The notes under the pieces were generated by a model. It was not told the origin of the DNA. It saw nothing but the letters and a program-made list of their open reading frames with translations, and ran no database searches. Position numbers and translations under genes: made by a program. A DNA stretch of 64,000 nt from a virus, in IMG/VR virus record IMGVR_UViG_3300044627_003499, positions 1 through 64,000 of that record, one strand, 5' to 3'. Numbering within the stretch: position 1 is the first letter of the stretch; each line of letters starts with the position of its first letter. This document shows, one piece after another, positions 1-64,000 of this stretch.

Positions 1-7591: not shown

Positions 7592-8446
7592 ATGGTTGCT
7601 AAGATAGATTTATCGGATCCTTGGATTAAGGTCCAGGATAAGCAACCGGATCTCATGCGGAACCTAAACAGGGCCGCAACCAGAATTACGCTTAACGGCA
7701 AAAGGCATTACACCACGCCGTTACCCACTGGCCCAGCCCCGTCTGTAACTACAATCATATCTGAGACTGCTTCCGAAGCAAACAAACGGAAGCTCGAAAT
7801 GTGGTCAAAAAATAATCCAGGTGTTAAGGAGGCCGCTGCTGAAAGGGGGACTGCCATCCACTATGGTATGGAGCAGTACCTAAAAGGGAACAAAACCCCG
7901 GAGATCGCTGATGAGTACCAAGACTTTTGGCAAGGTATGCCGTCAATTCTGGATCAGTTTGACGAAGTCTTATGGGCAGAGACGCCTGTGGTTGATCGGT
8001 TTAAATTCACTATTGGCGCTGATGACGTTGCTCGCGTTTGGGGTTGCGATCCTGACGGGCGAGCTTGGGCTGGTGCTCCCGACATTATCGGTGTGGTTAA
8101 TAACAAGCTTACTCTCGCTGATTTGAAGACCAGCGTCAAACCCTACAGTCGCAAGTGGCCTAAAGACCTGGAGAAAGGGTCGCCTGAATGGCGTGATCTC
8201 TTGGGTGGTCATATGAAATTTAAAAAAACTTTGAAGCAGCTCGCAGCTTACGACTTGGCTATTGCCCAGACGCTTGGCATCAAGGTCCAGCAGGCTGCCA
8301 TCTTGGTATCAACACCGGTGCGTACACAAGTCTTTAAGATCTCTAGGAATTTTCTTAATGCTTTGCATGCGGATTGGCACAAACTGGTTGAAGAGTATTA
8401 CACGCAAATGAAAGAGTATGGTCAGCAGGACCAGGATCTTGTCTGA
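7592..8446 (+). CDS. PD-(D/E)XK exonuclease (Cas4/MGME1-like)
   Basis: PSVTTII, RGTAIH, AGAPD...LADLKTS, QLAAY motifs. Confidence 0.8.
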   Translation: MVAKIDLSDPWIKVQDKQPDLMRNLNRAATRITLNGKRHYTTPLPTGPAPSVTTIISETASEANKRKLEMWSKNNPGVKEAAAERGTAIHYGMEQYLKGNKTPEIADEYQDFWQGMPSILDQFDEVLWAETPVVDRFKFTIGADDVARVWGCDPDGRAWAGAPDIIGVVNNKLTLADLKTSVKPYSRKWPKDLEKGSPEWRDLLGGHMKFKKTLKQLAAYDLAIAQTLGIKVQQAAILVSTPVRTQVFKISRNFLNALHADWHKLVEEYYTQMKEYGQQDQDLV

Positions 8447-8545
8447 GATATAAGTGGGTCTAATGAGTCTCAAAACTCTGGGAAGTCGTAAGGTTGTCCT
8501 TGGATTGGTGGCTCTAGGATAAGTAAACAACCAAGCAACCCTCCG

Positions 8546-8731
8546 ATGGAAATCTACGTTTCCGTTGGTGAGTGGATGAATAGTCTTCAGAATCGCATGA
8601 ATAGTGCGATGGATGGGGACTGTTTTTATCTGCCCACCACCATGCATCTTCATGCTTTTTTCTTGGTGAAGGACCAGGCATTTGCCAATAAAGACTTTAA
8701 AGTGGAACTCATGCCATCAGTTAACGAATGA
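8546..8731 (+). CDS. Hypothetical protein
   Basis: 61 aa; ATGA overlap with the primase start. Confidence 0.55.
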   Translation: MEIYVSVGEWMNSLQNRMNSAMDGDCFYLPTTMHLHAFFLVKDQAFANKDFKVELMPSVNE

Positions 8732-11358
8732 CTAATACTTCTCAGCTCTCGCTCCGGCCCGGCGAAATTCGTTTTGATTACATCCCAGCGGATTGGCCAC
8801 TCACTCCGCTTGGTGCCAATAAGGATCCGTATGTTGCTGGATGGCAGAACAAACCGTTTAGTGTCAAGGAAATTGAAAATGAATTGACAAGCGGGAAGTG
8901 TAAGGCTATCGGCCTGCTCGGTGGTCCTGTTTACAACCATCCGTACGGTTTCATCTGGATTGACATTGATGGCCCATCGGTGTACCAGCTGGTGGAAGAG
9001 TTGGCTGATGCACCTTTCATTGAGGTGATGCCGCCCACGCTGACAATTTTCAGTGGGAAGGAAGGTAGGGAGCGTAGGTTATACCGGGTTAGTCGTGAGA
9101 AACATAAGCACATCGTTCGGAATAAGTACACGTGGCACGCAGCAGTAGACAAAGAGAAGCTTGAGATTCTGTGGAAGCGGCACCAGGGTGTGTTAATGGG
9201 GTTACATCCGGAAACGGATGGGTACTACACAGCTCCAGGCCTTGGGTTTGAGTGGGCAAAGTCTGTGCCTGAAGTGCCGGACTTCTTGTTGAATGCCATC
9301 ATCAACAAAAATGTCAAGCAAGGTATTCCGGCAAAGGAAACAACGCGTGTTATCGGTCCAGGGTTTGCGATCAACAGTGTTGTGGACCTTGACCGGGATA
9401 TGAAGCTTGCCGCAGAGGCAATGTGGGGTATGCCTCCAGAGGCGGCGGATGACTATGACATCTGGATTACGGTCGGTCAATCACTCCATAATCTCGATGA
9501 ATCACTCCTTGATCAGTGGGAAGAATGGTCCAAGCAGTCGGACAAGTATAGGGAGGGGGAGTGTCACCGGCGGTGGCTGTCGTTTACTCGTGGCTCCGGT
9601 CGCAGCATTGGCTCACTGATTCACGTTGCTCGTGAGCAAGGGTGGCAGCCGTCCCAGGAGTATAGGGGGCTGAGTGTTGATGATGCGACATTAGAGCACG
9701 CTTCAAAATTATTGGCTGAAATTGATCTGGAAGAATCTCAAATGACTCCCGTAATCGCTCCATGTGCTGCATCCGATGCCACTCAGACAAATCAATGGCA
9801 GTCGCAGGAGCTGGACACAAAAAACATGAAGTCAAAAGAAGAGAAGAAAACGTCAAAGAACCCGTCATCCAGCCAAATCGTAGATCATTTGCGCTCAACA
9901 TATAACGGAGATCTGCGCTTTAGTCAAGCCCACGGTCAATTCTTTATTTATGCTAAAGAAAGTGATGGGCTTTGGTCGCCTCTCACAAAGATCGAAATGA
10001 TGGGTGACATTCGGGAAAAACTGCAAGTACTGCACCTTCCCGGTGGATTCACTTCTAATTTAATGAATGACATCTACCTGCAGCTCCAGGCGGTGTTGGT
10101 GTTTGATGATTGGTATGACGGTTCCAACTACCTGTTGTTTACTAATGGGGTGCTGGATATTGAGAAGAAGGAGTTGCTTCCGTTCAATCGGGGGATGCAT
10201 CTGACCCAGCAAATGCCTTATCGGTATGATCCAGCGGCTGGGTGTGAAGACATCATTAAGTGGCTGAAGCATGTGCAGCACGGTAGCTGGGAACGTGTTC
10301 AGGTGTTACGTGCATGGTTGCGTGCCACGCTATTAGGGCGTTATGAGATCCAGAAGTTTGTGGAGATTGTTGGCCCTGGTAAGTCCGGTAAGTCGACCTA
10401 TGCAAACCTGGCTGTGGCATTGGTTGGTAAGCAGAATACCTACTCAACAGACTTTGAGAATCTGGAGAAGAATAGGTTTGAAGCTGCAAGCTACATGGGC
10501 AAGAAGCTTCTGCTGTTCCAGGATGCGGATAGGTGGGGTGGATCGGTATCGAAGTTGAAGGCAATTACCGGTAATGATTGGATCCGTAGTGAACGCAAGT
10601 ATCAAAGCGAAAGTCAGGATCCGTTTCAGTATCATGGAGTTGTGATGATTACAGCCAATGAAGCTATTCAATCAACTGATTACACTTCTGGCCTTGCGCG
10701 TCGCCGCCTTACTATTCCGTTCGACCGTCCGTTTGAGGGCGGTCAGGCAGAACAAAAAGAACTGATTAAGTTCGATTCCAAGGGTGTACCCCAGGGTGTG
10801 TTCGCTCCCTTGCTACCAGGGTTGGTGAACTGGTTGTTGGATATGACTGAGGATGACATGCGTGCTTGCCTCATGGAAACCGGTAAGAAGATTGATTTCT
10901 TCCGTAAGTATGAGAAGCAGCAAAGCCTGCGGTCGAATCCACTGTTGGATTGGATGGATCACAAGTTGGTGTTCCAGCCGAATGTGATGACGCACGTTGG
11001 TTTCTGTCAGCAGAATCCGAATGGAACTGGTGGCTATTACAAGGACAATACGCGTTGGTTGTATGCCAGCTATGCGGAGTTCTGTCGTAATTGCAACGTG
11101 GGCATCATGTCACGCGGCAGGTTTGAGCCTTTGTTCTTGGATATTTGCAGGCATCAGCTCAAACTGAACGTCTACTCCAAGAAAGCAGCGTCTGGTATGC
11201 AGGTCTTTAACATTGCCATCAAGGAGTCAAATATTGACAGGTACTTACAGCTGCCTTCGGTTGTGGAATTTGCAGCAAACCCTGACCGTTATAAGGATCA
11301 ATACCCTGAGCTTTTTGTGCCTACTGGTGAGACAATAGAGAATGATGCAACAATGTAG
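8728..11358 (+). CDS. Primase-helicase (Prim-Pol, PriCT-2, D5-like SF3 helicase)
   Basis: WPLTPL, IDID catalytic motif, YDIWITVG..L...WEEWS (PriCT-2), FTNGVLD (D5_N), Walker A GPGKSGKS, LKAITGND. Confidence 0.9.
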   Translation: MTNTSQLSLRPGEIRFDYIPADWPLTPLGANKDPYVAGWQNKPFSVKEIENELTSGKCKAIGLLGGPVYNHPYGFIWIDIDGPSVYQLVEELADAPFIEVMPPTLTIFSGKEGRERRLYRVSREKHKHIVRNKYTWHAAVDKEKLEILWKRHQGVLMGLHPETDGYYTAPGLGFEWAKSVPEVPDFLLNAIINKNVKQGIPAKETTRVIGPGFAINSVVDLDRDMKLAAEAMWGMPPEAADDYDIWITVGQSLHNLDESLLDQWEEWSKQSDKYREGECHRRWLSFTRGSGRSIGSLIHVAREQGWQPSQEYRGLSVDDATLEHASKLLAEIDLEESQMTPVIAPCAASDATQTNQWQSQELDTKNMKSKEEKKTSKNPSSSQIVDHLRSTYNGDLRFSQAHGQFFIYAKESDGLWSPLTKIEMMGDIREKLQVLHLPGGFTSNLMNDIYLQLQAVLVFDDWYDGSNYLLFTNGVLDIEKKELLPFNRGMHLTQQMPYRYDPAAGCEDIIKWLKHVQHGSWERVQVLRAWLRATLLGRYEIQKFVEIVGPGKSGKSTYANLAVALVGKQNTYSTDFENLEKNRFEAASYMGKKLLLFQDADRWGGSVSKLKAITGNDWIRSERKYQSESQDPFQYHGVVMITANEAIQSTDYTSGLARRRLTIPFDRPFEGGQAEQKELIKFDSKGVPQGVFAPLLPGLVNWLLDMTEDDMRACLMETGKKIDFFRKYEKQQSLRSNPLLDWMDHKLVFQPNVMTHVGFCQQNPNGTGGYYKDNTRWLYASYAEFCRNCNVGIMSRGRFEPLFLDICRHQLKLNVYSKKAASGMQVFNIAIKESNIDRYLQLPSVVEFAANPDRYKDQYPELFVPTGETIENDATM

Positions 11359-11711
11359 TGGGAAATGGCCGGCATCTGATACTGGATCTATACGATTGTG
11401 ATCCAGAGGTTTTGGATGATTACCAGGAGCTTCAACGATTGCTTGAGGCTTCTTTGGTAATGGCCAAAGCAACTATCCTGCGCATTATTGGCGAGAAGTT
11501 TAAGCCGCAAGGTGTCACACTATTGGCACTGCTGGCTGAATCCCACGCATCCATTCATTCGTGGCCTGAGATTGGGTATTGTGCAATCGATCTTTACACT
11601 TGTGGCGATACCACGCAGACGCATCGGGCAGCAGAATTCCTCAAGAAGAAGTTGAAGGCTAAAACTGTAGAGCAAAAAGAGTTGGTACGGTCGACTACTC
11701 CGTTGAATTGA
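11358..11711 (+). CDS. speD: S-adenosylmethionine decarboxylase
   Basis: GRHLILDLYDC, F.PQGVT, LAESHASIHSWPE..Y.AIDLYTCG. Confidence 0.92.
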   Translation: MGNGRHLILDLYDCDPEVLDDYQELQRLLEASLVMAKATILRIIGEKFKPQGVTLLALLAESHASIHSWPEIGYCAIDLYTCGDTTQTHRAAEFLKKKLKAKTVEQKELVRSTTPLN

Positions 11712-11740
11712 GTATAGTAAAACGAGATAATTCGTCTTAA

Positions 11741-13003
11741 ATGACTAAAAAAACTAAGATCCTTTGGGTTGCTGACTTTGCAGCAATGACTGGTTTCGGC
11801 CGTGTCAGTGGTGCGGTACTACCGCGACTGAAGGATGACTTTGAAATTGTGGTGCTCGCATGTAATTGGCATGGGGATCCAACGGATGAACAGAAAGATT
11901 TCAAGATGTATCCTGCGTCCAACCGATTCCAGCAGGCGCCCTTTGGTGAGGATCGCATTCGGGAGATTGTTGAGAAGGAACAGCCGGATATTGTGTTCAG
12001 CTTGAATGATCCTTGGATTGTTAGTGAACAGTACAGGCGTATTCAAGATCTGCACCAGCAGAAGAAGTTTAAGTTCTGTGGCTACCTCACGATGGATAGC
12101 TACAACTGGATTGGTGGCATCGATGCACACATCAATGAATGGGATGCGTTGATTGCATTTACGGAATTTGGTGCATACGAATTCTTTAAGGCGGGTATCA
12201 CCAAGCCGGTCACTGTAATTCCGCATGGGTTGGATACGGATCTCTTTTATCCCATGGATAAGAAGGAGGCACGCAAGAAGCTGGGGCTGTCGGATGACAT
12301 CTTCATCTGCCTGAATGCCAACAGGAATCAGTTCCGCAAACGGATGGACATTACGATTACAGCCTTTGCCAAGTTCGCAGTTGGTCGCCCGGATACGCAA
12401 CTTTATATGCACTGCGGTACCAAGGATCAGGGGTGGGATATCATGCCGCTCTTCGGGCGGGAGATGAGTAAGAACGGACTTGATCCAAACGGTCGCATCA
12501 TCATGACCAATAACAACCAGGGGCCGCCGAACGTTTCGGTGGAGTTCCTGAATTGCATCTATAACGCGGCTGATATTGGGATCAATACCACCAAGGGGGG
12601 TGGCTGGGAGCTAGTCAACTTTGAGAATGCTGCCTGCCGTGTGGCGCAAGTGGTGCCGGATCACACGAGCACCAAGGAGATTTTTGAGGGTTATGCCCCA
12701 CTGATTCGTTGTGACCACGTGGATGTAGACACCAACATGGCACGGGAGATGCCCTGCCCCTCCGACCAACACCTGGCAGACATCCTTGCCAACCTCTACG
12801 ACGATCGGGAGTACCTGAACAGTGTGGCCGATGCCTGCTACAAGCGGGTGACGGATCCTCAATTCAGTTGGGACTCAGTTGCGTCTCAGTTTGGCGGAGT
12901 GTTCCAGGAGGTGATGGAGGGTGGTGAGCCGGAAGTGGAAGAGAAACCAAAGAAGAAAAAGAAGGAAAAGCGGGTGAAACGGACGGTTGGGGCTGCGGCG
13001 TGA
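11741..13003 (+). CDS. GT-B (GT4-like) glycosyltransferase
   Basis: TGFGRV, IPHGLD..FYP, NRNQFRKR, YNAADI...GGGWEL..FE.AAC. Confidence 0.85.
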   Translation: MTKKTKILWVADFAAMTGFGRVSGAVLPRLKDDFEIVVLACNWHGDPTDEQKDFKMYPASNRFQQAPFGEDRIREIVEKEQPDIVFSLNDPWIVSEQYRRIQDLHQQKKFKFCGYLTMDSYNWIGGIDAHINEWDALIAFTEFGAYEFFKAGITKPVTVIPHGLDTDLFYPMDKKEARKKLGLSDDIFICLNANRNQFRKRMDITITAFAKFAVGRPDTQLYMHCGTKDQGWDIMPLFGREMSKNGLDPNGRIIMTNNNQGPPNVSVEFLNCIYNAADIGINTTKGGGWELVNFENAACRVAQVVPDHTSTKEIFEGYAPLIRCDHVDVDTNMAREMPCPSDQHLADILANLYDDREYLNSVADACYKRVTDPQFSWDSVASQFGGVFQEVMEGGEPEVEEKPKKKKKEKRVKRTVGAAA

Positions 13004-13053
13004 GACTGGTCTCATGTGAGATGACTGAGGCTTGATTGGTGCCAAGGTGATGG

Positions 13054-13078
13054 ATCCCCTGGAAACAGGGGATTTTTT
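13054..13078 (+). terminator. Intrinsic terminator
   Basis: ATCCCCTG-GAAA-CAGGGGAT followed by TTTTT. Confidence 0.8.
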
Positions 13079-13157
13079 GTAGCAAGGTGTACGCATTGAG
13101 GAGGTGGAGTACGGGTAAAATCCGATAAAACCCCCTTCCTATCTTTACGTGACGCAC

Positions 13158-13301
13158 ATGACACTTTCAGTAAAGTGTCATTATTTGAGTCATGGTGAGA
13201 CGGGAGTGAGACGGTGGGATTGGTGGGTTGTGCTTAGTGTCTCAAGTACAATCTCACTTGAGAATCCTTGACAAATAATGACACTTTCGGCAAAGTGTCA
13301 T
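13158..13301. repeat. Pair of 24-bp palindromes ATGACACTTT-N4-AAAGTGTCAT (13158-13181, 13278-13301)
   Basis: Read directly; identical arms, 120 bp apart, in a non-coding gap. Confidence 0.85.
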
Positions 13302-13342
13302 TTGGATCTAATAAAGATAAACAGGGGGTTTTATCGGGTTCT

Positions 13343-13678
13343 ATGGCTAGACCAGGCGCACCACTGCCACCTCTCTGGTACTTGGAGTCCCAGCTTCGGT
13401 TGTCGGCTCAGTACCCATCTGGCCTGGAATGGGCCTGTACAACGGGCTGGCACGCTAAAGGAGACATGGCCGGGAAATACGTCCCATCCACCCGCTACTA
13501 CGTGGTGAGGCTGGGGGGAGGGCAGTACCAGGCCCACAGGCTTGTCTACTTCCTGCGCACCGGCCAGGACCCCCTGGAGTCCTCTGTCATTCACGTCGCA
13601 TCTGATCGTGACAACCGCAAGGAACTGATCCTTCGTTCCAGATCCCTTACCACCAATCTCATATTGGACTCAAACTGA
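13343..13678 (+). CDS. Degenerate HNH-like protein
   Basis: G..AG....RYYVVRL....YQAHRLVYFL.TG.DP resembles the HNH_3 N-terminal part; catalytic region eroded. Confidence 0.5.
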   Translation: MARPGAPLPPLWYLESQLRLSAQYPSGLEWACTTGWHAKGDMAGKYVPSTRYYVVRLGGGQYQAHRLVYFLRTGQDPLESSVIHVASDRDNRKELILRSRSLTTNLILDSN

Positions 13679-13679
13679 C

Positions 13680-14351
13680 ATGGCTAATTTGATCGCTCAA
13701 GTTTCCGAACTCAACGCTCGGCTCAACATTCGTTATTTGCGAAATGCAAATCAATGTGACGACAAAACCCTCGATGAGTACGGCTACTACCGGGGCTATG
13801 TGTGTCCGCACAACCACGACATACGTGACCAGGAAAACCACTGGTGTTACTACTGTGTCCAGAAAATCTGGAAGAACGTCTGTGGTTTTGACATCAACTA
13901 CCTGGATCCCAACTACAAACACAAATATGCTGCGATCTGGAACCGAATCAATGTCACAACCATGGATGAGTGCTGGCACATACGTGGCAATTCCAAACGT
14001 GCATGCCTTCCTTCTTACCGCTCTCACTACGCCAAGCAATCATCTGAATACGTTTCGCTCCATAAAGCTGTCTACCAGTGCGCATGGGGAGATGTTGGTA
14101 AGTTTTTTGTGACTCGCGTGTGTGGTAATCCGGAATGTTTTAATCCTGTCCACATGCTTTCCAGCTGGAACAGGGACTATCCTCCTGGCCGCATTCACCC
14201 ACTCGTCTTGGAATTTGAGCCAAGTAAATTGATGTGCTATGCCAGGGCGCGGAAGAAAGTGCAGGCTGACGCTCTGGCTGCCACGCAGTATAAACAAACG
14301 ATTACCAATCCACGGGAAGCAGGACCACCACCTGAATACGATGAGGGTTGA
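13680..14351 (+). CDS. Cys/His-rich protein with HNH-like zinc-binding loop
   Basis: DECW...HKAVY...G.....VTRVCGNPECFNPVHM. Confidence 0.55.
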   Translation: MANLIAQVSELNARLNIRYLRNANQCDDKTLDEYGYYRGYVCPHNHDIRDQENHWCYYCVQKIWKNVCGFDINYLDPNYKHKYAAIWNRINVTTMDECWHIRGNSKRACLPSYRSHYAKQSSEYVSLHKAVYQCAWGDVGKFFVTRVCGNPECFNPVHMLSSWNRDYPPGRIHPLVLEFEPSKLMCYARARKKVQADALAATQYKQTITNPREAGPPPEYDEG

Positions 14352-14393
14352 ATTGAGCGCACTTACAATAAGGAAAAGGAATTATATCAAATA

Positions 14394-15338
14394 ATGTCGC
14401 GCAACCCGGCTATCGCCCAAGCCAATCGCAGTAAATCAAATCCATTGGTACTTGGTACCTTTAGTACAACCTCGCTGCGCTATCTAAAGGGTAAGCTGGG
14501 CCCGCAAAATAAAGTCATTGGCTATAAGGATACCAACCAAACGTCAAACGGTGGCTTCGGCGGCGGCACCTACAATCATTGGTTTCAAATTAATCTTGTA
14601 ATCCCTGGTTGGATTGTTGTTACCAAAGGGCCACCGCGTCCAAACTACATTCAAGTTTCTGCGTACGACTTAGATTCAATTCCAATCCAAGGACGTGGAG
14701 TTTTTGATGATGACTCTGTGTCAATCATCAGTGACAACGAAATCTCACATCCGTACCTTGGTACGGTTATGGGCGCACAATCGAATTTATACAACTTCTT
14801 CTCAAGGTTTCGCGTTGACCGTGGCGACGATCGCTACTACGCGCTGGAAGCTGGTGCATACTTAATTTGTGTTTCGACTACTCGCAATGAACCACTTGAT
14901 TACGAGCTTGGACTTGTTGTTGAGTTTCCTCCAACCGAAATGTTTATCTCCCTGGAGGATGAGGGTGATATTGTTTACCTGCTCCAGGAGACCTCAATTG
15001 ATTTCAGCCGTACAATCAATGTCATTTCTCCTGTTTCTGTTAACACTGTCATTTCCAGCAGCGTACAACAACCAAATGGATTTACCGAACTACTCTGCGC
15101 TATTAACTCAGGCATTACCGTTACCGTGCTCGATGGTTCCACTTGGTTTATTGGTGACCAGATTCCATCTGAACAAGGTGATCAATATTGGGTAAGCGTT
15201 GACACTGCAGACGACGAAGCCTATTTTCTTGCCATTCACGATCACTCTCTGTCAGAATGGCAGCAAGCATGGGAGTCTGAGCACCAGGACACGGACAAGT
15301 TCCCTGATATCTTTATCCCTCTCACTAACAGACCATGA
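14394..15338 (+). CDS. Hypothetical protein
   Basis: 314 aa ORF with TACAAT and purine-rich leader upstream. Confidence 0.6.
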   Translation: MSRNPAIAQANRSKSNPLVLGTFSTTSLRYLKGKLGPQNKVIGYKDTNQTSNGGFGGGTYNHWFQINLVIPGWIVVTKGPPRPNYIQVSAYDLDSIPIQGRGVFDDDSVSIISDNEISHPYLGTVMGAQSNLYNFFSRFRVDRGDDRYYALEAGAYLICVSTTRNEPLDYELGLVVEFPPTEMFISLEDEGDIVYLLQETSIDFSRTINVISPVSVNTVISSSVQQPNGFTELLCAINSGITVTVLDGSTWFIGDQIPSEQGDQYWVSVDTADDEAYFLAIHDHSLSEWQQAWESEHQDTDKFPDIFIPLTNRP

Positions 15339-15472
15339 TTTACCGATTGCTTTCGTTTTGGTCTCGTCTTACAAAACAAAGGCCAACCAAAACAAAAACT
15401 CAGGAACATCGTTGGTATCAGTACTGCCAGGAAAATCCACACGCTAGTTGCTGCAAAATGTATGACGTATGA
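15335..15472 (+). CDS. CP12-C-terminus-like mini-protein
   Basis: Manual translation (45 aa) ends YCQENPHASCCKMYDV, i.e. C-x8-C-x2-YD as in CP12; ATGA-coupled to the upstream gene. Confidence 0.55.
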   Translation: MIYRLLSFWSRLTKQRPTKTKTQEHRWYQYCQENPHASCCKMYDV

Positions 15473-15908
15473 AGCTAAACGCTTTAGACGCCGCAAAAAA
15501 ACAACAACGTATCAACTGAAAAACGGGTACATCTTTAAGATGCGCCTGATGCCGTGGCTAAGGACGGATGCTGGTTGCATTTGGCTGGCCAGCTTGGCAG
15601 TCGGCAAATCAAAACGTCAACTTAATGACTGGCTCAATAGACGCAACAAAAAGTCGGTGCGTTCCTTGTCAGCATCTTTGACGGGCCAAGAAGGAAACAA
15701 GATACAAGCTTTAGCTATCCGCCAAGTTCGTCATTGGGTAACTGATTTACCGCCTGGTGATTCTTTGTGTTTAAGGTGTGAGTCTGCAGTACCAGACAAA
15801 CAATTTAATGTGTGGCGACGTTGGTTTGAAACGCATGAAGATCCAAGGTGGAGAATAAATCCAGATCTTAAATCTTTCTATATTTACAGGCCTAGCACTT
15901 TAGAATAA
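15462..15908 (+). CDS. Hypothetical basic protein
   Basis: 148 aa ORF in operon context. Confidence 0.55.
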   Translation: MTYEAKRFRRRKKTTTYQLKNGYIFKMRLMPWLRTDAGCIWLASLAVGKSKRQLNDWLNRRNKKSVRSLSASLTGQEGNKIQALAIRQVRHWVTDLPPGDSLCLRCESAVPDKQFNVWRRWFETHEDPRWRINPDLKSFYIYRPSTLE

Positions 15909-15925
15909 GGAAAAAGGTATTGATC

Positions 15926-16090
15926 ATGTCCCAATTTCAGCGTTACCTGGAAATCTTGTTTGCTTTCCACGCTTTTTGTTCGTTAGTTTGTGCGCTGACT
16001 CCGACGCGCAAAGACGACACATTTATTGGTTATCTCTATCGTTTCCTTGAAGCCGGTGCTCTGTTGGTTGGTCGCGCCAAAGATCGCTGA
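15926..16090 (+). CDS. Small membrane protein (holin-like)
   Basis: MSQFQRYLEILFAFHAFCSLVCALTPTRKDD...; hydrophobic stretch then TPT..DD; near the endolysin. Confidence 0.45.
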   Translation: MSQFQRYLEILFAFHAFCSLVCALTPTRKDDTFIGYLYRFLEAGALLVGRAKDR

Positions 16091-16258
16091 TCAATCGGGC
16101 AACGCTTGAAACCACCAGGTGCATCCGCCCTGTTTCTCTACCCAATCCCGTGTTGCATACGCCGCCTCTTTCGAGAGTGTGGCGCATTTTTTTTCATCCC
16201 CAACTTGCCAACACATATTGACACGTATGTGTGGATCTTTGTTTTTTACTTTAGCCAT
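16091..16258 (-). CDS. Small hypothetical protein
   Basis: MAKVKNKDPHIRVNMCW...WFQALPD; ATG overlaps the endolysin TGA. Confidence 0.5.
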   Translation of the reverse strand: MAKVKNKDPHIRVNMCWQVGDEKKCATLSKEAAYATRDWVEKQGGCTWWFQALPD

Positions 16259-17265
16259 CAGTAGTCCCAGCGAATTCGTGCTTTACTTTCCCTCAGCCCA
16301 AGATGAACAAATCCCTTTTTGGCACCGTAACCAACTGAGTACGGCCAATTTTTGTCACACCAGTCTTGCAGTGTGTAGACACTGACGCCATCAATGTAAA
16401 AGTCAACGGCACCTTTGGAGGGTGTGTCGTAGGTGTGCTCACTGTTTCTTGCACCACCAACTTGTGAATTAATTGGTTCCGGTCGTGAACCACTAGTAAT
16501 TACCAACGGCTTGTTTCCAAATGCAGCACGTGCTTTTTCTAAGAACTTACACAGTTCCAAAGCTGTCTCACACTGATACTGCTTGGTAAAACGACGAGCT
16601 TCTTGATTCAAAGTCAATTCACCGTAGGTGATGTGTTCCGTGACTTTGGTTGTGAATGGGCTCCAGGGTTGAAATTTAGCTGGCGTTTCAGGCTTTATTG
16701 CTGGCGCTGCGGGTTTATCTTGTTTGGATAAAATGCCAATCAGTTTTGTTGCGTAGTTTGGATCAGTTGCATACCCTTCGGTAACCAAAAGCCTGGCGCA
16801 CTCTTCAGCACTTTTGGCACGATTAACACCTTTGTAACGACCAAAGTCTTTGTACCAGCGCTCGACTAAGTAGCAAACACAGGTGTAAAGGTCGGGAAAA
16901 TCAATGAATCCGGCTTTGATCGTGACCCATTTACCGTTAAGAAATTCTTGGGTGTTGACGTTGGACCCACTTCCCTTTAATCCAAAGTAGTTGTGAGTAC
17001 CTGATGTGTGTTTGCCCCAGCCTGATTCCAGTGCCCACTGAGCTGCAACAACTTCCGGATATTTACTGCCCGCTGCTTTTGCTGCTGCAAATACATTGTC
17101 CCAGGTGTTGTCAAAACTCTGGGGCGGTGTTGGTTTTTTTCGGTACATAGACGCAAAAGTCTCCAGGACCGAGGAGGAAACCTGATCCTGGAGCCAGTTA
17201 AATGCGTCAACTTGATGTGGCAGTCCTTTGAAAAACTCGGCTGCCTCGACAAATTTTATCGACAT
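16258..17265 (-). CDS. Two-domain endolysin (GH73 glucosaminidase + peptidase M15)
   Basis: AQWALESGWG, NYFGLKG, GYATDPNY; then ITSGSR...VGGARNSEH...AVD...FVHLG. Confidence 0.85.
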   Translation of the reverse strand: MSIKFVEAAEFFKGLPHQVDAFNWLQDQVSSSVLETFASMYRKKPTPPQSFDNTWDNVFAAAKAAGSKYPEVVAAQWALESGWGKHTSGTHNYFGLKGSGSNVNTQEFLNGKWVTIKAGFIDFPDLYTCVCYLVERWYKDFGRYKGVNRAKSAEECARLLVTEGYATDPNYATKLIGILSKQDKPAAPAIKPETPAKFQPWSPFTTKVTEHITYGELTLNQEARRFTKQYQCETALELCKFLEKARAAFGNKPLVITSGSRPEPINSQVGGARNSEHTYDTPSKGAVDFYIDGVSVYTLQDWCDKNWPYSVGYGAKKGFVHLGLRESKARIRWDY

Positions 17266-17306
17266 CGACCTAAAGCTTTTTACTAACTTTAGATCAGGTG
17301 TGCCAA

Positions 17307-17498
17307 TTACTCAGCAGTTTCTTCTGCCACAACTTCGGGAGTAATGGCTTCTTCTTCCGATTCCGGTTCAAACTCCAAAGTATCAACCAGTTTGCCAATG
17401 AGTTCAACGGCAAACGCAATAAGGTTGCCGTCACCTGTGGCACGTGCAGAACCAAAGGAGTTGATGGCGGAAACCAGTTGAGACTTTTTGCAGGCCAT
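17307..17498 (-). CDS. Hypothetical protein
   Basis: 63 aa ORF co-oriented in the tail/lysis cluster. Confidence 0.55.
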   Translation of the reverse strand: MACKKSQLVSAINSFGSARATGDGNLIAFAVELIGKLVDTLEFEPESEEEAITPEVVAEETAE

Positions 17499-17534
17499 GT
17501 CAGTCAGTTAGCTTACGTAAAGTATAGCAAATAA

Positions 17535-17858
17535 TCACCAGGGGATGCCAGCCGCTAATGTCGGGTTGAGCTTCTGTTGAATCTGGTTGTTCAAACCTTC
17601 TTCAATAGAAACAACTTGATCAACGCCAAGTGCTGCCAGTAACCAACCAACAACTTGCGCTTTGGTCAGTTGATTGTACGGCGTAAAAGAACCGGAGGCT
17701 GGCTCACCTAACCCAATGCTGCCGTAAGCACTGGCTGCTTCACCGCCTTCTTCCAGGGATGCAGTCCAGTGGATCGTGGAAACAGCACCGTCTGGGCATG
17801 TGTCTCCATCGGGAAGACGACGCTCAAGCTGTGCAATATCCCAGGTAACAGTAGACAT
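17535..17858 (-). CDS. Tail-fibre-associated small protein
   Basis: TWDIAQLER...DG.V..IHW...FTPYNQLT..QVVGW...GIPW; commonly follows fibre genes. Confidence 0.6.
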   Translation of the reverse strand: MSTVTWDIAQLERRLPDGDTCPDGAVSTIHWTASLEEGGEAASAYGSIGLGEPASGSFTPYNQLTKAQVVGWLLAALGVDQVVSIEEGLNNQIQQKLNPTLAAGIPW

Positions 17859-17910
17859 GTTAATAAATGTTTTTCTTATTTTAACAGTTTGTTGATTTAA
17901 GCAACCTTAG

Positions 17911-18417
17911 TTAAAAACCAAGTTCCAAAAATGAATGTCTTTCTGTTGACACAAACCCACTTCGTGCTTGCCTTACGGAAATCCAATACGGCAGAATGCC
18001 AAACCTATGCCACATCCAGGCTCTCCATGTGTCAATTTTGATGTGAGTGGCGTCGGATGTTTTGTAGCCATCACCATCTTGGTAGCTGTGACCTTCAATG
18101 GGAACACGCCCACCCCACACTTGTTTTGCAATAGCAAGCGCTCGTGGCATGTGGGAGGAATCAGTGACTACAAACAAACGTGTGATGCCAAGTCGACGCA
18201 ACAACTTATAAGTATGAGTGAAGTTGGTGACGGTGTCCCAGGCCTGCATGTCAATTGTGATTCGACTGCGATCAATGCCAGCAGCATCGTAATAACTGAG
18301 TCCATGGTCACCCCCTTCCGAGGAGATGACCACAGTTGCATCTGAATACTGTAAAGCAAGTTCAGCAGCTTTAGTTGCCCTGACCGGATTACCTCCCAAG
18401 TGAAGAATAATATCCAC
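17911..18417 (-). CDS. YdcF/DUF218-family protein
   Basis: IILHLGG...R...A, AWDTVTNF, VVTDSSHMPRA; probable GTG start just after the fibre stop. Confidence 0.75.
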   Translation of the reverse strand: MDIILHLGGNPVRATKAAELALQYSDATVVISSEGGDHGLSYYDAAGIDRSRITIDMQAWDTVTNFTHTYKLLRRLGITRLFVVTDSSHMPRALAIAKQVWGGRVPIEGHSYQDGDGYKTSDATHIKIDTWRAWMWHRFGILPYWISVRQARSGFVSTERHSFLELGF

Positions 18418-18421
18418 GTGC

Positions 18422-20443
18422 TTACCAAGAAGAAAGGGCTGTACGTCGCCACGTATCTGTAGCAGTGCAGACGTAAATGTAGTTGGCATCCCAGCAGATT
18501 TCACCGGCGGTGCCAGTGGCTGTTGCTGATGCTGGAGTACGGGCAGTGCGCAGGCGAACGGTGTCAGAGTTTACATCTAATAGCGTGGTAGGGCTACTAA
18601 TCCCAATCCCTACGCGACCTGATCCATTGACACAAAACTGAGTATCCCAAGTAGTTCCACCAGCAAATTGCCTAATAGCAAAAGTTCGGCTATCGGTATT
18701 AACACTATTTGTTGCACCCGAGGAAACGTTTCCACCTCCTTTATCAATAGAAAACCCCCAAAAAGCCCTGATATGAAAGTCACCATTAAAATTGTTAGCT
18801 ATGCCATTTACACCTATTCCTATAGATGTTGAATTGATTTGCGCAACAGTTAACCCAGGGGTAGTGATGGATAAATCCGCACCATTACTTACGCTTGAAG
18901 TATCTGGACCGGAGACAACTTGAAGCAGTTTTGTGGGGCTACTCGTCCCAATCCCTACGCGGCCGGAGTCGTCGATGCGGAGGCGTTCGTTATAAGCGTT
19001 ACTGCTTCGAACAATTAGGTACCCGTGAGAAGCGCTGCCTGTTGCCAGATCAATGTAAGTAGCTGAGCCGGTGCCAGTGTCTCTGATTGCACAAGAAGCG
19101 CCGCCTAGATAAATACCGACCTGTGAACCATCACCGCGAGCCGTTACTGCCCCGTTGACATCCAACTGTGAATTAGGACTATTCGTACCAATCCCCACGC
19201 GGCCGGAGCTGTCGATGCGGGCGGCCTCGAACAAAGAGCCACCTGCGTTGGTGACTTCAAAAGAAAGAGCCGTTGCGCTAGTTGAGGCGTAGTTATAGTT
19301 TGTTTTGATCTTGCAGCCGTGAAGCCTATCAGTTCCGGTTGAAGTCCACGCGCCTAGGTATAACGAGTGGGATCCTGCAAAGCCTCCAGACACGTGTGTA
19401 AGCAGAGGATTAAAAGCCCCAGCCGCAGACGAAGAAGCAATGTTGACAACACTGTCTTGAGGGTTTGTCGTCCCAATCCCCACGCGGCCGGAGCTGTCGA
19501 TGCGGAGGCGCTCGGTGCCGGAAATGTTGCCGAACAATACTGCTCCAGCTGATGTTAATGAAACATCATTTAAAGAAGCTCCGGTAATAAAATTTGCGCC
19601 TAACCCTAGCGTGGCTCTTGTTGTTCCGCTGGCGCGTAAAGAGATGCCGCCACCATTTGCGGCAGTAGAGTTGAATAGCGCTATTGTTGAATTGTTTCCA
19701 GTGTCAACCTCAAAAATTGCCCCTGGCGAACTTGTCCCAATCCCCACGCGGCCGGAGCTGTCAATGCGCATCCGCTCGGTACTTGTAGTTGCAAAAACAA
19801 GTGGCGTTGCACCATTTGTAACAATTAAACCTGCGCTTGTATTTTGAAAATTAAGAATGCCAAGATTTGCGTTTGACAGTCCAGCGTTACTGCCAGCGGT
19901 GGTCGATCCGTTCTGAACGATTGAGGTGCCTATATATGAAGGCCCACTAGCGTAATCTTGTACTTGCGCTTCAATACGTGCTATACCGCTGTTTGTTGCA
20001 TTGCGGCAAACCATACGTTCGCCGTCACCAATAACTTCGAGTTTGTTTTGAGGAGTGCTTGTCCCAACCCCAAGCTGACCCGTTGAATCAATAAAAATTC
20101 TTCCTGCACCACCAGTGCTAATACCTAAAAGGTCAGTACCAGCACCATATAAACCAGGTGCCACACTTGCACCAACACCTACTTGAATACTTGGAGCACC
20201 AGCGCCTCCTGCTGGAACTTTAACAATTGCACCTGAAATTTGTGTGGTGTAAACACCTGATGCAAAGTTGGCAGTCGTACCAGTTACCGTTGGGGCCTGA
20301 ACAATTAAACCAGAGATGGTACCTGTTGCCGTGACGTTACCAGTGAAGGTAGGGTTTTGAACTAAACCTGAAATTGCGACACTCTTATCTACGCCCGCAT
20401 TCGTAAACGTAATCGTATCAACCTTGATAGTACCGTACGGCAT
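18422..20443 (-). CDS. Tail fibre protein with repeated ER.RIDSSGRVGIGT.SP modules
   Basis: At least six GxVGIGT repeats; C-terminal GEICWDANYIYVC. Confidence 0.85.
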   Translation of the reverse strand: MPYGTIKVDTITFTNAGVDKSVAISGLVQNPTFTGNVTATGTISGLIVQAPTVTGTTANFASGVYTTQISGAIVKVPAGGAGAPSIQVGVGASVAPGLYGAGTDLLGISTGGAGRIFIDSTGQLGVGTSTPQNKLEVIGDGERMVCRNATNSGIARIEAQVQDYASGPSYIGTSIVQNGSTTAGSNAGLSNANLGILNFQNTSAGLIVTNGATPLVFATTSTERMRIDSSGRVGIGTSSPGAIFEVDTGNNSTIALFNSTAANGGGISLRASGTTRATLGLGANFITGASLNDVSLTSAGAVLFGNISGTERLRIDSSGRVGIGTTNPQDSVVNIASSSAAGAFNPLLTHVSGGFAGSHSLYLGAWTSTGTDRLHGCKIKTNYNYASTSATALSFEVTNAGGSLFEAARIDSSGRVGIGTNSPNSQLDVNGAVTARGDGSQVGIYLGGASCAIRDTGTGSATYIDLATGSASHGYLIVRSSNAYNERLRIDDSGRVGIGTSSPTKLLQVVSGPDTSSVSNGADLSITTPGLTVAQINSTSIGIGVNGIANNFNGDFHIRAFWGFSIDKGGGNVSSGATNSVNTDSRTFAIRQFAGGTTWDTQFCVNGSGRVGIGISSPTTLLDVNSDTVRLRTARTPASATATGTAGEICWDANYIYVCTATDTWRRTALSSW
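18948..19768. repeat. Four near-identical ~33-bp GC-rich repeats inside the fibre gene
   Basis: CCAATCCCCACGCGGCCGGAGCTGTCGATGCG at about 18948, 19188, 19473, 19737. Confidence 0.8.
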
Positions 20444-20481
20444 TGTCGCTTACCTGTTTTTACTTATTTTAAGCCAAAAAA

Positions 20482-22221
20482 TTAAGGAAGGATGATTAAT
20501 GGTCCTTGAATTACAAAACCAGATGTACTACCAGAAACAACACCGGAGCAAACAATGGCTGGTGTTGCGCCAGAAGGAGTTGTAACCCGAAGAATACTAC
20601 CGGTGATATTGGTGAATGCACCGGTGGCACCGGTCACTGTGGTACCAGAGACTTGTGTACTGAAATTACCGTTGACAAAATTGGCGGTAGTACCAGTGGT
20701 TGTTGTACCGGTTAGCGATGTGAAGTTACCACTGACAGCATTTGCAGTTGTAAAATTAGCCGTTGCGCCAGTAACGGTTGTACCTGAAACAACGGTGGTA
20801 AATACACCAGATGCAAAGTTGGCAGTAGTACCGGTCGTTGTTGTACCAGTTAATGACGTGAAGCTACCAGTGACAGCAGTTGCAGTTGTAAATTGACCTG
20901 CAGTGCCGGTAACAGTGATACCACTAATTGTTCCAGTAACACTAAGACCGGAAGTAATAAAGCCGGATCCAAGTGTTGTTGTATTACCAGAGAATGTAAG
21001 GTTACCGCCAAACGTCTGGTTGGTTGCCGTTAAGTTCTGGAAAATACCACTGGTTGCGCTTACGGTTGTACCAGTAATTGTTGTGCCGGAAATTCGCGTT
21101 GTGAATACGCCTGATGTAAAGTTAGCCGTTGTACCCGTAATGGTCACACCAGTAAGAACAGTAAATGCTCCACTAATGCCAGTGACGGTAGTGAACTGAG
21201 CCGTGGTACCGGTTACGGTTGCGCCTGATAACGTTGTAGTAAAGACGCCTGTTACTCCGGTCAGCGATGTAAATGCACCACTAACACCTGTGATTGTTTG
21301 TCCTGTTAACGATGTAAATGCACCGCTGATGCCAGTGACAGTTGTAAATCGAGCCAGCGTACCTGTTGTGGTTACACCGGTAAGTGACGTAAAGTTCCCT
21401 GTGACAGCATTTGCGGTTGTAAATTGTCCCGTATCACCTGTAATGGTGGTACCAGAAATAGATGTTGTAAATATACCCGTAACACCAGTAAGAGACGTAT
21501 ATTGCCCCACATTTCCAGTAATCGTGGCACCCGATAACTGTGTTGTATAGACACCGGATACACCTGTTACAGATGTAAAGACTCCCGTTGCACCAGTAAT
21601 TGTGTTGCCGCTGAGCGTACCAGTGACATTGACGTTGCCCTGGAAAAGACCTGAGCCAATGAACGTACTAACGCCAGTGACCGTAAGTGTCGACTGAATG
21701 ATTCCAGTGGCAGCCGTAAGTGTCGACTGAATGATTCCAGTGGCAGCCGTAAGTGTCTGGAAATTTCCTGTGGTGACGTTAGCGGTAATACCGGTGACAG
21801 TTGTCGCTTGGATGTTATTGCCGGTGATCGTGGCGCCAGATACTCTGTCCGTAAATCGTCCGGACACAAAGTTTGCCATGGAGCCAGTGAAGGTTGTTCC
21901 ACTGGTAGTGCCGCTGACATTTAAATTGTTCTGGACGATAACACCGCTAAATGTTCCAAGGCCTGAACTTGTGACAGTGCTCAGGCTTGTCGCACCACTA
22001 ACGGTTAAACCACCTTGAATTACAACATTGCCGCTGATTGTTTCGCCAGTGACGTTTGCATAGTATTGATCTAGGTAAGTACGGAACTGACTGAAGGTAA
22101 TTTTTTTGTTGCGCAGTACCGGGTCCACTTCAAAAACGTGGACCAGCGTCATGAGGTCTTCATCAACAATCGCGGTGCCGTCAATCGACGGAAACTCGCT
22201 GATCCTTCTATTGGTGGCCAC
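20482..22221 (-). CDS. Thr/Gly-rich repetitive fibre/shaft protein
   Basis: Many ~10-aa FTSLTG.T.TG repeats; N-terminal RRISEFP. Confidence 0.75.
   Translation of the reverse strand: MATNRRISEFPSIDGTAIVDEDLMTLVHVFEVDPVLRNKKITFSQFRTYLDQYYANVTGETISGNVVIQGGLTVSGATSLSTVTSSGLGTFSGVIVQNNLNVSGTTSGTTFTGSMANFVSGRFTDRVSGATITGNNIQATTVTGITANVTTGNFQTLTAATGIIQSTLTAATGIIQSTLTVTGVSTFIGSGLFQGNVNVTGTLSGNTITGATGVFTSVTGVSGVYTTQLSGATITGNVGQYTSLTGVTGIFTTSISGTTITGDTGQFTTANAVTGNFTSLTGVTTTGTLARFTTVTGISGAFTSLTGQTITGVSGAFTSLTGVTGVFTTTLSGATVTGTTAQFTTVTGISGAFTVLTGVTITGTTANFTSGVFTTRISGTTITGTTVSATSGIFQNLTATNQTFGGNLTFSGNTTTLGSGFITSGLSVTGTISGITVTGTAGQFTTATAVTGSFTSLTGTTTTGTTANFASGVFTTVVSGTTVTGATANFTTANAVSGNFTSLTGTTTTGTTANFVNGNFSTQVSGTTVTGATGAFTNITGSILRVTTPSGATPAIVCSGVVSGSTSGFVIQGPLIILP
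21681..21757. repeat. Perfect 33-bp tandem repeat, about 2.3 copies
   Basis: CCGTAAGTGTCGACTGAATGATTCCAGTGGCAG x2 plus a partial copy; encodes TLTAATGIIQS. Confidence 0.9.
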
Positions 22222-22266
22222 CTACTTATACTGCGCAGTATTATACCTAATTATAGTTCTCTTTGC

Positions 22267-22578
22267 TCACTTAACCCTTACCTCAATCTTTGGCAGCAGG
22301 TTGGAAACACCGTGCCAAACAAATTGGATTCCTGTTACAATTCCACAAGAAATGAGAAATACAACCAGTAATTCTGCAACGGTAAGGTTGCGCCGAACAT
22401 ACATCACCTGCGGCGGTTGCTGTTGAAAGCTCGCTTGCTGGGCCAAGGCTTGTTGGATGGCTAGTTCTTTTGCCCTTGCTTTCATTGCTGCAAGATTTTC
22501 AGGACTGATCTCATTCATGAAATAGTCCTGACCATTGGGTTGACCCGGAAACTGACTAGGGGGAATTTGTTCTTCCAT
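22267..22578 (-). CDS. Hypothetical membrane protein
   Basis: Single hydrophobic helix near the C-terminus. Confidence 0.55.
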   Translation of the reverse strand: MEEQIPPSQFPGQPNGQDYFMNEISPENLAAMKARAKELAIQQALAQQASFQQQPPQVMYVRRNLTVAELLVVFLISCGIVTGIQFVWHGVSNLLPKIEVRVK

Positions 22579-22629
22579 GATGCAAAACCTTTTCACACAC
22601 ACTAGCATCTATAGAGAGGATTTGTCACC

Positions 22630-23055
22630 ATGAACTACGGCTTACGAAAAGGTTTGGAGGATATTGCCACCGAACTCAAAGGTATTCGCAACATCCTTTC
22701 GTCAATGTGGCACAGTCGTTACGGAGAAGACGAGACAAATATCTTGAATCCCCAGATTTACGCAGATGAATACGTATCAACTGAGGAGTGTGCCAAGCGG
22801 TTGGGCGTATCCGATCAAACGATCAGAAATTGGATTTCTATTGGGCGTAAGACTCCTGACAAAGGTTGGGTAGAAGGTGTTCACTACGTCAATATTTCGC
22901 CAGATCCCAATCGTAAAGCGGTTATTCGCATCCCATGGAACCAGATGATCCAAGCATTCTGTAAGAATCGCCAAAGTGATCTTTGGGATTTTATTGGCAA
23001 TACCGGTGCACGGTCGACCAAATATAAAACAACCAACCCCGATCGTCTCGTATAA
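22630..23055 (+). CDS. Helix-turn-helix DNA-binding protein
   Basis: STEECAKRLGVSDQTIRNWI; EGVHY. Confidence 0.75.
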   Translation: MNYGLRKGLEDIATELKGIRNILSSMWHSRYGEDETNILNPQIYADEYVSTEECAKRLGVSDQTIRNWISIGRKTPDKGWVEGVHYVNISPDPNRKAVIRIPWNQMIQAFCKNRQSDLWDFIGNTGARSTKYKTTNPDRLV

Positions 23056-23522
23056 TGCCGCACAGATTTCACGGGATTAAAACTGAGGTTGTAACCCTGG
23101 TCAATTACAGGGAAGTATTGCCAGCATCACTTGCAGATCAAGTGGAGATGTTCTTGCCACCCGAAGGATCTTTCGATGACGGGTGCCTGCAAAGATACCT
23201 GGAAAACTTAAAAAATTATGAAGAAGAAGATGCGAACTTTGGTATGACACTTGCCAATCGTTTGCGTCTTGCGTTCCAGGACTTAACACCTGATACGATC
23301 TGCGGCAAATTCCCGCAAGCCGAATTGCCACTTAAACGACGGCTACGTTGTGTGGCAGAATATCTGATCCGTTCAGGAGAATTTGAAAAACTGAAGGACG
23401 ATACTGGACGCCTCGTAAAAAAACGCGGTATCCTGGGCAAGATGGTTGTCTTGTACAAACCAACCAATAAACTACTGGAAGCACTAATTAAGCAGGGGTT
23501 GATCAAAAATGAGCCGTCGTGA
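23055..23522 (+). CDS. Hypothetical protein
   Basis: 155 aa, translationally coupled. Confidence 0.6.
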   Translation: MPHRFHGIKTEVVTLVNYREVLPASLADQVEMFLPPEGSFDDGCLQRYLENLKNYEEEDANFGMTLANRLRLAFQDLTPDTICGKFPQAELPLKRRLRCVAEYLIRSGEFEKLKDDTGRLVKKRGILGKMVVLYKPTNKLLEALIKQGLIKNEPS

Positions 23523-23895
23523 AAAATTGATCGCATCGGTGATCGGTCCTGAACTTGATCAAACGAAAGCCAAGATGCTTGATGCAACTATCAAGTTGAT
23601 CCTTGGTGACATGGGGCAGCATTATTGCAAAATGTGGGAGCATGAAGGTCCAGGGGTGATGGTGTTTCAACCCGACAATTCCGACCGTTCGATGTTCTTC
23701 ATGACGCTAAAAGAGATGCACTCAGCGCAAGAGGAGTGTGAACGCGGTAATGATGGTGATTTAGCTGAGACATTCAGGCGTATCCTCAGTGCCGCACAGA
23801 AGATTGATCCAGCGGAAAAAGCTGGTTACATCATCAATGATGCAGCGGGCATGCGTTATTTGGAAATCGACTATACCAAAGTGTCAGAAAACTGA
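23509..23895 (+). CDS. Hypothetical protein
   Basis: 128 aa, overlapping operon gene. Confidence 0.6.
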   Translation: MSRREKLIASVIGPELDQTKAKMLDATIKLILGDMGQHYCKMWEHEGPGVMVFQPDNSDRSMFFMTLKEMHSAQEECERGNDGDLAETFRRILSAAQKIDPAEKAGYIINDAAGMRYLEIDYTKVSEN

Positions 23896-24482
23896 TGGCA
23901 ATTGAAAACATCAAGGCTCACGCAGAAGATCGTGAGTTAATCACAAGTTCTGACCTGGTTTCAGCAGCGCACGCCCTGATGGAGGGTATTGATCTTGATG
24001 TTGCCAGCTCGGATTTTGCAAATGAATACGTCGATGCCAAGAAGTATTTCACTCCATCTGACGATGGATTGAACTGCCAAACGTGGTACGGCAAGGTTTA
24101 CGTCTTTCCTCCCAGCGGTGCATACTTCTGGGATAAGAAGAATGAACGTTGGAAGATGACACGGTCTTCTTCTCCAACTTTGACATCGTCACATGCGGTG
24201 TGGTTCCGAAAGCTTTACCGCAGCTGGTTAGCGAGAGAAGTAAGTCAGGGCTTGTACTTTACCAACTGCCCGGACATGATTCGTTACGAGTTTAAGATCT
24301 TTGATTTTCCCATCTGCATCTTGCGGACGCCACCGACGTTAACAGTTCGCAAGAGCACAGGTGTTGGCGTGCATAAAACGTGCACCTCACTATTGGTGTA
24401 CCTGCCCCCCATGGAAGATACGGGGAAAGCGATCGAACGTTTTAAGGATATTTACGAGCCAAGGGGGCACATTCTCTGTTAA
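23895..24482 (+). CDS. Phage N6-adenine DNA methyltransferase-like protein
   Basis: GIDLDVASS, YFT..DDGL...W.GKVYVFPPS; motif IV is FPPS rather than NPPY. Confidence 0.6.
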   Translation: MAIENIKAHAEDRELITSSDLVSAAHALMEGIDLDVASSDFANEYVDAKKYFTPSDDGLNCQTWYGKVYVFPPSGAYFWDKKNERWKMTRSSSPTLTSSHAVWFRKLYRSWLAREVSQGLYFTNCPDMIRYEFKIFDFPICILRTPPTLTVRKSTGVGVHKTCTSLLVYLPPMEDTGKAIERFKDIYEPRGHILC

Positions 24483-24514
24483 TTTCTCTAGAGTGAAAAG
24501 GATTAAAAGGAATT

Positions 24515-25102
24515 ATGAGCATCCTTGCCGACTGGGAAATTCGTGAGCAGGCCCTTGAACATGGGATGATTGATCCATTTGTGGATCATTTGGTAAGCAA
24601 GGAGAATGGACGGAAGCTTCTCAGTTACGGCCTCAGTTCGTATGGATATGACATTCGCCTGTCACCTAGTCAGTGCCTGATTTTTGGCCGTGTACAAGCT
24701 GGGGATTGTGACCCCAAGAATTTTGATCCCGACATTTTGAAGCCAGCGGATCTGCGGGAAGACGAACGTGGTCAATACTTCTTGCTGCCGCCGTACGGTT
24801 ACTGTCTTGGGGTAGCGCACGAACGTTTGAAGCTCCCTGACAACATCAGTGTTGTAGCTGTTGGTAAATCTACGTATGCGCGGTCAGGGATCATGGTGAA
24901 CATCACGCCTGCCGAAGCGGGATGGGAGGGTTACCTCACGCTTGAAATCAGTAACTGCACTGGTTTATTCAATCGCATTTATGCGAATGAGGGAATTACT
25001 CAGCTGTTGTTCCACACTGGCAGCCGTTGTGAAGTTACTTACCAGGACCGGAAAGGTAAGTATCAAGACCAACCAAAAACCGTTGTGTTCTCCCAAGTTT
25101 AG
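24515..25102 (+). CDS. dcd: dCTP deaminase
   Basis: SYGLSSYGYDIRL, GKSTYARSG, TPAEAGWEGYLTLEISN, YANEGI.QLLF, Y.DRKGKYQ. Confidence 0.93.
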   Translation: MSILADWEIREQALEHGMIDPFVDHLVSKENGRKLLSYGLSSYGYDIRLSPSQCLIFGRVQAGDCDPKNFDPDILKPADLREDERGQYFLLPPYGYCLGVAHERLKLPDNISVVAVGKSTYARSGIMVNITPAEAGWEGYLTLEISNCTGLFNRIYANEGITQLLFHTGSRCEVTYQDRKGKYQDQPKTVVFSQV

Positions 25103-25470
25103 TATTGCTTACCAAAGCTTGATCCAGGTTTACGGGCGTAGCCGGTACTTCCGGCTCGTCCGATTGTATCCCCCATACTTGGCAGTGCAACACCGTCCAT
25201 TGTTGCTTCTGTTCTTGGTGTTTTACCTCGGATGGTTGGTTCAGCAATACCTGCTCTTTGTCGGTATGCCCCAGCGGTTTTGGCTGCCCTAAAGAACTTA
25301 CCAACGCGGTCTTGATTATCGTTTAATGACTCAACAACTTGTCTTTCTTCTGACGGGAAACGACGTAAATCTGTATCGTACGCCTGTTCAGGATTAAGGT
25401 CAGTAACCTCAGCCCCTGACGTACCAGCGTCAGCCGTTGGATCGTAATTGGGGTCAAAGAATTTTGCCAT
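25099..25470 (-). CDS. Hypothetical protein
   Basis: MAKFFDPNYDP... ORF. Confidence 0.55.
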   Translation of the reverse strand: MAKFFDPNYDPTADAGTSGAEVTDLNPEQAYDTDLRRFPSEERQVVESLNDNQDRVGKFFRAAKTAGAYRQRAGIAEPTIRGKTPRTEATMDGVALPSMGDTIGRAGSTGYARKPGSSFGKQY

Positions 25471-25511
25471 AGTATCATTGTAGAAGCAATAAATCAACCA
25501 GGGTATTCGCC

Positions 25512-25853
25512 ATGCATGGCGTCGCAGGTTTCTTAGATAGCTTCATTCAAGACGAAGTAAAGTGCCGCTGCCTCAGCGAAGAAGATTTTGGTGCACCGCT
25601 CGACAATGAAGCGAATGATGTACCATTAATGGATATGTACAACCGAGGCTTGGTCGCATGTCAACAGGGGCGGGAAAGGAATCCACTGAATCTCGAGGGG
25701 CAACGGCCTGGAACGACGGGGTATATTCCGTCAATGGAGGAGGGCCTGCAGATGGGGGCATCACCGAAACCCAGGGCGTTAGTGCTGGACCTGGAGGGAC
25801 CCAGCGAGGAGATGCTGGAGCAGTCACGCAAACGTCGTGGTTTGAGCCGGTAA
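25512..25853 (+). CDS. Hypothetical protein
   Basis: 113 aa ORF. Confidence 0.55.
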   Translation: MHGVAGFLDSFIQDEVKCRCLSEEDFGAPLDNEANDVPLMDMYNRGLVACQQGRERNPLNLEGQRPGTTGYIPSMEEGLQMGASPKPRALVLDLEGPSEEMLEQSRKRRGLSR

Positions 25854-26140
25854 CAGACGATTCTGGCTGCAAGGACGGTATTTGTCCTGTGCCCTGGCTA
25901 ACGAAAGAAAAAGCTCCGGTGCTCCAGGAGGATGTGGTTAACCATCCTTCTCATTACACCGATGGGGGCATCGAAACAATTGAAGCCATTGAGGCAGCTT
26001 TAACCACCGAAGAATTCCGTGGTTACTGCAAGGGCAACTGCATGAAGTATATCTGGCGTGAGAAGCATAAAGGCGGGACAGAATCACTGAAGAAGGCACA
26101 GTGGTACATCAACCGCCTTATTGATTTGGACGAAGCTTAA
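25658..26140 (+). CDS. DUF3310 (T7 gp1.7-like) protein; start uncertain
   Basis: DVVNHPSHY..GGIETIEAI...GYCKGN.MKYIWR..HKGG.ESLKKA.WY. Confidence 0.8.
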   Translation: MSTGAGKESTESRGATAWNDGVYSVNGGGPADGGITETQGVSAGPGGTQRGDAGAVTQTSWFEPVTDDSGCKDGICPVPWLTKEKAPVLQEDVVNHPSHYTDGGIETIEAIEAALTTEEFRGYCKGNCMKYIWREKHKGGTESLKKAQWYINRLIDLDEA

Positions 26141-26430
26141 AACGGTTGAAGCTCATCTTCGTCTTCGTCATCCTCGTCGTCGCCAATGCAAGCGGCGGCG
26201 AGTTCTGCTAATTCCAAGTCGGTGGGAATGTCGAAGTCAATCGAGATGTTTTCTGCTGCGAGGATATCCTTGATGGCATACCACTCCATCAGGCGCTGGT
26301 GGTAGAGGTTCAGAAGTGCGTACAGCAATTCATCCCATGTCATCTCTTGCGCTGCAAGTTCTGCCTTGCGCATGGAGAACTGCAATTCCAACGGGAGTTC
26401 AAATTCCCTGGGCTCGACTGATCTCTCCAT
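26137..26430 (-). CDS. Hypothetical acidic protein
   Basis: LPLELQFSMRKAEL...; acidic tail. Confidence 0.55.
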   Translation of the reverse strand: MERSVEPREFELPLELQFSMRKAELAAQEMTWDELLYALLNLYHQRLMEWYAIKDILAAENISIDFDIPTDLELAELAAACIGDDEDDEDEDELQPF

Positions 26431-26466
26431 TCCAGCCTTCATTTGCGTGTTGCAATTATTCTAATG

Positions 26467-27126
26467 CTAGCTGGCGGACAGAAGATCTGCTTCTTGGTCG
26501 TTAAAATCAAACCAAAGGTTTTCATCAATTCTGAAGTTGTTTCCAAACTCTGCCAGGATGTATGGACTCATGAGTTCTTCCAAGCGTCGCACTGCTTTCA
26601 CCTGATGGGGTGCTGCGGTGTAATTGCGGAATGCCGTCAACAATACTTCGGTAGAGGCCCAGGGATTTGCATCAACTCCTTGGAGGAACAAGTTGATTTC
26701 TTCTCGGCGTCGATCCAGGAGATTACCAACGACTTGATGATCAGCATTGAAGATCCACCGGCCCATTTCTCGCGTGGCACCGCAGTAATCTTCGTGCTCA
26801 ATGCAATCGATAATGGCGCTGTAAAGGAAGGGCTCCCAGCCGATGGAGTGAATAAAAGAAATCAAAGCTTGACGCATGCCGTCATCAAGGCCCAGGTTTT
26901 GCTTTAGCAGCTGGGTGTCAATGATATTTGTTTCGTGAAATAACAGCTCTAGTGCTTTTTGTGAACTGCAACGTTGACCACGTTTGACAGGAGAACCGTC
27001 AGGGTAAAACTGTGTGCCGTAACCAATGGTGTACGGATCTTTCCCTGTGTGAGGATCTGCGAAAGCTTGTTCGTTAAAACCTTCGTATTTCCTGATCAGA
27101 TTAAGCGCAGCAGAAAGATCCGACAT
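26467..27126 (-). CDS. GH24 lysozyme-like protein
   Basis: LIRKYEGF...D......TIGYGT; L..RRREE..LF. Confidence 0.8.
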   Translation of the reverse strand: MSDLSAALNLIRKYEGFNEQAFADPHTGKDPYTIGYGTQFYPDGSPVKRGQRCSSQKALELLFHETNIIDTQLLKQNLGLDDGMRQALISFIHSIGWEPFLYSAIIDCIEHEDYCGATREMGRWIFNADHQVVGNLLDRRREEINLFLQGVDANPWASTEVLLTAFRNYTAAPHQVKAVRRLEELMSPYILAEFGNNFRIDENLWFDFNDQEADLLSAS

Positions 27127-27305
27127 AGGAGTAACATTAGTTACTCCCAATCATACACAATTTACTTACCTTGGCCGCGTGTTTGTTTGCGTCCGTGATT
27201 AGGAAGTGAGTGTTGCCCCTGTCCTTGACGAGTCTTTTTAGGGCGGGATTCAATCTTGACGACTGAGCTGGACTTGGGTTTGGCCATGGGAAACCAATGT
27301 GGTGC

Positions 27306-27605
27306 TCACCATTTTACACGGTGGCTCCAGTAGCGTGCTGACATTTTGTCGGGACTTGAATCTTGTGCATTGTGACGTGCGTAATAAGACTTGCGACGTG
27401 CCTTGTCCTTTTCTGAAGTTGGGTTTTTACCTGCGCCTTCAACTCCTTGCTGTCCAAATCTGATAATTTTTTCTTCACCGTCTTTACATGCTTTTACAAC
27501 ATGAGACTTTGTGGCATGACCTGGAGTGCGCTGCGGTTTGTTGCAGGCCATTTTATCTTTTGCCAACTTGGCAGCACCAGCGGCTTTCTTGCGTTTGTCA
27601 GACAT
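27306..27605 (-). CDS. Small basic conserved phage protein
   Basis: KIIRFGQQG...ARRKSYYARH...SARYWS. Confidence 0.6.
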   Translation of the reverse strand: MSDKRKKAAGAAKLAKDKMACNKPQRTPGHATKSHVVKACKDGEEKIIRFGQQGVEGAGKNPTSEKDKARRKSYYARHNAQDSSPDKMSARYWSHRVKW

Positions 27606-30322
27606 CAGAATCCTTTAAACATTGATGTAAATTCACCCAAGATTTGGCTACCTGTCTTTGATTTGTAGCTTGTTTCTTCATCATCCAATCCTAAGTTAAA
27701 GATACTTTTTTCTTTGGTGGTTGTCTCATCTGTTGTATCGGTGTCCTCATCACCAAAGAAACTTTGGATAGTACCAAGGGATGCGAATGGATCACTTAAG
27801 TCAAGTCCTTTTAACTGAAGGGCGCTGCCTGCGCCCGCCTTGGTGAGAAGCTGTTGCTCACTTCGGTCCGTATCGGGGAACAGATCAGTGTAAAACTCAT
27901 CTTCTGTGCCCTTGTAACCAGCTTGTTGAAAGACTCTGTACATTTCTGTTTCTGATTTGATCGAGTCCGTTTTGTAGTCTTCGGGTCTTTCAATGTAATC
28001 AACACCCAAAATTTTTTGAGTGGGCTTTTTACCTTTTTCATTCAGGTATTTGATCTGCTCTCTGATTTGTTGTGCGGAACCCGTACGTAATGTCTCTGCA
28101 ACTAAGTCTTTAAATTCACCCAGGTTCCCCTGGAAATCCTTTAGGCCAACTGCATCTAGCGCTTTTTGCCAAGTAGCCTTATCCGTTGGGTCCAGGCCTT
28201 GCAACATCTCGTCGGCAAATTCTTCTGGCGTGATAAATTGACCAAAGATTGATCCTTGTTTTAATGCTTCTTCCTTAAGAGAAGGCAAGATTTTATTGTA
28301 AATTTCATCTTGTACTTTCCCTGCGTTTAATACGTCTTCCGCCGGGTCGTATCCCAATCCTTTTCCTTTTACCTGGAAATGCATTCGCGCAAATTGTTCT
28401 TTGTTATTTGGATCAATACCAAAGCGATATGCCTGGCTTGCCCAATATTCGTCACCGGCTTTTGCCTTTTCCCAATCATCTGCTACTACCTGGGACTGTT
28501 GAGAGTAAGCATCAGTCCTAGCCTTGTCTCCAGTGGGATTGAAATAAAAGTCGGCGTTAAAGTAACGGTCGGGAGTATTTTGAACTTGAGCTAAAAACTG
28601 ATCGGCACGCAAGTTGGCAACCTGACTAACAGCGTTCAGCATGTCCTGCGTTTGGAACGGGTTTTGCTCTTGTTGCCGAACATCAAGGTACTCCGTGAAT
28701 TCACTGATTGAACGAGAGGTGTTAAAACGTGGGATCAAGTACTTGTCCATGAAATCCCTTGCAAACTGCGCTTCAACTTTGATGGTGTCTTTTGCTGCCT
28801 CGGTGCTGTAACCAAGTTCAACTTCTTGTTCGTACTTCTTCTTTAGCTCCGTATCAAACCATTGTTGCCAGTTGTAGGTGGTGCTGTTGTTGACACCTGT
28901 TATGTTTTGAAGGCTTTTCTCCAGGGAATCCTGGGACGCCTTGCCGGATGTAAAAGAAAGAATGCCACCAACCCCAGAATCACCAAGGATGCTGTTACTG
29001 AGTTCTTTGTTGATGTCCATGATTTCTCCAAAGCCGGAGAAACCTTGCATAAGGCCAAGCATTTGTTCTTTTCCCTTGGCCTTCTTCATTTGCTCAATAG
29101 TGTCCTTTAACACATTTTGAGTTAACGCACCAAATTTCTTTGCGTCTACTGTTGCCTTTTCACCAACGGCTTGGTTTACTGCATCTTCTAATTCCGTGAC
29201 GCCATACCCAGCATTTAAGTTGTAAGCAAAACTTACTTGTTTGTCTTCTGGTCGTTGGGACAAACGGAACAGTGCGGCGAATTCATCAGGTTTCTCTGGG
29301 TTTAAGAACTTCTCTTTGCCCAGTGTTTTCCAGTATTGATCACCTGCTTTTGCTTTATCCCATTCAGCAGAAACCTCAGGTACTGCCAAGAGGCGTTCAG
29401 TTTGTGTGTCAGTATTAAGGCCTAGCTGGAGACTACGGGCAGCCTGAATGTCGGCATCGGTTGGCTTGCGTTCCAGGTATTGGTTTGCTGCTGTTGTTTG
29501 TTCTGCGGCATTACCTCGCTTCCCAGCTGCTTTCCCTTGGGATGTGTAGTGTTGAAGGTAATAAGAGTTTTCAGAATATCTTTGGGTAATGTCAATATCA
29601 TCATTAGCAACGGCAGCTTTCCACTTTTGTTCTACATCTGGATTGATCGATTTGTAGTACTTTGGATCAAAGTCGCCGTACTGCGGTTTTGCCCCCAGGT
29701 TTGCATTCCAGGTTTGCAACTTTTCAGTTGAATAAAAAGCTTTGAAGTAATCCTCTAATTGCGATTTGGTTACATCACTAATACCCTGGAGCTTTCTAAT
29801 CTGCTCCCTTTGTGTAACATAGTCTCCCCCTTGAGTTGAATTAGCGGTTGCAAGGACGGTGTTGTAAGCGTTGTTTTTGTTTGTGTTCTCAGTGTTTAAG
29901 GTTGTATTCTCTTGGTTTCTTTGGGTGTTTAAGTTGTTTGTTTGTTCATTATTTCTGTAAGTCGTTGCTGTACTTGCAGCTTTATCGCGCAATGCTTGAG
30001 TTGCTGACAAATAAGTAAGACTGTCTAGTCCTCCAAACCTTGAGTTAATTGCTTGTCTAACGCTTTCATCACTAACGTTGTCCCTTGGTACCGACCCTGC
30101 GCTAATCCAACCTGCCCCTGGCGACGAAGATTGCGCTGCTGTGTCGGCTACGACGGTAGAGTAATAAATTTGTCCCTTAACTGGACGGGGCACAGTTATT
30201 GTTTTTACCCAAAGATTTACCGTGCCCGAGTTCTCTAGGTTAGTTGGAAAATTAGTTTGGTAGTCTGTTTTTTCCTGTGCCAGATTCCACTTTTTATTTG
30301 TTGGATCGTAAGTTAATGCCAT
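27605..30322 (-). CDS. Large hypothetical (probable virion) protein
   Basis: 905 aa; internal repeat W.KAKAGD.YW; FDPKYY...NPDV. Confidence 0.6.
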   Translation of the reverse strand: MALTYDPTNKKWNLAQEKTDYQTNFPTNLENSGTVNLWVKTITVPRPVKGQIYYSTVVADTAAQSSSPGAGWISAGSVPRDNVSDESVRQAINSRFGGLDSLTYLSATQALRDKAASTATTYRNNEQTNNLNTQRNQENTTLNTENTNKNNAYNTVLATANSTQGGDYVTQREQIRKLQGISDVTKSQLEDYFKAFYSTEKLQTWNANLGAKPQYGDFDPKYYKSINPDVEQKWKAAVANDDIDITQRYSENSYYLQHYTSQGKAAGKRGNAAEQTTAANQYLERKPTDADIQAARSLQLGLNTDTQTERLLAVPEVSAEWDKAKAGDQYWKTLGKEKFLNPEKPDEFAALFRLSQRPEDKQVSFAYNLNAGYGVTELEDAVNQAVGEKATVDAKKFGALTQNVLKDTIEQMKKAKGKEQMLGLMQGFSGFGEIMDINKELSNSILGDSGVGGILSFTSGKASQDSLEKSLQNITGVNNSTTYNWQQWFDTELKKKYEQEVELGYSTEAAKDTIKVEAQFARDFMDKYLIPRFNTSRSISEFTEYLDVRQQEQNPFQTQDMLNAVSQVANLRADQFLAQVQNTPDRYFNADFYFNPTGDKARTDAYSQQSQVVADDWEKAKAGDEYWASQAYRFGIDPNNKEQFARMHFQVKGKGLGYDPAEDVLNAGKVQDEIYNKILPSLKEEALKQGSIFGQFITPEEFADEMLQGLDPTDKATWQKALDAVGLKDFQGNLGEFKDLVAETLRTGSAQQIREQIKYLNEKGKKPTQKILGVDYIERPEDYKTDSIKSETEMYRVFQQAGYKGTEDEFYTDLFPDTDRSEQQLLTKAGAGSALQLKGLDLSDPFASLGTIQSFFGDEDTDTTDETTTKEKSIFNLGLDDEETSYKSKTGSQILGEFTSMFKGF

Positions 30323-30693
30323 TATCCAGCAGCAAATGTATCTGGTACCGTCTCAATATTATAAGTAAACAGGTCGATAATTTCTTGGTGTATCCAGGCC
30401 TCAATCCTGTTCATCCTTACTTCGGTGTAGTACGTCTGCTGTGGATACCATTCTTCCATTTTTGAACTGGCTTTGTTTGCATTACATCTTTTGCAGCAAG
30501 GCAGAAGGTTGTTCCGATTACTGGAACCAGAACGAAACCTTGGGACAATGTGATCCAAGGATGTAGCTTGGTCCTCGCAATAACCACACTTGTGATCCCA
30601 CGCATCGTATATGGATTGACGGTAACGTTTCTTGGCCAATTTAGGAGTTAATTCAAGGAGAAGGGAAAGGGGTTCCTGCTCACAGTTGAACAT
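30322..30693 (-). CDS. HNH endonuclease
   Basis: CGYC...SLDHIVPR..SG....NLLPCCKRCNANK. Confidence 0.85.
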   Translation of the reverse strand: MFNCEQEPLSLLLELTPKLAKKRYRQSIYDAWDHKCGYCEDQATSLDHIVPRFRSGSSNRNNLLPCCKRCNANKASSKMEEWYPQQTYYTEVRMNRIEAWIHQEIIDLFTYNIETVPDTFAAG

Positions 30694-30828
30694 ACTCTTT
30701 TATTGCCGTTACCTTATTCTAATTTCAGGACATATAGACCACTGTAAACAAAGAGATGAAATCTTACTTAAATCCATTGACAACCTGCTTGAGTCCCATA
30801 ACGTACAGGGGCACGCACATGCCTTTTT

Positions 30829-31047
30829 ATGGCTAAGCATCCAGGTTGGGTCACGGTCCAACAAGCCGAAGAACTTCTCGGCATTGATAAAAAGACTCTC
30901 TTCAAGTACCGCGACGACGGCACACTGAAGCTTGGCCCCCACTACGCTGCCTTTTCTGATACACGTTCACGCGACACCTATCGTTGGAACGTAGCAACAG
31001 TACGTAAGCATCTGAAAAAAATTGAAATGCAAACAGCTGCTGCCTGA
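30829..31047 (+). CDS. Small HTH (excisionase/MerR-like) protein
   Basis: VQQAEELLGIDKKTLFKYR..G.LK.G.HY. Confidence 0.65.
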   Translation: MAKHPGWVTVQQAEELLGIDKKTLFKYRDDGTLKLGPHYAAFSDTRSRDTYRWNVATVRKHLKKIEMQTAAA

Positions 31048-31070
31048 AGTTAGACAAACACTGATCAAGT

Positions 31071-31095
31071 GCCCCGTCTTGTACGGGGCTTTTTT
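31071..31095 (+). terminator. Intrinsic terminator
   Basis: GCCCCGT-CTTGT-ACGGGGC followed by TTTTTT. Confidence 0.75.
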
Positions 31096-31097
31096 GT

Positions 31098-31328
31098 CTA
31101 CTCTTCTGGTGGAATGCCGTTTACATAACCAGACCAAGCAAGTCCCACGGCTTCAATGGTTGATAGCTCGCCAGATGCAAAAGGTAGGTGAACAACATCC
31201 CCGGCGTGATAGATAGTAGGTCGTCCGCTTATTTGGAATTCACTAAAACCATACTTGCGAACATCATCTTGTTCTTGCGAGTAAATAAAGTTTGTATCTA
31301 CGATGTCCCCAAAGTTTGGTGTCGTCAT
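31098..31328 (-). CDS. Hypothetical protein
   Basis: 76 aa; ATGA-coupled. Confidence 0.55.
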   Translation of the reverse strand: MTTPNFGDIVDTNFIYSQEQDDVRKYGFSEFQISGRPTIYHAGDVVHLPFASGELSTIEAVGLAWSGYVNGIPPEE

Positions 31329-32887
31329 GATGAAGAAGGATTTTGACCTAAAGATGGTTTATAAGCGGTGCCATCTTTGTCATACATTGTAAAACCTCTC
31401 ATCATCACAAAGTTGGCGGGAATATTGAACAGCTTTTGCATCATTGGCATCATCATTGGCGATTGACAGTTGTATGGGGGCACATCCATCATTGACAAAG
31501 ATCTTCTTGATAAATTTGCTGCAGTCAACTCCTGTTGATCATTTTCATTTTCGTCGACTAGCTTTTGCTCCCAAGCAACCATGCTTCCTTCTTCCACGGG
31601 GAAATCAGATGGCTCTGGTGGGAAATTGCCTTCCGCAAACTTCATGGCATAAATGTGTTTACAATAACGCATCTCATCCAGTAAAGGAGTCCAGAAATCT
31701 GTGATGGATGTGATTTGTCCATTTGTTGCAGTGTAATCCTTATAGGAGGGCATACCTTCTGCCCTGGAACCAGGTATAGAGGGGTCCGCTGTACTTCTTA
31801 AGTAGGTGGCGCCAAACTCACGAAACACTCCAGCGAAATCCCTGGTGGCATCTGGATCTACCGTTGAAATTGTATTTACTTCAGGGGGAACCGTGTATTG
31901 AGATGTGGGCGCAATAATATCCATCTTGCGATCAACCGTTGCACTTGTCATTGCATTGTTATTTAGTTTTCCGTTTAATTTTGTTTTTTCATATCGCCCA
32001 GGCTTGATAGAGGCAATGCTTGTTCTTGGGAATATTCTTTTTGTTCCTTCGCTAAGGGTAGTCATAAATGCATAATCTCGATGCGTAAAATCTTGGCAAG
32101 AGCAACAGTATCTTGCGCCGGTTATAAGGTATCTATTGGGAGTGGGACCCTTGGTTGCGGGTGTAACCAGTGTTGCGTCTGGTGTCGCTTCAACAGAACC
32201 CGACTTACGAAGCTTTAAGATTCCAGTGAATGGATATGTTTCTACAATTACTGCTTGAATGTAGCCGTATCGCTTTTGCGTTGTTGGATTGATTGTTTCC
32301 CTTGTAATAGGCGGCGCCCCAACAGTAATAACACGGTCCTCCAGGATCTCACCATTGATTGCCCTAAGGCCATTAGGAACGCCAGGAAGGGCTACGTAAA
32401 ACGGTGGGGGTAGTGGATTGCTGGTACTCCAGTTTCCAGCTAGCTTAACGTACCAGTACGCGGCATCTTCCGTCACCATTTCAATGTAAAGCCTGGTGCC
32501 TGTCGTTTTATCAACCAAGTTGTCACACCGTAAAGAGCCCGCCAATCTGGCACCGGCCCAGTGCATGCCAAACTCTTTGTTTGTAGTAGGAAACCCAACA
32601 AAGGTTCCAGGGATAGTCGGTTGTACTGCCGCAACAGAAGCAGGTGTTCCCGCTGGTACCGGAATTACATAGCTAAATGGATATTCATAGGAGTTGTCAT
32701 AAAAAGAAGCAGTTGCAATTTCATATCCCCTGCGCCAACGAGACCACGCTGACTCTCTGTTTATAGCGCTTAAAGAGTTTGGAACAGAACCGGAAGAGAA
32801 TTCAGTTGTAATAGGTTTTAAACGAAAAGGATCCTTGTCATAAGACTTGACAAAAGACCCAAATTTGTCCCCACCTTTCGGGGCCAT
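31325..32887 (-). CDS. Hypothetical protein with split SWIM-like zinc finger
   Basis: CSCQDF and CKHIYA separated by about 140 aa. Confidence 0.55.
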   Translation of the reverse strand: MAPKGGDKFGSFVKSYDKDPFRLKPITTEFSSGSVPNSLSAINRESAWSRWRRGYEIATASFYDNSYEYPFSYVIPVPAGTPASVAAVQPTIPGTFVGFPTTNKEFGMHWAGARLAGSLRCDNLVDKTTGTRLYIEMVTEDAAYWYVKLAGNWSTSNPLPPPFYVALPGVPNGLRAINGEILEDRVITVGAPPITRETINPTTQKRYGYIQAVIVETYPFTGILKLRKSGSVEATPDATLVTPATKGPTPNRYLITGARYCCSCQDFTHRDYAFMTTLSEGTKRIFPRTSIASIKPGRYEKTKLNGKLNNNAMTSATVDRKMDIIAPTSQYTVPPEVNTISTVDPDATRDFAGVFREFGATYLRSTADPSIPGSRAEGMPSYKDYTATNGQITSITDFWTPLLDEMRYCKHIYAMKFAEGNFPPEPSDFPVEEGSMVAWEQKLVDENENDQQELTAANLSRRSLSMMDVPPYNCQSPMMMPMMQKLFNIPANFVMMRGFTMYDKDGTAYKPSLGQNPSSS

Positions 32888-32890
32888 GGC

Positions 32891-33676
32891 TTAGAAGAAA
32901 CCGCCTTGCGCAGCAACGTGTACACCTGGGATGTAACCAGAACTATTGGGACCATCAGGGAACACGCCAACGTAAACACGGTCGCCACGCTCAAGGTAAA
33001 TTCCTTTGTTACGTAGTGGAGCTGTAGTACCAAGGCCGTTGGTATTACCTGCGCTCACACTGGGAACTGCCAGTTGCGGCATCACATCCGAACAATCAAC
33101 CACACCGCTGTTTGCGGGGATTGTTTTGGCGAATAACACTTTGTAGTCACCAGAGCCAGGGATTGGTGTGGTTGTGCCACGTGTCTGGTAAAAGACAAAG
33201 GTAGCAGCGGGTTGATTCCCGTATGCAATACCGTTGTACAAGAAACCAGACGTAGTGCCGCCCGAATAATTCAATGCACTATTGACGCCTGTCAGTGTGC
33301 CAGAACCGGTGTATGTGTAATAGCCGTAACCACTGTATGGTGCGCCAGCACCAGTGAGGGAACCTGTGGCGGATACAAAAACAATCTGTCCGCTAACCAG
33401 GGAGACTGGTGTTCCTGACGTTGTGGAATTTACTGTATAGTCGGGGCCGCGATAAAAATCGTTACGTGTGATCGTGATGGAATCAATGACACCGCCACTG
33501 TTATTGTCTTCGCTCAGTGACGCATCCATGTCCACCAGAATGGAGGGCGCTTGGCCACCTTGTACAAACAAAGTATTACTTGCTGCACTACCAACGGTTT
33601 GCGTTGTAACACGCACCGAATCAAATAAGGGCCTATCAACCAACAGTGGCTGCTTGTTTGTAGATGTCGAGCTCAA
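32891..33676 (-). CDS. Putative virion structural protein
   Basis: Gly/Ser/Thr-rich 261 aa ORF in the morphogenesis block. Confidence 0.5.
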   Translation of the reverse strand: MSSTSTNKQPLLVDRPLFDSVRVTTQTVGSAASNTLFVQGGQAPSILVDMDASLSEDNNSGGVIDSITITRNDFYRGPDYTVNSTTSGTPVSLVSGQIVFVSATGSLTGAGAPYSGYGYYTYTGSGTLTGVNSALNYSGGTTSGFLYNGIAYGNQPAATFVFYQTRGTTTPIPGSGDYKVLFAKTIPANSGVVDCSDVMPQLAVPSVSAGNTNGLGTTAPLRNKGIYLERGDRVYVGVFPDGPNSSGYIPGVHVAAQGGFF

Positions 33677-33708
33677 TTTCCCAATGCCGCTTTTTGTTAA
33701 TTATAACG

Positions 33709-33975
33709 TCAACCACCCATGCCTGACATCGCCATAAAGGCTTGGAAATTTGCAGGTAATTTCATCTTAGATTCAACCAGGGCATTGGGATTGTTTTGCA
33801 ATGCAAGGAAACGACCGAACAGATTACCGTCTTCCGCTGGTTGAAATTTAAATTTCTTAGCGGCTAGGTAATCTGTTTCGGCTTGTGGCTCTGAGAGGAA
33901 GCTATCGCCAATCCCAACTTTCAAGGCTTCGCTTGGAAGGTAATCATAGTCAGAGTATTTGTAAAAACGAGACAT
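33709..33975 (-). CDS. Hypothetical protein
   Basis: 88 aa ORF. Confidence 0.5.
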   Translation of the reverse strand: MSRFYKYSDYDYLPSEALKVGIGDSFLSEPQAETDYLAAKKFKFQPAEDGNLFGRFLALQNNPNALVESKMKLPANFQAFMAMSGMGG

Positions 33976-33980
33976 TGTGA

Positions 33981-34643
33981 TTACTGAAGAAAGCCAAAGG
34001 GATTAAGCAGTCCCGACAAATCTGGAAGCAGTGATTTGAGCACTGTTTCTTTCATCGCGTCAGCGATAGAGTTCCTTTTGTTTAACTCTGGTTTTGCCGC
34101 TCCCTGTAAAGCAGAAGACAAAATTTCTTCTACAGAACGTTGGCCGCTAGCCATTTGTTGCGGAGCGGCAACAGGCGCAGGTTGAGTCAGTGGATCTCCC
34201 AGGGTTGTTTGTGCAGCCTTATAGAGGGAACCTCCAGATTTGAATTTAGGGATCGAGGAGGCAACGGAAGTGCCAAACGAATCTTTTGCTGTCAAAGAAA
34301 CATTTGGATTGCCGCCAAGAATCGTGGCATACGCACGATCAATACCCATTTTTCCAGGCTGAAAACCACGGTCCCGTAAAAACCGCTCAACTGCAGGCAT
34401 TTGTTCTGCAATTGTGTAGTTACCAAGCTTGGATTTATCTAGGTACTTTGCGCGTTCCGGGCCGCCAAACTGAATTAGTCCGTAGTAATTACCACCGGCA
34501 CCACCGTAAACATTCGGGCGGAATCCAGACTCTTGGTGAATGAGCGCACCAAACTCGTACGGATCCAAGCCAAGCCGTTTTGCCGAAGAGAATACAGCTT
34601 GCCTGTCTTCTGGTTTTAGTGTTCCAACGCGTACTGGTGCCAT
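33981..34643 (-). CDS. Lytic transglycosylase-like virion protein
   Basis: LIHQESGFRP...YYGLIQF motif. Confidence 0.7.
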   Translation of the reverse strand: MAPVRVGTLKPEDRQAVFSSAKRLGLDPYEFGALIHQESGFRPNVYGGAGGNYYGLIQFGGPERAKYLDKSKLGNYTIAEQMPAVERFLRDRGFQPGKMGIDRAYATILGGNPNVSLTAKDSFGTSVASSIPKFKSGGSLYKAAQTTLGDPLTQPAPVAAPQQMASGQRSVEEILSSALQGAAKPELNKRNSIADAMKETVLKSLLPDLSGLLNPFGFLQ

Positions 34644-34656
34644 GGCTTTAGGTTTT

Positions 34657-34773
34657 TCAATCTCCTACCCAATTTGAACTTGCTCTGAGACCAGGGATAA
34701 ATACTGTTTGAAGAACCAGTGTTGATGCCAGGTAGGTCAGGGTTCGTTTAACAAATTTTGGGCAGAGAATCAT
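34657..34773 (-). CDS. Small hydrophobic ORF (38 aa)
   Basis: MILCPKFVKRTLTYLASTLVLQTVFIPGLRASSNWVGD. Confidence 0.4.
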   Translation of the reverse strand: MILCPKFVKRTLTYLASTLVLQTVFIPGLRASSNWVGD

Positions 34774-34859
34774 GGGTTTAAAGCAACTACACTGGCCCCC
34801 GTGAATCAAAAGATTCGTGTCCAGTCGGCTGGGCTTACATGCTTTGCAATGCCAGGGTA

Positions 34860-35738
34860 TTACTTTTGTGTAGTGAAAATGGAGTCCTTGAACATTTCCA
34901 GGAGCCTTTGGGCCTCTGGCCCCTTAGGGTCAAACTTATCAACAGCGGACCCCATTGGTTGGATACCTGTTGCGCCTGCGTATGAGGCAGTGGGCATTTC
35001 TGAGGGGAAGCCTAGGGGGGCGCTCTGAAGTGTGGGGCCCTGACTGAAACCAGCATAAGGGGCTGCAGAGGCACCAGCGAAGGCATTCCTCGGCACAGTG
35101 GAAAGACCTAATCCTTGGGCCACCTTGCCAGCATCATAAGAAGCAGGAGAAATAGGGGGCGTAGTTCCAAGGGGGGAGCTGGTGTCAAACGGTAAGTTCA
35201 ACGGTGAACCCATCTGACCCGCACCAAGGGTACGTTGGATGACATCGTATCCTGACTGGCCAGGCTTGACTTTAGCTGCAAGTTTTGGATTGGCCTTAGC
35301 CCACATCTGCATACCCATATCTTCTGCAGATTGTTCGGCAGCAGAACCGGGACCAAATTTAGCAGCTTCTTTGGTTGCAGCTTGATAACGCTGAAGCTCA
35401 GGGTCTTGAGCGGTTAGCTGGGCAACACGAGAAACTTCCTGTCGATAAGCACGTTCTGCTGCGGGAGAAAAAGTCCCCTGCGGAGCGCCAGTAGATGTTG
35501 AATAACCTGCGTTACCACCACTGCCACCACGATTTCCTAATCGTAACTCAGCATCACGATAAGACTCGCCAAATTTATCTTTAGGTGGAATACTGCCAAC
35601 ACGAGTAGTGCGTCGTGCCGCATCAGCAGTCAAACCAGCTCCGAGAAGAGAACCTAAGCCTGCTGCAAAACGTCCGACTTGAGCTACACCGCCAAGGGCG
35701 CGTGCACCTGCCAAGGCTGGTCCAAGTAATTGAATCAT
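34860..35738 (-). CDS. Ala/Gly/Pro-rich putative virion protein
   Basis: About 290 aa; coupled to the upstream gene. Confidence 0.5.
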   Translation of the reverse strand: MIQLLGPALAGARALGGVAQVGRFAAGLGSLLGAGLTADAARRTTRVGSIPPKDKFGESYRDAELRLGNRGGSGGNAGYSTSTGAPQGTFSPAAERAYRQEVSRVAQLTAQDPELQRYQAATKEAAKFGPGSAAEQSAEDMGMQMWAKANPKLAAKVKPGQSGYDVIQRTLGAGQMGSPLNLPFDTSSPLGTTPPISPASYDAGKVAQGLGLSTVPRNAFAGASAAPYAGFSQGPTLQSAPLGFPSEMPTASYAGATGIQPMGSAVDKFDPKGPEAQRLLEMFKDSIFTTQK

Positions 35739-36199
35739 TAGCGCCAAACCTCATGTAAATAAATACGGGAACCAACTGCGGTGTCGGCAGGTCCAGGTAA
35801 TGCCTGGATGAATTCAGCACCAGAGCGTTCGTAACGGTATCTGGCCTGGAACGGATCCTTGTAGTTTGGAACGTAAAGGATGCCGGCTAAACGGTTTGTT
35901 TCGTAGAGATAAATCTCATCCCAAACCTTTAAGGCTTCTTTGGCATTGCTGGATCTAATGGTACGATCAACGTCACCAGCAATGCTTTCAAGGCGCGTGG
36001 AAGGAGAAGTAGCAACTTCAGTTTTCTTTTCAGCTGTGTCACAACGGCCCAACTGAATAGCGATCTTGTCGTAGAAATACGAATCCGGCACGGTATTCAT
36101 TGCTTCTTCCAGGCGGGCGTAATCGCCAGCCGGAACAGAAACAGTAAAGTAACCGAGGTGGTAACGAACTCTACTTTTGTCGTAGTCGCTTAACTGCAC
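35738..36199 (-). CDS. Putative head-completion protein
   Basis: LSDYDKSRVRYHLGY N-terminus; position downstream of the capsid genes. Confidence 0.45.
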   Translation of the reverse strand: MQLSDYDKSRVRYHLGYFTVSVPAGDYARLEEAMNTVPDSYFYDKIAIQLGRCDTAEKKTEVATSPSTRLESIAGDVDRTIRSSNAKEALKVWDEIYLYETNRLAGILYVPNYKDPFQARYRYERSGAEFIQALPGPADTAVGSRIYLHEVWR

Positions 36200-36238
36200 T
36201 TCTACGTGTCGTTGTCTTTCAATTATAAAAGCAAGTAA

Positions 36239-36976
36239 TCAACCAAACAGGCCATTAAGGTAATCTGATGTGGCGCTGGATTGACCCATAAGTAACGGAT
36301 CGTTTGTTCTGTAAGAATCCAGGAATCCGATGGGGTTGAGTGCTTGTGAAATTAAACCTCCAACCAACTGTTCTTTGAGTGTGTCTTGTATTGTTTTCTT
36401 GGGTTTTTCTGGTTCTTTACCCTGCAACTGAGCACCGTACATAAATGCTTTAATGATGTCTTCAGCGCGAGAATCGGTGCCCCCTTGTGGTTGAGTCGGT
36501 GCTGCAGTTGGTGCAGTTGATGCAATAGCCCCGGCTTTGCCAAGGGATTTCATGTGTCCAAAACCAAGTTCGTATTTGTTATCCCCTGTGGTAAATGCTG
36601 CCAGATTGCCGTAACCACCTTGATTAGCAAGGGGCTTGTATGTACCAGAGCCTTCGAAATAAACCGGAGTTCCTTCTGGAAGAGCCCAATCTTCCCCCCG
36701 GTGAAACGAACTAGCTCCCTTGGTTGGGGCACTACGCGGACCATACTTGGAAGTCAAGCTGATCCCAGCTTGTGGATTGAAATCGTATTTGCCTTCTTTG
36801 TTTTTAATCAGTGCTGGTACTCTTTGCTCGCCAACGCGAACGCCAGCTAAAGCAGAACGAATAGTAGAAGGGTCAATATACTGTCCAGTCGAAAGATCTT
36901 TCACATAAACATGCTTATGTGGGCCGGTTGACACCCCGGTAGAACCCACCTGTCCTAAGTATGTTATGCCTGCCAT
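36239..36976 (-). CDS. M23-family peptidase-like protein, motif order permuted
   Basis: VGSTGVSTGPHKH at the N-terminus; HRGED, GGYGN and FGHM later. Confidence 0.7.
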   Translation of the reverse strand: MAGITYLGQVGSTGVSTGPHKHVYVKDLSTGQYIDPSTIRSALAGVRVGEQRVPALIKNKEGKYDFNPQAGISLTSKYGPRSAPTKGASSFHRGEDWALPEGTPVYFEGSGTYKPLANQGGYGNLAAFTTGDNKYELGFGHMKSLGKAGAIASTAPTAAPTQPQGGTDSRAEDIIKAFMYGAQLQGKEPEKPKKTIQDTLKEQLVGGLISQALNPIGFLDSYRTNDPLLMGQSSATSDYLNGLFG

Positions 36977-37005
36977 GGTATCGTTTTATTCTTCATTGTA
37001 AGATT

Positions 37006-37029
37006 AAAAAACCCCTGGTTTCCCAGGGG
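37006..37029 (-). terminator. Intrinsic terminator after the displaced gene end
   Basis: Minus strand CCCCTGG-GAAA-CCAGGGG followed by TTTTT. Confidence 0.8.
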
Positions 37030-37043
37030 CTTGGTGGAGATGG

Positions 37044-37073
37044 TTATACGCGAATTAAATCAGCAGCAAGTAC
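37044..37073 (-). pseudogene. Displaced original 3' end of the HhH gene (VLAADLIRV*)
   Basis: GTA CTT GCT GCT GAT TTA ATT CGC GTA TAA encodes the same peptide as the end of 37595..38005. Confidence 0.9.
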
Positions 37074-37120
37074 GCCAATAAAACGTTTCAGGTGCTATAG
37101 TTTTATTTTGCTGCTTTGGA

Positions 37121-37564
37121 ATGAAAAGGATTAATCCGGATACGGGGCAGGCCTTTAAGCACGGGGATCGCCGAGAAGACGGCTTTATGTTCACTGGTTA
37201 CAATTTTAAAAAAATAAAACAAGACGGCACTTTCCTGGAAGTATGGACAAGCCCTGAGCAAATAAACCACAAGAAAGCGTATGACAAAAAAAGAAGCCAA
37301 CGCATTTCCATAGAAAACAGAAATTGGATGAACGAGTTAAAGGTGAGCCAAGGTTGCGCCTGCTGCGGATACAAAGATCACCCAGAAGGCCTTGACTTTG
37401 ATCATCTTTATGATAAAAAATTTAACATCGGCAGGGGCGGCACGTTAAGCAAAAAAAGACTGGAGAAAGAAATTCAAAAATGCCAAGTTCTTTGTGGAAC
37501 TTGTCATCACATAAAGACAAGAAATGAGCAAAAATTTAATGAACTAATGAAAAAGAGGGGTTGA
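37121..37564 (+). CDS. HNH homing endonuclease (cassette in HhH gene 3' end)
   Basis: GCACCGY...LDFDHL...EIQKCQVLCGTCHHIKT; AT-rich; paralogue of 43954. Confidence 0.88.
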   Translation: MKRINPDTGQAFKHGDRREDGFMFTGYNFKKIKQDGTFLEVWTSPEQINHKKAYDKKRSQRISIENRNWMNELKVSQGCACCGYKDHPEGLDFDHLYDKKFNIGRGGTLSKKRLEKEIQKCQVLCGTCHHIKTRNEQKFNELMKKRG

Positions 37565-37578
37565 AACCCCTCTTGTTT
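37551..37578. terminator. Bidirectional terminator between convergent genes
   Basis: AAGAGGGG-TTGAAA-CCCCTCTT flanked by A- and T-rich runs. Confidence 0.7.
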
Positions 37579-37594
37579 GAGTTATGCATTTAAA

Positions 37595-38005
37595 TTAAAC
37601 CCTAATCAAATCGGCCGCCAGGACCGCATTCCAATCAACACGCTTGATTTGCTTCAGCTGTTCAAGATTATTGAATCTTTCACCCGACAGAGACATCTGA
37701 AGGTCTTTAATCTCACGTGCTGTTTTAAGACCAATTCCCTTAATGTGATCCGCAAGCATTTGTGCGGTAGCGGAATTGACATTTAAACGGTGATCTGGGG
37801 GAAAATCCCGTGGGTCCTCTTTGGCTGCTTTATCTTTGACTTGAAGAGTTTTTACCTTTTTGGTAGCTTCTTCATCTGGGATAAGTTCAGAGTTGTAAGC
37901 GGTGTAAAGGCGACCGTCCTGATCTTCGACCATGAACCAATCGCCATTATCAAACTCACTAACAACTTTGACGCGAGCGCCAGTTTTTTTGTGCTGGTAA
38001 AGCAT
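37595..38005 (-). CDS. Helix-hairpin-helix (ComEA-like) DNA-binding protein
   Basis: LNVNSATAQML...IKGIGLKTAREI...F..LEQLKQIKRV. Confidence 0.75.
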   Translation of the reverse strand: MLYQHKKTGARVKVVSEFDNGDWFMVEDQDGRLYTAYNSELIPDEEATKKVKTLQVKDKAAKEDPRDFPPDHRLNVNSATAQMLADHIKGIGLKTAREIKDLQMSLSGERFNNLEQLKQIKRVDWNAVLAADLIRV

Positions 38006-38043
38006 GAGGACCAGATGTTAATTCTGGTCCTAGTTTAGCTTAT

Positions 38044-38853
38044 TCAGCTGACAGTGCGGCCAAGCAGGTAAGCTTCGATGTCTTCGTAGCCAGGGGCAAT
38101 GTCAGGCTGGACGTAGCAGGTTTCCACAACCAGGTAACCAACACGACCGGCGGCGGCGTCACCGCTGGAGATGTAGAAACCACCGGAAGTTGTGGTGGAG
38201 TTTGCAGTTTCCTTAGCAAACACACGCAACGTGGTCGAGGCAGTAACCGGGTAGTTGACCACAGAACCAGAGACACCAGCGGCGCCAGTAGCGGTCAGGA
38301 CGGCGTTGGTACCATAACCGGCAGTGCCGCCAGCGAAGTAAATTTCGCCAGCTTGGAGACCGGAAACAGTGGAAGTCATGTTGGCTTGAATCACGCCTTC
38401 ACCAACGCCAGAAGCGGCGACAGGTGCACCACCGTTGCTACGACCGAACGAAATGACGTTACCGGTAGCGGCATACACACCAGAGGCAACACGGCCATCA
38501 CCCCAACCAGAGGCAACCGAAATTGCGGTGCGGTACACGTAAGCAGGCAGTGTGCTGCTACCAGAGATCACCATACCCGTGATGTCGGGACGAGTGTCAT
38601 CCTGACGATAGGGCGACGGAACGATCACAGCAGCGGAGTTGACGCTACCAGCACCAGAGGTGGTTGTCACTGCGACATAACCACGCTGCTGGAAATAACG
38701 GTAACCAGGCAGAGCAAGGACCGAGGTGGGGCCACCAAGGGAGCTGTCGAGAGCAGTACCGGCTTCGACAATAGAGTCGATGTTCTTGTACCAGCCGTTC
38801 AGGGGTTCTGCCCAGTTGCCTGGGAAGATTTTTTTAGCGGACAAATAGGTCAT
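38044..38853 (-). CDS. Putative capsid decoration/minor structural protein
   Basis: Directly follows the major capsid gene; Ser/Gly/Ala/Thr-rich; strong codon bias. Confidence 0.55.
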   Translation of the reverse strand: MTYLSAKKIFPGNWAEPLNGWYKNIDSIVEAGTALDSSLGGPTSVLALPGYRYFQQRGYVAVTTTSGAGSVNSAAVIVPSPYRQDDTRPDITGMVISGSSTLPAYVYRTAISVASGWGDGRVASGVYAATGNVISFGRSNGGAPVAASGVGEGVIQANMTSTVSGLQAGEIYFAGGTAGYGTNAVLTATGAAGVSGSVVNYPVTASTTLRVFAKETANSTTTSGGFYISSGDAAAGRVGYLVVETCYVQPDIAPGYEDIEAYLLGRTVS

Positions 38854-38888
38854 TTATTTTTCCTTTTGTTAGTTGTTTACGTTATTGA

Positions 38889-40052
38889 TCAGATGTTACC
38901 GTCATCTTGCACGAAGCTGAACGCGGTGGTCACGAAGTCCTTGTTCAGGATTTCAAAACCGGCGTACAGTTGCCAAATAAGAATGATGAAACGGCTGAAA
39001 TCGTCGTTGTTGTTGATCAGAACTTGAGCGTTCGGACCACCGATGCCAACACCAATCGCTTGAGGACCGAAGAAGTAACCTTGAGCGGCTTCTTTCACGG
39101 CATAGGTAGAACCACCGTCAAAGGAAGTGCTGATGCTCTTGATCGGGAAGTTGGTGGATTCGAAGAACTTAACGCCTTCAAACTGCACACCAGTAGGCAT
39201 GACAGGTTCGCCAGCCAGGAAGTAGGCTTGACCAGCCTGGGGGCCTTGGTAGAAGCTAGCGTTGTTAGGCAGCATGGGGTTACCCATGTACATGCCTTGA
39301 CCAGGATTACCAGCGTAACGGGCGATCTCACGGAAGTCAGGGTCACGACGCAGGTGCATCATGAACGTGGGATCGCAAATACAACGATACAGACCATCGG
39401 CATAGGTCGGAACGTTGCGCTTGCGCAGGTCCTTAACAACGGTCAGCAGATCGGTACGCACCTGGAACTGCTGCAGGTCAGCGGTGTATTCAGTACCAGT
39501 GTAGGAAATACGACCGGAAGCATCCTTGACCTTGTTACCAGCGAAGTAGTAACCGCCTTGAGTTGTGGAAGCAAGACCGTTGGCTTCAGCTTTGGACAGT
39601 TCATCAATGAACACGCGGTCACGCCAGCGGCGATAGTCGTCAAGCAGCGTCAGGCTACCGATCGACTGGTGGAACATATTCAGGTTGCCGGTATCCAGCA
39701 GCATGCGCTGAGCGGTAACCAGAGTTTCGCGAGCAATCTTGAATGTGCTGGGCTGAGTCGGGTCGCCCGGATCCGCAGGACCGGTGTACTCCTTAAGCAC
39801 CACCAGAACTTTCTCTTTGGTGATGTTACGGCTGTTAGCGGTACCGATCGTTTGGTCAGCAATACGCTCACGGCTATCCTTAGTACCAGGGGTACCCCAG
39901 AACTTGTAGCGGTCTAACTGAACGGTTTGACCAGGCTGACGTGTGAAGTCGTGGACAACCACGGGCTCCACAGCCATCTCAGCGATGTACGCAGGGTGAG
40001 GACGATAAAGTTCCGCACCTAAAATCTTTGGAAAGTCGTTATCAATAAACAC
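38889..40052 (-). CDS. Major capsid protein
   Basis: 387 aa; F..QPGQTVQ, V.LKEY.G, VGIG...DDFSR...LIW..YAGF; highly biased codons; follows the scaffold-like gene. Confidence 0.8.
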   Translation of the reverse strand: MFIDNDFPKILGAELYRPHPAYIAEMAVEPVVVHDFTRQPGQTVQLDRYKFWGTPGTKDSRERIADQTIGTANSRNITKEKVLVVLKEYTGPADPGDPTQPSTFKIARETLVTAQRMLLDTGNLNMFHQSIGSLTLLDDYRRWRDRVFIDELSKAEANGLASTTQGGYYFAGNKVKDASGRISYTGTEYTADLQQFQVRTDLLTVVKDLRKRNVPTYADGLYRCICDPTFMMHLRRDPDFREIARYAGNPGQGMYMGNPMLPNNASFYQGPQAGQAYFLAGEPVMPTGVQFEGVKFFESTNFPIKSISTSFDGGSTYAVKEAAQGYFFGPQAIGVGIGGPNAQVLINNNDDFSRFIILIWQLYAGFEILNKDFVTTAFSFVQDDGNI

Positions 40053-40171
40053 TTTGTTTTATCCTCCAGTGTCGCAGGAAGTGTGTTGTCAGGTGAAAGA
40101 TTCAGACATGATTATGTCTTATCTAACACAAATTTTAGCAGCCGATAATTTATTTAATTACCGGCATTAAA

Positions 40172-41158
40172 TCATTCCATTACAAATAATTTGTTTGCAA
40201 CGGTCTGAGGCTGAGCTTGGTTCAGGACGCGCCAGGCATTCTGAGGATCGCGATTCATCATCTCGCCAAAAGTGCCCCAGAAATTCTCAGGTGCTTGCGG
40301 AGCAGCAGCTGTCGGGGGAGCAGGGAAGTTGCCAGCTTGGAACTGACCAATCGACTGAGTCGGATAACCGCGTGTCTCAAGTTCCTGCTCGTTTTCGTAC
40401 ACAGGGTACGGACCTTCAGGACCAAAGAACTTAAGCGTGTAATCGCTCAGGACATCGGGATTGGTAAGGATCTCGTTGTAGGCAAGATTCTCTTGGTGCT
40501 CGTTAACAGCGAAATTAGCGTAACCCTTGATGGTATCAGCTGCGCGGTTTCCCCACGCGACGGCGCTGTCCAGCATTTGCTCCAGGTTTAGAGCGTAGTT
40601 GTTCAGCACTGCCGGAGCTTCGATCCCGAACGCGTCCATCACGTACCGACTGTCCTGGCTCATTCCCAGGAGGTCCGCCATTTGAATTGCCGCCTCCTGC
40701 AAGGATTGATTGGAGGAGGTTGGGGAATAGCTGGGCGAGTATGCCTGGTTGGGAGACCAAGTCTGCGGAGCCGATTGTTGCGTAGCTTGGCTGCTGTACT
40801 GTCCGTAATTGGCCGGGGTATACGCCGTCGTCGGCGGCGATGGTTGACCCTGGAACGGGGATTGGACTGGTGCGCTCAGCAGATTCACCACCTTGTTGAA
40901 CGCCGATTCCCAGGGATTCCCCGCCGAGTCCACCGCCGGTTGGGATTGGGGGGCGTACTGAGTAGGGCTGGATTGGTAGCTGGGGGCTGCCTGAGGTACC
41001 GCTTGGGGGTAACTGGTACCCACCTGATACGCCACCGGAGCCGGAGCCTGGTAACTGGCCGGAGCTGCTTGCGGTGCTGCCACCACGTAGCTGCTCGGCG
41101 CGACGGCCGCTGGTGCTTGGCTCGTCTGTGGGATCGATTGGACGGTAGCGTCCTGCAT
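40172..41158 (-). CDS. Putative capsid scaffolding protein
   Basis: Pro/Gln/Ala-rich low-complexity ORF between portal and capsid. Confidence 0.6.
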   Translation of the reverse strand: MQDATVQSIPQTSQAPAAVAPSSYVVAAPQAAPASYQAPAPVAYQVGTSYPQAVPQAAPSYQSSPTQYAPQSQPAVDSAGNPWESAFNKVVNLLSAPVQSPFQGQPSPPTTAYTPANYGQYSSQATQQSAPQTWSPNQAYSPSYSPTSSNQSLQEAAIQMADLLGMSQDSRYVMDAFGIEAPAVLNNYALNLEQMLDSAVAWGNRAADTIKGYANFAVNEHQENLAYNEILTNPDVLSDYTLKFFGPEGPYPVYENEQELETRGYPTQSIGQFQAGNFPAPPTAAAPQAPENFWGTFGEMMNRDPQNAWRVLNQAQPQTVANKLFVME

Positions 41159-42908
41159 AACTCATCTCCTTTTGTAAAGCTTCTAAAGTGCGATATAGAT
41201 AGGGTGTTAAATCTAATCGCGGGTCCGCAGCCATCGGTAAGTCCGGTGATTGCGGATGGGGAGTTTGCATCATTCCCCCCACAAGGCGAGCAAATTGAGA
41301 GTATGCACCCTGCAATTCATTCACCATTCTGAACGGAAACCCAGATAACATCTCGGCCCGTTCCTCATCCGTCTTGGACGGGAAGAGGTATTTCAGTGCC
41401 TCAATGCTATCAACACCTAACTCTTGTAAGTTGCGCACCACGATGGAGTTGTTCAGTATGTCTTGAGTGGAATCCTCATACACAGGGCCAAGCCAACGCC
41501 ACTGCATGGTCACATCGCCATCTGGAATTAAACCAGAAACACCGGGCGGGATCTGCTGCGTTTGAAGGCAAGCCATCATCAACTGCTTGACCTGATCATC
41601 AAATGCACTCATGGCATCGTTGTACGCTGCCAAGTCTTCCGCACTAGATTCCTCTGGAAGATCCAGGGGTTTTTCTAATCCTGCAGCAGCGGCAAGCGTT
41701 TCTTTGAACAGACGTTCTTCTTGGTAGATAATTAGCTCAAAACAACGGCAAATGCCGTAAGTGTAAATAGCAATTGCCTTTTTCTTGGACGTGGCAGAAA
41801 CACGACCAAACAATGACTTGTACTCAGTTGCAGTCACGCCTGCAGAAATTGACAGTTCGTCAACGCCGCCCAGGGCAGTGCGAATTTCTTCTCGGTACTG
41901 ACGTGCGAAAGAATTCTGGTCGCCAGTGATGGCATCAGGAACAATGTAACCAACACGGTCGTTTGGTTCCAGGTTTGCAATGACGCGTGGAACTCGGATC
42001 TGTCCGTCAACACCACGGTGAATGGGATCAGCCTTGAAGCGGGATTGACTCAGTCCACTGGGGCCACTAAACCCAGAGTTGGCTGCGATAGAAGGACGCT
42101 GGACAACGTTCTCGCCACCGGCCTCCATCAAGTCAGTCTTAGGCCTAGATGAAAGAAGCGTAGGGTTACCAAAGAACTGCACGTTCTTACGCATGGTGCG
42201 AACCATTTCATCATGCGTGCAGATGTGATTGGCTAACGCTTCAAATTCACCAACACCTTCAGTAGAGAAACCTTTGACGTTATGGAAAATTTCTACGCAA
42301 GGAATAAAGCCCAGCGTATTTATGAACGTTTTTGTTCTACCGAAATTTGCTTGGTAGTTGCTATCAAACGACAGCTCGCCTTCCGAGTGTGTTTCTTCAA
42401 TCGTTTTGCGTTTGATTGAAAGGCGAATGTAACGCTTTGCACCGCCCTGCCCCATGGTGGCCGGACCACTTAAACTTGCGGAATCGATGTCCTGCTGGTA
42501 ACCAAACCCGTTCTTGACCTTGTAGCTGTAGATGATTACAACTTCATCAAGCTCGCCATCAATGTTGTAATAGCTACGATATTCATGCTTACGAAAGTAG
42601 TAAAGACGATAGTTATTCTGAGTTGGACGAATGTAAAAAAGACCTTGTCCATCACAAAGTGAATAATCCCAGATCGAATCGAAGCGGATGTCGAGAGAGT
42701 TGTATTTAATTACACGATCAATAAAGTCTTTGCGCTGATTGCCAAAGTTATCCTGCACAGGAAAAAACTCGACACCCTGGCGGATGCCGAATAATTTCAT
42801 CTGCGCTAGGTGTGAAGCTACGACGCCAGTGTCAATCATTGACCCGCCGTCTTTTTCAAGATACGAGTCAATAATTTCCTTGAGTCTAGACTTAGCGTCG
42901 ACGGCCAT
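40536..42908 (-). CDS. Putative portal protein with long low-complexity C-terminal extension
   Basis: Position between terminase and capsid; N.LGFIPCVEI and WRWLGPVY motifs; 3' part overlaps the scaffold gene. Confidence 0.65.
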   Translation of the reverse strand: MAVDAKSRLKEIIDSYLEKDGGSMIDTGVVASHLAQMKLFGIRQGVEFFPVQDNFGNQRKDFIDRVIKYNSLDIRFDSIWDYSLCDGQGLFYIRPTQNNYRLYYFRKHEYRSYYNIDGELDEVVIIYSYKVKNGFGYQQDIDSASLSGPATMGQGGAKRYIRLSIKRKTIEETHSEGELSFDSNYQANFGRTKTFINTLGFIPCVEIFHNVKGFSTEGVGEFEALANHICTHDEMVRTMRKNVQFFGNPTLLSSRPKTDLMEAGGENVVQRPSIAANSGFSGPSGLSQSRFKADPIHRGVDGQIRVPRVIANLEPNDRVGYIVPDAITGDQNSFARQYREEIRTALGGVDELSISAGVTATEYKSLFGRVSATSKKKAIAIYTYGICRCFELIIYQEERLFKETLAAAAGLEKPLDLPEESSAEDLAAYNDAMSAFDDQVKQLMMACLQTQQIPPGVSGLIPDGDVTMQWRWLGPVYEDSTQDILNNSIVVRNLQELGVDSIEALKYLFPSKTDEERAEMLSGFPFRMVNELQGAYSQFARLVGGMMQTPHPQSPDLPMAADPRLDLTPYLYRTLEALQKEMSYAGRYRPIDPTDEPSTSGRRAEQLRGGSTASSSGQLPGSGSGGVSGGYQLPPSGTSGSPQLPIQPYSVRPPIPTGGGLGGESLGIGVQQGGESAERTSPIPVPGSTIAADDGVYPGQLRTVQQPSYATIGSADLVSQPGILAQLFPNLLQSILAGGGNSNGGPPGNEPGQSVRDGRVRDRSSGSAEQLRSKPGANAGQRRRVGKPRS

Positions 42909-43063
42909 TAACTATTTTCCTTTTTCTTTGACTCAATCTTAGCAGCTTTTGCCTGCTTCTTAAGGTCTAACCATTTGCCAAAATACACCAGTTCGGCAGA
43001 GGAATAAAGCTCTGGATGATGCAGCGCTTGCTTTACAAGTTTTTTAGTTTTCATAGCGTTTCC

Positions 43064-43387
43064 TCACGAAACAAATTTGGAATTAAACCCAGCTTGGCCG
43101 AGCTGATAAGCGTCGACCATCCCCTGGATATTACCGATAGCGCCAGGTAAATTGCTGGAACCAAACGCCATAGGGAGCTGAGGGCCAGCTCCGGGCTTGA
43201 TGCCGCGTCTCATTAGCTCGTCGTTGAGTTGTTGATTTTGTTGTGTACCGCCTTCATATAAACGACGCAGTTGTTCACCCGACCTACCACCCAACGCACC
43301 TGGTGTACGCCTAATATCAAAACTTGGGTTACCAGCAAGTAAATTACCGGGGGCCCCAGGGACGTTAGATTCTCCGCCGTAATACAT
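43064..43387 (-). CDS. Hypothetical Gly-rich protein
   Basis: 107 aa ORF. Confidence 0.5.
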   Translation of the reverse strand: MYYGGESNVPGAPGNLLAGNPSFDIRRTPGALGGRSGEQLRRLYEGGTQQNQQLNDELMRRGIKPGAGPQLPMAFGSSNLPGAIGNIQGMVDAYQLGQAGFNSKFVS

Positions 43388-43411
43388 GTGACTATCTGGT
43401 TTTCCCTTATT

Positions 43412-43594
43412 CTAGTCCTCTAAAACTTCGTAACCTGAAGCGTCATTTACCTTGGAAATTACGATACCTTCGCCGCGTACATCCCAATTTAAAACATCGC
43501 CTTCTTGCCAACCCAACTCTTCGATCACTTCGTCGGGCAAAATAATGTATTGATCTCCGTTTTCGTCCTCTTGTACTTCAAGAATGTAGCTCAT
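43412..43594 (-). CDS. AbrB/MazE-like protein
   Basis: GDQYIILPDEVIEELGWQEGDVL. Confidence 0.7.
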   Translation of the reverse strand: MSYILEVQEDENGDQYIILPDEVIEELGWQEGDVLNWDVRGEGIVISKVNDASGYEVLED

Positions 43595-43863
43595 TTGGTC
43601 AAAAGCTTTTCCATCAGTTTATCAAGCTTATTATTGATCTCGCGAAAATTGTTGTGCATTTCTTGAATTTCCCTTAAGAAGTCCACCTTGAGCACGTAGT
43701 CCAGTGGCATGCGGTTGACCTGGTCTTCCAAGAGGTCCACCCTTCGGTTTTGTGAATTAATTCTTTCGCCCAGGCGACTCATAAGCTTACTCATTACCCA
43801 GGAGCCACCTGTCGCAGCTGAGATCACTGCCGTAAGAGCAATAGCTAAATACTCTGGTCCCAC
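43591..43863 (-). CDS. Membrane-anchored coiled-coil protein
   Basis: N-terminal hydrophobic helix; YV.K.DF; KLDKLME. Confidence 0.55.
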   Translation of the reverse strand: MGPEYLAIALTAVISAATGGSWVMSKLMSRLGERINSQNRRVDLLEDQVNRMPLDYVLKVDFLREIQEMHNNFREINNKLDKLMEKLLTK

Positions 43864-43892
43864 GAATCCAAGGTTTTTTAATATTCTAAGAG

Positions 43893-43952
43893 TCAGTAAT
43901 CGAGGTGAAGCTGTCCTTTTCTTGCTAATCCGGTAACGAGCCAGACGAGAGC
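43893..43952 (-). pseudogene. Displaced original 3' end of terminase (ALVWLVTGLARKGQLHLDY*)
   Basis: 19/19 aa identical to the terminase C-terminus at 44412-44471, with 15 codons different. Confidence 0.95.
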
Positions 43953-43953
43953 G

Positions 43954-44409
43954 TTAAAGATTGTGTTTAATACAGAGCTTATTGAAAGCTTCTATATCAT
44001 GCGTTTTGATGCGATGACAGTTGGCGCATAAAACTTGGCATTTTAAAATTTCTTCTTTTATTGTTTCAATGTTTCTAGACGACATTCTTGAAACACCTTC
44101 AACTTTAGAGCTTGGATCAAGATGATCAAAGTCGAGGGCATAAGCACTTTCTTTGTAACCACAGCAAGCGCAACCTTGTTTTAGTTTTTCTTCATGAATA
44201 ATTTTTATGTTTTTGCTATGGTTTTCTCTTACACTTTTTTTGTAGTATTCTTTGCGCTTTTCCCATGACTCTGGGGACAGCCAATTCATTTGATATGTAC
44301 CATCTTTATTTATGCGTGATTTTCTTCTATAGGCAAGAAATATCCGGCCATCTGGACCAACTTCGCCATACTTCCAAGGCTCGCCTGTTTCTGGGTTTGT
44401 TCGTTCCAT
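43954..44409 (-). CDS. HNH homing endonuclease (cassette in terminase 3' end)
   Basis: GCACCGY...LDFDHL...EILKCQVLCANCHRIKT; AT-rich. Confidence 0.88.
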   Translation of the reverse strand: MERTNPETGEPWKYGEVGPDGRIFLAYRRKSRINKDGTYQMNWLSPESWEKRKEYYKKSVRENHSKNIKIIHEEKLKQGCACCGYKESAYALDFDHLDPSSKVEGVSRMSSRNIETIKEEILKCQVLCANCHRIKTHDIEAFNKLCIKHNL

Positions 44410-44411
44410 TT

Positions 44412-45941
44412 TCAATAATCAAGATGTAACTGACCTTTTCGGGCAAGGCCTGTTACTAACCATACTAATGCATCAATACAATCGTCGTGACTACTTACGC
44501 CAAAGTTGGTAAGCTCTTCAAACATATTGGTGAAGTTACGAAAACGATTGAAGATGATCTTGCGGTCCTCAAACATTCCCATAATGCCACGGAAACGAGC
44601 CAACTTATCTGCCCTGAAACCTTTGACGGGATGCCAAATTAAATTGTAGAGGCCTTCATTGTTCAAGCAAACACGCTTGAAGTCTGCCTCCAGAGAAGCC
44701 TGATACTGTACGGCCTCACTCCAAATATCACACGTTGAATAGCTGGGGTAATACAAACCGCTTTGTTCGTCTTTGGCAATCACTGACCAATCATTCAACA
44801 ACTCCTTGAGGGCATCAAGTTTTTCAAGGTTACCCATGACGCGAATACGTCGGTAATCAATGATATGAATGCGGTCGCCAATGCGACCACCGAGAATCAT
44901 AACTGTGTAATCGTTTTTCTCTTTAGTGCCAGCGGAGAGGTCAACCCCAACCCCAAGGGCGTCAAACTCCGTTGCAATTTCCGCTTTTACAATTAACTCC
45001 GGAGCCAGCGAAAGTTCGTTCTGCCGGATGACTTGATTCATGTACTGGAACGAGAAAGCAATTGGTGCCTGCCGTTTTTTCTCCTTCAGGTAATCCAATG
45101 ACCACATGTCTGGCCAATACGATTCCTCTTCGCCGGAAATGGGATTGTTTTGAATTGCTGAAAGGATAATCTGTTGCCAGTTGTTTTGTTCATTAAATGT
45201 TGTGGAGTGAATGTCATCGTGTCTGAAGCGAGTACCAAGGCAGATTGCTCGTGCACCTTCAAACATGGTGGGTGCAATCACAGCATTCCAGTTGTCCTGC
45301 ATCTGTTTCCTGATGTCAGGGTTGGCAATATCTGCGGCTGACTTGATGGCGTCATCAATCATGACCAAGTGCGAACGCTTGGAAGTCACCGAACCCTTGA
45401 GGCCTGCTGCGCAAAGCGTAAACTGTTCGTCGCCTGTTACGTCAATGCCAGCAAACTTGTGATCAATTGACCAGTACTCATTACTGGTGGCGTTCTTCAG
45501 AAGGCGAACTTTAGGGAAAACTTCTTGGTATCGTTTGCTTTCAATGATGCGTTTAATGGTGGAAGATTTGGAACGAGCGATGTCAACGGTGTAGGACAGA
45601 TACAGAATCTGCAGTGGCAACCCTGCGTGCGTATGGATGCCAATGGCCCACGCCGTAAGCAGACCCAACACTGTGGACTTGGCAGAACCCCTGGGCGCCA
45701 GGAGATCCACATTGGGACCAGCGATCTTAATGAGGCAACTGCTGTCCTCCTCTGTGACGAAGTGTCGATGCCAGTTGAGGTGATGAGCAGCCGGTGGTTT
45801 ATCTGCTACGTATTCACAGAAGAAGCCAAAATCTTCCTGGGCTTTCTTCAGTGCTTCTGCGTTACGTGGCTTGCGTATTTGCTGTCTGCGTGCGGCGGCT
45901 TGAGCATTGCGGCGGTAAGCAAGATGCGTATAGCTTGGCAC
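44412..45941 (-). CDS. terL: Terminase large subunit
   Basis: Walker A APRGSAKST, Walker B VMIDD, GTRF..DD, FSFQYMN, GVD.S, DYT, K..R, HDDCIDAL. Confidence 0.92.
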   Translation of the reverse strand: MPSYTHLAYRRNAQAAARRQQIRKPRNAEALKKAQEDFGFFCEYVADKPPAAHHLNWHRHFVTEEDSSCLIKIAGPNVDLLAPRGSAKSTVLGLLTAWAIGIHTHAGLPLQILYLSYTVDIARSKSSTIKRIIESKRYQEVFPKVRLLKNATSNEYWSIDHKFAGIDVTGDEQFTLCAAGLKGSVTSKRSHLVMIDDAIKSAADIANPDIRKQMQDNWNAVIAPTMFEGARAICLGTRFRHDDIHSTTFNEQNNWQQIILSAIQNNPISGEEESYWPDMWSLDYLKEKKRQAPIAFSFQYMNQVIRQNELSLAPELIVKAEIATEFDALGVGVDLSAGTKEKNDYTVMILGGRIGDRIHIIDYRRIRVMGNLEKLDALKELLNDWSVIAKDEQSGLYYPSYSTCDIWSEAVQYQASLEADFKRVCLNNEGLYNLIWHPVKGFRADKLARFRGIMGMFEDRKIIFNRFRNFTNMFEELTNFGVSSHDDCIDALVWLVTGLARKGQLHLDY

Positions 45942-45973
45942 AGCAGTAATTCAGAGTATTACTGAATACTACC

Positions 45974-46138
45974 TTACTTTTTGTCTTCTTGTTTTTTGGC
46001 CTTTTGCTTTTGATACTTACGTGCTTTTTCTAAAGCGGCCTTACGCTTTTCCTTGTCCGACATCTCAGTGCCGTCTTCTTTCTTTGCATCTTTTTTCTTA
46101 AGGTGCGCAAGAAACTGCGGAGGAACTTTACCAGCCAT
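45974..46138 (-). CDS. Small Lys-rich protein
   Basis: MAGKVPPQFLAHLKKK...QEDKK (54 aa), manual translation. Confidence 0.55.
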   Translation of the reverse strand: MAGKVPPQFLAHLKKKDAKKEDGTEMSDKEKRKAALEKARKYQKQKAKKQEDKK

Positions 46139-46192
46139 TTAAATCAGTTATCTGTTAACAATGTTGTATTGCACTTTAATATTTTAAGGCAG

Positions 46193-46700
46193 TTATTCGT
46201 CAAGTTGCATTTTTGCCCACACACTCATGGTCGCTTCTTCCAGGGGGATCTCGATGGGATCATCCTTGAAGACGGATAGGAGTTCACGAATGGCACGATC
46301 GGCACCAGCCATTAACAGACCTTTGCGATCTTTCATGCCAGTGAATCGGTCAATTTGTTCGATGTGACCACGGATTTCTTTTTGCATTGACGCAATGCGG
46401 GCAACGCCTGCATCACGTTTAACATTGCCGTTCTCAACATCTTCACGGAGTTTGCGAACATCCTCCTGCATCTCGTCAATTTCATACAGAAGTTTTTGAC
46501 GATGATCGGCCTTAGGGTAATTGTTTTGGACCCAAAGCTCACACGCAGTAATGCTACCTGTATACCGTAGGAACCGGGCATACAAGTAGACTTCGACTAC
46601 GGAATAGTTGTTGCTAGCAAAAGAGCAAAATGTTTCCTGAGTTGACGCATCGAGATTGTCAACCCAGGAATCAAATAACTCAATATCGATAAGCTCGTTG
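46193..46700 (-). CDS. Hypothetical helical protein (terminase small subunit candidate); start uncertain
   Basis: Coiled-coil ORF close upstream of terL. Confidence 0.4.
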
Positions 46701-46928
46701 GGCCTGCCCGTAATCCCGCTCTTCGTCGCGTTGCTTGAACTGCTGGCCTTGTTCGGCAGAGCTACGTTGTTCTTCTGCGCCCTTACCGATGGTTTCACGT
46801 TCTTGTTCACCAGCAGTCTCCATTTTTTTCTTGGAAAATTCGTAAGCCACACCAGCAGCCTGGCGGTACTTGTCTAGATCAAACCAGTCGTCAACGTCTG
46901 TTTGACCAGAGGGTACACTGCTTGTCAT
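46680..46928 (-). CDS. Hypothetical protein
   Basis: 82 aa charged ORF. Confidence 0.55.
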   Translation of the reverse strand: MTSSVPSGQTDVDDWFDLDKYRQAAGVAYEFSKKKMETAGEQERETIGKGAEEQRSSAEQGQQFKQRDEERDYGQAQRAYRY

Positions 46929-46953
46929 GGCTTAGATAGTTTACAAGAAAAAA

Positions 46954-47130
46954 TCAGAAATTGGACATCATTGAAGCCAAACCTTGAGCATAAATGTCAC
47001 GGCGGCTTTCAAGGGATTTTTGGCGCTGTTGACGACCCTTAGAACCTTCAAGCCGTTCAAGTAACTGCTCAAACTTGTTGATGTCAAAATAGTTGTCGTT
47101 AGGATCTTGACCAGTAGGAGTGGCAGACAT
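46954..47130 (-). CDS. Hypothetical protein
   Basis: MSATPTGQDPNDNYFDINKF...; N-terminus resembles that of 46680..46928 (P.GQ...D..FD..K). Confidence 0.55.
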   Translation of the reverse strand: MSATPTGQDPNDNYFDINKFEQLLERLEGSKGRQQRQKSLESRRDIYAQGLASMMSNF

Positions 47131-47186
47131 CTAAATATCTTGCGGACTAAAACGATTATAACAAGGGTAATTTAACTGGAAATAGA

Positions 47187-48080
47187 TTAGCTCCAGAAAC
47201 CAGAAACAAGGTTTGATGCCACACTGCCAAAGGAATTAATCTTGGCAACTTCTTTGGAGCCTTCATTTTTCAACTTCTGGGTTTCTTTGTCGATCTCCCC
47301 TTGAAGGTTGGTCAACCCGGCGCTGTAAAGATACTTGCGGGTGTCACGTACGTTTTGTAGGTTCTCTTCAATTTCACTGGGAGTCCCCGTGAAGCTATCA
47401 GCAAAGTTTGGCAGCTGGACCCCAGCCCTTGCTTTGGTTGCGTCTGCGTAAGTAGGAAGAAAATTTTTGTCAAATTTAAAAGTACGTTGTCCTGTTTTCT
47501 TGCCAGCAGCGTCAGTCGCCTGCTTGCCATACATTGTGTCGTAGTAGTTATCAAGATAGCTATTGTTGAACTTATCTTGATACTCAGTACTCTTTGCAAG
47601 AGAATCTCGAAGATCTTGGACGGTACTGTAGTAGCCCTGATTAAAACGTTCCAGTGCTTCTGTTTTTTCTTCTTCTTTAGCCTCTCGACCCAATACTTCT
47701 TTATACGCAGACGTAATGCCTGTGGCACGCCGACCAGGGAGGAGTTCTTTCGTATAGATATCCGTCAATCCGGCAACGTCTTGCTCCGGTGGAGAAAGAT
47801 CATATTTGGATGCATAATCACGTAATTGTGACGCTGCATCGTTGTACGAAATTAAACCCTGACGAAGTTGAGATTCAATTCCGGAACGCATTCCGGAGTA
47901 TGCAGCTGCACCAGATGATTTACGTGCCTCGGCGGCTGCTTTTTGTTCTGCTTTTTCCGTATCAGCACGCTGCTCTGCACGCGCCTCTCTTTCTTGCTGG
48001 TACTTTAAATACTCAGCAAAAGTATTGTCCCTTGGAATTTCAGGGGATTTGTATTCAACCCTAGTGCCGCCGCCACCCAT
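47187..48080 (-). CDS. Putative internal virion protein
   Basis: MGGGG start, helical charged sequence. Confidence 0.5.
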   Translation of the reverse strand: MGGGGTRVEYKSPEIPRDNTFAEYLKYQQEREARAEQRADTEKAEQKAAAEARKSSGAAAYSGMRSGIESQLRQGLISYNDAASQLRDYASKYDLSPPEQDVAGLTDIYTKELLPGRRATGITSAYKEVLGREAKEEEKTEALERFNQGYYSTVQDLRDSLAKSTEYQDKFNNSYLDNYYDTMYGKQATDAAGKKTGQRTFKFDKNFLPTYADATKARAGVQLPNFADSFTGTPSEIEENLQNVRDTRKYLYSAGLTNLQGEIDKETQKLKNEGSKEVAKINSFGSVASNLVSGFWS

Positions 48081-48090
48081 GATTTAATCC

Positions 48091-48678
48091 TCAAACGAAC
48101 GTTGTGCTCAAATTAGGTCTAGCAATGGGACCAAACATGCCAGCCATAACGGCTTCTTTTTCAGCCAGGGAACGATTTAACGCAGCCCTGTTTTCTCTTT
48201 GACTTTGCTCGCGTGCTTCAAGAGAATTTTCAAGGGCAAAACCACGGCGAGCACGATCAGATAAAGTAGCTGATTCCATTTCAGCAAGTGGGCCCCGTTC
48301 AAACTTCTTCGCAAACATCTGCCTGCCAAGTTCCAGGTCTGGCATCCAGGTGCCTTGTGCGGTGCGGCCTGCCATTTCCTGGGCAGCTTGGCCATATCCT
48401 TGTTCGCGGCCAAGCATCACCTGCCATTTGAGCTGGTCGGCCCCAAGCCTCATCTTTGCATTGGCAACTTGTGCTTGCGTATCAGCTGCTCTATTTGCGC
48501 CAAATAGAGAAGCAAGTGCGCTTCCGCCAGCCAAACCTAATGTAATCGGATCAAAAGCCATTTTTCCTCTTTTACTTACTCCTTTGCTTAAACTCCCTGT
48601 ATTTTCACCAAAAGCAACTGGGGTAAACGAATTAAAGTTTGTGTTGCTAAAAGAAGAAAGATAGTTGGGAAATTCCAT
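48091..48678 (-). CDS. Putative internal virion protein; start may be 48561
   Basis: MAFDPITLGLAGGSALASLFG typical of ejection proteins. Confidence 0.5.
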   Translation of the reverse strand: MEFPNYLSSFSNTNFNSFTPVAFGENTGSLSKGVSKRGKMAFDPITLGLAGGSALASLFGANRAADTQAQVANAKMRLGADQLKWQVMLGREQGYGQAAQEMAGRTAQGTWMPDLELGRQMFAKKFERGPLAEMESATLSDRARRGFALENSLEAREQSQRENRAALNRSLAEKEAVMAGMFGPIARPNLSTTFV

Positions 48679-48702
48679 TTCTACAGTCTACTGTCATTCA
48701 CA

Positions 48703-49128
48703 TTAGAAATAACGATTCGGACTGAAGTTAAACGAACCGCGTTGATAGTTTGTCAACTGAGGAATGTTTGCAGCACCCTGGGACATCATTTGCGCAATAT
48801 CAGCTGCACCTTGGGCTTGAATCCTGGAGGGAACAGAGTATGCGTTGATCAGCGTATTTGGTAAATCAAACAGGGCTTTGTATTTACCAGCTTCCCTCAT
48901 GCGATCTTTGTCAAGTTCATTTGCAAGAGTTAAGCGTTTGCTGATTTCTTCTGTACTGTTTAAACGTTCCACTCGCTCCAGCAATCCTCCAAACAGCTCC
49001 GAGTCTGGAGACCTTTCTGGATATAAACGCTTTAAAACAAAATCTTGCTGCTCAGGAGTTAAACCCTTAAGTTGATCAAGGTCACTTCTAAATTTTGTTA
49101 AATCAAAAGGTGATTGGGTCATGATCAA
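48703..49128 (-). CDS. Hypothetical protein
   Basis: 141 aa, coupled to the upstream gene. Confidence 0.55.
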   Translation of the reverse strand: MIMTQSPFDLTKFRSDLDQLKGLTPEQQDFVLKRLYPERSPDSELFGGLLERVERLNSTEEISKRLTLANELDKDRMREAGKYKALFDLPNTLINAYSVPSRIQAQGAADIAQMMSQGAANIPQLTNYQRGSFNFSPNRYF

Positions 49129-50141
49129 CCAGCCCTAAAGACGGAAGCAGCATAAGGATTAGAAGAAGCAAGAATATCGCGCACTGTTTGACCAGCCTGT
49201 TGCTGTGCACCGCCTGCAAGTTGTGCAGCGTACATCTGACGGTTTAATGCGCCAGTGAGTTGACCAAGTTGTTGGTTGAGCTGCATTTGGTTCTGCATGT
49301 CAACGCCGCGATACTGTTGATAAAGCGGAAGCATTTGTTCAGCAGTTTTGACGTTGCCACTACGAAGTGCTTCAGCTGCTTGAAGATCGCCCGTGGTAAG
49401 ACCGGGGATGGCACCACCAAGAATCCCAGATTGTCCTGCTTCACGTTTTGCGCCAGTTACTGCTTCAACAGCTTTGGCAGCACCACCGGCAAGAGCTTTA
49501 GTCGCGCCGCCACCAATTGTGGCACCAATGATGGAACCAACGGGTCCGCCAACAGCACCACCAAGTAAACCACCAGCAACAGTACCGGCCGCACCAAGTA
49601 CATCACCTTGTGCAAGAGCAAGGCCACCACCAATCAAGGGGCCGTATTTACCAGCGAGTGCTAATCCTGCACCACGTAAAGTTGTTCTACCGGTGTTCTG
49701 TAAAACAGACTGACCCAACTGACTTGCCCTTGCTTGATCACGCATCCCGGCAAGGTTAATACCGGGTCCGCTATTTCCGCCAGGGGGGGATGCTGAAACG
49801 CCCGCACCTGTCACAGGAGGGCGTCCACTGCCGCCACCACCAGCTGCACCCATCGGAGGAATAGAAGAGGCGCCTCCTCCCGTCCCTGGGGCTGCATTTG
49901 CTCCGGCAGTTCCAAAAGTAGATCCGGTAACTTGCGCACCGCCACCACCGCCGCCCGTAATAGGAAACCCTTGACGAGTGCTACTTGCCCCACCACCAGT
50001 AACTTGAACACCCGGCTGGGAAGCACCGCCCCCGCCAAGGTAATTCATGATTTGTTGAAGAAAGCCAGGGTCCTGTTGCATCCGACGTTGCAGGTCCCCT
50101 GGATCCATAGAAGCACCGCCGCTTCCTGTAACGTTTGCCAT
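49125..50141 (-). CDS. Gly-rich (glycine-zipper) putative ejection protein
   Basis: GAAGTVAGGLLGGAVGGPVGSIIGATIGG. Confidence 0.55.
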   Translation of the reverse strand: MANVTGSGGASMDPGDLQRRMQQDPGFLQQIMNYLGGGGASQPGVQVTGGGASSTRQGFPITGGGGGGAQVTGSTFGTAGANAAPGTGGGASSIPPMGAAGGGGSGRPPVTGAGVSASPPGGNSGPGINLAGMRDQARASQLGQSVLQNTGRTTLRGAGLALAGKYGPLIGGGLALAQGDVLGAAGTVAGGLLGGAVGGPVGSIIGATIGGGATKALAGGAAKAVEAVTGAKREAGQSGILGGAIPGLTTGDLQAAEALRSGNVKTAEQMLPLYQQYRGVDMQNQMQLNQQLGQLTGALNRQMYAAQLAGGAQQQAGQTVRDILASSNPYAASVFRAG

Positions 50142-50182
50142 TATTGGAATATTTGTTATTGCTAAATTCTATCACTGCTATT

Positions 50183-51211
50183 TCACTGAGGAGTGTAAGA
50201 AGAATACTCAGAAGTTGTAGGCAGTTGTGGTCGATTGCCTGCAGCAATTGCGGCATTGGTAAGATTGCCTGCCGCAACACCAGCCACTGAGCCACCTGCT
50301 GCTGCGGCAATGGTTCCCAATAATTTCTTAACTGGTGAAGTACCTGGTCGATTCAAAGCAATAGCCGCCTGCCGTGCAGCAAGAGTACCTGCAGTAAAGC
50401 CGCCAACCATTGGTAAGGTAACTGGAAATCCAAGCATGCGAACTTCGGGATTACCTTGTAGGTTTTCTGTGGTTCCTTTGATAATACCAAGACCAAGCAG
50501 GCCCTTATCGTTGTACAAGTAATTCATGTAGTTACCGTAACGCTGGGGAGTAAGACTTGGAATGTCTTGTTTTGCTGTTTCATATTTCAACGGATCACCA
50601 GTACGCCCTAAAAAGAAACGTTCAAACATTTCTTGAACAGGTTGTCCGGTTTGACGCCTATCCTCTGCGCCTTTTGGTGAATAAGATTGAGCGTACCCCT
50701 CAGGCCGAAACTGCTCTTCTGGATTAGTAATGTCAAATGTGCCAGCGGCTGAAATAGCTGGAGCAGCAATTGCAAGTGCAGTGGCAGCACGAATTGTGGG
50801 GGAGGGAATTACCTTTTCATTAATGCCTAAACCAACACCTGCCTGCGATACGGCAAGCGGGTGATTGTAACGCCACATGTAGGTACGTGTGCCGTCATTA
50901 GCGGCGTCCACAACGAGACGTGAGGTATAAGCACCTAAGAACTGCGCTGGTGTGCCACGGAGGGTCACACCTTCTGCTGCTAACGATTGTTTAAAACGTG
51001 GATCAAGAATACTTTGGCCGTAACCAAGTCCCGATCCAACAGAAGATGCACCGGGTTTATATGCAGCATTTGCACCTCCTGCGCTGGTACCTGGGGCACT
51101 TTTTGTGTACACACCTTTTTGGCCAGCTTGAATTACATCGGCTTTACGTGCACCAAGTTTGATGTCTTCCCAGATGCTTCCAAGTTGTTGTACAAGATTT
51201 TCTTTCTTCAT
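50183..51211 (-). CDS. Putative virion membrane-interacting protein
   Basis: 342 aa; Ala/Gly-rich hydrophobic segments. Confidence 0.5.
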   Translation of the reverse strand: MKKENLVQQLGSIWEDIKLGARKADVIQAGQKGVYTKSAPGTSAGGANAAYKPGASSVGSGLGYGQSILDPRFKQSLAAEGVTLRGTPAQFLGAYTSRLVVDAANDGTRTYMWRYNHPLAVSQAGVGLGINEKVIPSPTIRAATALAIAAPAISAAGTFDITNPEEQFRPEGYAQSYSPKGAEDRRQTGQPVQEMFERFFLGRTGDPLKYETAKQDIPSLTPQRYGNYMNYLYNDKGLLGLGIIKGTTENLQGNPEVRMLGFPVTLPMVGGFTAGTLAARQAAIALNRPGTSPVKKLLGTIAAAAGGSVAGVAAGNLTNAAIAAGNRPQLPTTSEYSSYTPQ

Positions 51212-51822
51212 TACATTGCCCCCCTGGTCAGTGCATATGGATCAATGGCGCCACGGAAAAGACTTGATTCGACGCCTTGCATTTGAAACATCGTCCCAGG
51301 TGATAATGCTTCTTGGCTTCCAGGATTCATTGCTTGGCGCTGCATTAATTGTTGTTCAGCAGTTGCCGTTTGATCCATTACAACTGGTTCTGCAGATAGC
51401 TGTTGAAGTTCCTGTTGAGATAAACCTGCAATTTGACTGGAAGCAAAAATAGGTTCCACAAGCATTGGTGCTGCAATCGATGTACCAATCATCAATGCAG
51501 ACTGAGGACCACTTGGTCGATATTCTTGATGGCTAACCTTGCTACCCGGTGGAGTAACGGTGTAGTATTTACCCGCAAGCTTGGGATTAATTTTACCAAG
51601 TTGCTTGGCCGCACCCGCACTTAACAGGGCATCGGCTGCGCCAACCGCAAGTCCTGCAACCGGATTGCCTGTAAACATTGCAGTGGATGCACCTGACCAC
51701 AAACCGCCGAGCGCAGAATGTCCCAACAATTCTTTGCCGCCACCAGCGAGACGTTGCTGGATAACAGGGGCGTTTTTAACACCTTGCAATGCAGCCCCAA
51801 TTCTTCCAGCTAGTCCCAACAT
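51211..51822 (-). CDS. Putative virion protein
   Basis: 203 aa Ala/Gly-rich. Confidence 0.5.
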   Translation of the reverse strand: MLGLAGRIGAALQGVKNAPVIQQRLAGGGKELLGHSALGGLWSGASTAMFTGNPVAGLAVGAADALLSAGAAKQLGKINPKLAGKYYTVTPPGSKVSHQEYRPSGPQSALMIGTSIAAPMLVEPIFASSQIAGLSQQELQQLSAEPVVMDQTATAEQQLMQRQAMNPGSQEALSPGTMFQMQGVESSLFRGAIDPYALTRGAM

Positions 51823-51856
51823 TTTTATACTTCTTATTTGCTTATTTTACGATCAG

Positions 51857-52510
51857 TTATTTAAGTGTTTTGCCGGGGGAGGTATTTGTTTCAACTGATT
51901 CTTCGTCGACAGTGTCCTCGCCTTCTTTTTCTTCTTCCTTGACCGGCATTGATTTCATGACGCCTTTACGATCAAGAAGTTGAGCAATTGACGGTTTATC
52001 CTTAACCTCGTTCTCCGCACGTTTTTCTGCCATTGCCATTAAGTATCCATTAGGATCCGGATTACGCATCCGTGGCATTGGATTCTTAGCGACCTTACTT
52101 GGATTTAGTGTTGGACTAAGTTTGTATGCTTCAATCCATTGAGGATTGAAGTCAGGTTGGTCCTGGGGGCGCTGCGCAGTTTTTGGTCGACCTTCTTCAA
52201 AATCGTAAGCAGTAGGACGATCAAACGTCCCTAGGCCAAACATGTCATATGCTTCGGTTACTTTGCTGTTGTCATCAAAGAATGGTGTATTACCAACAAA
52301 GTCAAGATCCGGGTTTAAGGTGATCTTACGCGTCATGGCACGACGCATTAAATCTTGTTGACCAAACCTTGATGGGTTCCAGGGATACTGGCCGGTTTCC
52401 GCTTCGGAGCGAAACAAGTCGTCAAAATCTAATCGTTTGGCAATTTCACCACGGCGATTAAATGGGTTTTGAATGTAACGACCTAGATCAAGCCTGTCAT
52501 CTTTTGCCAT
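51857..52510 (-). CDS. Hypothetical protein
   Basis: 217 aa ORF. Confidence 0.55.
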   Translation of the reverse strand: MAKDDRLDLGRYIQNPFNRRGEIAKRLDFDDLFRSEAETGQYPWNPSRFGQQDLMRRAMTRKITLNPDLDFVGNTPFFDDNSKVTEAYDMFGLGTFDRPTAYDFEEGRPKTAQRPQDQPDFNPQWIEAYKLSPTLNPSKVAKNPMPRMRNPDPNGYLMAMAEKRAENEVKDKPSIAQLLDRKGVMKSMPVKEEEKEGEDTVDEESVETNTSPGKTLK

Positions 52511-52734
52511 CAGCCTTCAGATTTCTTCTGGTCTTTTTTCTTCTTTAATCCTACCAACGTTTGGCGAAGCCGTGCTTGCTTCACCGTTTTTTCGTCGTAC
52601 TTATCCGGATTGGAAAGAACATTCTCCTGGAGCTGGGCAGAAGTAATGCCTTTCTTTTTGGCTTTAGCTGTAAAGGCGCCTTCTTTGATGTCAGCGCCTT
52701 GGATCCACTTTTTGTTTTTCTTTTTTTCAGCCAT
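52510..52734 (-). CDS. Small basic conserved phage protein
   Basis: KKWIQ.A.IKEGAFTAKAKKKG...KQARL..TL. Confidence 0.6.
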   Translation of the reverse strand: MAEKKKNKKWIQGADIKEGAFTAKAKKKGITSAQLQENVLSNPDKYDEKTVKQARLRQTLVGLKKKKDQKKSEG

Positions 52735-52766
52735 TGTTTTAAGAGATTGTTTTAACTTTACCGAAA

Positions 52767-55700
52767 TTATCCTTGGTAAGTGCGAATTGGTCCACCGCGC
52801 CTATACGCAGATCGCATAAGGTCATTCCTCCAATCTTCAGCACCAGGATCAATGCCATACGGTGGGATGTTGGTAACTTTACCACCACGGAAGCCTTCTG
52901 CTGTAACAAGTTTATCCATCCGTGGATAAGCAATGTTTTGTCCTTGAGTAGTAGTTTGAATAACCGGCTGTAAACCAGCGCCCATTACTACTTGTTCTGT
53001 CCAACCGCCAATACGAGACAAACCTGGGGACTGCGTTAATGGACCAATTGGGGCAGGCTCTAATCCAGTCACAAAAAATTCTTGTGGCTCATTGCTGTAA
53101 TAACGAGCTTTCTCGCCACGGCGAGTTAAATTCAAACTTTCAGAAGGGGCTCCAATGTCACGGCGGACACCAGGGGTAACACTTGTTGTTGGTTGAACAA
53201 CCACGGTGCCGCCGGGCATATCACCAATGAACGGGCTTAAAGGAGTTAACGCACTACGCCCCGGTTGATATTGCGCATAAAGGGTACGTTTGCTGGGATC
53301 TTGACCAGGGAGGCCGAGCGTTGACTTAAGACGTAACGGAGACCTGCGCGATACTTGGGCTGATTCACCAGGATCAGGTAAAAGTTCTAATTGCCTTAAT
53401 GGCGTTCTTGTTGGAGTTACAAACCTTTCCGGAGATGCAATAACTTTTGCTTGAAGACCGCCCGTCAAAGCGTCTGCCAAGAAAGCCTGGGCATTTGCTT
53501 CGACTTGAGTTGAAATTGCACGGTTTGCTCGAGTACCTGCAACGTTGTAAACAGTACCCAAGACATCGGGATTGTCTTGAGTTAAATAACGACCTGTTGG
53601 CGTTTTAATGGCGCCAGTAATGCGTGGTTGACGAATGACGCTATTTGCTTTGCTTTTGCCTGTAAAAATTACAGGGCCAGCAGCTTCGGCGGCAGCTCCT
53701 GTATAAACATCAGCAGCTCCCAGGATTGGGCCAAGGTCTTCGTCAGTGGTATACCCAGTTCTAAGTTGAGTGACACTCGGAAGCACGGGGAGTGGCTCAG
53801 AAGGATCAACAATCATTCCGCGCCTTAACGTTTCCATTGAACGAGCTACGTCTTGTGCAGGTCCAGAGGGAACCGTTGGGCGCAGATTACGAGCTTGCTG
53901 CAATACCTCTTGCGAGGCAGCAACAGCAGCCCTGGAGCGATCCAAAGCATCTAACTGTAAAGACGTAGGTTCTGCTCTTTTGGATGCCCTAGTACGCAAA
54001 ACTTCAGACGCCATTCTGGCAAGTTCTTCATCAAATGCACTACCAAAAGTTTTTTCAGGATCAACAGATTGAACAGGCAAGTTTAATTGTTGAGTTGCGC
54101 CATATTTTGTATATTTAGATGTTACAAGATTTTTTAGATATTGATTCATTGAGGCCTGCTGGCCCATTGTAATCAATTCCGTTAGGTCTTCATCGGAAGC
54201 TCTATTAAGTTCATTTAAAAGTTGTGCTTTTATTTTATATTCCGTACCTTGTTTTAACCTGGTTTTTAACCCTGTATCGGCAGAAACAAACTCACCAGCC
54301 GCATCTTGATAAACAACATCGCCAGTAACACCAGGTTTACCACCACGCAAAGCTTTGCCGCGCATGGTGGTTTCAATTGGAACAGCGCCACCTGTCAATA
54401 AAGAATCAATGTCTTCACCTAAATTTGTAGTTGGCGCATCGCGTAATTCAGCGCGTTGGCGAGCATTGTCAACAAGTTGTAATTGATCGTTTAATTCTTC
54501 TCTGTAAGTTTTGTTAAATTCTGCGGCAAATTGTTCGGGTGACAATTGCTCGCGTGGCAGTTGATTTTCATTCCTGATGTCAGCAAGAATTTGTTCGGCT
54601 TGCGCTTGAAGAGTTCTTGCTTTTTCTACACGATCTTGAACTTGTGCTGCTTGAATTTTATTCTCCGCAGAGTAATCAAAATCTGTATCAATTTCTTTTG
54701 CACGTAAATATTGACGCGCTTGTTGTGCCAGGGGATCACCAATTTCTTCTTGGCTTAAAGCCCTGGGGGAAATACGAAAAGATTGTTTGTTTTGAAGATC
54801 AAGTACGTTTAATCCCCAATCTTCTGCCTGATCAACAGGAAGACCATCTGGAAGTTGTGCAGCAACTCGATTAATTGGAGCATCTGCTTCATATCCAATC
54901 ATTTCAGATGGAGTTGCATTTTGAATCATGGCTTGACGGTCAGCTTCTGCCATGTCCTCCAGAAGGTCAACCCTGGACAGGTCAACATCCTCATTACGTT
55001 GAAGTTGTTGTTTTACTCGCCCTGTTTGTTGATCTTCTGCAGAGTAAACGGCATTAACTGATTGATCGGAAATTACCGCAGCAGTTGATTGTTGTTTTTC
55101 AACTTGCGTGGGAACATATCCAGATTGTTCCAGGCGTTCTTGTAGGAAGTTTTTAGGTGTAGCACGGAGTGGCTCTAAAACTTTTTCTTCTGCTGTATCA
55201 CGAATTAAGTTACGGTACTCAGCTTGAGCTTTTGCCTGCATACTGCGGGCTTCTGACAGCTCTTCTGCTTTTTGTTGACGAACAAGCGACAATAACTCTG
55301 GATCTTGTGACAAACGCTCTGCTGCATTGACACCAGTAATTTCACGTTGTGCAGAAGTGATGTCTGCAAAAGAACCTGGTTGACGACTGTAGTAAGTAGA
55401 CGGTAATTCAGTTGCTTGACCTTGTAAACGTGACAAATCAGTCACAATCGGTCCGGTGACTGGGCGTACGGGTGTGGCACTGACGGGTACAGCGCTTAAT
55501 GACGGGGAAGGAGCACCGGTTTGTGCAACTAATGAGGCAAGGTCGGTCTGAATTACCCCGGGCATCCGCTCAGCACGGGCTTCACGGGTGATTTGCTCCA
55601 TGCGACGCACTCGGTCGGCAGTGGAGCCAGGGGATGGTGGTGTTTGTGACCTTGTTACCTTTGGGTTCTCCGGCATTTGAGTTGCAGCCGCACGCCGCAC

Positions 55701-55901
55701 CGCCTCATAGTTGGGTGCGCCAGGGCGTTTAGCTTCACGCGGAGGGGCCTGCTGGGCCATACGACCCCTTAAGTAGCGTGTTCCAGCAATACCGCCGGCT
55801 ACAGCACCTGCTGCAAGGGCGGCTTTACCCAAAAAGTCAAGCAATCCACCTTCTTCTTGCTGCTGAGGTTGTTGATAGTACGCGTATTGCTCAGGAGTCA
55901 T
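52767..55901 (-). CDS. Large low-complexity putative virion protein
   Basis: 1044 aa, Pro/Gln/Ala-rich, N-terminal hydrophobic AALAAGAVAGG. Confidence 0.55.
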   Translation of the reverse strand: MTPEQYAYYQQPQQQEEGGLLDFLGKAALAAGAVAGGIAGTRYLRGRMAQQAPPREAKRPGAPNYEAVRRAAATQMPENPKVTRSQTPPSPGSTADRVRRMEQITREARAERMPGVIQTDLASLVAQTGAPSPSLSAVPVSATPVRPVTGPIVTDLSRLQGQATELPSTYYSRQPGSFADITSAQREITGVNAAERLSQDPELLSLVRQQKAEELSEARSMQAKAQAEYRNLIRDTAEEKVLEPLRATPKNFLQERLEQSGYVPTQVEKQQSTAAVISDQSVNAVYSAEDQQTGRVKQQLQRNEDVDLSRVDLLEDMAEADRQAMIQNATPSEMIGYEADAPINRVAAQLPDGLPVDQAEDWGLNVLDLQNKQSFRISPRALSQEEIGDPLAQQARQYLRAKEIDTDFDYSAENKIQAAQVQDRVEKARTLQAQAEQILADIRNENQLPREQLSPEQFAAEFNKTYREELNDQLQLVDNARQRAELRDAPTTNLGEDIDSLLTGGAVPIETTMRGKALRGGKPGVTGDVVYQDAAGEFVSADTGLKTRLKQGTEYKIKAQLLNELNRASDEDLTELITMGQQASMNQYLKNLVTSKYTKYGATQQLNLPVQSVDPEKTFGSAFDEELARMASEVLRTRASKRAEPTSLQLDALDRSRAAVAASQEVLQQARNLRPTVPSGPAQDVARSMETLRRGMIVDPSEPLPVLPSVTQLRTGYTTDEDLGPILGAADVYTGAAAEAAGPVIFTGKSKANSVIRQPRITGAIKTPTGRYLTQDNPDVLGTVYNVAGTRANRAISTQVEANAQAFLADALTGGLQAKVIASPERFVTPTRTPLRQLELLPDPGESAQVSRRSPLRLKSTLGLPGQDPSKRTLYAQYQPGRSALTPLSPFIGDMPGGTVVVQPTTSVTPGVRRDIGAPSESLNLTRRGEKARYYSNEPQEFFVTGLEPAPIGPLTQSPGLSRIGGWTEQVVMGAGLQPVIQTTTQGQNIAYPRMDKLVTAEGFRGGKVTNIPPYGIDPGAEDWRNDLMRSAYRRGGPIRTYQG

Positions 55902-56008
55902 GTAATTAAAGGTTTATTGCCTGATTATTTGATATGTCAACATTCTATTGTTGACAAATCTAGAAAACATGGGCGCTATAGTGAAACAATAACGTATTTG
56001 ATTCCAGG

Positions 56009-56222
56009 GATGGACGCCGGTACACGCCAAAAACGGGTCGAAGCTCTTGAAGCAATTAAAGATAGGGCTCTTGGGATGGCTGAAAAGAATACTGATCCGT
56101 TTGAAGTGCGTGATTTTGTGACTTCAGCCAAAAAAGAACTGGCATATGAGTTGCCAGACGAAGAAGCATTCAAAAAAGCAATGAACGCAACCCTCGCGTA
56201 CAAGCGTAAAAAGGAATCTTAG
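56009..56222 (+). CDS. Hypothetical protein
   Basis: MDAGTRQKRVEALEAIK...; followed by a terminator. Confidence 0.55.
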
Positions 56223-56246
56223 AAATATAAGGACTTTTAAATATCG

Positions 56247-56273
56247 GCCGGGGTAAATGACCCCGGCTTTTTT
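56247..56273 (+). terminator. Intrinsic terminator
   Basis: GCCGGGGT-AAATG-ACCCCGGC followed by TTTTTT. Confidence 0.8.
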
Positions 56274-56739
56274 GTCTAAAAATTTGGGATAAACCTTGTT
56301 TTACATGACACAATCGCACTTTTACTTAAAAGAGGGGCCGTATAGACCCCAAAAAGGGACTAGATTTTCCTGACGCTTCTCCACCCACCCACCCGAATGC
56401 GATCACGGGGAGAAAAAAAAGAATGGCGGCGGTGGCAGTGAGAGTAGGAGGGGGTGCGGTGGCACCAATAATCCCCTAACTACGTTATAACGATAGTGTT
56501 ATACCCGCTCACTTCGTTCGCTAGTGCGACGAGCGGGCAAATATATACTGTCGTCCCTATCAAGCCTCAACCAACAGTAAGAACTAAGACATTCAGCTGA
56601 TATAATCCCGTATCGCGCTGCGATATGCTTAGCTACACTCTCCTCCTGTTTTCAGGAAGAACTGTTGTCAATACTGGGTTTTCGGGGGTTGCGCATCCGT
56701 ACAACGCAGACATTCCATTGCAAACTTGAGGTCAACTCA

Positions 56740-57045
56740 ATGCTAACCAAAGAGATTCGCCGCGTCCGCTTGTCGGGTCGCGAATATCACGGCGTCACTT
56801 GCAACAAGCTTGCAGAGAAAGCCGCACAAGAAGCAAGGGCTAAAGGATGGCAGACCTGGACAATGTACAACCAATCAGACGTTTTGGACTGGGCTACCAC
56901 GGTGGCACAGAAACCTGGAACCAACTGGTACATCATCGGTCAATGGATCGAGGATGACGAAGTTGTATACAAGGTCCAAGGCAAACGGCAGGACGTACTG
57001 AAACAGTGGCTCTGCTACACCAACGCCCTTGAACCAAACTACTGA
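56740..57045 (+). CDS. Early-region hypothetical protein
   Basis: MLTKEIRR... after a CAACTCA leader; stop lies inside tRNA-like repeat 1. Confidence 0.55.
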   Translation: MLTKEIRRVRLSGREYHGVTCNKLAEKAAQEARAKGWQTWTMYNQSDVLDWATTVAQKPGTNWYIIGQWIEDDEVVYKVQGKRQDVLKQWLCYTNALEPNY

Positions 57046-57119
57046 TCCGTACAAGCGGGTCCAGGGGTGCAAACCCCCTGGTAGTTATTGCCACACACTG
57101 AGTGTGGCTTCAGAGGACC

Positions 57120-57320
57120 ATGGGACTTCGCTCTTCACTCGGCAAAGCTGTAAGCGCTGGTTGGACTGTGTTCAACCATGAGATGGCTGCAGGTTTGGCC
57201 GAACATCAGATCAATGCTGCTGCTGCTGCTGTTCAACGCAGAAACAAGCATATTGACAGCTTGATCACTGGTGACTACGGACGCTCAACTTCGAGCGGTC
57301 GAAAGATCACCTTTAGCTAA
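57120..57320 (+). CDS. Early-region hypothetical protein
   Basis: GAGG SD then MGLRSS; lies between repeats 1 and 2. Confidence 0.55.
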   Translation: MGLRSSLGKAVSAGWTVFNHEMAAGLAEHQINAAAAAVQRRNKHIDSLITGDYGRSTSSGRKITFS

Positions 57321-57402
57321 CCCTGGTGGGTCAAGGGAGGTTCGATTCCTCCCTTAGTTATTGCCTCCAGCGGAGATAGGCACCGCACAACAGGAGATTC
57401 CT

Positions 57403-64000: not shown

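Follow-up and report, generated by a model that had tools for sequence, protein, structure and literature searches.

Homing elements are usually said to persist inside essential genes solely by splicing, as introns or inteins, and the alternative in phages is a place between genes. The locus described here raises the question of how an HNH endonuclease gene came to lie at the 3' end of a phage gene for the large terminase subunit (terL), between two differently spelled copies of the end of that gene. The locus is found in a stretch of 64,000 nucleotides (IMG/VR virus record IMGVR_UViG_3300044627_003499, positions 1 to 64,000), here called the window, of an 86-kb phage genome from a lake. An earlier note, made from the letters of the window alone, had proposed that a homing element with neither intron nor intein invades terL at a conserved site and repairs it with a gene end of its own.

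Results

Structure of the locus

The features of the locus, all on the minus strand, are as follows.

43591..43863, minus strand: next native gene, 90 aa, membrane/lipoprotein-like, PHROG 462; marks the native context of the orphan
43893..43953, minus strand: orphan, the displaced native terL end; in no long open reading frame, with the native intergenic region next to it
43954..44409, minus strand: HNH endonuclease gene, 151 aa and stop; Pfam PF01844, PHROG 3106
43955..44477, minus strand: whole insert, 523 nt; its limits come from empty-allele contigs, which have four other letters instead
44412..44477, minus strand: cassette-borne replacement end of terL, 21 codons and stop, IDALVWLVTGLARKGQLHLDY followed by the stop; functional C-terminus
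44412..45941, minus strand: terL, large terminase subunit, 509 aa; Pfam Terminase_6C
44478..45941, minus strand: native terL body, codons 1-488, up to HDDC; Terminase_6C at residues 331-495, PHROG 38

The two copies of the gene end (44412-44471 in terL and 43893-43952 downstream, 60 nt each) both encode ALVWLVTGLARKGQLHLDY and a stop. Translation confirmed the earlier reading that 15 of the 19 sense codons differ between them, through changes at 19 of 60 bases, with the same stop and no amino-acid change. Synonymous alternatives exist for 18 of the 19 tail codons, so that 15 have been changed out of a possible 18. When the 60-nt terL tail was subjected to a chance test, none of 200,000 random draws of 19 substitutions preserved the peptide, and the synonymous share of single substitutions in the tail (42 of 171) gives about 2.6e-12 for 19 consecutive ones. 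The longest identical run common to both copies is at most 7 nt.

Composition and divergence both set the upstream tail apart from the gene that it completes. GC3 of the upstream tail (last 60 nt) is 0.20, near that of the HNH gene (0.296) and far from that of the terL body (0.529), with 0.45 in the orphan. Compared to the relative L006, which has an empty allele, the terL body of the window differs at 34 of 1464 nt (about 2.3%), whereas the last 66 nt differ at 20 (about 30%), as expected if the cassette brings its own terL end. The empty alleles read HDDCVD (TGTGTTGAC) and the window HDDCID (TGTATTGAT), and thus the replaced end is 22 codons long (44412-44477), includes one V-to-I change and has its border directly after HDDC, two codons further upstream than the junction HDDCID/AL given in the earlier note. 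The sequence TTAGTATGG is present at the replacement end in every cassette allele.

The HNH reading frame was identified by Pfam HNH (22.4 bits, cut-off 21.4) and by PHROG 3106 (E 9.8e-31), and its ATG lies 2 nt past the terL stop, so its translation is probably coupled to that of terL. The HNH and zinc-binding residues (C80, C83, D95, H96, C128, C131 and H132) are invariant among 21 HNH sequences. For the 52 of 171 pairs with computable dS the median dN/dS is 0.098 and the maximum 0.24, and purifying selection thus acts on the nuclease. No Hint domain or in-frame fusion was found at the cassette, where Pfam gives HNH alone and a stop codon parts terL from the HNH gene, and the search of 36500-46500 for ribozymes gave no Rfam match with E up to 1. 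A PDB sequence search with the HNH protein returned spurious weak matches, mostly antibody chains (best E 0.01). The closest relatives in named phages, about 43% identical, are intergenic genes of T7-like phages, for example Yersinia phage phiA1122 and Klebsiella phage KP34, and no duplicated upstream gene end was detected next to these HNH genes (local alignment scores 17-24). The design is thus not a trait of the protein family as such.

Empty and occupied alleles in relatives

Among the best 80 of 597 terL relatives in IMG/VR, 78 have a single tail with neither HNH gene nor orphan, one is occupied and one is scarred. The earlier note had predicted that the terL 3' end of cassette-free relatives would match the downstream orphan, and this was observed: the empty tails of L006-L010 are identical to the orphan of the relative L005 and 3 of 60 nt off that of the window. 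The opposite outcome, empty alleles that match the upstream copy, was absent among the close relatives. In the near-identical, cassette-free L006-L013 not only the tail but also the downstream intergenic sequence corresponds to that of the orphan, and a homologue of the 90-aa gene at 43591..43863 follows terL directly in the cultured relative S-EIVl and in the empty alleles. The orphan is therefore native and the upstream tail foreign. The single tails of some more distant lineages resemble the cassette tail (78-88% identity over the 60-nt tails), and so the recoding looks like ordinary synonymous divergence of the tail of a donor lineage and not like a special design. Single cassette-like tails such as those of L181, L231 and L025 may be either donors or products of loss.

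The layout recurs, and in this respect, too, the view of an intron-less and intein-less homing-type HNH gene at a conserved site of terL held. All eight HNH relatives (64-99% amino-acid identity) lie directly past a terL stop, and the seven complete ones are then followed by an orphan tail. A scan for the cassette-type site pattern gave 105 stretches, 80 of which were examined with HNH counted by tblastn, and the HNH gene stands right after terL in 25 of these 80. The order foreign tail, HNH gene and displaced native tail was found in all 23 cassette-bearing contigs with enough downstream sequence. Across the 23 loci most changes that separate tail from orphan are synonymous (in the window, 13 synonymous and 0 non-synonymous among 18 codons). 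Several lineages have the end of the HNH reading frame within the orphan. Each of the 23 loci has one orphan, with no stacked orphans or tandem element clusters, and no second tail was found in the 186-nt spacer of L204. We also considered TTAGTATGG as a firm signature of immunity and rejected it, as 53 of the 80 examined loci carry the motif without an HNH gene; these are mostly distant lineages, whose single tails may be native.

Metagenome contigs (Logan) of four runs, X1, X5, X8 and X12, were compared with the locus. In two lake-water runs, X8 and X12, contigs cross the HNH gene at depths of 11.8 and 9.4, and others join 43954 to 44478, skipping the 523 nt with CGAC (plus strand) in between, at depths of 13.6 and 28.9. 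The empty-allele joint was read from short contigs with 30 letters on the shorter side, placed at 90% likeness. Occupied and empty alleles coexist within these two lake metagenomes.

Scars and hybrid tails

Some alleles have neither the empty nor the complete occupied form. The scars in L066/L197 and L227 retain the foreign tail and the orphan, with a few codons from the start of the HNH gene between them (a reading frame of 10 codons is left). In the cassette-free L025 and L014-L021 the tail is a hybrid with the expected polarity, cassette-like in its upstream part and native in its downstream part. Alleles with HDDTVD, as in L014, carry a patch which, compared to empty alleles of the C type, has 7-8 differences in a 21-nt segment, with 44-50 outside this segment in 1509 nt (p of 2e-7 to 5e-6 by Fisher's test, for a segment picked after inspection). 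The scars record decay or loss of the cassette and, like the hybrids, look like products of a homing cycle; the hybrids could equally come from cassette loss or from aborted repair. The claim that the recoded end limits excision by recombination stood in part: the two copies share no identical run above 7 nt, but cassette-free hybrids and HNH-deleted scars do exist.

Second and third elements in the same genome

The genome has three elements of this design. The second and third are arranged as follows.

37044..37636, minus strand: second element, in an HhH gene
37595-37630: replacement end of the HhH gene
37553-37574: hairpin terminator of the second element
37121..37564, plus strand: HNH gene, a paralogue of the HNH gene of the terL cassette
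37044-37073: orphan, VLAADLIRV and stop
2940..3461, plus strand: third element, with replaced gene end, convergent nuclease-like reading frame and orphan
2400..2960: host gene of the third element, 186 aa, ending in KAVLRSS and stop
2947..3435, minus strand: convergent nuclease-like reading frame
3438-3461: orphan, KATLRNG and stop, still coupled (TGATG) to the next gene

At the second site the empty alleles L101-L109 have the orphan version of the gene end, and hybrid tails with the expected polarity occur in L093, L094, L096 and L100. At the third site the empty alleles L279, L280, L286, L287, L294 and L295 end in the orphan version, and L278 and L282 have the cassette-type gene end with the same sequence past the stop.

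Discussion

Very probably the locus houses a free-standing homing element with an HNH endonuclease, which settles at the 3' end of the essential terL gene by replacing that gene end, as the comparison of alleles suggests. The mobile unit would consist of the foreign, synonymously diverged last 21 terL codons with their stop and the HNH gene behind them, and the phage's own last 20 terL codons would have been displaced downstream and kept as an untranslated orphan. When phages co-infect a cell, the nuclease, produced late through its coupling to terL, would cut or nick an empty terL at or near the codons for HDDC-VDALVW. The break would then be repaired from the occupied genome, with homology provided on the left by the terL body and putatively on the right by the orphan and downstream DNA, and the recipient would end up with its own gene body, the donor tail, the HNH gene and either its own or the donor's orphan. 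The respelled tail (TTAGTATGG against CTCGTCTGG in close empty alleles, with the adjacent V-to-I or C-to-T change) would make the occupied allele uncuttable. We infer from the sequences that cleavage occurs and where, that the respelled allele is immune and that the orphan acts as a homology arm. The predicted cut could also sit away from the insertion point.

The alternative that survives best, although we regard it as quite improbable, is a dead or domesticated relic that entered once by illegitimate recombination, lost its homing and kept the HNH protein for another job, such as attack on co-infecting phages or DNA metabolism; presence and absence would then reflect ordinary recombination among co-circulating phages. 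Such a history would agree with the lack of the cassette in most related genomes (78 of the 80 best relatives), with purifying selection, which points to a useful protein of unspecified purpose, and with the fact that T7-like phages carry members of the same protein family as ordinary genes between other genes. However, the same terL codon is occupied in lineages whose HNH genes have diverged to 60-68% identity, with saturated dS, and a lineage-matched intact orphan is present in 23 of 23 loci, so that repeated site-specific entry fits better than one old accident. The occurrence of both alleles in single samples also argues against a relic, as do the hybrids and scars, which resemble a running cycle of gain and loss.

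It is still less probable, to the point of being very doubtful, that the HNH protein assists the terminase in packaging, as in HK97-like phages, and that the duplicated tail is incidental. Work by Kala et al. in 2014 is said to have described HNH proteins encoded beside the terminase genes of HK97-like phages, and here the HNH gene directly adjoins terL and is probably co-translated with it. Yet 78 of 80 close relatives lack the gene, even phages whose TerL is 99% identical, and so does S-EIVl, and a paralogue of the gene in the same genome sits in the HhH gene, which is unrelated to packaging. That the duplication is artefactual, owing to a chimeric metagenome assembly or to a local duplication that arose by chance and then drifted, is hardly credible even for a metagenome-derived virus record, because the same structure with small differences occurs in independent contigs of other samples (L005, L085, L087 and about 20 more) and in the Logan contigs of X1, X5, X8 and X12 (X1 may be the window's own source), and every one of the 19 base changes that set the copies apart is synonymous (0 of 200,000 random trials).

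With gene-end replacement as the preferred reading, the design is known from yeast and fungal mitochondria, and no description for phages was found in the literature searched, mostly the main text of papers outside subscription journals, so that a prior account may exist; the earlier note, too, did not know the design as a described recurrent phage strategy. We lean towards the wider view that replacement of a gene end (or start) is a general and undescribed third way, beside introns and inteins, by which phage homing endonucleases settle in essential genes, a view that fits the three elements in one 86-kb phage and the about 26 occupied terL contigs. If this is true, the displaced end would not be junk but the downstream homology arm of the element, renewed at each homing event. 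The traffic of such elements would also turn core genes into chimeras and drive amino-acid polymorphism beside the terminase nuclease motif (HDD, then C or T, then V, I or L).

The locus with its empty, occupied, scarred and hybrid alleles shows a splicing-free solution at work in a phage by means of a substitute gene end, and it connects the HNH elements of phages with the homing elements that were recently set apart in yeast as a "third class". Through such cassettes core phage genes, including the usual phylogenetic and taxonomic markers such as terL, become chimeras with a foreign last stretch, and the short untranslated gene ends left behind are missed by annotation pipelines. In addition, the natural pairs of presumably cut and uncut targets could make the specificity of small HNH nucleases readable.

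Comparison with known systems

HNH genes next to terminase genes are known in the HK97 gp74 type, which we take to be a terminase-associated HNH packaging factor. For such a factor conservation among terminase-sharing phages would be expected, whereas the gene described here is lacking in 78 of 80 relatives and in S-EIVl. Inteins and introns of terL resemble the element in that they, too, are homing elements in conserved catalytic motifs of terL which leave the gene undestroyed; the TerL of S-EIVl (846 aa) is one example. In those elements the product is restored by RNA or protein splicing, but here none is needed, as the stop follows the substitute tail. A group I intron has been reported in the terminase of ICP1, according to the consulted part of that account (PMC10448857).

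The free-standing Seg and Mob homing endonucleases of T4, known for "intronless homing" (PMC2988022; Barth et al. 2023, PMC10448857), share several features with the terL element as far as the available text of these sources goes: a nuclease gene that stands by itself in a lytic phage, lies beside an essential conserved gene, is found in some close relatives but not in others and is presumably passed on when breaks are repaired in mixed infections, with Mob also being HNH. The terL element likewise has a nuclease domain with intact catalytic residues and is present or absent at a fixed site among near-identical genomes. However, in the portions of these accounts covered, Seg and Mob sit between genes or split genes, whereas the element here lies inside coding sequence with a substitute gene end, and a text search of PMC2988022 and PMC10448857 gave no mention of gene-end duplication or replacement.

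In fungal mitochondria the arrangement has counterparts, and the earlier note had pointed to them. The available part of one account (PMC4019555) describes duplicated C-termini, with endonuclease reading frames and alternative or duplicated gene ends in atp6 and cox2 of Phlebia radiata, atp6 of Allomyces macrogynus and rps3 of Ophiostoma novo-ulmi. There, as here, a homing reading frame lies beyond a stop codon that is premature or new, with a version of the C-terminal coding sequence on either side, one of the two foreign (PMC4019555). The enzymes are, in contrast, GIY-YIG or LAGLIDADG proteins of organelle genomes, often linked to introns, and that part of the account gives no population-wide series of alleles in empty, occupied, scarred and hybrid form (PMC4019555).

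A close likeness is to the WHO elements in the yeast aldolase gene FBA1, which, in the text of the two sources available to us, combine an endonuclease gene with a substitute for the 3' end of an essential gene; the previous end is displaced downstream, where it is proposed to serve as second homology arm, and the new end is proposed to give resistance (Coughlan et al. 2020, PMC7282813; Osborne, Monnin and Wolfe 2026, preprint, doi 10.64898/2026.08.13.744650). As far as these texts go, the likeness extends to the order of full-length host gene, endonuclease gene and displaced 3' fragment (found here in 23 of 23 loci), to a chimeric host gene whose ends have different histories, and to an endonuclease in either orientation, as in the first and second cassettes here. 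On the same basis, the differences are a small 151-aa HNH protein instead of a zinc-finger LAGLIDADG protein derived from an intein and related to HO; a phage host instead of the yeast nucleus; a replaced piece of 7-22 codons instead of about 400 bp; and one orphan in each of 23 loci instead of stacked clusters. The terL element would thus be like the WHO elements and the fungal mitochondrial endonuclease reading frames in its working, but with its HNH nuclease it belongs to neither family.

Anatomy of the terL locus

The large terminase gene (terL) of this virus, whose parent record holds 85,710 bases, is followed by an HNH endonuclease gene and by a second copy of its own end, called here the orphan:

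44412..45941, minus strand: terL, 509 aa; Pfam Terminase_6C on residues 331-495; PHROG 38
43954..44409, minus strand: HNH endonuclease ORF, 151 aa; Pfam HNH, marginally over the cut-off; PHROG 3106 at E 9.8e-31
43893-43952, minus strand: orphan copy of the terL end, 60 nt, beginning one base past the HNH stop

The HNH ORF starts two bases past the terL TGA, and the orphan encodes the final 19 residues of terL and their stop once more. An earlier note on this DNA had described two ends giving one peptide in different codons, and this was confirmed: 19 of the 60 bases and 15 of the 19 sense codons are changed between the copies, and every change is silent. The peptide was kept in none of 200,000 simulated random sets of 19 substitutions, so the duplicated synonymous end is real and chance cannot account for it. 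A 60-aa ORF (43412-43594) located two genes downstream of terL has a domain like that of MazE/AbrB-type antitoxins (Pfam PF04014, E 3.7e-08).

Origin of the two tails

Scanning IMG/VR gave 597 terL relatives; the best 80 were analysed. Among named phages the window matched just one, the arctic-lake cyanophage Synechococcus phage S-EIVl (73.6% identity across 72% of a 2.6-kb query), and the four sequencing runs compared with the window were all lake-water metagenomes. A single tail was found in 78 of the best 80 relatives; of the other two, L005 carries the window's cassette and L066 has two tails just 25 nt apart. Phages L006-L013, nearly identical but without the cassette, end terL in the orphan version, as the earlier note had predicted for such relatives, and the intergenic sequence that follows is the same as that after the orphan. 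The L006-L010 tails equal the L005 orphan exactly and are 3 of 60 nt off the window's orphan. Between the window and L006, 34 of 1464 nt differ in the terL body and 20 in the final 66 nt. GC3 is 0.20 in the upstream tail (the current end of terL) and 0.296 in the AT-rich HNH gene, against 0.45 in the orphan and 0.529 in the terL body. Taken together, the relatives' tails, the divergence and GC3 indicate that the upstream tail was brought in from outside and that the orphan is the native, displaced end of this phage's terL.

The border residues read HDDCVD in empty (cassette-free) alleles and HDDCID in the window, so the foreign stretch starts two codons earlier than the junction first proposed, after HDDCID. 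Empty-allele contigs from public runs connect 43954 with 44478 through four other letters, which makes the insert 523 nt.

Several other identities can be dismissed. An assembly artefact does not fit, as the element recurs with small differences across many independent contigs. Nor is it a conserved packaging HNH, being absent from 78 of the best 80 terL relatives and from S-EIVl. An intein or intron is rejected, in agreement with the earlier note, by the stop codon between terL and the HNH gene and by the lack of a Hint domain and of a match to an Rfam family. In S-EIVl itself (KJ410740; L004:3050-5590) the annotated TerL has 846 aa, with about 337 extra residues where the window reads SHLVMIDD; this insert opens with Cys, and another Cys comes after it, the pattern of inteins. 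If it is an intein, terL of this phage group would be a target for a second kind of homing element.

Recurrence and maintenance of the nuclease

Searching IMG/VR with the HNH protein gave eight loci (64-99% identity), all directly after a terL stop, and in all seven complete ones an orphan tail follows. A pattern scan for cassette-type sites gave 105 stretches. Among the 80 fetched, the HNH gene lies right after terL in 25, and the orphan is present in all 23 of these with enough downstream sequence; two further loci, L227 and L197 (which is the L066 contig), show just a scar, both tails with no more than the first few HNH codons between them. Imported tail and orphan differ mostly synonymously (5-14 synonymous and 0-4 non-synonymous of 18 codons).

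In most lineages the terL stop codon and the HNH start overlap (the ATG comes 1 nt before the stop codon ends), an arrangement that suggests translational coupling of the nuclease to terL. In about half of the lineages the HNH ORF ends within the orphan in another frame, so that the displaced end provides the last residues and the stop codon of the nuclease; in L213, L090, L190, L218, L202, L232, L244 and L176 it enters by 13-22 nt. Synonymous sites of the HNH genes are saturated, every catalytic and zinc-binding residue is kept, and median dN/dS is 0.098 (52 of 171 pairs with computable dS). The low dN/dS and the kept residues indicate that the nuclease gene is held by selection.

Gain, loss and mechanism

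Several natural alleles look like signs of a homing cycle still in progress. Runs X8 and X12 contain contigs that pass through HNH (depth 11.8 and 9.4) as well as the cassette-skipping joint (depth 13.6 and 28.9; the contigs are short, and one side of the joint has 30 letters), so occupied and empty alleles meet within one water sample. L066/L197 and L227, with the imported tail, the first few HNH codons (a 10-codon ORF is left) and the orphan, look like products of nuclease deletion. Cassette-free hybrid tails, cassette-like at the upstream end and native in the remainder, occur in L025 and L014-L021 (HDDTVD). The HDDTVD patch has 7-8 differences from C-type empty alleles in a 21-nt window picked post hoc, versus 44-50 in the remaining 1509 nt. 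Every hybrid observed shows the polarity that recombination between the copies, or repair copying just the start of the donor tail, would be expected to give; hybrids of opposite polarity were absent. Distant cassette-free terL genes (L181, L188, L214, L231, L240 and others) have single, cassette-like tails with 78-88% identity to the cassette-borne tail (67-75% to the window's orphan); these may represent donor lineages or else precise loss of the cassette.

Anatomy and natural alleles thus support the core of the earlier note, a homing-type HNH cassette that supplies its own terL end. The mechanism best supported by the anatomy and the population data would be homing in mixed infections, through repair of a double-strand break or a nick. 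The terL body would serve as left homology arm and the orphan with downstream DNA as right arm, while the imported tail is predicted both to repair terL and to protect the occupied allele. Renewal of the orphan at each homing event would fit the finding that, old as the HNH family is, all orphans are intact and match their lineage. The "recoding" of the earlier note looks like ordinary divergence of the donor tail. That the respelling hinders excision holds in part: no identical run common to the two tails exceeds 7 nt. Loss should be rarer for this reason, yet products of loss do occur.

Other cassettes in the window

Among repeated 8-residue peptides, just one other pair of this kind was found in the window, and a third element was also present:

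37044-37636: second element, consisting of a substitute end of a helix-hairpin-helix (HhH) gene, hairpin terminator, HNH gene and orphan
37595..38005: HhH gene, 136 aa, ending VLAADLIRV-stop; Pfam HHH_3
37121..37564, plus strand (opposite to the HhH gene): paralogous HNH gene, 43% identical to the terL-site HNH
37044-37073: second orphan, VLAADLIRV-stop, 7 of 9 codons changed versus the HhH gene end
2940-3461: third element, consisting of a 186-aa gene end (KAVLRSS-stop), nuclease-like ORF and orphan (KATLRNG-stop)
2947..3435, convergent to the 186-aa gene: nuclease-like ORF, 162 aa, no Pfam match

At the second site, the cassette-borne terminator lies between the HhH gene end and the orphan. 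The cassette was present in 3 of 80 relatives fetched, plus L097 (cut by the contig end); L101-L109 are empty with the exact orphan version, and L093, L094, L096 and L100 are cassette-free hybrids. The third-site orphan has kept its coupling to the next gene. In empty relatives (L279, L280, L286, L287, L294, L295) the gene ends in the orphan version; L278 and L282 have the cassette-type end and the same sequence past its stop.

An 82-aa HNH-like ORF (4067..4315, minus strand), with 36% identity to a portion of the HNH at terL, adjoins the stop of gene 3458..4066 near a tRNA-Leu(CAA) call (4345-4416, minus strand); exact 8-mer repeats gave no duplicated gene end at 4067-4416. Repeated peptide units at 18940-19770 and 20250-21850 (such as VPIPTRPE four times, spaced about 240-285 nt; several TGxxxNF or FTSLTG) are probably repetitive structural or fibre genes.

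Comparison with known systems

Most plausibly the terL-site element belongs within the free-standing endonucleases of phages. Its HNH relatives in T7-like phages are without gene-end replacement; the passages on free-standing endonucleases in a T4 review and in Barth et al. 2023 do not mention gene-end duplication or replacement, and a full-text search over the main texts of accessible papers returned no description of the latter in phages. Of the systems already described, WHO elements at FBA1 of yeast come closest; there, per the authors, an endonuclease gene comes with a resistance-conferring replacement 3' end and the displaced 3' fragment is the second homology arm. Endonuclease ORFs with alternative C-termini in fungal mitochondrial genes (PMC4019555) are also closely alike. 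The terL-site element resembles both in how it works and is a member of neither; it has a small HNH nuclease, a phage host, a tiny replaced piece and no clusters. Its natural alleles document this homing element unusually well.
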